Below, in pieces: positions 1 through 32,000 of a stretch of 32,000 bases of DNA. Made by a program: the position numbers and the translations under genes. The stretch covers positions 480,001-512,000 of the forward strand of contig CP064962.1 of NCBI GenBank assembly GCA_016699145.1. The letters run 5' to 3'. Numbering within the stretch: the first letter of the stretch is position 1; every line of letters begins with the position of its first letter. A model generated the notes under the pieces. The model did no database searches, was not told where the DNA came from, and saw only the letters and a list, made by a program, of their open reading frames with translations. The DNA comes from Candidatus Saccharimonadota bacterium (GTDB taxonomy: Bacteria > Patescibacteriota > Gracilibacteria > UBA1369 > 2-02-FULL-48-14).

Positions 1-1784
1 GTCCACGGACGAGGCCACGGTGAAAGCGATGCGCGCCGGAATATTGGCCTTAATCAGGCCCGTAATGACATCCACACTGGGGCGCTGCGTAGCCACAATG
101 AGGTGCATGCCCACGGCACGCGCCATCTGGGCAATGCGACAAATGGATGCTTCCACTTCCTTTTGAGCTTGCATCATGAGGTCCGCAAGTTCATCAATCA
201 CCACCACAATTTTCGGCATCTTTTCCGCTGTTTTTTTATCGGCATTATAGTCGGCAATATTGCGATGCCCGGCATCCGCACAAACCTTATAACGACGGTT
301 CATTTCCGCCACCGCCCAACGAAGCGCCGTCGCTGCCTTTTCTGGATCCGTGATCACCGGAGTGAGCAAGTGCGGCAAGCCATTGTAAGTGGACAGTTCC
401 ACTTGCTTGGGGTCGATCATAATGAACTTGAGTTCACGAGGCGAGTTGTTGTACAAAAGCGCCAGCAAAAAACTATTGAGCCCCACGGATTTACCCGATC
501 CCGTCGCTCCAGCAATAAGCAAATGTGGCATTTTAGACAAATCTGCCACCATAGATTTCCCAGAAACGTCGCGTCCCAAGGCAATTTTCAACTTCGATTT
601 TTCATTCGCGTAGTCCGGCGTTTCCATCATTTCACGCAAATGCACAGTGGCCCGAGAAGAGCTGGGAATTTCGATTCCCACCAACGATTTCCCGGGAATC
701 GGTGCTTCAATACGAACCGCAGGTGCCGCCAAAGCAAGCGCAATATCATTCTTTAAGGATGTGATTTTTGAAAGCTTCACTCCATCCGCAGGCTTCAAGG
801 TGTATTGCACCACGGTGGGCCCCACATGCACCTCTTGCATGCTGACATTGATACCAAACTGCTCCAACTTGGTCTTAATAAGATCGGCCTTGCGCTTCAA
901 ATCGCTTTGATTCACCTCATAACTTTCCTTGCTGCCTTCCAATAAATCTAGGGGAGGATAAGCCCATTCCCCCATTTCTTCTTCATTGGTCACAACCTGA
1001 TCCACCATCACCACTTCCCCCTCGGGCACGGTTTCCTTTTTAGGATGAAATTCTGCTTCCTCTTCGCCTGCATCCTTCTGTTTGGCAATGCGAGCCTCCA
1101 CTTCTTTCATATTCACCTGGCGCAAAGTCAAGGCGTGACTTTCATCGCGAGCCGGTTCATCCAATTTAACAATTTTAATCTCATCTTCATCCTCCGCACG
1201 ATCGATGGTCACGAGTTCAGGCGTGGCCACTTCAATCACTTTTTTCATCATTTTTTTAGAAGGAGTGACGGCGCGCAACAAATCCCCAAGACTCACTTGC
1301 ACTGAAAGCAGCAAACCGACTAAAAAAGTAGCCGCCAACAAAACGTGGGCCCCCACTCGTCCAAAAGCCGCGGTCAAAATAAAACTAGAAACAAAGCCGA
1401 TGTAGCCTCCCGCTTCCCTTTTTGAGCCGCTTCCAATAAATCCGCTTCAGGAACGCTCATGTGTACAAAGCCCAAAAGCGCCGAAGCCAGCAGAAAAATC
1501 CCGGTCATGCGAGCCAGCCCCCATTGAATTTTTTTAGAAAGGAAGACCGAAGCTCCCATAAAAAGCAGAACAAAGGGCACGCTGGACATGCCCACTCCAA
1601 ACACCGGCTTTAAAAAAGACACCCAAAGCTCACCCAAAAAACCAAGTTGTTGATTGAGAGAAAGCCAAGTCAAAGCCGCAAGCGAAAGATAAATCACTGC
1701 CCAAATTTCGCGCATGATGTGACTTTCCACCTCAAATGTAAGCTTTGAATCGTTTTTTCGAGAACCTTTGCGTCGTTTTGCCAT
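1..1784 (-). CDS. ftsK: DNA translocase FtsK/SpoIIIE (C-terminus runs off window; reading frame broken once, so possibly a pseudogene or an assembly indel)
   Basis: Minus-strand translation of 1..~1440 reads ...MPHLLIAGATGSGKSV (Walker A)...IVVVIDELADLMM...ATQRPSVDVITGLIKANIPARIAF. Track ORF 1374..1811 supplies the multi-TM N-terminus (likely start MAKRRKG at 1784). The two parts lie in different frames. Confidence 0.85.
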
Positions 1785-1914
1785 AAAACGTGGTGAGCAT
1801 AGCAAAATCACAGCCGCATGCCAATCCTCGTATTATAGAATGATTTAGGGTAGAGCTTTTTTTGACGCATCTCTCATTTCCTGCTTCACTGAATCCAGCT
1901 TTTAATCCTCTTTT

Positions 1915-2190
1915 ATGTCACTCAAGGAAGACTTTAAAGCCGCCTACGCAAAAGAACGTCAAAAGCAAAAAACCCTGCAAAGCGCTCCCGACTCCCCCGC
2001 AAAGCGCCGCACCAACCGCCTCGGAGCACTCGCCATGCTTTTCATAGCCTTGGTTTTCACGGGCATCAACTGTTACACATGGGAAGTCCATGGCTTCCTA
2101 AACAAATGGACTCTCACCATCATGCTTGCATTCCTCGGTCTAGGGCTCTACGCTCTCATCACTGGCAAAATGCCAACCCCTAAAAAATAG
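1915..2190 (+). CDS. hypothetical small membrane protein (two predicted TM helices)
   Basis: 91-aa ORF ending 3 nt before gltX. It has a basic N-terminus followed by two hydrophobic stretches (LGALAMLFIALVFTGI, LTIMLAFLGLGLYALI). Confidence 0.45.
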   Translation: MSLKEDFKAAYAKERQKQKTLQSAPDSPAKRRTNRLGALAMLFIALVFTGINCYTWEVHGFLNKWTLTIMLAFLGLGLYALITGKMPTPKK

Positions 2191-2192
2191 AT

Positions 2193-3638
2193 ATGCCCGT
2201 CGTCACTCGTTTCGCTCCTTCCCCCACCGGCTACCTGCACGTGGGCGGACTTCGCACCGCGCTCTACGCTTATCTTTTTGCCAAACAACACAACGGCAAA
2301 TTCATCCTGCGCATCGAAGACACCGATCAAAAGCGTTACGTAGAAGGCGCTGTGGAAAGCCTGCAAAACGCCCTTCGCTACTTCGACCTCAATTGGGATG
2401 AAGGCCCGATTTTTCAATCGCACCGCACTGAAATTTACCAAAAGCACGCCCAAGAACTGCTCGCAAATGGAAAAGCCTACCGCTGTTTCTGCACCCCCGA
2501 AGAACTCGAAAAAATGCGCGAGGAACAGAGCAAACTGAAAATCGCTCCCAAATACGACCGCCGTTGCTACGAACTGCCCACTGAAAAAGTCCAAGAAAAG
2601 ATGGCCGCCGGCGTACCCTTCGTTGTTCGCCAACTCATCCCCTATAAAGACATCGACTTCGTGGATCTGATTCGAGGAGACATGCACTTCCACGGCAAGG
2701 ACATCGACGATCAAGTACTCATCAAATCCGACGGTCTGCCCACCTACCACCTGGCCAACGTGGTGGACGACCACGAGATGGAAATCACCCATGTGATCCG
2801 CGGCGAAGAATGGCTGCCTTCCACCCCTAAACACCTCTGGCTTTACGAAGCTTTTGGATGGACACCGCCCCAGTACGCCCATCTTCCCCTCTTACTCAAC
2901 CCCGACCGTAGCAAGCTCAGTAAGCGCCAAGGAGACGTAGCCGCCGAAGACTTTGTAGCCAAAGGTTACCTCAAAGAAGCCATGATCAACTTCATCGCCT
3001 TCCTCGGCTGGAACCCCGGCACCGAAGAAGAAATTTTCAGCATGGACGACCTTGTGAAACGCTTCAGCCTGGACCGCGTGCAAAAGGCCGGCGCCGTTTT
3101 CAATCTGGAAAAACTCGATTGGCTCAATAGACACTACCTGCGCGCCAAAACTCCTGAAGAACTCGAAGCGCTCCTCCTCCCCCTGCTTGAAAAAGAGGAG
3201 TGGTACACGCCCGAGCTGCTCAGTGCCCTTGCACCCGAACAAAAAAAAGCCATTTTGACCTCTGTACAAACCCGCATGAAAACCCTCGTGGATGGCCCCG
3301 CCATGCTGAAGCCCTTCTTGCTCCCTGAGCTCAATTACAAACGCGAGCTCTTCTTCAGTGAAAAAATGAAAGTAGACGAACAAACCGTCAAACTTGCCCT
3401 GAAAAACGCCCTGCCAGCCCTGGAGGCACTCGACAACTACACCGACGAAGAAGCCATCAAAGCTGCCCTCGTGACCGTGATTGAAAAACTGGGCCTAAAA
3501 AATGGACAAGTGCTCTGGCCCCTACGCGTGGCCCTCACCAATGAAGAATATTCCCCCGGAGTCTTCGAACTCTGCCGCGTGATGGGCAAAGAACTCACCT
3601 TGAAGCGCCTCAAAGCTGCAGCTGCTTTTTTTCAATAA
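2193..3638 (+). CDS. gltX: glutamate--tRNA ligase
   Basis: N-terminus is VTRFAPSPTGYLHVGGLRTALYAY (HIGH-type motif). A KLSKR (KMSKS-type) motif is present, and length (481 aa) is typical. Confidence 0.95.
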   Translation: MPVVTRFAPSPTGYLHVGGLRTALYAYLFAKQHNGKFILRIEDTDQKRYVEGAVESLQNALRYFDLNWDEGPIFQSHRTEIYQKHAQELLANGKAYRCFCTPEELEKMREEQSKLKIAPKYDRRCYELPTEKVQEKMAAGVPFVVRQLIPYKDIDFVDLIRGDMHFHGKDIDDQVLIKSDGLPTYHLANVVDDHEMEITHVIRGEEWLPSTPKHLWLYEAFGWTPPQYAHLPLLLNPDRSKLSKRQGDVAAEDFVAKGYLKEAMINFIAFLGWNPGTEEEIFSMDDLVKRFSLDRVQKAGAVFNLEKLDWLNRHYLRAKTPEELEALLLPLLEKEEWYTPELLSALAPEQKKAILTSVQTRMKTLVDGPAMLKPFLLPELNYKRELFFSEKMKVDEQTVKLALKNALPALEALDNYTDEEAIKAALVTVIEKLGLKNGQVLWPLRVALTNEEYSPGVFELCRVMGKELTLKRLKAAAAFFQ

Positions 3639-3658
3639 AATTTTGGCTTGTAAAACTC

Positions 3659-3708
3659 GATCTGTAAACCCCTCCCCGGGGAGCAAATTTAACCTGCAAA
3701 AAGAGCGG
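3659..3708 (+). repeat. copy 1 of a 50-bp dispersed repeat (inverted partner at 19121-19170)
   Basis: GATCTGTAAACCCCTCCCCGGGGAGCAAATTTAACCTGCAAAAAGAGCGG matches the reverse complement of 19121-19170 at 43/50 positions with no gaps. It contains the 12-bp palindrome CTCCCCGGGGAG. Confidence 0.85.
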
Positions 3709-3734
3709 AGTTCAAATTCTACGCACCCAGCCCG

Positions 3735-3762
3735 TTGACAAACCTGTAGAAACAGGTATGAT
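3735..3762 (+). promoter_or_regulatory. sigma70-like promoter candidate
   Basis: TTGACA (3735-3740), 16-nt spacer, TATGAT (3757-3762), about 27 nt upstream of the 3789 ORF. Confidence 0.4.
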
Positions 3763-3788
3763 GAGATATAGCTTTAACCCAAAGCGCT

Positions 3789-4133
3789 ATGTCACACGAA
3801 GAAGAAGATAACATATCCCAAACGCTTGAGGGAAAATTCGCACAGAAAGTGCTCGAAGATAAAGCGGTTCAAGATATGACAGACATAGGCTTGCGTCTTC
3901 GCAACCGCGCAGAAACCCAGGGTACTCGCCAAGCCATCGCTCAAAAGCTTTTGGACGCAATGACTCCCGAAGCTCAGGCCCAGTTCATCAAAGACACGCA
4001 AGGTTTCGCGCACATGATAAAAGAAGGCGTGATGGGTCAATTCACTCTAGGATTACGGTCTCTATGGAAAGCTGCTGCCCCCAGTATTTTAAAAAGAAGA
4101 ATGGGTGGAACTGGAAACTTTCGACCCCGTTGA
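3789..4133 (+). CDS. hypothetical protein
   Basis: 114-aa ORF with coding-like composition downstream of the promoter candidate. No motif recognised. It overlaps the next ORF by 29 nt. Confidence 0.4.
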   Translation: MSHEEEDNISQTLEGKFAQKVLEDKAVQDMTDIGLRLRNRAETQGTRQAIAQKLLDAMTPEAQAQFIKDTQGFAHMIKEGVMGQFTLGLRSLWKAAAPSILKRRMGGTGNFRPR

Positions 4134-4482
4134 ACTTAAAACCTACATCGCACTCGGAGCTGTGGAAGTGGATGAAAGTGTGGCTCACCTGGTGGATGGC
4201 GAGATGAAGGACAGAGTCCAAATGCTCAAAGTGCTCAGTCTTGCTTGCACGTTCATTCCTGAAGCAGGGAAGGCCCTCCAAGAACTGATCGGCAGTCTAG
4301 CTCATCTCGCTGAAGTACCTGCAAAAATTTTGGAACACCGTTTGCCCCAAGTCCGCGAAGCCGTTCGCAATGGAGGAGTGGTCAACGCGGCCGCTCACAA
4401 AGAGCACAACGCCATTGCCAAGGGCTTAGACCCACTGTTAGAAGCCGCCAACGACAACGAAGGCCTTAGCATTGCAGCATAA
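4105..4482 (+). CDS. hypothetical protein (GTG start in track)
   Basis: 125-aa ORF that looks helical and acidic. No motif recognised. It may be the continuation of the 3789 ORF in another frame. Confidence 0.4.
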   Translation: MELETFDPVELKTYIALGAVEVDESVAHLVDGEMKDRVQMLKVLSLACTFIPEAGKALQELIGSLAHLAEVPAKILEHRLPQVREAVRNGGVVNAAAHKEHNAIAKGLDPLLEAANDNEGLSIAA

Positions 4483-4552
4483 ATCCACTCAAGAAACACT
4501 AGAAAAGCCGCTCCAATTCCTCTAAAATGAGCTCGCTTAAACAAGCGTACGA

Positions 4553-4891
4553 ATGAATTTTCACGACCTCAAAATCATCGTCAACAAGATCAAAAGAACC
4601 TTGAAATGCCCCAAATGCAGCGCAAAATACATCGATGAAGACATCGAACTCATTGGCAGCCTGGGGGACGAACAGATCTTCTTTCATGCCTGGTGCGCAG
4701 AATGCGAGGCTCAATCGGTGATCAATGTACAAATGGATCCTCAGAGTTTTTATGGGCCCTTGCCTGCCAAACTGGGCGCTGCCCCTCGAATGGGCCACGT
4801 GAGTGCCAACGAGGTTCTAGACATGCACAATTTCCTCAAAGGTTTCGACGGAGATTTCAATCGTATGTTCGATCAGGAATCCAAATCTTAA
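4553..4891 (+). CDS. hypothetical protein with a CxxC...CxxC zinc-ribbon-like pattern
   Basis: CPKCSAKY ... HAWCAEC gives four Cys in two CxxC pairs about 30 aa apart. Confidence 0.5.
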   Translation: MNFHDLKIIVNKIKRTLKCPKCSAKYIDEDIELIGSLGDEQIFFHAWCAECEAQSVINVQMDPQSFYGPLPAKLGAAPRMGHVSANEVLDMHNFLKGFDGDFNRMFDQESKS

Positions 4892-4916
4892 TCCCTCCTT
4901 TAAACTTCACCACGCT

Positions 4917-5153
4917 ATGAAAGCCCTTCTCGCCACTCTGCTCCTTGCCACTGTTCTTTGCGCCTGCAGCAAAATTGAAAGCGTCAAAAACGAAACCACC
5001 GAAGCCGTCGACAATCTACAAAACGAAGCCTTCGACTTCAAAAACGACCTAGATAAAACCGTGGACGAGGTGAACTCCGCCGTGGACTCTGTGGGTGACG
5101 CCGTCGATTCCGTAAACAAGGCCGTAAACGATGTGAAGGCCGTTACCCACTGA
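4917..5153 (+). CDS. small putative lipoprotein
   Basis: Signal peptide MKALLATLLLATVLCAC contains a lipobox-like L-C-A-C. The mature part is acidic with reiterated AVDS/VD motifs. Confidence 0.6.
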   Translation: MKALLATLLLATVLCACSKIESVKNETTEAVDNLQNEAFDFKNDLDKTVDEVNSAVDSVGDAVDSVNKAVNDVKAVTH

Positions 5154-5155
5154 AC

Positions 5156-6076
5156 ATGGACTTTTTAGCGACCCTTTACGCCCGGGCTCGCGAGCAAAAG
5201 AAGCGCATTGTTTTTGCCGAAGGCAACGATGCTCGCGTTTTAGAAGCAGCTGCCTTACTTGAAAAAGAAAGCCTTTGCACGCCCATCCTATTGAAAGACC
5301 CTACCGTTCAGCCCCAATTCGCCACCTACGTGAAGCGCTTTCAAGAAATTCGAGGAACTACGCTAGACGAAGCCACCGAAAAGATGAAAAACGCCCACTA
5401 CTTTGCCACGATGCTGCTGCACGAAGGGGAAGCCGACGGCATGATCGCCGGCCCCACAGCCGCTTCTCGCGAACGCATTTTACCCGCACTGGAACTCATC
5501 AAAACAAAAATAGAACATCACAAAGTTTCAGGAGCCATGCTCATGCTGCTGCCCGACACCGTGGATCCAGACGCCGCCAACGGAGGTAAATTGCTTTTTG
5601 CCGATTGCGCGGTGAACATCGAGCCCACCGTGGAAGTGCTGGCGCAAATCGCCATCGACACTGCAGAAACCGCTCAACTTCTGGGCATGGACCCCAAAAT
5701 CGCCCTGCTGTCTTTCTCAACCGCCGGTTCCACCGAACATCCCCTAGCTAAAAAGATGAAAGACGCTGCCCAGCTCATCCGCAGCCAACGCTCCGACCTC
5801 GGGGTGGAAGGCGAACTGCAAGTGGATGCCGCTCTTATGGACAAGGTAGCCGCCCTCAAAGATCCCGGCTCTTCTCTTGCAGGTCATGCCAATGTGCTGA
5901 TTTTCCCCGACCTGGAAGCGGGCAACATCGCCTACAAACTGGTCGAAAGGTTGGCCGGTGCCAAAGTGATCGGACCCATTTTACAAGGCCTTAAAAAGCC
6001 CATGAACGAAGTGTCGCGTGGTTGCTCCGTCGAAGACATTGTGAATTTGGCCACACTCACCGCAACCTTGGAGTGA
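5156..6076 (+). CDS. pta: phosphate acetyltransferase (short form)
   Basis: The 306-aa protein aligns by eye with Pta-type proteins (RIVFAEGNDARVLEAA..., ...ANVLIFPDLEAGNIAYKL..., ...GPILQGLKKPMNEVSRGCS). Confidence 0.9.
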   Translation: MDFLATLYARAREQKKRIVFAEGNDARVLEAAALLEKESLCTPILLKDPTVQPQFATYVKRFQEIRGTTLDEATEKMKNAHYFATMLLHEGEADGMIAGPTAASRERILPALELIKTKIEHHKVSGAMLMLLPDTVDPDAANGGKLLFADCAVNIEPTVEVLAQIAIDTAETAQLLGMDPKIALLSFSTAGSTEHPLAKKMKDAAQLIRSQRSDLGVEGELQVDAALMDKVAALKDPGSSLAGHANVLIFPDLEAGNIAYKLVERLAGAKVIGPILQGLKKPMNEVSRGCSVEDIVNLATLTATLE

Positions 6077-6121
6077 TTTTTATTGACAAAGAAATAATAA
6101 GGCGTAGTGTGAAGATTACTT

Positions 6122-6217
6122 ATGAAACTTCAAACTCAGCTCCTTCCTGAAAACTCCCAGACCCTGAGTTCGAACGTGCTCGGCCTCGCTATTGTGGTGA
6201 TTCTCATTCCTAACTAG
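6122..6217 (+). CDS. 31-aa ORF, candidate leader peptide or small hydrophobic peptide (not in ORF track)
   Basis: ATG 6122 to TAG 6215-6217 encodes MKLQTQLLPENSQTLSSNVLGLAIVVILIPN. It sits between a TTGACA box (6083-6088) and the terminator at 6245-6272. The call is speculative. Confidence 0.3.
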   Translation: MKLQTQLLPENSQTLSSNVLGLAIVVILIPN

Positions 6218-6244
6218 CAGGGCTTTTTAACACACTAAATAAGA

Positions 6245-6272
6245 CCCTGCATAAATTGCAGGGATTTTTTTT
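6245..6272 (+). terminator. rho-independent terminator
   Basis: CCCTGCA (6245-6251), loop TAAAT, TGCAGGG (6257-6263), A, then T8 (6265-6272). Confidence 0.7.
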
Positions 6273-6281
6273 GCAAAAACA

Positions 6282-7448
6282 ATGGACTCATTCAAACCAG
6301 AACAAGACCTGATAGTGATAGGTGGCGGCCCCAAGGGATTGGCCATGCACTGTGCTGCTCAAAGAAGCGGTTTAAACTCTCTACTTTTAGAAGTAGGGCG
6401 GCTCGGACAATCATGGGAAAAATCTCGTGTCTCTCCCACCCTACCCATCCGCCCACCCAATCTAGAAATCATTGGAGACGAAGCACAAGGATTCAAGGCA
6501 TACCTATCCTCTAGTGAAGCCCAAAAACTTCTTGCGAGCCACCCCATTCCTGAATCAGGACCGTGTGCTTTACATTTTCACGCTTATTTACAATGGTTGA
6601 AAGATAAGACCCCAAACATTCAAGAAGCCACTCCCTGTCAAAGACTTACAAAGAAAGAAGACTATTACCAAATCAATGGTGTTTGGAAAACAAGGAACGT
6701 GGTGGTTGCCACAGGACAGATTGGCTACGGAAAAGACGAATTTAGCTATGATGCAACACAAAAAGCCGACACAAAATTCGTGGCACACACTCCAGCACAC
6801 GTAAGAGATGAGGCAGGCTACCGTGAGTTTCTTGGAGCTGCAGAAGAAATTGCAATCGTGGGAGCCAATGCTGGAGCTTTAGGAGCACTATTTACACTGA
6901 ATGAAATCAATTTCACCGGCAAAGTACACCTCATTGGTCAATACAATGCCAAGGCAGAACTTCTTCAAGAATTACAGAGACAAGGTTGGGCTCTAGAAAA
7001 GCTACAAAACAGCTCCTTCTCTATTCAATACCACAATCATGGCAGTGTGGTGAATGCAGAAGTGGAAGCCAAACATGTCCTCTTGGATTTAATCAATCAC
7101 ACAAGACTCACCGTGGAGCGTTGTCTAGTAGCAACAGGCTATAGATTCGATGTGTCCAAAATTCCCTTCTTGCAAGAACTCATAAATACCGGCGCTCTTT
7201 TATTAAGCGACAACAAGCGTTATCCAAAATTGCAAAGTGATTTTTCGGCACAAAGCGAAGATGAACTCAGTGGTCTATTCTTCATGGGAACAGCGGCAGT
7301 GGCTGTAAACCCTCAGGAACGTTGGCTTGAGAGCACTAGGGAAACCGTAAATACTATCTTAAAAGCAATAGGTGAAAGGGCTTCTGATCACCAGCGTAGC
7401 ACCTTCACTTCCTCAGGATCATCCCCTGTTTCAGTGATGTATTTTTGA
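6282..7448 (+). CDS. FAD/NAD(P)-binding oxidoreductase (two dinucleotide-binding motifs; specific function unknown)
   Basis: DLIVIGGGPKGLAM (GxGxxG) is at the N-terminus. A second motif, IAIVGANAGALGA, lies mid-protein, and a C-terminal ...FFMGTAA motif is present. Confidence 0.6.
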   Translation: MDSFKPEQDLIVIGGGPKGLAMHCAAQRSGLNSLLLEVGRLGQSWEKSRVSPTLPIRPPNLEIIGDEAQGFKAYLSSSEAQKLLASHPIPESGPCALHFHAYLQWLKDKTPNIQEATPCQRLTKKEDYYQINGVWKTRNVVVATGQIGYGKDEFSYDATQKADTKFVAHTPAHVRDEAGYREFLGAAEEIAIVGANAGALGALFTLNEINFTGKVHLIGQYNAKAELLQELQRQGWALEKLQNSSFSIQYHNHGSVVNAEVEAKHVLLDLINHTRLTVERCLVATGYRFDVSKIPFLQELINTGALLLSDNKRYPKLQSDFSAQSEDELSGLFFMGTAAVAVNPQERWLESTRETVNTILKAIGERASDHQRSTFTSSGSSPVSVMYF

Positions 7449-9784
7449 TGATCGACAATTTTTTGCTTCAGCATCGCGATGAGCTTGTCCTTCTTTTTGG
7501 CGACCGCTTTGTTGCGCTGGGCCGCACGCGTGATCATGTCCATAGCCAGGTGATAAAAATCCGTTTCGTTCACAACTTTCAAATCAAAAGGTGTTGTCGT
7601 AGAGCCACGCTCTTGGTAGCCATGCAGACTGAATCGCTGAGGGTCCACAAATGGCCACAGAATCTGCTCCATGTCGTTAGTATAACCATGATAGTTGATG
7701 ACCACAGGACGGTCCGGGGTGAAATACTTTTCTACCTCCGTACGACTCAAGGCAGCATGTGAATGAGCGCGAGAACAATAATCTCCCATACAAAGGCCGG
7801 TGAGCTCTGAAATATTCACGTAGCGAACCTTCATTTCGGGCACCAGCTCTCTGCAAAGTTTCACGGCATGCAAGGCTTCTTGCGTCATATAGTCCCCAGC
7901 CGACGCCAGCACCACATCGGGGTTTTTGCTGCCCTCTTTTCCACCCACCCATTCCCAAATGGCGATGCCTTTTTTAGCTTGTTCGCGCGCCTCCTCAAGA
8001 GTGAGCCATTGAGGAACTTCGCGTTTGTCCGCCACAATCACACTGATGGTGTTGGGGCGCTGATACGCCTCTTCCAAAGCCACCAAAAAACTATTGGCAT
8101 CTGCGGGATAATAAACCTGGCAAAACTCCCCGTGTTTTTGCAAAACATTGCTCACAAAACTGGGGTTTTGATGGGAATAGCCGTTGTGTTCCTGCCTCCA
8201 ACCCACGCTCCCCAAATGGTAAACAAGCGGCGGAACGGGCCTTCGCCAATGAATCTTAAAACTCTGCTTCAGGAACTTGGCATACTGATCCACCATACTC
8301 GCAATGATGGTCAAAAAGGCTTCATAACTGGAGAAAAATCCATAACGTCCCGTGAGCGTATAACCCATCATCCAACCTTGCAAACTGTGCTCTGAAAGCA
8401 CTTCCAAAATGCGTCCTCCATATTTCATGTGCTCATCGTTTTTATTGAGCGGCCACAGAAATTCGCGCCCCGTAACTTCAAAAGGAGCCTTGATCAAATT
8501 GGACTGCAATTCATCCGGACAAAAAATGCGGAACGTTTTAGGATTGAGTTTGATCACATCGCGCAAAAATTGTCCGCCCACCGGAGTGCTGCCCATTTGC
8601 AAATGGCCGCGCTTATTCACGCGTACCGCATACTTCGAAAGGGAAGGCAATTTGAGCGGCTTCATCATATTTCCACCGATGGCATGCTTGCACATCCCAA
8701 TGCGCTTTGACCCCGTCGGCAAAAATTCCACCACTTCAGGCTTGGGCTGACCTTTGGCATCCACAAGTTCATGAATCTTATACAGCTTGAGCCACGATTC
8801 TATGGCCTTGCGCGCAATGGGGTCTTTTTTAGGATGATCCACTGGAACCCCATGCGCACGAAAAGAACCTTCCACGCTGTGCCCCTGGAACTTCGCAATG
8901 CCCTTCCAACCCTTGGGCGAGCGTAGCAAAATCACCGGCCACTTGGGTTTTAAATACGGTTTTTTACTGGCACGCGCTTTCTTTTGAATCGCACGGATGT
9001 TTTGATAAGCCTTCTCCATCACTTCCATCATTTTCTTTTCCAAATTCGGAGCTTCGACAATCATAGGTTCATAGCCGTAACCTGTGAACAGCGCACGGAG
9101 TTCAGCATCGTCCATGCGTCCAAACAAAGTGGGGTTCGAAATTTTATACCCGTTGATGTGCACAATCGGCAGCACCGCCCCCGATGTACTCGGATTCAAA
9201 AATTTATTGCTGTGCCACGCCGCCGCAATGGGACCCGTCTCCGCCTCTCCATCCCCCACAATGGCCACCGCAATCAAATTCGGATTGTCCATCACCGCAC
9301 CAAACGCTGTCGCCAAACTGTAACCCAGCTCACCTCCCTCCAAAATGGACCCAGGTACACCGGGTGTCACGTGACTGGGAAAGAGCGTGTGAGGCCAGCT
9401 GAAATCATGGATGAGTTTGGCCATTCCTTGCGCGTTTCGAGGGTAATCTTTATAAAATTCACCCATTGTTTTTTCGGCAAACAAATTGGCTAAAATGGCG
9501 GGCGCACCATGGCCTGGCCCTGTAATGATGAGCATTTCACACGCATGCTTCCACACCAAATAATTCAGATGTGCATAAATAAAATTGAGGCCCGGCACTG
9601 TGCCCCAGTGCCCCAAAATGCGCTCTTTAATATGCTCCGGTTCAAGCTTCTGCTCCAGTAAAATATTGTCCTTCAAATAAAGTTGAGCCGCCCCAATATA
9701 GTCCACATAACGCAAGTATTTTGAAAGCCACTGCAGGGCTTTTTGATCGGTTGGAGTCATGGCGTGACGTTGAGATGACACCAT
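7388..9784 (-). CDS. xfp: xylulose-5-phosphate/fructose-6-phosphate phosphoketolase
   Basis: The 798-aa protein has characteristic blocks HWGTVPGLNFIYAHLN, GPGHGAPA, EGGELGYSLATAFGAVMDNP and AIVGDGEAETGP. Confidence 0.95.
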   Translation of the reverse strand: MVSSQRHAMTPTDQKALQWLSKYLRYVDYIGAAQLYLKDNILLEQKLEPEHIKERILGHWGTVPGLNFIYAHLNYLVWKHACEMLIITGPGHGAPAILANLFAEKTMGEFYKDYPRNAQGMAKLIHDFSWPHTLFPSHVTPGVPGSILEGGELGYSLATAFGAVMDNPNLIAVAIVGDGEAETGPIAAAWHSNKFLNPSTSGAVLPIVHINGYKISNPTLFGRMDDAELRALFTGYGYEPMIVEAPNLEKKMMEVMEKAYQNIRAIQKKARASKKPYLKPKWPVILLRSPKGWKGIAKFQGHSVEGSFRAHGVPVDHPKKDPIARKAIESWLKLYKIHELVDAKGQPKPEVVEFLPTGSKRIGMCKHAIGGNMMKPLKLPSLSKYAVRVNKRGHLQMGSTPVGGQFLRDVIKLNPKTFRIFCPDELQSNLIKAPFEVTGREFLWPLNKNDEHMKYGGRILEVLSEHSLQGWMMGYTLTGRYGFFSSYEAFLTIIASMVDQYAKFLKQSFKIHWRRPVPPLVYHLGSVGWRQEHNGYSHQNPSFVSNVLQKHGEFCQVYYPADANSFLVALEEAYQRPNTISVIVADKREVPQWLTLEEAREQAKKGIAIWEWVGGKEGSKNPDVVLASAGDYMTQEALHAVKLCRELVPEMKVRYVNISELTGLCMGDYCSRAHSHAALSRTEVEKYFTPDRPVVINYHGYTNDMEQILWPFVDPQRFSLHGYQERGSTTTPFDLKVVNETDFYHLAMDMITRAAQRNKAVAKKKDKLIAMLKQKIVDHQKYITETGDDPEEVKVLRW

Positions 9785-9867
9785 CTTAAACTAAAGATAA
9801 TCCTTGAGCAATAGCATGTGGTCTTTTTTTGACTTAGCCTCTAAAATCAATTTGCACCTCCGCGCCC

Positions 9868-11013
9868 ATGTTCATTCTCGTTCTCAATGCGGGTTCCTCT
9901 TCCCTTCGTTTTTGCCTCTTCAACAAGCGGCTCGAAAAAGTTTACAAAGGACACGTGGACGCCATTGGACAAAAACACTGCCAGTTTCGTCACTACTTAA
10001 AAACCGGCGAAGAACGAATGTCACTGCGAGCACGCAGTCACAAAGCAGCGATTCATTTTGTGCTCAAAATGCTGCTCAAAGAAGGATGGGTTCATGATCT
10101 GCAAGACATTAAAAAAGTGGGGCACCGAGTGGTTCATGGCGGAGAAAAATTTATAAAGCCCCTCAAAATCAATGCCAAAAACCTTAAAGAGCTCGCGGCG
10201 CTTTCGCCGCTCGCCCCCTTGCACAATCCAGCCAATTTAGAAGCGCTCAAAGTCTGCCTAAAAGCCCTGCCAAAAGCAGTGCACACTGCCGTCTTCGACA
10301 CCGCTTTTCACAGCACGCTCCCACAAAAAGCCTTCCTCTACGGACTGCCGTATGCCCTCTACAAAAAAGAGCATTTGAGACGCTACGGATTTCACGGCAG
10401 CAGCCACAAATACGTGAGCGGCGTGGCTCAAAAAATCCTCAAAAATCCGCGTGCAAAACTCCTCACTTGCCATCTGGGCAACGGCGTGAGCATCGCCACC
10501 ATTGAAAACGGAAAAGTGCTGGACACCAGCATGGGTTTCACTCCGCTCGAAGGCCCGCTCATGGGCACGCGCAGCGGCACCCTAGACCCCGGCCTAGTGT
10601 TAGACCTAGTTAAAAAACACGGACTCAAAAAAACCGAAGACCTCCTGCAAAAAGAATCCGGCTTCAAAGGGCTTTCGCAGCTTGGATCCGACATTCGCAC
10701 CCTGTGGGCCCAACCCAAACACAAAGGCACCCTGCGTACTTTCGACGTTTTCAGCTATCAAATGGCCAAGCTGCTCTGTGGCTATTTTGCTACGCTGGGG
10801 GGCTTTCCCGACGCCATCGTCTTCACGGCCGGCATTGGCGAAAACGCTTACTATTTGCGGGAACGAATCCTGGCCTACTTAAAACCCTTTGGCTTAAAAC
10901 TGGACAACAAAGCCAATCGCGCAAACCGAACCTTGATTTCTACAAGCAAGTCTCGCATCAAAGTGCTGGTCATTCCCACCGAAGAAGAACTGCAAATCGC
11001 ACAAGAGCTTTAG
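9868..11013 (+). CDS. ackA: acetate kinase
   Basis: N-terminus is ILVLNAGSSSLRF. Also present are HRVVHGG, RRYGFHGSSH, and GIGENA near the C-terminus. Confidence 0.95.
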   Translation: MFILVLNAGSSSLRFCLFNKRLEKVYKGHVDAIGQKHCQFRHYLKTGEERMSLRARSHKAAIHFVLKMLLKEGWVHDLQDIKKVGHRVVHGGEKFIKPLKINAKNLKELAALSPLAPLHNPANLEALKVCLKALPKAVHTAVFDTAFHSTLPQKAFLYGLPYALYKKEHLRRYGFHGSSHKYVSGVAQKILKNPRAKLLTCHLGNGVSIATIENGKVLDTSMGFTPLEGPLMGTRSGTLDPGLVLDLVKKHGLKKTEDLLQKESGFKGLSQLGSDIRTLWAQPKHKGTLRTFDVFSYQMAKLLCGYFATLGGFPDAIVFTAGIGENAYYLRERILAYLKPFGLKLDNKANRANRTLISTSKSRIKVLVIPTEEELQIAQEL

Positions 11014-11034
11014 AGCACGCGACCCAGAGGCCAC

Positions 11035-13017
11035 TCACTCGGTGAAAGAAATCTCATAAAGCGCTGACTTCGTGGTGAGCATCAGCACGTTGCGTTCCTT
11101 GTCCACATGAATGTCGGTGATGTCTTCATCCAAGTCGTCAAAGACGTATTGAGAAGCATAGGTCAAATCGTCGTTCTTGCTGCTTTTGTCATAGACGAGC
11201 ACGCGTTTGGCCTTGGAGTCCAGCACGTAAATGCGATTCATGTCCAATTCAGTAAAGACCTTAGCCCCACTTTCCATCACGGTGAGAGGTGCTTTTTTCA
11301 CGGTGTATTCCACAGCTTCCCCTGCATAATATTGCAGCAGAGTCCCGTCGCTCTTCAGCACCCACACGTCTCCATCCACCGCCAAAGAAACAGCCCCTCG
11401 TAAATCCTCCCCTTCGGGCAAATAGGCCTGAGCGCCGGAATACCCGGAATTGCCTTTTTGATACCTCCAAATTTGATTTTCAGAAGGATTCAAAATGTAA
11501 ATCTTGTTGGAATAAGTTGCCACGTCGAGTCCGCTCTTCCAATCCACATCCGCCGTATCGGCGAATTGACTGTTGCCTTCACTGTACTCCATCAACTTGC
11601 CCGCAAAAGTGAGCAAAACCACCGCGTTGTAGTCACTAAACGAACGTGCAGCGATGACTTTTTCGGCGCTATCGATGCTGTCGGGTGTTTGCACTTGATC
11701 GGTCAAAACTTGAAAAGCCTGAGTGTCAGTGAAAACCACCAGTTGATCGGAATGCGCCTCCACTCCAATAATCTGCCCGCCAGAACTCATTTTATCGCTG
11801 AAATCCGCCACCAACTTGAGCTCGTCATCCACATGAAAAACATTGTCTAAAAAGTCGCGTTGTTCCTCAATGTCATCCAGGGTTTGGCTGGCCGTAGAGC
11901 CCAAATAACCGGAATCGAGCACTTCCACAGCCAAAGTTTGCGCTTCATCCAAAAGAGTGGCCGCCTCCGCTTTATCGAAGGTGCCGCGCGTGGAAGCTAA
12001 ACTGATATTGGCTTCGGCTTGATCCAATTTGGCCTGAAATTCATTGATCTTTTTCTGTTCACCCAAAGTTTGTCTGAGCACCAAAGTACCCACAACTCCC
12101 AAGACAAAAAGCACCACAATGGCACTCAAAAGCTTCTTCTTCTCCCAATGTCGAACCTGTCTCAAAGCAGAAAATCGATCTTCTTTTAAGGCAAACTCAC
12201 GCAAACGAGCCACGGCTTTAGAAACTTGCTCCTTGGTTTTATTGCGTTTGGAAGGAGTGTCTTCATCTTCAAGATCCATCTTCGCATGGGTCGCCATCGC
12301 CGCTTCCTCTTCTTCATCGCCCATTTTTTGGGCATGAACCGCCGGACGCAATTCTTCCGTTTTTTCCAAAACTTCAAAAGCCAACATGGCCATTTGATCC
12401 TCCACATCCGGATGCAAGAGTTGCTCCAATTCTTTGGCGGCCTCCGCCAAATTCTGCTCTGAAAAAATCTTAGCCAAATCCGTAGGCGTAACGTACTGAA
12501 CCAAAGGCCCAGTGACAAAGACCACATTGTCCCCAACTTCTAGAACCCCACTGGCAATATTTTGAAACAAATCTTCCTTGTTTTTTTCATCAAAGAGTCC
12601 TTCAGTAATGGAACTCACATGACGTTTTCGCAGCAAATAACCATGCGCATCCCCCCGTTGAGAGATGAACAAATAGTCCTTTTGCACCACTCCAATCAAC
12701 ATGTGCACATTGGGCATGAACTTCACCTCCAGCTCCTTTTCTTTTTCTAAAGCCATGTGATTGATTTCACGCAATGCATTTTCAAAACGTTCGTAGGGAT
12801 CACCGGCAAGATCATCCAAAAAGTGATCCTGCAAGAGTTGAAAGGCTTCTTTCGCAATTTCAGCGGAAGGCACTTGAGTGCTCGACACCGAAATCAAAAG
12901 GAAAAGGGCAATCTTTTCTTTACCGAGCCCATCATCCCACTCCGTATAGTAGTGTTCTGTAAAACCCAGCGGACGACGACCTAATAAAAGAGATTGTTGT
13001 TGAAGTTGTAGAAACAT
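11035..13017 (-). CDS. hypothetical bitopic membrane protein (cytoplasmic N-domain, acidic linker, one TM, large extracytoplasmic C-domain)
   Basis: 660-aa ORF. TM helix LLSAIVVLFVLGVVGTLVL lies mid-protein. The N-domain loosely resembles a PP2C/SpoIIE-like fold by eye (low confidence). The C-domain has repetitive beta-rich segments. Confidence 0.6.
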   Translation of the reverse strand: MFLQLQQQSLLLGRRPLGFTEHYYTEWDDGLGKEKIALFLLISVSSTQVPSAEIAKEAFQLLQDHFLDDLAGDPYERFENALREINHMALEKEKELEVKFMPNVHMLIGVVQKDYLFISQRGDAHGYLLRKRHVSSITEGLFDEKNKEDLFQNIASGVLEVGDNVVFVTGPLVQYVTPTDLAKIFSEQNLAEAAKELEQLLHPDVEDQMAMLAFEVLEKTEELRPAVHAQKMGDEEEEAAMATHAKMDLEDEDTPSKRNKTKEQVSKAVARLREFALKEDRFSALRQVRHWEKKKLLSAIVVLFVLGVVGTLVLRQTLGEQKKINEFQAKLDQAEANISLASTRGTFDKAEAATLLDEAQTLAVEVLDSGYLGSTASQTLDDIEEQRDFLDNVFHVDDELKLVADFSDKMSSGGQIIGVEAHSDQLVVFTDTQAFQVLTDQVQTPDSIDSAEKVIAARSFSDYNAVVLLTFAGKLMEYSEGNSQFADTADVDWKSGLDVATYSNKIYILNPSENQIWRYQKGNSGYSGAQAYLPEGEDLRGAVSLAVDGDVWVLKSDGTLLQYYAGEAVEYTVKKAPLTVMESGAKVFTELDMNRIYVLDSKAKRVLVYDKSSKNDDLTYASQYVFDDLDEDITDIHVDKERNVLMLTTKSALYEISFTE

Positions 13018-13086
13018 AATGACCTAATGATTGAGCCGCATTTTACCCGTCTTTAATCTGATCCGCAAGATGCAGCTTGAACTTTC

Positions 13087-13115
13087 TTGACTTTCTCTCT
13101 TTGGACACCTAAAAT
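13087..13115 (+). promoter_or_regulatory. sigma70-like promoter for rpmH operon
   Basis: TTGACT (13087-13092), 17-nt spacer, TAAAAT (13110-13115), 20 nt upstream of the rpmH ATG. Confidence 0.55.
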
Positions 13116-13135
13116 CACCGCACTAAGCAAACTTA

Positions 13136-13288
13136 ATGTTAGGAAAACTTAAAAAACTTAAACGAGCTCGTACTCATGGCTTCCTCAAGCGCATGTCCAC
13201 TCGAAATGGACAAAAAGTGGTGAACCGCCGCCGTGCCAAAGGACGTCATCAGCTCACTGTTAAAGTTCCTCGTGTTAAAACAAAGTAA
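13136..13288 (+). CDS. rpmH: 50S ribosomal protein L34 (below the size cut-off of the ORF track)
   Basis: Manual translation gives [50 protein letters not shown]. This is the canonical L34 pattern (KRxRTHGF..RM.T.NG..V...RR.KGR..L). Confidence 0.9.
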
Positions 13289-13625
13289 GCGAATTCACGG
13301 ACGCCTTGTCTTAAAGCGCATCCTAGATGAAGGGACCTCAAAAGCAGGGCCTTTTCTGAACGTCATCACGCTGGAAAACACTCTGGGGCACACCCGTTAT
13401 GCCGCCCTTGTAGGGAAGAAACTGGCCCGTACAGCCGTGGTGCGCAACCATAAACGCCGCCAAATCTACGAAATCATCCGCTTGCTCGAAAAAAATAAAA
13501 TTATATGCGAAGACCAAAACCTTGATATAGTACTCATCGCCCGCAGCGCGACCATGAAAAGCGACTTCACCACTCTTTATAGAGGGTTAGAAAAAGAACT
13601 CACCTTCCTCCAAGCGTCTCTATGA
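13272..13625 (+). CDS. rnpA: ribonuclease P protein component
   Basis: [24 protein letters not shown] matches the RNase P protein RNR-type motif, and the gene follows rpmH. The track ORF begins at 13233 inside rpmH. The in-frame GTG at 13272 is my preferred start, but the start remains uncertain. Confidence 0.85.
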
Positions 13626-14845
13626 AAAATTTCAAGCTCCTCCCTTACCTCCTCATTTTCCTCAGTACTTTTTTGATTTTGCAATGGTTTCAAGGGGAAA
13701 AACAGGAAGATCCCGCGTTGAGCACCCCTGAAATCGGTTTGAAAACCGTTAAAGACGATTATGTGGTGGGTACGGATGTGCAAGTTGACGTGCAAAACAA
13801 CACTCAAGAAGTCCTGAACTTGCTTTCTCGCTGTCCCGACGCTCCCTTGGACGTGTCCCGTTTCACAGGAGAAGGCTATGAAAAAGTCGAAAGCACTCAA
13901 GAACGTTCCTGCCCAGCAGATCAAGAAGTGACCACAAGCATACTGCCAGGCGAAAAAGAAACGATTTCTCTGCTCGATTACAGCTACAGCCTATTTGGAG
14001 AACCGGGCACCTATCGCATTGGACTCAGCGGCTACAACAGCCCTGAATTCAGCATTAAAGAGCCCGGTCTTTTCCGTACTTTGTACCGAAGCTTCATTTA
14101 TGAGCCCATGCTCAACGCCCTCGCAGGTATTTTGATCTACATTCCGGGGCATCATTTGGGTTGGGCCGTGGTGATCCTCACCCTTATCATTCGAACTCTG
14201 CTGCTCATTCCATCACAAAAAGGAATGCGCGCTCAACGCCGCATGCAAGAATTGCAACCCAAACTGAACGCCCTCAAAGAAAAACATGGCCAAGATCAAA
14301 CTCGTTTGGCTCAAGAAACCATGCTACTGTGGAAAACACATAAAGTCAGTCCTTTTTCCAGCTGCCTGCCCCTACTGATTCAAATGCCCATTTTGATCGC
14401 CCTCTTTCATGTGATCAATGGAGGCCTTTCCCCAGACAAACACGGGCTGCTGTATTCGTTTTTACCCGACTTTTCGTTGGAGTCCGTGAACCCCTCTTTC
14501 CTAGGATTCAACCTCTTGGAACACAGTTATGTGGTATTGCCCTTGATTGTGGGAGGCCTACAGTTCTTGCAAATTCAACTCATGAATATGCGCAAAAACA
14601 AAAGCACTGCAGCTCTGCCCGCCGAGATGGAAGCCGCCAATAAAATGATGAAATACATCATGCCCGTAATGATTGCCGTCTTCACCGCTCAACTGCCCGC
14701 CGCCGTGGGTCTTTACTGGGGAGTCAGCACTTTCTATGGCATCGTGCAACAACTTGTGGTAAATAAAGAGCAACCAAAAACAGCATCCGCTCAGGATGAC
14801 GTTCAAATTCGTGTCATTAACCGTCACCATGGAAAAACAAATTAA
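13622..14845 (+). CDS. yidC: membrane protein insertase YidC
   Basis: N-terminal TM plus an exported domain, then the YidC/Oxa1 core (IIRTLLLIPSQKGMRAQRRMQELQPKLNALKEKHG...LPLLIQMPILIALF). Position after rnpA is conserved. Confidence 0.9.
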   Translation: MKNFKLLPYLLIFLSTFLILQWFQGEKQEDPALSTPEIGLKTVKDDYVVGTDVQVDVQNNTQEVLNLLSRCPDAPLDVSRFTGEGYEKVESTQERSCPADQEVTTSILPGEKETISLLDYSYSLFGEPGTYRIGLSGYNSPEFSIKEPGLFRTLYRSFIYEPMLNALAGILIYIPGHHLGWAVVILTLIIRTLLLIPSQKGMRAQRRMQELQPKLNALKEKHGQDQTRLAQETMLLWKTHKVSPFSSCLPLLIQMPILIALFHVINGGLSPDKHGLLYSFLPDFSLESVNPSFLGFNLLEHSYVVLPLIVGGLQFLQIQLMNMRKNKSTAALPAEMEAANKMMKYIMPVMIAVFTAQLPAAVGLYWGVSTFYGIVQQLVVNKEQPKTASAQDDVQIRVINRHHGKTN

Positions 14846-15284
14846 GAAACTCGTCTCAGAATTCCTTGTTAATCTTGGAATCGACTTCACCGATATAGAA
14901 GTCGAAGAGCTGGGCGAAAAAAATTATCGCATCAACATCATTTCTGAAGAGCCCAATCTAATGATCGGCCATCACGGAGAAAACCTGCTGGCCATGCAAA
15001 AGATCCTCACCGTCATCTTCCTTAAAATGTTCGGTGAAGACGTGCTCATCATTTTCGATGTGGACGGCTATCGCAAACGCCAAGAAGAAAACGTACTGAC
15101 CATTGCCAAGCAAAAGATCAATGAAGTGCGAAACACTCGAATCCAATCAGCTTTGCCTCCCATGTCGCCTTACTTCAGACGACTGGTTCACTTATACATT
15201 AAAGACAGTGGGTTCACAGACGTCACCACCGAGTCCATCGGTGAAGGCAATTATCGCCAAGTGATGATCAAACCCCTTGCATGA
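14829..15284 (+). CDS. jag: Jag/KhpB-like RNA-binding protein (KH + R3H)
   Basis: R3H-like SALPPMSPYFRRLVHLYI. The gene follows yidC. The ATG at 14829 (MEKQIKKLV) is preferred over the track start at 14796. Confidence 0.8.
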   Translation: MEKQIKKLVSEFLVNLGIDFTDIEVEELGEKNYRINIISEEPNLMIGHHGENLLAMQKILTVIFLKMFGEDVLIIFDVDGYRKRQEENVLTIAKQKINEVRNTRIQSALPPMSPYFRRLVHLYIKDSGFTDVTTESIGEGNYRQVMIKPLA

Positions 15285-16180
15285 AGTCTCCTTTTTTCAT
15301 CATCGGCATTGCCCTTTCTCTGCTCTTTTCTCCAGCAGTCGCTTCGGGTGCTCCGGAATTTTGGTACACCGATCTTCATGAAAACAACGAATACTACACA
15401 GCCATCTACACTCTCACCGATCAAGGCACACTCTCGGGCTACGAAGATGGAAGTTTTCAAGCGCTAAAAGAAGTGAATCGTGTGGAAGCCCTCAAAATGA
15501 TTTTGGTCAGCACCGGACACAGCGAAGAGCTGACCCATGCCGAACGTGCCCCTTTCAGTGACTTGGAAGAAGACTCTTGGTATGTGCCCTATGTGAACTA
15601 CGCCTACGAAGCCGGATTCATCAGCGGCGACCCCGAAGGCACTTTTCGCCCTCAAGATACTGTCAATCGAGCGGAAGCTCTCAAAATGCTGATCAATGCT
15701 GCGGATGACAGATCGCAGTTGCCCACTATAGAAAACGACACCTGGTACACCGCTTATCTGGATTACGCCATTGAACACGCCTTTTTGATTCCCAATGCAA
15801 ATGGGGACTACACCCCCGAAGCCCTTTTGAGCCGCGGCGAACTCGCAGAACTCATTTACCGCTTCCAAAGCCATCCGTATACCGGTGAAGTGGAATATGG
15901 GGACGCCACTTACTACGGTTATTCCTTCGATGGAGCCAACACCGCCTCGGGCACAGCCCTGGACGCTTATGGATACATGGCGGCTCACAAAACCCTGCCT
16001 TTTGGCACGCGAGTGCGCATCACCAACATTTGGAATCACACTTCCGTAATCGTGACCATTGTAGATCGCGGCCCTTATGGACCAGGACGGATCATCGATC
16101 TCACCCCGGCTGCCTTTGAAGAATTGGGCGCTCTTTCGACAGGAGTCTTGGATGTTCGCTTGGAAGTCCTGGCGGAGTGA
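15281..16180 (+). CDS. secreted SLH-repeat protein with RlpA-like double-psi beta-barrel domain
   Basis: Signal peptide MKSPFFIIGIALSLLFSPAVASG. SLH-like repeats are present (FSDLEEDSWYVPYVNYAYEAGFISGDPEGTFRP...). The C-terminus ATYYGYSFDGANTASG...LPFGTRVRITN...VIVTIVDRGPYGPGRIIDLTPAAF is RlpA/DPBB-like. Confidence 0.8.
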   Translation: MKSPFFIIGIALSLLFSPAVASGAPEFWYTDLHENNEYYTAIYTLTDQGTLSGYEDGSFQALKEVNRVEALKMILVSTGHSEELTHAERAPFSDLEEDSWYVPYVNYAYEAGFISGDPEGTFRPQDTVNRAEALKMLINAADDRSQLPTIENDTWYTAYLDYAIEHAFLIPNANGDYTPEALLSRGELAELIYRFQSHPYTGEVEYGDATYYGYSFDGANTASGTALDAYGYMAAHKTLPFGTRVRITNIWNHTSVIVTIVDRGPYGPGRIIDLTPAAFEELGALSTGVLDVRLEVLAE

Positions 16181-16195
16181 GTTAAAATAGAGCCC

Positions 16196-16567
16196 ATGAT
16201 GGACCCTCTCACCCGCACCGTTAAACCGGTGGCACACCGTCGCCTTCGCAAGCCTCTTTCCGAAGAAATTCAAAACATTTACCGTACTTTGGTCACCACT
16301 CTTCTCGTTTTAGGCATAAGCACCATGAGCTGCTATCTTTACGTGAACAGCCTAAAACCCGCTAAAGGTTACGAATTGAAAGAATTGCAAAACGAATACG
16401 AAAGCCTTCAAGCCGAACTGCGTAAACTCAATCAAAAAGTCATTGAAGCTCAATCCTTTGTGGAAATCGGTAAAAATGAAGCCATAGAACGCATGGACGA
16501 CATCAATGACCATCCGACTTCCTATGTCGACGACTCCAACCTCGCTCAACACTCCTCAGCTCACTGA
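16196..16567 (+). CDS. hypothetical bitopic protein, FtsL/DivIC-like (TM followed by coiled coil)
   Basis: TM helix LVTTLLVLGISTMSCYLYV is followed by ELKELQNEYESLQAELRKLNQKVIEAQ. The assignment rests on architecture only. Confidence 0.45.
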   Translation: MMDPLTRTVKPVAHRRLRKPLSEEIQNIYRTLVTTLLVLGISTMSCYLYVNSLKPAKGYELKELQNEYESLQAELRKLNQKVIEAQSFVEIGKNEAIERMDDINDHPTSYVDDSNLAQHSSAH

Positions 16568-17213
16568 GCTCATCCACAGGCTGGATAAGGAGTTCCCCAA
16601 GCCCGAGCCTCCCCTGCAGCATCGCAGTGTTTTTGAATTGCTCATTGCAGTGATTCTTTCGGCTCAATGCACCGATGCCCGAGTGAACACCATAACTCCG
16701 CTGCTCTTCCCAAAGAATCGCCCTTGTACACCTGAAGATCTTTTAACTTTGGGCGAAGCCAAAGTGAAGCACATCATTCATCCTTGTGGATTTTTCAACA
16801 CCAAAAGCAAGGCCATACTGGCCACTGCCGCTCAAATTCAAAAACTGGGAGGCGTGCCCAATCGCTTTGAAGAACTCATCAAATTGCCCGGCGTAGGAGG
16901 GAAAACAGCCCAAGTGATTTTAGCTCAATGGTTCAAACAAGATGCTTTCCCCGTGGACACCCACGTGCATCGCGTGTGCAACCGTTTGGGCCTGGCTCAC
17001 TCCAAGAAAAACGTCGCTAAAACTGAACGCGAGGTCAAGGCACGCGTGCCCAAAGAACACTGGAGCAAGCTGCATTTGCAACTGGTTTTTCACGGACGCA
17101 AAACTTGCACGGCCTACAAACCAAAGTGCGGGACTTGCCCGCTCTTTGATCTGTGTCAGTGGTCACAAAAGGACAAAAACGCCTCTAGAGACTCTCTGAT
17201 CTCTACTTCTTAG
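16524..17213 (+). CDS. nth: endonuclease III
   Basis: LLIAVILSAQCTDARVN. HhH-GPD motif LPGVGGKTAQVIL...VDTHV. [4Fe-4S] ligands are CTAYKPKCGTCPLFDLC. The start is uncertain (track gives 16506). Confidence 0.9.
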   Translation: MSTTPTSLNTPQLTELIHRLDKEFPKPEPPLQHRSVFELLIAVILSAQCTDARVNTITPLLFPKNRPCTPEDLLTLGEAKVKHIIHPCGFFNTKSKAILATAAQIQKLGGVPNRFEELIKLPGVGGKTAQVILAQWFKQDAFPVDTHVHRVCNRLGLAHSKKNVAKTEREVKARVPKEHWSKLHLQLVFHGRKTCTAYKPKCGTCPLFDLCQWSQKDKNASRDSLISTS

Positions 17214-18093
17214 TTGTTTTGCGTTGCTTGCGCTTCCAAGCACGAACCAGGAGCAAAATCACCAGCACGGGCCATCCGAAAATGACCAAATAAATGGCGG
17301 CATCCAAAACAGTTTGTAAGAAAACCACCCATTGACTGGTCGCTTCATGCACGGTGCCGATGGGCCTCCAAGACTCCTTGGCCACTTCCACACTTTCATC
17401 TTCGGTCAAACTGAGCGTGATGGTGGAGTAATCCACATTGGTATCGTAGTACTTGAGTTGCCCTTCCGCGCTCTCAATTTCATAACGCACTTGAGAAAGA
17501 TAATCCGTCACATTCAAAATTTCCTCCACCGTAACGGCTCGATCTAAAATGGACAAATATTGCTGCTCCTCTTCCTTGAGATTTGTGAGGCGAGCCTCCA
17601 AGTCCATGTACATTTCAGTGATGTTGTCGGCATTGGTGTATTCGCTGTCCACATACAAAGCCAACTCCTTGAGACCGGCCATGGCCGCATCAAAAGCCTC
17701 GGAAGGCACGCGCACGGTCACCTCTCCATAATAGGAATTTTCATAACGACTGATATTGGAACTGATCGTATCTCCACCCCATTCACTAACCTTTATCTTA
17801 ATCTGTTCCACTCCTTCTTGAACGCTCTCCATGTGCAAAGCCAAACTGCCGCTCTTGATGATTTTTTGCTCCACTCCTTCTACCGGACCCTCCGAGCTCG
17901 GCGGCATAAAACCGATGCTTCTACCGTTGGCACTTTGCGCGGTTGCAAAAGAATCCATGGACATGGATGCTTCCATCTCATCCATACCATAAGAAGAGGT
18001 CATCATATCCTTGTCTCCATAAGAACCCCCGTTAAAAGCAGCACAGCCACTGAGTAAAAAGAGGGCGAGAGAAAGAAAAGCGATTTTTTTCAT
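17203..18093 (-). CDS. DUF4349-like lipoprotein with C-terminal TM anchor
   Basis: MKKIAFLSLALFLLSGC provides the lipobox. KIIKSGSLALHMESVQEG... is followed by a coiled coil and a C-terminal TM (AAIYLVIFGWPVLVILLLV). The family name is from memory. The ATG at 18093 is preferred over 18144. Confidence 0.65.
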   Translation of the reverse strand: MKKIAFLSLALFLLSGCAAFNGGSYGDKDMMTSSYGMDEMEASMSMDSFATAQSANGRSIGFMPPSSEGPVEGVEQKIIKSGSLALHMESVQEGVEQIKIKVSEWGGDTISSNISRYENSYYGEVTVRVPSEAFDAAMAGLKELALYVDSEYTNADNITEMYMDLEARLTNLKEEEQQYLSILDRAVTVEEILNVTDYLSQVRYEIESAEGQLKYYDTNVDYSTITLSLTEDESVEVAKESWRPIGTVHEATSQWVVFLQTVLDAAIYLVIFGWPVLVILLLVRAWKRKQRKTTKK

Positions 18094-18158
18094 AAAGCGT
18101 GGGTGAAGTGAAAAAAAGATAACATTCTTCATCGAAGATTGCAATTTTGGGGGGGCCT

Positions 18159-19112
18159 CTACTCTTTAGAATAACCTTCAATGGCAGACAAACTCGAATA
18201 CCAATTGCGACTGATCTTGAAGGCATCAATCCTTCCACGACGTGCCAAGAGGCTCAAGTACTCCTGAGAATAAGGTGTTTTTTTAGCAAGTTCAGACAAA
18301 AGGAGATACTCTTCTTTTACGGAAGAAAAAGCACAGGCTTCCAAATATAAATCTAAAGATCGCTCAATGGCCTGTGCAACTAAGAGGTCCAATTTCTCAT
18401 AGTCCCCTTCATTGGCCTGATTCAGGGCATCATAATATTTTTTTCTATCATTTTTCAAAATAACTGCCGGCGGATAGCCCTTCTGCATAAGAGATAAATT
18501 CATCAAAAGCCTTCCCGTACGGCCATTTCCATCAAAAAAAGGGTGAATCCAAATAAAACGATGCTGAAGCTGAGCTGCAAAACACACTGGATTAAGCTGT
18601 TTTAGGCTTCGCTTCACCCATTCCATAAGCCTCTCCATAAGATCAGGCACTTTAAGTGGATTGGGGGGAACAAAGTTCGCCCCTGTAATACGCACTCGCC
18701 CATTGCGATACCGACCTGCAAAATCCTCCTCAATACCATCTAAAACCAAAGCATGTAGCTTAAGAATAATATCTTCCGTGAGTTTGGTCTTTTCTTTTAC
18801 CAACTGCATCAAAAATTGAATGGCCCTCTCATGATTTTTTGCTTCGAAATGCTCTCTTAAAGACTTCCCTTTGATGGTCACTCCATCCTCCAAAACCAGC
18901 TGAGTCTCCCGAAGCGTCAGGGAATTACCCTCAATAGCATTGGAGTTATAGGTCCAATCCAACGCGATTTGTTTCTGCAAACGCTCCAGCACACTTTTAG
19001 CTAAGGGCCTATGCCTGTCTAGTTCCTTCTTCTTTTTTTGAATGCGGACAAATATTTTCTGATTCATAATATCGGATAACTGCAAAAAGTATGGCATCCG
19101 ATATTCGTTCAT
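18159..19112 (-). CDS. fic: Fic family protein (putative AMPylase) with N-terminal inhibitory motif
   Basis: Fic core HPFFDGNGRTGR. SNAIEGN upstream matches (S/T)xxxE(G/N). The ATG at 19112 (MNEYRMPYF) sits 11 nt after an AGGAG; the track start is GTG at 19124. Confidence 0.85.
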   Translation of the reverse strand: MNEYRMPYFLQLSDIMNQKIFVRIQKKKKELDRHRPLAKSVLERLQKQIALDWTYNSNAIEGNSLTLRETQLVLEDGVTIKGKSLREHFEAKNHERAIQFLMQLVKEKTKLTEDIILKLHALVLDGIEEDFAGRYRNGRVRITGANFVPPNPLKVPDLMERLMEWVKRSLKQLNPVCFAAQLQHRFIWIHPFFDGNGRTGRLLMNLSLMQKGYPPAVILKNDRKKYYDALNQANEGDYEKLDLLVAQAIERSLDLYLEACAFSSVKEEYLLLSELAKKTPYSQEYLSLLARRGRIDAFKISRNWYSSLSAIEGYSKE

Positions 19113-19120
19113 GTCAAGGA

Positions 19121-19170
19121 CCACTCCTTTTGCAGGTTAAACGTGCTCCCCGGGGAGGAATTTACAGATT
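19121..19170 (-). repeat. copy 2 of the 50-bp dispersed repeat (inverted relative to 3659-3708)
   Basis: The reverse complement AATCTGTAAATTCCTCCCCGGGGAGCACGTTTAACCTGCAAAAGGAGTGG matches copy 1 at 43/50 positions. It lies immediately upstream of fic and includes its AGGAG. Confidence 0.85.
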
Positions 19171-19191
19171 ACAACGAAAAAAGCTTGACGT

Positions 19192-19206
19192 TGATGCCAC
19201 GGAGAA
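19192..19206. repeat. left copy of 15-bp imperfect direct repeat (putative att remnant of the tRNA-Glu 3' end)
   Basis: TGATGCCACGGAGAA versus TGATCCCACGGAGAA at 27494-27508, same orientation, 14/15. Identity stops abruptly on both sides. Confidence 0.55.
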
Positions 19207-19288
19207 GACGCTCGCTTCGCTCTCTATACGGTCGCAAGCTCCCTCACGAACTCCAGAGTTCGATTGTTCTCTTCGAGAACCACACATT

Positions 19289-19309
19289 AAAAATCACCCA
19301 CGAGGGGTG
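19289..19309 (-). terminator. rho-independent terminator candidate for the island operon
   Basis: On the minus strand: CACCC, loop CTCGT, GGGTG, then A TTTTT. It lies ~105 nt downstream of the stop of the 19413-20198 gene. Confidence 0.45.
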
Positions 19310-19412
19310 CTTTCCAATTTGGTGAGCCAATTGTACTCACAGTGGAACACTTTCGTAGAGGATGTGAGAACTTTTGCACAATGCGGAATTCCTACCTCCG
19401 CTTGAAAAATAT

Positions 19413-20198
19413 TTAGATCGAAAGGTGTAGCCGATTTTCAATAGCAGCACTCCTAAGAGTCAATACATCATATAGAAGCTTGTTCAGCTGGGGTTCAACA
19501 ACAGTAAAAGAAATGATCTTAAAGGCTGATGCATGATCTGTAAGCATTTTACGAATATCACGCTGTGCTTTTTGACTCATACCCTTAAAGGTTGTCTTTG
19601 TTGGAGCTAAAAAAGGCTTCTGCGAATCAAAGTAGCCCACAGAAGCACGCATAAATCGACCCATCTCCATCAACTCAGGTTTAGGTTGTGGATAAATTTC
19701 TTCTAGCTTTCTTATGAGGCGGTCGAAAGTCTCTTCAGTAAGCTTCGATAAGAAGTTTAAGATGAATTTCGGGTGCTTTTCCATTGCATCTTTCAAACTT
19801 GCAGATAGTGCACCAGTATTAACTTTTTCTTGAAAAATCGGGAGAACATCTGAGAATACATCCCTATCGGAATTAGCCACCTCTCCTTTGAAGTACTCTT
19901 GTTTATCTATAAGTTTCAGCCCAACAAGAAGCTTAAAGAGAAACCTATTCATTTCAAAAACAATGAACTCTGCTCGGGCTTGGTTTATCTGTCGCAATTG
20001 AGAATCCCTGCCATTCGCCAAAATTTTATCGAAAATAAATAGAGCGATACCGACAACAATTAAATTAGTTAGAATTCCTGTTAAAAAATTCACCCAATAA
20101 TCAACATCAAATGGCTCTGGGTGGATTCGAACAATGAAGAAGGTACAAATAGCAATCAATACCAACATGACGCAAGCAATCCACTTCTGAGATTTCAT
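19413..20198 (-). CDS. hypothetical membrane protein (two N-terminal TM helices plus ~190-aa soluble domain)
   Basis: 261-aa ORF. TM helices are WIACVMLVLIAICTFFIV and LTGILTNLIVVGIALFIF. No recognisable motif follows. Confidence 0.6.
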   Translation of the reverse strand: MKSQKWIACVMLVLIAICTFFIVRIHPEPFDVDYWVNFLTGILTNLIVVGIALFIFDKILANGRDSQLRQINQARAEFIVFEMNRFLFKLLVGLKLIDKQEYFKGEVANSDRDVFSDVLPIFQEKVNTGALSASLKDAMEKHPKFILNFLSKLTEETFDRLIRKLEEIYPQPKPELMEMGRFMRASVGYFDSQKPFLAPTKTTFKGMSQKAQRDIRKMLTDHASAFKIISFTVVEPQLNKLLYDVLTLRSAAIENRLHLSI

Positions 20199-20248
20199 AA
20201 AACGAAAATAGATGGGACAATTATAGCAACAAGAGTTTAATTCTAAAA

Positions 20249-20437
20249 TTACTTCACTTTTTTACACGAAAATACATCAAATAAAGACGCAGAAAGCACA
20301 TAAAACGTGTCACGCACTTGAAGCACCTCCTCGTCAGACAAGTTTACCTCCTTCAAAAGGCTCTTGCATTTAGACAGAGAAAGCTTGTCATTGCTTCTTT
20401 TGAGGTCTTGTTTTTTGTTTTCCTGTGAGGACATCAT
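20249..20437 (-). CDS. hypothetical small protein
   Basis: 62-aa ORF in operon orientation between the wHTH gene and the 2-TM gene. No motif recognised. Confidence 0.4.
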   Translation of the reverse strand: MMSSQENKKQDLKRSNDKLSLSKCKSLLKEVNLSDEEVLQVRDTFYVLSASLFDVFSCKKVK

Positions 20438-20520
20438 GAGTGATCAGATGCCTCTAGTTTGACCTCTCAACATCGCAAAAATGCTCGCAGCCCCTGCATC
20501 TGCCAACCTGTAAATGAAAT

Positions 20521-21282
20521 TTATTTTGCGATGTTTCCACTGAAACGGTATCCAACACCTCTCTCCACGCTTATGCGAGTAGCGAGTTCTGGAATCTTTT
20601 TTAACCTCGAAATAGCCCGCGTAATTTCTTCTCGACTTGCCGATTCAAATCCAGTCGGGCCTTTTAATGCCACGGAGAGTGTTCCAAAAGTAAGAATCTG
20701 CCCAGCGCTTCTAATGAAGTACTTTAAGAGCCATAAGTCCGTTGGACGTAACGTAGTGCTCCGCACTGGCTTCCCGTTCAACTCCGCACGGATGCGAGTC
20801 TGAGAGGTGAAAATGGCAAGGCTTCCAAACTGAAGCACCTCTTCTCCTCCTTTGAGTGCTTGTTCGATTTCAGCTTGCTTGAGTAGGTCGAAATGAATCT
20901 TTTCTAGGATCGGCTCGTACTCCTTTCGTGAGAAAAGAACGTTGCCCTCGTTGCCAGCCAAGAGCTTTTTGAACTCTTTGCCCATGAGGGAGATGTGAAC
21001 GTGCTTTCCAGTAACATCATCAATTGAACCACCGATGAGCCGAACCCAATCCTTTCTCTCAAGGCTGTAGAGGTAGAGGAGGGCTAACTTTTCGATGTCC
21101 TTGGCATAACGCTCTACATCGATGCGATTGGCAGTGGTCTTTTGTAGAATCAGATACATGGCTGGATCGTTCAAAACCCCAGAAACGTATTCTACAATTC
21201 TGTTGAAAAACTGACTTTCATCTTTTGCAGCAGTGATGAGTTCAAAGCGAGACTTCAGTACGTTTAGCTGCGGTTCAAACAT
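20521..21282 (-). CDS. OmpR/PhoB-type winged-helix DNA-binding protein with an unrecognised ~170-aa N-terminal domain (no receiver domain)
   Basis: The C-terminus LRPTDLWLLKYFIRSAGQILTFGTLSVAL...REEITRAISRLKKIPE...ISVERGVGYRF follows the trans_reg_C pattern (LTxxExxLLxxL...RLRKKI...VRGVGYRF). Confidence 0.75.
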   Translation of the reverse strand: MFEPQLNVLKSRFELITAAKDESQFFNRIVEYVSGVLNDPAMYLILQKTTANRIDVERYAKDIEKLALLYLYSLERKDWVRLIGGSIDDVTGKHVHISLMGKEFKKLLAGNEGNVLFSRKEYEPILEKIHFDLLKQAEIEQALKGGEEVLQFGSLAIFTSQTRIRAELNGKPVRSTTLRPTDLWLLKYFIRSAGQILTFGTLSVALKGPTGFESASREEITRAISRLKKIPELATRISVERGVGYRFSGNIAK

Positions 21283-21288
21283 GCTGAA

Positions 21289-21297
21289 ATTGTAGCA
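21289..21297 (-). promoter_or_regulatory. extended -10 (TGCTACAAT) placed 6 nt from the ATG; candidate leaderless promoter
   Basis: The minus strand reads ...GGTATGCTACAATTTCAGCATG. The -10 box ends 6 nt before the start codon at 21282. Confidence 0.45.
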
Positions 21298-21308
21298 TAC
21301 CCTTTAGG

Positions 21309-21554
21309 GCACCTTTTTCCTCTAAAAACTCCATCCAAAGTGAACAATTTGATCTGTTAATCAATTTTGAGTTTCTGGAGTGCCTTACATGCAACTTTTT
21401 CCTGCATAAACTCCGCACAAAATGCGCCTTTTGATCTGTAAATTAATTTTTAGTTTTTGCAGTGACCTAGGCGCACCTTTTTCCTCTCAAAAGTATTTCA
21501 AAAAGTCTCGACTTGACCTGTTAGGTCAGTTTGAGTTTTGACAGTAAGCAAACC
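21309..21554. repeat. three tandem, exactly phased 82-bp repeats
   Basis: Units are 21309-21390, 21391-21472 and 21473-21554. Conserved blocks are GCAMCTTTTTCCT (positions 1-13), TTGAYCTGTW (41-50), TTTGAGTTT-like (57-66) and AGT (71-73). Positions 21-40 are variable. Each unit carries a short dyad (TTGAT..ATCAA / TGACC..GGTCA). Confidence 0.9.
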
Positions 21555-21555
21555 G

Positions 21556-21765
21556 CTAGTTTTTAGGCCTCTGAGTATGCTTTCCCGCAAGTAAGTTCAT
21601 AAAGTACAGGAACCCCGTTGGAAGTAGGAAGAGGAAAAGACATGCAATCGCCCACGGCAGAGGGTTGTGACCAGTACGTGCAGCGTAAAGTGCTGTTTCT
21701 TTAGCGGCCCAGCCGAACGTGAATACATAAGCTGCTGCTAAGAAAATGAAAATGATGATGCCCAT
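21556..21765 (-). CDS. hypothetical small membrane protein (2 TM)
   Basis: 69-aa ORF with MGIIIFIFLAAAYVFTFGW and PWAIACLFLFLLPTGFLYF. It is divergent from the XRE gene. Confidence 0.5.
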   Translation of the reverse strand: MGIIIFIFLAAAYVFTFGWAAKETALYAARTGHNPLPWAIACLFLFLLPTGFLYFMNLLAGKHTQRPKN

Positions 21766-21841
21766 ATGAGGAGGGATAAGATTACTTTGCCATAAAGTAT
21801 CCCATTTTGGGTTATTCGAAAAGGGGATTTAAAGTTTTGGA

Positions 21842-22066
21842 ATGAAAAGCTTAAAAGATCCTCGCTATAGAAAGGTGGTCCAAGAATTAAAAACAGCTCG
21901 CCTTTCACGTAATTACACTCAAGAAGAAGTGGCCAAGCTGATAAAGAAGCCTCAGTCTTTTTTATCAAAAATAGAGAACTTCGAAAGGAGAATCGACATT
22001 ATCGAGTTATATGAGTTAATGAAAGTGTACGACTTAAAGTGGAATGAACTTACTCGGGGCTTTTGA
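21842..22066 (+). CDS. XRE-family helix-turn-helix transcriptional regulator
   Basis: LSRNYTQEEVAKLIKKPQSFLSKIENFERRIDI is a typical Cro/C1-type HTH. Confidence 0.8.
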   Translation: MKSLKDPRYRKVVQELKTARLSRNYTQEEVAKLIKKPQSFLSKIENFERRIDIIELYELMKVYDLKWNELTRGF

Positions 22067-25000
22067 AGCTACCCAAAAGCAAGGCGATGCTATCCAATAA
22101 AGCAAGCTTTTGGTCTTTCAAAGAAGCATGAACGACAATTGCCGATCGTGATTGCGATTCGTCCAAATACTTTCTACATAAAAGTGGTAGTAGTTTTGCA
22201 ACCCCTTGTCGATCGCTTTTACGAGCCTTCAAGAATTCAGTCAGAGTCAGAGTGAAGATTTTTTGAGAAGCATCCAGTGGAATGGCATCATCCATAATAA
22301 CCCTCGAAAGGAATTGGACAATAACTCCAAGGGCTACTTTTAGTTCCACCCCATATTCTTCAGACATCACCAACGGTAAGTTGAACTTTTTGATATTTTC
22401 TGGCTCAAGATACGAGATGGGACCGGAACCAAAAACCGCCTGCATCAATGCATCTGTCGTAACGGGTAAAAACCTACAACGGTAACCAGACAAGTACCTA
22501 AAGTAATCTAGGTACGAGCCAAAACTAAGCTTGCCAGTAAGCATCAAGGCTCGGACAAGGGCAAAAGAAGAACAGTACTTAGGCGGTTCTGCGGCTGCAT
22601 CACGTCCATATAAACGTAAACTCAAACCATCATCAGTTAAAATCGCTGAACCAGTTTCAGTGGCAAGTAGGTAGGCATCTTTCAACTCGTCCAATATGTC
22701 TATCTTTGGCTCAGCAGGAAGGTCTGACTTAGGTACAGCCAACTTTGAGCCAAAGTGCCCCTCAATAGCAGTAAGAGCGGCCTCCAAAACCTTTCTTGCC
22801 CTACTCAAATGCTCTTCTTGAACTTGAGAATATGTTAAGCGTCCGTTGGCGTAGCCCATGCGTCCAACCACACCGGGTACCGTACGGAACTTATCGAGGG
22901 CATCAAACAAAAAGTTCACTACAGATTGGGGTATCTGCAAGCCGGGGATATTTTCCAAAATTTCCTGCATCAAACCGGCCTCAGATAAAAAGAGTGCCGA
23001 AGTAACATCCAAATAACATTGCGCACCAGAAATGAGTTCTTTAGCAACGGCATCTTGTTTAGCCTGTTCAGCAAGTGAGCCATCGCTAAGCCAAATAAAT
23101 CCTCGCTGTTCTTGGACAATTTTACCAATTGCATTTGTCACTCCCCCTTGCTGATGAGCGAGAAAAACGAATGGCAAAGGACTCTGACAATACTGCTCGA
23201 AAGCACCATCCCTATCCGACTCCAAAGACTTCATAAACTCAGTCACATTATTGATGTCGAAGTTACCATTTTCATCCAAAACCTGAATAGATTGGATCAT
23301 AGGAGATCCATTTCTAGCGAATTCATTCATTGCCTCTCTAGCTCGCCAAAAAATATACTGTTCCAAAGAGAAAATTTGGGCGATCTTTCTAGGAGGTGTC
23401 CCAGAAAATTTATCACCGGAAAATTCTACAGTCTCTCCAACTTTTTTCCCCAAGACAACACCGTAACGTGGATCAGTAGTTCTTACGGACAATGCGTCCA
23501 ATTCAGCACCATCACCAAAGTGAAACCAACGTTCCTGATTATCAAACCTAACAAAGTTACCTTCTTGTACTTCGTCTTTGGAAATAAAGTTAAAGTCGTT
23601 TTCATCAAAACTACCAGATAAGCCAAACAGCATGCCATATTGTTCTTCGCTAGGCACTCCACAAGCCTGAAAACCCTCAACCACCGACCCGAGGGCCTCT
23701 TTTTTTTGACCAGACCTCAAATACAATTCTGCCTCAAGAAAGACCTTAAACTGAAAACTAAATCCAAATTTCGGATGAGAATTTATAAGTTCGATCGCTT
23801 CTTGATACTGGCCTCTTTTAAGGTAAGCCATGACCACACGTGCCAAAAGGGCCTCTAAGTTTTGAGCATCCAATAATTTAGGAGCCAGAGGGTCTTCCAA
23901 AAGTTGAGATCCAACAGAGATTACCTCCAAAAACTGGCCGAGGTTGAACTTTGCATTTAATAGATTGAGGCGAGATCGAAATAAGTCGATAGGTTCACTC
24001 TCTAGGGTCAGTAGCCTCTCTATCAGCTCAATTTGATCAACCCATGCAGCGACTTCACCAGTGACATCAACGCACAACCTAAGTTGGTTAATATCCAAGT
24101 TATCAATTTTAATTTCACGAAATGCCTCAAAAGCCTCCTTATGGTCTCCATTCTGGTGATGATAAAGCACCCAAGGAAGAGTAGTGCCTTCCTTATCGGA
24201 AGAAGTTTTCAACCACTCTAACAAAGCCTTTCTAATATCAGGAAAATCCTTTAGCGCCACAGTCATGTTATATGTGTATGCAGAGTCATCACCCAAAAAC
24301 TGGAGCACGCCAGTAAAATCACCATCCACTAAAGCACCGATAAAGTCGGTAACACTCTTTTCGCCGATAGCCTCAAAAAACTCCTTCCCCTTCCCAAGAA
24401 GTTGCCCTTTTATTAAAAACTGAAAAACAAGGGTCTTTACGAGACCCTCAGAAAGATTTTCATCGATAGACTTCAGATGACTGAGAAGTGCATCCAAATC
24501 CTGATCACCAACTACCCTCGAAAGTAGCTTCATTAACGCCTCCTCTACAACTGCATCATGTGGAACAACCAAGGACAGTGTTTTGACTTCAGAAAAAACT
24601 TTATCCAAGTCAGCAAATCGACTTTCCGCAGCCAGTATGTCTATCATCTCAACCAACATTGCCAATCTTTGCCTCTCAGAGTCTGTACGCCACATCTTCA
24701 TTTTAGCGAGAGTAGAGTCTATTAACTCAGAAAGACTCGACAGTTCAGCCTTTGTTACTGTCCCACGTTCTTTCCTTTTGAGTCGTCCATTCAACAAAGA
24801 AGCCTTCACCCGATAATTGACCAATGAGTCAGGATTAGCCCGTATTGCTTTCTCAATAAACTGGTCAGCTTTTGCAGTCTCTCCCGCAACCTCAAAACAT
24901 ATGCCATAGACCCTATAGCAGGTGGATGCAGCGCGATTCAAAGTCGGGAACGCAGATTCATCTAGAGTAGAAAGGTCAATTTGAGTACCTTGCCTCAAAT

Positions 25001-32000: not shown

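Follow-up and report, generated by a model that had tools for sequence, protein, structure and literature searches.

Membrane-anchored or lipoprotein exclusion factors are known from within lysogeny modules, Ltp of phage TP-J34 being one example (PMC3952083). Small integrative elements that target tRNA genes and bear both cargo and defence genes have been described as tycheposons; some of them, a minority, use a large serine recombinase (LSR) (bioRxiv 10.1101/2020.12.28.424599). Our window, the whole 32,000-nt stretch of DNA that was analyzed, contains an island of ~8.3 kb (19189–27507) that resembles both and departs from both.

Like a phage immunity/lysogeny region or the regulation module of an integrative element, the island has a small XRE regulator facing a divergent promoter region with a palindromic operator; beside this regulator and near the integrase it encodes a small membrane protein, joined in sister elements by a lipoprotein, and everything is borne on a site-specifically integrated element. 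Unlike in those regions, the membrane and XRE genes diverge and are not co-transcribed, a second, OmpR-type regulator and a long repeat array are present, and the island, just 8.3 kb long, lacks phage and conjugation genes; its proteins are unrelated in sequence to Ltp, Sie, Imm or TraS/TraT. With tycheposons it shares a site-specific integrase at a tRNA gene, a partial repeat of the tRNA at the opposite end and a modular backbone with variable cargo. However, most tycheposons use tyrosine recombinases and primase/helicase replication modules, of which the island has none, and the XRE/2-TM/repeat/winged-helix cassette described below does not appear in that paper (bioRxiv 10.1101/2020.12.28.424599). 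We give an even chance to the reading that this part of the island is its analogue of an immunity region, comprising an XRE/operator switch, an envelope membrane protein of exclusion type and a repeat array on which a winged-helix regulator acts, accompanied by two ORFan accessory genes.

An LSR island at a tRNA-Glu gene

The island carries the LSR gene, the final 41 nt of which overlap tRNA-Glu, and a giant gene encoding a 1237-aa HNH-TPR-PIN protein; a degenerate copy of the tRNA-Glu 3' end marks its border (Table 1). When the 17-mer from the tRNA 3' end was scanned against the window with up to three mismatches allowed, a single second copy was found, identical at 14 of 17 nt and on the same strand; ~0.04 such matches are expected in the window by chance. 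Resolvase, Recombinase and zinc-ribbon domains encoded beside the target, together with a target-end repeat at the far border, are the hallmarks of an LSR island at a tRNA gene. The island has a GC content of 0.426, its flanks of 0.47 and 0.46. Close relatives of the host lineage are absent from the genome collection, where the best relative of the flanking endonuclease III is only 51% identical, so that no empty site could be found there. The attL-like boundary bears out the proposal of an earlier note on this DNA that five small genes occupy the remainder of the island, and all five open reading frames are present exactly as that note had listed them.

Table 1. Features of the island and their positions in the window.
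Feature	Position	Strand	Evidence or remark
attL-like degenerate copy of tRNA-Glu 3' end, TCTCCGTGGCATCAACG	19189..19205	-	proposed left boundary, Fic/261-aa intergenic region
Terminator-like hairpin and T-run downstream of 261-aa gene	19295..19309	-	consensus scan only
261-aa ORFan, two N-terminal TM helices, helical C-terminal region	19413..20198	-	ORF list
Promoter-like site TTTAGA-16-TG-n-TATAAT directly upstream of 261-aa gene	20220..20247	-	consensus scan
62-aa ORF, putative small gene	20249..20437	-	ORF list
Weak terminator-like hairpin after 253-aa gene	20486..20498	-	consensus scan only
253-aa regulator, all-alpha N-domain (~1-142) and C-terminal OmpR/PhoB-type winged helix	20521..21282	-	Pfam, AF2, Foldseek
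Extended -10 element TGCTACAAT	21289..21297	-	6 nt before ATG of 253-aa gene
Three tandem 82-nt quasi-palindromic repeats	21309-21390, 21391-21472, 21473-21554	-	between 69-aa and 253-aa genes
69-aa 2-TM membrane protein, conserved inter-helix loop	21556..21765	-	ORF list, hydropathy
Candidate palindromic operator ATCCCATTTT-N10-AAAAGGGGAT, 30 bp	21799..21828	.	inside 76-bp divergent promoter region
74-aa XRE/Cro-CI-type HTH regulator	21842..22066	+	Pfam HTH_3 43.7 bits (cut-off 23)
1237-aa HNH-TPR-PIN protein	22050..25763	-	PADLOC HNH-type N-terminus PDC-M68A 9e-27; Pfam TPR and PIN-TPR-GreABC
Large serine recombinase (LSR)	25840..27531	+	Pfam Resolvase, Recombinase, Zn_ribbon_recom; phrog_95 1e-43
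tRNA-Glu(UUC), integration target and right island boundary	27491..27565	-	ARAGORN and Rfam, 62 bits

A cassette shared with two other elements

The XRE gene, the 30-bp palindrome, the 69-aa 2-TM gene, the three 82-bp repeats and the apparently leaderless 253-aa gene form a cassette that recurs in just two other metagenomic elements, L001 and L005, with protein identities to the window of 40–53%; phage, plasmid and viral collections do not contain it. In both sister elements the block runs XRE, operator, lipoprotein gene, 2-TM gene, repeat array and winged-helix gene, and it is immediately followed, in the same direction, by a 47-aa gene and an LSR gene that overlaps tRNA-Pro at its 3' end. 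The sister elements bear candidate defence cargo as well (PDC-S54, PDC-S01 and PDC-S13). The cassette genes are under purifying selection (dN/dS 0.06–0.15 between L001 and L005). The LSRs of the window and the sister elements are only 27% identical, and this in the N-terminal region alone, and the window contains no relative of any other L001 gene; thus, the cassette is the sole shared unit. Its independent lineages number two, the window and the L001/L005 pair, which makes the association with LSR islands an n=2 observation. The window has the cassette in inverted orientation, with the giant gene between it and the recombinase, so that no direct control of the recombinase can be deduced from gene order here.

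These comparisons change the picture of a single uncharacterized cargo operon drawn in the earlier note, which had overlooked both conserved cis elements, the operator and the 82-nt array. Together with these elements, the XRE, 69-aa and 253-aa genes form an LSR/tRNA-linked cassette in both lineages, which looks like an element backbone or immunity region rather than cargo. The combination of regulators with small membrane proteins on a mobile island stands, as do the strand and order of the four minus-strand genes, but promoter-like and terminator-like signals divide these genes into several probable transcription units. Coding conservation is seen in the 69-aa, 253-aa and XRE genes (dN/dS 0.08–0.15); the 62-aa and 261-aa ORFs lack homologues.

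The giant gene is cargo independent of the cassette. Neither L001 nor L005 carries a homologue of it, in agreement with the suggestion that the small genes may act independently of the 1237-aa protein. Conserved gene order accordingly links the XRE, 69-aa and 253-aa genes to each other but not to the giant gene, and it fails for the 62-aa and 261-aa ORFs because they have no homologues at all. The closest plasmid homologue of the giant protein, on a Fluoribacter plasmid, matches query residues 631–1181 at 29% identity and adjoins a small resolvase, with none of the small island genes present. If the immunity-region reading is true, backbone and variable payload, the latter comprising the HNH-TPR-PIN giant and the two ORFan genes, can be told apart, and the cassette is the backbone that marks out a very rare family of small tRNA-integrating serine-recombinase islands, which ferries defence-type cargo in a poorly sampled bacterial lineage.

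A proposed XRE/operator switch and the 2-TM protein

The XRE and 69-aa genes diverge across a 76-bp gap (21766–21841), as previously noted, and the 3' end of the XRE gene overlaps the giant gene by 17 nt. XRE homologues occupy the same relative position in L001 and L005 and are 36–38% identical over their full length (40–43% in local tblastn matches), with a dN/dS of 0.14 between these two; in PADLOC, the protein matches generic HTH and control-protein models only. The 30-bp palindrome in the gap occurs once in the window and is kept in both sister elements. A core of ~37 nt around it (TAAATCC...GGATA) is identical to L001 at 33 of 37 positions, compared with merely 36–53% identity between the proteins. 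An HTH_3 match well above the cut-off and a palindrome in the gene's own promoter region are typical of an XRE/Cro-CI regulator. We propose that an XRE dimer binds the palindrome and sets the on/off state of leftward transcription, which would yield the 69-aa protein first.

Hydropathy agrees with the earlier prediction of two TM helices in the 69-aa protein (Kyte–Doolittle segments 1–22 and 35–61) and of two at the N-terminus of the 261-aa protein (3–30 and 34–64). The L001 and L005 homologues of the 69-aa protein are 52–53% identical to it (dN/dS 0.08 between them), and its conserved inter-helix loop is probably exposed outside the cytoplasm. In both sister elements the 2-TM gene is preceded by a gene for a 108-aa protein with a lipobox (LLAC/LSAC). 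A small membrane product whose gene lies in a mobile element's regulatory/integration region has the architecture of an exclusion protein, a resemblance of architecture only, and on this analogy an exclusion-type role is plausible; the protein may act at the envelope in exclusion or as a signal relay. The membrane-disrupting regulator/effector mechanism suggested in the earlier note is purely conjectural.

The membrane protein could also be the point of the cassette rather than an accessory to its control. In a stand-alone accessory defence, exclusion or abortive-infection cassette, along the lines of the earlier note, the 69-aa protein, possibly with the 261-aa protein, would be a membrane effector or entry-exclusion factor, the regulators would merely control it, and the link to the recombinase would reflect hitch-hiking. 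The strongly conserved inter-helix loop and the adjoining lipoprotein in L001 and L005 recall Sie or entry-exclusion pairs (PMC3952083), all three loci have defence-type neighbours (HNH-TPR-PIN and Fic here; the candidate defence cargo PDC-S54, PDC-S01 and PDC-S13 in L001), and the cassette has moved between islands with unrelated LSRs. We nevertheless consider this explanation unlikely. The conserved information is mostly regulatory: a single 69-aa product is accompanied by two cis elements and two DNA-binding proteins. Nor are the 62-aa and 261-aa genes conserved alongside, and phage, plasmid and viral collections lack the cassette. The 69-, 253- and 261-aa proteins have no match in PADLOC, Pfam, PHROGs or NCBIfam that would assign a defence or effector family (the 253-aa protein none in PADLOC, PHROGs or NCBIfam), and in PADLOC-DB v2 the 62-aa protein and the L001 homologues are likewise without a match.

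A predicted OmpR-fold regulator without a receiver

The 253-aa protein has just two homologues, 45–47% identical, and the dN/dS of its gene, computed between these two, is 0.15. Its match to Trans_reg_C (PF00486; residues 176–247, E=1.1e-5) scores 25.8 bits, 0.4 bit below the gathering cut-off of 26.2; the two homologues have no Pfam match, and a profile of the three family proteins matches the RstA DNA-binding domain at E=0.05. The AF2 model has a pLDDT of 67.9 overall and of ~75–85 in the winged-helix region, where strands at 148–168, helices at 180–191 and 217–227 and a hairpin at 237–247 are predicted to form the N-terminal beta-sheet, three helices and C-terminal beta-hairpin wing of the OmpR/PhoB fold. 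The top Foldseek matches of the model in the PDB are a PhoP-DNA complex (5ed4) and the DNA-binding domains of PrrA, GlnR and NsrR, and the invariant residues of the family concentrate in the predicted recognition helix, R217–K229.

The protein shares with PhoP, RstA and GlnR the C-terminal beta-sheet/three-helix/wing fold, with weak but specific sequence matches, and the presence of DNA repeats beside a promoter, but in place of a receiver it has an all-alpha N-terminal half. A two-component response regulator was rejected, since residues 1–142 are all-alpha in the prediction and have neither a Response_reg match nor a structural match. The earlier architecture, a winged helix behind a domain that is not a receiver, therefore holds, except that the N-domain spans ~145 rather than ~170 residues. 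The remote-homology and structure searches proposed for this domain yielded the helical prediction but no relative among 1.84e9 representative proteins; for the 261-aa protein, the AF2 model (pLDDT 40) is uninformative.

The TGCTACAAT element and its spacing from the ATG are identical in the window, L001 and L005, and the motif also occurs ahead of the LSR gene. Host genes carry no Shine-Dalgarno sequences, and from its sequence the start of the 253-aa gene appears to be leaderless.

A conserved array of long palindromic repeats

OmpR-family proteins usually bind short direct repeats rather than palindromic units of 82–118 bp. The candidate target here consists of three quasi-palindromic units that fill the 273 bp separating the 69-aa gene from the 253-aa gene, with a self-identity at lag 82 of 0.634 (null maximum, 0.425). 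Homologous arrays occupy the corresponding place in both sister elements, with three units of ~117 nt in L001, two units in L005 and a period of 116–118 nt in each; no additional copies were found elsewhere in the window or in the L001 and L005 loci. The 12-nt arms are 85% complementary with three compensatory pairs, and their covariation score is 0.211, compared with 0.085 in shuffles, one in 500 of which scored as high. Arm sequences differ from unit to unit. Unit-specific arms that are kept by compensatory changes are not what a protein reading identical half-sites would predict.

In the immunity-region reading, the helical N-domain would oligomerize the 253-aa protein on the array, providing autoregulation and control of the downstream genes. 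These may be the 47-aa gene and the recombinase in the sister elements, and the 62-aa and 261-aa genes here. Of all the features, only the compensated, unit-specific palindromes could open up something unexpected, and we flag both cis elements along with the OmpR-fold regulator whose N-terminal domain has no relatives. It is conceivable, if doubtful, that the cassette is an undescribed, self-contained device in which hairpin-forming repeats (RNA or ssDNA) are read by a new type of OmpR-fold protein, coupling a 2-TM envelope signal to excision or expression of the serine-recombinase island, or else a new exclusion or abortive system.

Iterons are typically 17–22 bp long. A gene for a ~250-aa winged-helix protein that is immediately preceded by tandem repeats recalls the classic rep-plus-iteron layout, and the 253-aa protein could be an initiator or origin-accessory protein whose repeats serve as an iteron-like or hairpin ori, oriT or sso that lets the excised circle replicate or mobilize. 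The array is AT-rich (GC 0.37), its unit-specific compensated arms would fit ssDNA hairpins, and replication modules are common on small integrative elements (bioRxiv 10.1101/2020.12.28.424599). A replication or transfer origin is still decidedly improbable, given that Foldseek returns OmpR/PhoB DNA-binding domains only, and no Rep WH1/WH2, Orc/Cdc6 or HUH protein; that the palindromic units, at 82–118 bp, are 4–5 times longer than iterons and vary in period between loci; and that genes for a helicase, a primase or a relaxase are missing from the 8.3-kb island. The iteron-type module in particular was discarded, with no Rep-like match in structure or sequence and periods of 82 nt here and 116–118 nt in L001 and L005.

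The complementarity of the arms and their covariation would suit a structured noncoding RNA, in which three tandem hairpins upstream of a protein gene act on neighbouring proteins or mRNAs, for example as a type III antitoxin-like or a processing/attenuator RNA, the arms differing between units to avoid mis-pairing across hairpins. We regard this as very improbable. Single units fold no more stably than shuffles on either strand (z −0.2 to −1.5), the RNAalifold consensus reaches just −3.2 kcal/mol with five pairs around a 62-nt loop, and no Rfam family matches even at E<=1. The neighbouring protein is predicted to be a DNA-binding winged helix, not an endoribonuclease; a type III toxin-antitoxin system was rejected on this model together with the folding and Rfam results.

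Two probable ORFan accessory genes

The 62-aa and 261-aa ORFs would be lineage-specific accessory cargo. The 62-aa ORF has no homologue and no match in PADLOC, Pfam, NCBIfam or PHROGs, nor does it resemble the 47-aa gene that has the corresponding place in L001; its codon support is weak (LLR +0.13, z=2.9, best of six frames). No homologue of the 261-aa protein was found among 5.8e9 proteins, and a SLATT-type 2-TM pore effector was not supported by any SLATT, Pfam or PADLOC match at E<=0.1. Its codon usage is coding-like (z=5.6, best of six frames), and it is probably an accessory gene. Both ORFs appear to have promoter-like and terminator-like signals of their own; the promoter-like site upstream of the 261-aa gene matches the consensus at 10 of 12 positions and has an extended -10.

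Conserved genes around an extraordinarily rare winged-helix protein

Each of the five small ORFs read from the sequence in the earlier note is present as given there. The 74-aa product has a clear Pfam match to HTH_3, in keeping with its XRE assignment, and hydropathy places two transmembrane (TM) helices in the 69-aa protein (residues 1–22 and 35–61) and two at the N-terminus of the 261-aa protein (residues 3–30 and 34–64), again as the earlier note had described. The 253-aa protein combines an OmpR/PhoB-type winged-helix C-terminus with a non-receiver N-domain, as was first proposed; the N-domain, however, spans ~145 aa, not ~170 aa.

Features of the island and its surroundings (window coordinates)
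Feature	Position	Strand	Remark
Endonuclease III gene	16506–17213		flanking gene
Fic-domain gene	18159–19124	-	outside the island
Second tRNA 3'-end copy	19189–19205	same as tRNA	14/17 nt; between Fic and 261-aa genes
261-aa ORF	19413–20198	-	ORF listing
62-aa ORF	20249–20437	-	ORF listing
253-aa ORF	20521–21282	-	ORF listing; winged helix
Tandem repeats	21309–21554		three 82-nt units
69-aa ORF	21556–21765	-	ORF listing; 2-TM protein
XRE ORF, 74 aa	21842–22066	+	76 bp from 69-aa gene
Giant gene, 1237 aa	22050–25763	-	HNH-TPR-PIN
Giant gene/LSR gap	25764–25839		76 bp, divergent
Large serine recombinase (LSR)	25840–27531	+	last 41 nt overlap tRNA-Glu
tRNA-Glu	27491–27565	-	overlapped by LSR 3' end

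In the 253-aa protein, Trans_reg_C matches residues 176–247 (E=1.1e-5, 0.4 bit below the cut-off). An AF2 model built from a three-sequence alignment (pLDDT 67.9, pTM 0.58) is all-α over residues 1–142 and continues into a β-sheet/helix/wing domain. Its closest PDB matches are the DNA-binding domains of PhoP, PrrA, GlnR, and NsrR; the N-domain had no match in structure or profile searches, and Foldseek found nothing for the model among viral structures. Invariant residues of the winged-helix protein concentrate in the predicted recognition helix, R217–K229. For the 261-aa protein, AF2 run on one sequence gave an unusable model (pLDDT 40), and coding support for the 62-aa and 261-aa ORFs is intrinsic only.

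The 253-aa protein is extraordinarily rare. A word-indexed search of 5.8e9 clustered proteins returned two homologues (47% and 45% identity) and none for the 261-aa and 69-aa proteins, and the extra matches of a HMMER profile among 1.84e9 representatives, P0005 and P0007, align at the winged helix alone. No match was found by tblastn in plasmids and phages, by the winged-helix alignment in the genome collection, or by the operator motif and the winged-helix and 2-TM alignments in the viral collection. Both homologues reside in elements of metagenomic origin, L005 and L001 (L002–L004 and L006 are further recoveries of L001); the metagenome collection yielded L001 again and nothing else. Homologues of the 69-aa protein surfaced only through tblastn of these fetched loci.

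In L001 and L005, an XRE gene on the minus strand is followed across a divergent gap by genes for a 108-aa lipoprotein and a 66-aa 2-TM protein, a repeat array, the winged-helix gene, a 47-aa gene, and a 565-aa LSR. By tblastn, these elements share with the window only the XRE (40–43% identity), the 2-TM protein (52–53%), and the winged-helix protein (45–47%). The 76-bp XRE/69-aa gap contains an operator-like 30-bp palindrome, ATCCCATTTT-N10-AAAAGGGGAT, that is unique in the window; the ~37-nt core surrounding this operator matches L001 at 33/37 positions. Neither L001 nor L005 has a homologue of the giant gene, the 62-aa ORF, or the 261-aa ORF: the 62-aa ORF is not similar to the 47-aa gene of L001, nor the 261-aa protein to its 266-aa protein, and no remnant of any other L001 gene was found in the window.

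Between L001 and L005, every cassette gene diverges with synonymous bias, dN/dS being 0.14 for the XRE gene, 0.08 for both the lipoprotein and the 2-TM protein, 0.15 for the winged-helix protein, and 0.06 for the 47-aa gene. The refuting condition set in the earlier note therefore has a split outcome: conserved linkage and coding divergence hold for the XRE, 69-aa, and 253-aa genes, and linkage to the giant gene does not. The divergence of the two elements is very uneven, with dS of 0.25–0.35 for the XRE, M78, HTH, and DUF2188 genes and 1.2–1.4 for the winged-helix and lipoprotein genes, which suggests mosaic recombination or a faster turnover of the latter two.

These genes are best seen as a rare, conserved regulatory/immunity cassette that belongs to an LSR island, accompanied by two orphan genes. 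The earlier reading of a regulator/effector cargo operon survives only in part. The logic is a familiar one; what is new is the protein family, together with the cis elements.

A compensated palindromic array precedes the winged-helix gene

The 69-aa and 253-aa genes stand 273 bp apart, and the interval is filled by three tandem 82-nt repeats, which the earlier note had missed. Identity to the first copy is 73% for copy 2 and 62% for copy 3, and TRF did not detect the array because its copies are <75% identical. Self-identity at lag 82 is 0.634, as compared with a mean of 0.352 (sd 0.016, maximum 0.425) in 1000 shuffles. Every unit is a quasi-palindrome with 12-nt arms (ACTsnnAAAACTC ... GAGTTTwnnsAG) that are complementary in 85% of cells, with compensatory double changes at three arm pairs. 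The arm covariation score of 0.211 exceeds that of shuffles (0.085; 1/500 as high) and collapses in slid controls.

An array occupies the same place in the sister loci, with three units of about 117 nt in L001 and two in L005. Arm sequences differ by unit and are kept across loci. Units match by position; the middle unit of the window, like that of L001, carries CTGCA...TGCAG. This middle unit is lost in L005. A covariance model found no repeat copy beyond the arrays, and we treat the array as a putative cis element dedicated to the cassette.

Our default reading is a double-stranded-DNA operator array, although the unit-specific compensated arms keep hairpin models, in RNA or single-stranded DNA, alive. 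A structured RNA in particular has neither thermodynamic nor Rfam support, and we consider it very improbable: folds of single units were no better than shuffles on both strands (z -0.2 to -1.5), the RNAalifold consensus reached -3.2 kcal/mol, and Rfam gave no match to the repeats even at E<=1. The array and the 253-aa protein could instead belong to a replication or transfer origin. This, too, is quite improbable, as the protein does not have a Rep-like fold, the units greatly exceed iterons in length, and the island encodes no helicase or relaxase.

Transcription signals divide the minus-strand genes

An extended -10 element, TGCTACAAT, directly follows the last repeat unit and lies 6 nt before the 253-aa ATG, which implies that this gene is leaderless; the LSR gene starts with the same -10/ATG arrangement. 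Consensus scans placed a weak terminator-like hairpin 3' of the 253-aa gene and another terminator-like hairpin 3' of the 261-aa gene. The 50 bp that precede the latter gene contain a promoter-like site, TTTAGA-16-TG-n-TATAAT, at 20220–20247. The four minus-strand genes, originally taken as one series, are therefore probably several transcription units.

Across the window, Shine-Dalgarno motifs are generally absent from host and island genes, and a -10-like element (TGCTACAAT or TAAAAT) stands 6–7 nt before the ATG of several genes, for example at 16196, 21282, and 25840. This pattern suggests widespread leaderless mRNAs in the host organism. The giant gene/LSR gap, equal in length to the XRE/69-aa gap, contains two CTACAAT motifs.

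A possible immunity region and proposed variable cargo

We infer, with roughly even confidence, that the cassette corresponds, in this island, to the immunity region of a prophage. The XRE protein would bind the palindrome and gate leftward transcription, and the 2-TM protein would act at the envelope in an exclusion-type or signalling role. Its conserved loop is predicted to face outward because the basic C-tail should be cytoplasmic by the positive-inside rule. The 2-TM protein is paired with a lipoprotein in the sister elements; membrane-anchored and lipoprotein Sie factors occur inside lysogeny modules (PMC3952083). The orphan OmpR-fold protein would bind the array through oligomers of its helical N-domain and control its own gene and those downstream; in the window these are the 62-aa and 261-aa genes, and in the sister elements the recombinase operon. 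The compensated palindromic array and the N-domain without relatives are the points worth experiment.

A stand-alone defence or exclusion cassette is a rather unlikely reading of the same genes, which have no family matches and are mostly regulatory in content. We propose that the variable cargo consists of the giant gene and both ORFans (62 and 261 aa). The 1237-aa protein comprises an HNH-type N-terminus, TPR repeats, and a PIN-TPR-GreABC domain. Its closest plasmid homologue found, on Fluoribacter dumoffii pLD-TEX-KL (query residues 631–1181, 29% identity), adjoins a small resolvase and none of the five small genes. A literature search on TPR-GreAB-C-PIN found nothing useful.

The N-terminus of the 1237-aa protein matches PADLOC PDC-M68A (9e-27) and is also SduA- and CBASS-effector-like; the PIN-TPR-GreABC domain is PF20698 (E=1.4e-5). 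Candidate defence or addiction genes also lie beside the cassette in L001 (381–7133) and L005 (190–1667). They include Bro-N (PDC-S13), a RelB/ParE-YafQ pair, an AAA_14/DUF4143 ATPase (PDC-S01), a 211-aa PDC-S54-like protein, and an ImmR/ImmA-like HTH and M78 peptidase pair.

Limits of the island

The giant gene and the LSR lie to the right of the five small genes. The tRNA 3'-end copy between the Fic and 261-aa genes is the only other one in the window, where ~0.04 would be expected by chance; the island therefore measures ~8.3 kb. Apart from the giant gene and the LSR, it carries only the five small genes, with Fic outside, and its GC content is 0.426 versus 0.47 and 0.46 for the flanking DNA. 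Small integrative elements that target tRNA genes and carry cargo and defence genes have been described, some of which use an LSR (bioRxiv 10.1101/2020.12.28.424599). The window and sister LSRs are 27% identical, in the N-terminal region only, and the sister LSR overlaps tRNA-Pro at its 3' end in L001.

In the window island and in L001, the LSR ORF extends past the att core and runs antisense into the tRNA gene, by 41 nt in the window (27491–27531) and by 58 nt in L001 (12705–12762), despite the low identity of the recombinases. If crossover occurs in the shared core, integration leaves a 563-aa LSR whose last 8 codons are host-encoded; in the excised circle, with 27507 joined to 19206, the frame would run into 19206–19325 and yield 595 aa. 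Integration may therefore alter the recombinase C-terminus.

Sampling of the host lineage is poor: in the genome collection, no match to the flanking endonuclease III exceeds 51% identity, and the matches are scattered over many phyla. Directly outside the proposed attL, and thus directly downstream of the original tRNA-Glu, the Fic-domain gene matches PADLOC SoFic/PDC-S04 (E ~1e-40). Because its GC content is low, about 0.42–0.44, it may be older foreign DNA.

Follow-up and report, generated by a model that had tools for sequence, protein, structure and literature searches.

What does an array of long direct repeats do between two small genes of a bacterium from the candidate phyla radiation (CPR)? 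Such an array lies at 21309-21554 of a 32-kb stretch (32,000 nt; hereafter 'the window') of a Candidatus Peregrinibacteria genome. It could act through an RNA or as DNA, and its partner could be a protein encoded next to it or one that comes from elsewhere.

The array consists of three 82-bp units placed head to tail (21309-21390, 21391-21472, and 21473-21554), and their gap-free alignment confirms what had been read from the letters. The second and third units are 73% and 62% identical to unit 1, and the unit pairs share 60/82, 51/82, and 50/82 positions. When all periods from 30 to 200 bp were scanned over the whole window, period 82 at ~21300 ranked first with 0.671 identity over 164 compared positions (two periods), against 0.55 for the runner-up and a maximum of 0.588 in shuffled windows. 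Because the copies are less than 70% alike, Tandem Repeats Finder did not report the array. As for scattered copies of the kind known from REP, BIME, or MITE repeats, within the 32-kb window the A5-GGTGC block described below occurs in the array only and a hidden Markov model (HMM) of the unit finds no other copy. Two minus-strand genes flank the array, a 69-aa gene with its stop at 21556 and a 253-aa gene starting at 21282; of the 273 bp that separate them the array takes up 246, and thus fills nearly the whole intergenic space, as originally predicted.

The conserved blocks that had been listed at unit positions 1-13, 41-50, 57-66, and 71-73 are all present. Positions 21-40, which had been called free to vary, are the most variable stretch, but A29-A31 and C37 within them are invariant among the window units. 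Read on the gene-sense (minus) strand, every unit begins with a 13-nt arm, ACT-NNN-AAAA(C/G)T(C/A), which is followed by an interior, an inverted arm, GA(G/A)TTT-NNNN-AG(G/T), and then AAAAA-(CA)-GGYRC. In the promoter-proximal unit, with its core at 21309-21381, the 5′ arm ACTCCAGAAACTC is at 21381-21369, the 37-nt interior at 21368-21332, the 3′ arm GAGTTTTTAGAGG at 21331-21319, and the A5-GGTGC block at 21318-21309. The middle core (21391-21463) has its 5′ arm ACTGCAAAAACTA at 21463-21451, its 3′ arm GAGTTTATGCAGG at 21413-21401, and an A5-GTTGC block at 21400-21391, while the distal core (21473-21545) has ACTGTCAAAACTC at 21545-21533, TACTTTTGAGAGG at 21495-21483, and A5-GGTGC at 21482-21473. 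All three cores are given in minus-strand sense.

An inner dyad had also been proposed for each unit. It is found in all three window units (TTGAT/ATCAA, TTGAT/ATTAA, and TTGACC/GGTCAG), but in unit 3 its register has moved by one base, and the two homologous arrays described below do not conserve it. The dyad common to all units of all three elements is the outer 13-nt inverted pair, formed on the plus strand by unit positions 11-23 with 61-73.

The array belongs to an island. GC content falls from ~49% to ~42% between ~18000 and 27565, delimiting a ~9.5-kb low-GC segment at whose edge lie a large serine recombinase gene (25840-27531, plus strand) and a tRNA-Glu gene (27491-27565, minus strand). 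The 3′ end of the recombinase gene overlaps the tRNA gene, and this is where the island ends on the right. A SoFic-like Fic protein and a 1237-aa HNH-TPR-PIN protein make up defense-type cargo, and the island also encodes an XRE regulator and several orphans. Searches with Pfam and PHROGs revealed no capsid, terminase, or structural genes in the island, and a replication protein family or fold turned up neither there nor in the two related elements.

Downstream of the array, the 253-aa gene (20521-21282, minus strand) encodes an orphan protein with a helical N-terminal part (residues 1-145) that has no match and a predicted winged helix of the OmpR/PhoB type (~145-250). The latter scores 25.8 bits against Pfam Trans_reg_C (E 1.1e-5), just below the cut-off of 26.2. 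Foldseek matches of the protein model (pLDDT 66) are PhoP, GlnR, PrrA, NsrR, and ToxR, the best with E 4e-3, and there are weak profile matches to RstA and OmpR-family chains. The protein lacks a receiver domain and has no match to a Rep family or fold and none in PADLOC. A terminator-like hairpin follows the gene on its 3′ side.

An extended −10 element, TGCTACAAT, can be read at 21289-21297 on the minus strand, with the hexamer TACAAT at 21289-21294. A promoter consensus scan found no two-hexamer promoter ahead of the 253-aa gene. Because the extended −10 element ends only 6 nt before the ATG, the sequence implies a leaderless mRNA. In the proximal unit, the A5 tract reaches to 19 nt upstream of TACAAT, which agrees with the original prediction that a conserved block covers the −35 region.

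On the other side, a gene for a 69-aa two-helix membrane protein (21556-21765, minus strand) is directly upstream of the array, with no terminator between them. Divergent from it is the gene for a 74-aa XRE-type helix-turn-helix regulator (21842-22066, plus strand; Pfam HTH_3, E 2.7e-11). The spacer between these two genes holds a conserved 33-bp block (21797-21829) with the palindrome TTTTGG-N6-CSAAAA. This block is separate from the array and is a probable operator of the XRE protein; the corresponding spacer is 81% identical between the two related elements.

Those related elements, the only two in the databases searched, are located on metagenome contigs L001-L004/L006 and L005 (L001 and L005 hereafter). 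The family of the 253-aa protein is very small, with three proteins among 5.8e9 and two clusters among 1.84e9 representatives, even when a profile was used. The winged-helix proteins of the relatives are 47% and 45% identical to the 253-aa protein. Their gene order is XRE (divergent), small lipoprotein, 66-aa membrane protein, array, winged-helix gene, 47-aa gene, large serine recombinase, and tRNA-Pro, and in L001 the recombinase and tRNA-Pro are arranged as the recombinase and tRNA-Glu are in the window. Both relatives carry the array at the matching position, so homologous islands do not lack the repeats. Alignment of the homologues, which had been proposed originally as a way to look for variation in unit number, did reveal it: three units in the window and in L001 (periods of 118 and 116, ~117 bp), but two of ~118 bp in L005, where the middle unit is missing. 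The extended −10 element is kept in all three elements, none of which has a −35 hexamer, and the distance from the A5 tract to TACAAT is 18-19 nt in each.

The interiors are 37-38 nt in the window units and 48 nt in the L001 and L005 units, thus 10-11 bp or one helical turn apart between element types and uniform within each array. A further ~30 nt per unit in L001 and L005 are decayed copies of the −10 region, which have been lost from the window units; pseudo-promoters in the L001 and L005 spacers were accordingly rejected as a conserved function. The gene-sense orientation is the homologous one between the window and L001 (z of 8.4 versus 2.4 in global alignment). The same values dismiss an inversion of the interior or of the whole array in the window, a candidate raised by TTTGATCTG seemingly lying on opposite strands. 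Unit identity is 0.63-0.81 within an element versus 0.42-0.56 between counterparts of different elements, which fits either concerted evolution or separate amplification. Strict unit-by-unit orthology had been considered since the middle units share CTGCA/TGCAG, but with identity higher within elements it was softened to a possible relationship.

Wider searches gave little more. Scans with the 253-aa alignment returned nothing from genome_contigs and viral_contigs and only the L001 contig again from metagenome_contigs. A scan of viral_contigs with the membrane-protein alignment gave nothing, nor did the specific motif and back-translated patterns in the same collection. The degenerate two-arm DNA pattern yielded only single chance matches, and the array had no BLAST match in the plasmid and phage collections.

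With two related arrays at hand, selection could be measured. Between L001 and L005, the unit cores are identical at 154 of 172 positions (90%), versus 115 of 177 (65%) for four-fold synonymous sites in five flanking genes (Fisher p 5e-8). Conservation is uneven within the cores, as the arms together with A5-GGCAC are identical at 73/76 positions versus 81/96 for the interiors (p 0.013). The array also persists among elements with proteins only 45-53% identical. Thus, the array is under purifying selection. All six frames of all three arrays contain stop codons, and 82 is not a multiple of 3. Because the cores exceed four-fold sites in conservation and every frame is interrupted, the array is functional as a nucleic acid, being neither a protein-coding sequence nor neutral debris. 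It is best explained as non-coding DNA that acts in cis within a small integrative island.

Signs of an RNA fold were sought in several ways. The folding energy of single units is ordinary on both strands, with z of ~−1 versus shuffles (−0.3 to −1.45, and one of +1.2). The consensus from RNAalifold contains only 5 pairs, at −3.2 kcal/mol, and Rfam gave no match even at E up to 10. On the other hand, the outer arms do pair: over eight units from the three elements, 81.7% of the arm cells are paired, a share that drops to 27-50% if the partner is shifted by 1-3 columns. In three arm pairs both sides are altered, and covariation scores 0.195 versus 0.08 in shuffles, of which 2/500 reach the observed score. 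These values are for the outer 13-nt arms; the inner dyad, for which covariation had been proposed, is specific to the window. The arm cells are Watson-Crick in 84 of 104 cases, strand-specific wobbles number 1 versus 3 so that no strand is favored, and two arm pair positions are mismatched in 4/8 units. We take the array to act as double-stranded DNA, with the compensatory arm changes remaining unaccounted for.

The idea of a tandem-repeat RNA, by analogy with type III toxin-antitoxin systems, does not survive these results, as there is no fold signal (z ~−1), no Rfam match, and no strand preference among wobbles. The toxin-antitoxin comparison is further weakened by what separates the array from the gene, which is a promoter where such systems have a terminator, and by a downstream protein that is predicted to be a DNA binder.

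A related sequence outside the islands comes from a phage. The membrane-protein profile led to a 64-aa homologue on an 18.7-kb contig (L134/L135, hereafter L134), which is that of a tailed phage encoding SSB, TerS (phrog_4102, E 1.4e-16), TerL, portal, and major capsid protein. Homologues of this TerS are found in Streptococcus phages and Streptococcus satellite phages. The 69-aa membrane protein and its L134 homologue have 70-79% amino-acid identity (tblastx), and by the same comparison the membrane-protein gene and the terS motif are all that the phage has in common with the islands.

When an HMM was built from the eight units, it matched inside the L134 terS ORF (model positions 58-86 at 5098-5126, E 1.3e-5). 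The 5′ arm of the unit matches L134 at 4993-5019 on the same strand, 105 nt upstream of the main HMM match. At the protein level, the phage sequence ACTCCAAAAACTC encodes TLQKL and GAGTTTTTAGAGGAAAAAGAGGCACTCAAGAAT encodes PEFLEEKEALKN, with 96 nt between them, and the two stretches together span the helix-turn-helix part of TerS. Searched in the reverse direction by blastn, the terS segment finds its best match in the window at 19/19 positions (21331-21313 to L134 5102-5120), and its best matches in L005 (26/29) and L001 (26/30) also fall in the array. Taken one by one, the units agree with one phage arm at 10-12 of 13 positions and with the other at 13-18 of 18. Only one phage contig with the motif was found. 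The exact 19-mer is absent from the 127 loci listed, a set drawn beforehand from 596 Gb with a degenerate form of the motif; GAGTTTTNNGAGGAAAAANNGGCAC could serve, beside the two-arm pattern, as a search motif for further phages and islands.

From this alignment, the units are best described as shortened non-coding descendants or copies of a ~134-bp terS stretch. The ends of the stretch are kept, namely the 13-nt arm on one side and the inverted arm followed by A5-GGCAC on the other, and the 96 nt in the middle have become 48 or 37 nt. At the proximal unit, the promoter hexamer TACAAT stands against TACAAG in terS, and the promoter of the 253-aa gene seems to have arisen on the last copy. A possible TerS origin of the N-terminus of the 253-aa protein, where TLEERFQFILDSE resembles TLQKLRFAFILGCTDSE, was rejected: hhalign gave E 0.35, the Smith-Waterman score was within the shuffle range, no PHROG terS matched at E up to 10, and the N-terminal model resembled only generic helical bundles. 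The original prediction had not considered small-terminase homology, and hence not a function as a packaging signal.

In phages that package by the headful mechanism, pac sites are often inside terS, and the pac site of P22 is inside its TerS gene (PMC9611059). In the satellite PLE, a stretch of 89 bp mimics the pac region of phage ICP1 at 71% identity, and transduction requires the 14-bp identical core within it (PMC11417361). For the L134 phage, we assume that the pac site is likewise inside terS.

We conceived that the array could be a tandem mimic of a phage packaging site, i.e., of a pac or TerS-binding site, and give this reading a probability of about 40%. It is suggested because the array consists of selected, non-coding, tandem terS copies with a 19-bp identical core, on an island that has a recombinase and defense genes but no packaging genes. 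The terS stretch would be all or part of the phage pac site, and its kept ends would be the recognition sites of the phage packaging machinery, TerS and then TerL. TerS would bind the units, and an island with two or three tandem mimics of the helper pac site would be packaged into phage heads, either after excision by the serine recombinase or in situ by headful packaging. With the promoter of its gene apparently built on the last copy, the 253-aa protein may bind the array too. A more definite version, in which a multi-copy pac mimic made of shortened terS fragments serves to package the ~9.5-kb defense island, or in which the array is a DNA-only decoy for TerS, is offered tentatively and with less confidence.

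Other features are consistent with the packaging reading: the array position is kept in both related elements, and the island has an integrase, regulators, and defense-type cargo but no structural genes that the searches could detect. Several points weigh against it. The motif comes from a single phage contig. The units lack the central 50-60 nt of the phage stretch, and the compensatory arm changes are not predicted by the model. No replication gene was found in the island, whereas characterized satellites replicate before packaging (PMC10803314). The fixed position at the winged-helix promoter in 3/3 elements is equally well explained by regulation. The likeness to terS could thus reflect ancestry only, with the array now doing something else.

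Regulation is the strongest competitor. Here the 253-aa OmpR-type protein would bind the conserved blocks and activate or repress its own leaderless gene, the terS likeness being ancestral only. The proximal unit would sit over the −35 region as PhoB does at pho boxes, and the upstream units would act cooperatively. Both the general form and this detailed arrangement are plausible enough to be kept in view, although we consider each less probable than the packaging reading. The array and the orphan gene occur together in all three elements with the same 18-19 nt from A5 to TACAAT, the C-terminal domain matches OmpR/PhoB DNA-binding domains, and its predicted recognition helix (R..E[IL][TS]RA[IV]SRLKK) hardly varies within the family of three proteins, just as the arms and A5-GGYRC are the most conserved DNA. 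Changes of interior length by one helical turn between element types, uniform within an array, also suit a protein bound along the DNA, and the 253-aa homologue is absent from the phage stretch seen so far. However, OmpR-family sites are short direct repeats with a period of 10-11 bp, and no such sub-repeat is common to all units: the window linkers contain GGYRC-N6-GGYRY pairs, which are missing from L001 and L005. Spectral peaks of the A/T tracts lie at 11.5-13 instead of 10.5 and are harmonics of the unit length; curved DNA with 10.5-bp phasing was rejected on the same ground. Moreover, this reading leaves unaccounted for a 19-nt identity with phage terS when the shared protein is only 60-79% identical, and the motif occurs in the phage without the regulator. 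The operator originally suggested for an OmpR-type protein therefore holds up in part: the array is conserved, DNA-like, and adjoins the promoter of an OmpR/PhoB-type winged-helix gene, but the expected 10-11 bp sub-repeat is not found in all units.

The remaining explanations appear much weaker. Hairpin modules, whose folded arms would be active as RNA or single-stranded DNA, for example as a 3′ UTR element for processing or stabilizing the transcript of a membrane-protein operon, would make sense of the arm pairing (81.7%), the three two-sided changes, and a covariation score of 0.195 that 2/500 shuffles reach, and of the missing terminator between the upstream gene and the array. We nevertheless regard them as improbable, in view of ordinary folding energies on both strands, an RNAalifold consensus of only 5 pairs at −3.2 kcal/mol, an empty Rfam search at E up to 10, wobbles without strand preference (1 versus 3), two pair positions mismatched in 4/8 units, and an interior without structural conservation. 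Many iteron plasmids have direct repeats beside the rep gene that overlap its promoter. The array likewise adjoins the winged-helix gene and overlaps its promoter, and no other candidate replication function exists in the island, so that the excised island might have an iteron-type origin at which the 253-aa protein initiates replication; yet the units of 82-117 bp are four to five times the iteron length, and the protein matches no Rep family or fold. Furthermore, the nearest DnaA-box-like 9-mers (TTWTNCACA) are at 19687 and 19372, ~1.6 kb or more away, and an array GC content of 38-41%, close to the 41-44% of the island, leaves no AT-rich unwinding region. The replication iterons envisaged in the original prediction are thus very improbable. 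Least probable of all is a decaying relic, i.e., functionless tandem duplicates of a terS pseudogene fragment. Units made from coding DNA that now has stops and frameshifts, and a varying copy number (2-3) and unit length (82-118 bp), are what a relic would produce, but it is contradicted by L001 and L005 cores that are 90% identical versus 65% at neutral sites, by conservation concentrated in the arms and A5-GGCAC, and by retention of the array across elements with proteins 45-53% identical.

Since the packaging and operator readings are not exclusive, the array is most likely a packaging-signal mimic and/or a repeat operator, that is, protein-binding DNA rather than RNA, as far as can be judged from its sequence. 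Mobile elements and phage-host interplay of CPR bacteria are almost unknown. To our knowledge, no phage satellite has been described so far in candidate-phyla bacteria, and we know of no earlier case of a tandemly amplified pac mimic. If the packaging reading is true, this island would be the first satellite-type 'hitcher' in these bacteria and its array the first tandemly amplified pac mimic. It would show a route by which tiny defense islands without replication or structural genes spread among reduced-genome, largely uncultivated bacteria, and would point to terS as the gene in which an uncultured phage probably has its pac site. If the operator reading is true, coding DNA of a phage gene would have been reused as a long-period regulatory array.

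Known repeat systems resemble the array to different degrees. In ToxI/ToxN, too, a short tandem array immediately precedes a gene, but the island units are 82-118 nt rather than ~36 nt (34-45 nt), have no stable fold, and are followed by a promoter instead of a terminator, and the product is a predicted winged-helix DNA binder, not a ToxN/AbiQ-type RNase. Iterons are repeats of 17-22 bp phased at ~22 bp, and sopC units are 43 bp. The array shares with them tandem direct repeats with an internal inverted repeat beside a gene for a DNA-binding protein, whereas its units are far longer than iterons, and the island lacks Rep, ParA, ParB, DnaA boxes, and an AT-rich region. Pho boxes, OmpR F1-F3, and SARP heptads consist of 7-10 bp half-sites with 10-11 bp spacing and 20-bp units. 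As in those systems, a gene with an OmpR-type domain is beside direct repeats, the last of which covers the −35 region where no −35 hexamer exists. The island units are much longer, at 82-118 bp, and the 253-aa protein, which has no receiver domain, is a candidate binder only.

Among satellites, copies of cos or pac sites are also present in PICIs/SaPIs and P4. PICMIs of Vibrionaceae are likewise islands of very small size, in which an integrase and regulators accompany anti-phage cargo and no capsid-remodeling or packaging genes are present (PMC10803314). They depend wholly on a helper phage and encode replication functions, with no pac site identified (PMC10803314); our island has no recognizable replication gene. 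The island also differs in carrying a large serine recombinase, and it has no sequence relationship to PICMIs.

The closest likeness is to PLE and ICP1, where a terminase-less integrative element carries a non-coding stretch resembling the phage packaging region, with weaker similarity around an identical core, which is 14 bp in PLE and 19 bp in the island array (PMC11417361). The island copies differ in having been amplified to two or three tandem, internally shortened modules, and their phage counterpart is inside terS rather than intergenic. The island is in a CPR bacterium, and its helper, replication, and packaging are putative. TerS targets with several sites include pacL/pacR of SPP1 and cosB (R3-R2-R1) of lambda. 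The array resembles such targets in having several potential TerS contact blocks separated by spacers, and it resembles P22 gene 3 in that the phage sequence is inside the terS ORF (PMC9611059). Known pac or TerS sites are boxes of 16-22 bp, whereas those of the island would be modules of 73-86 bp with inverted arms.

The winged-helix gene, which adjoins the array of three 82-bp units, is preceded by TGCTACAAT in the window's island (21283-21297) and in the related elements on metagenome contigs L001 (7985-8003) and L005 (4401-4419). In all three elements its ATG lies 6 nt past this sequence and a Shine-Dalgarno sequence is absent ahead of the ATG; as judged from sequence, translation would probably proceed from a leaderless mRNA. 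The spacer 3′ of the gene (window 20438-20520, minus strand; L001 8757-8858) has a common block, AAATTT-N3-TTTMCAGGTTRG, in the window and L001, where a hairpin with a T run is also kept. The proteins of these two elements are 47% identical. The GTTTTGCGAG motif from the distal array unit recurs in the L001 spacer hairpin, in its arms TCTCGCA/TGCGAGA.

On the XRE side, a block of about 33 bp with the palindrome TTTTGG-N6-CSAAAA (window 21797-21829; L001 about 7015-7050) is kept in all three elements, in the spacer separating the XRE gene from the next one. This block is probably the XRE operator or divergent promoter.

When the window was searched for 13-mers resembling the array's inverted arms (ACTSYAAAAACTC, at most 2 mismatches), 16 were found against 4.6 expected. 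Eleven lie outside the array, 8 of them within the island, and one of these 8 directly adjoins tRNA-Glu; arm-like 13-mers occur at 19079-19091, 23219-23240, 23924-23936, 24371-24383, 24866-24878, 25682-25694 and 27574-27586. Separately, the middle-unit interior at 21429-21444 has a near-copy (88%) in inverted orientation, AATTTACAGATTACAA, upstream of the Fic gene at 19159-19174.

The large serine recombinase and its neighboring tRNA occupy 25840-27565 in the window and 9065-10781 in L001. The recombinase ORF and the tRNA gene, which lies on the opposite strand, overlap at their 3′ ends in each element, by about 40 nt for tRNA-Glu in the window and about 58 nt for tRNA-Pro in L001, and therefore the integrase reading frame seems to cross the attachment junction. 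The defence cargo of the island probably includes a SoFic-like Fic protein (18159-19124) and a 1237-aa protein (22050-25763, minus strand). The latter begins with an HNH-like nuclease region (PADLOC PDC-M68A, E 9e-27) at its N-terminus and also has TPR repeats and a PIN domain of the type seen in the TPR-GreAB-C-PIN conflict system (PF20698, slightly below cut-off). Upstream of the XRE gene, both L001 (5725-6770) and L005 (2214-3295) encode an HTH_3 protein and, after it, a Peptidase_M78 (ImmA/IrrE-type) protein. Such repressor/antirepressor pairs are typical of mobile elements that can be induced; the window's island has none.

Outside the island, a 350-bp unit is tandemly duplicated at 28452-29153 (2.0 copies, 99% identity) in overlapping ORFs. 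Judged by eye, the unit resembles the core of a DDE (rve-type) transposase, and the duplication could be an assembly artefact or very recent.

The TerS of the tailed-phage contig L134 (4625-5374), whose gene contains a stretch matching the array units, combines an N-terminal zinc-ribbon-like CPHC motif with a phrog_4102 core. Its closest annotated relatives are from Streptococcus phages and Streptococcus 'satellite phage Javan' records (search hits H5-H10), and known satellites therefore also carry this TerS type.
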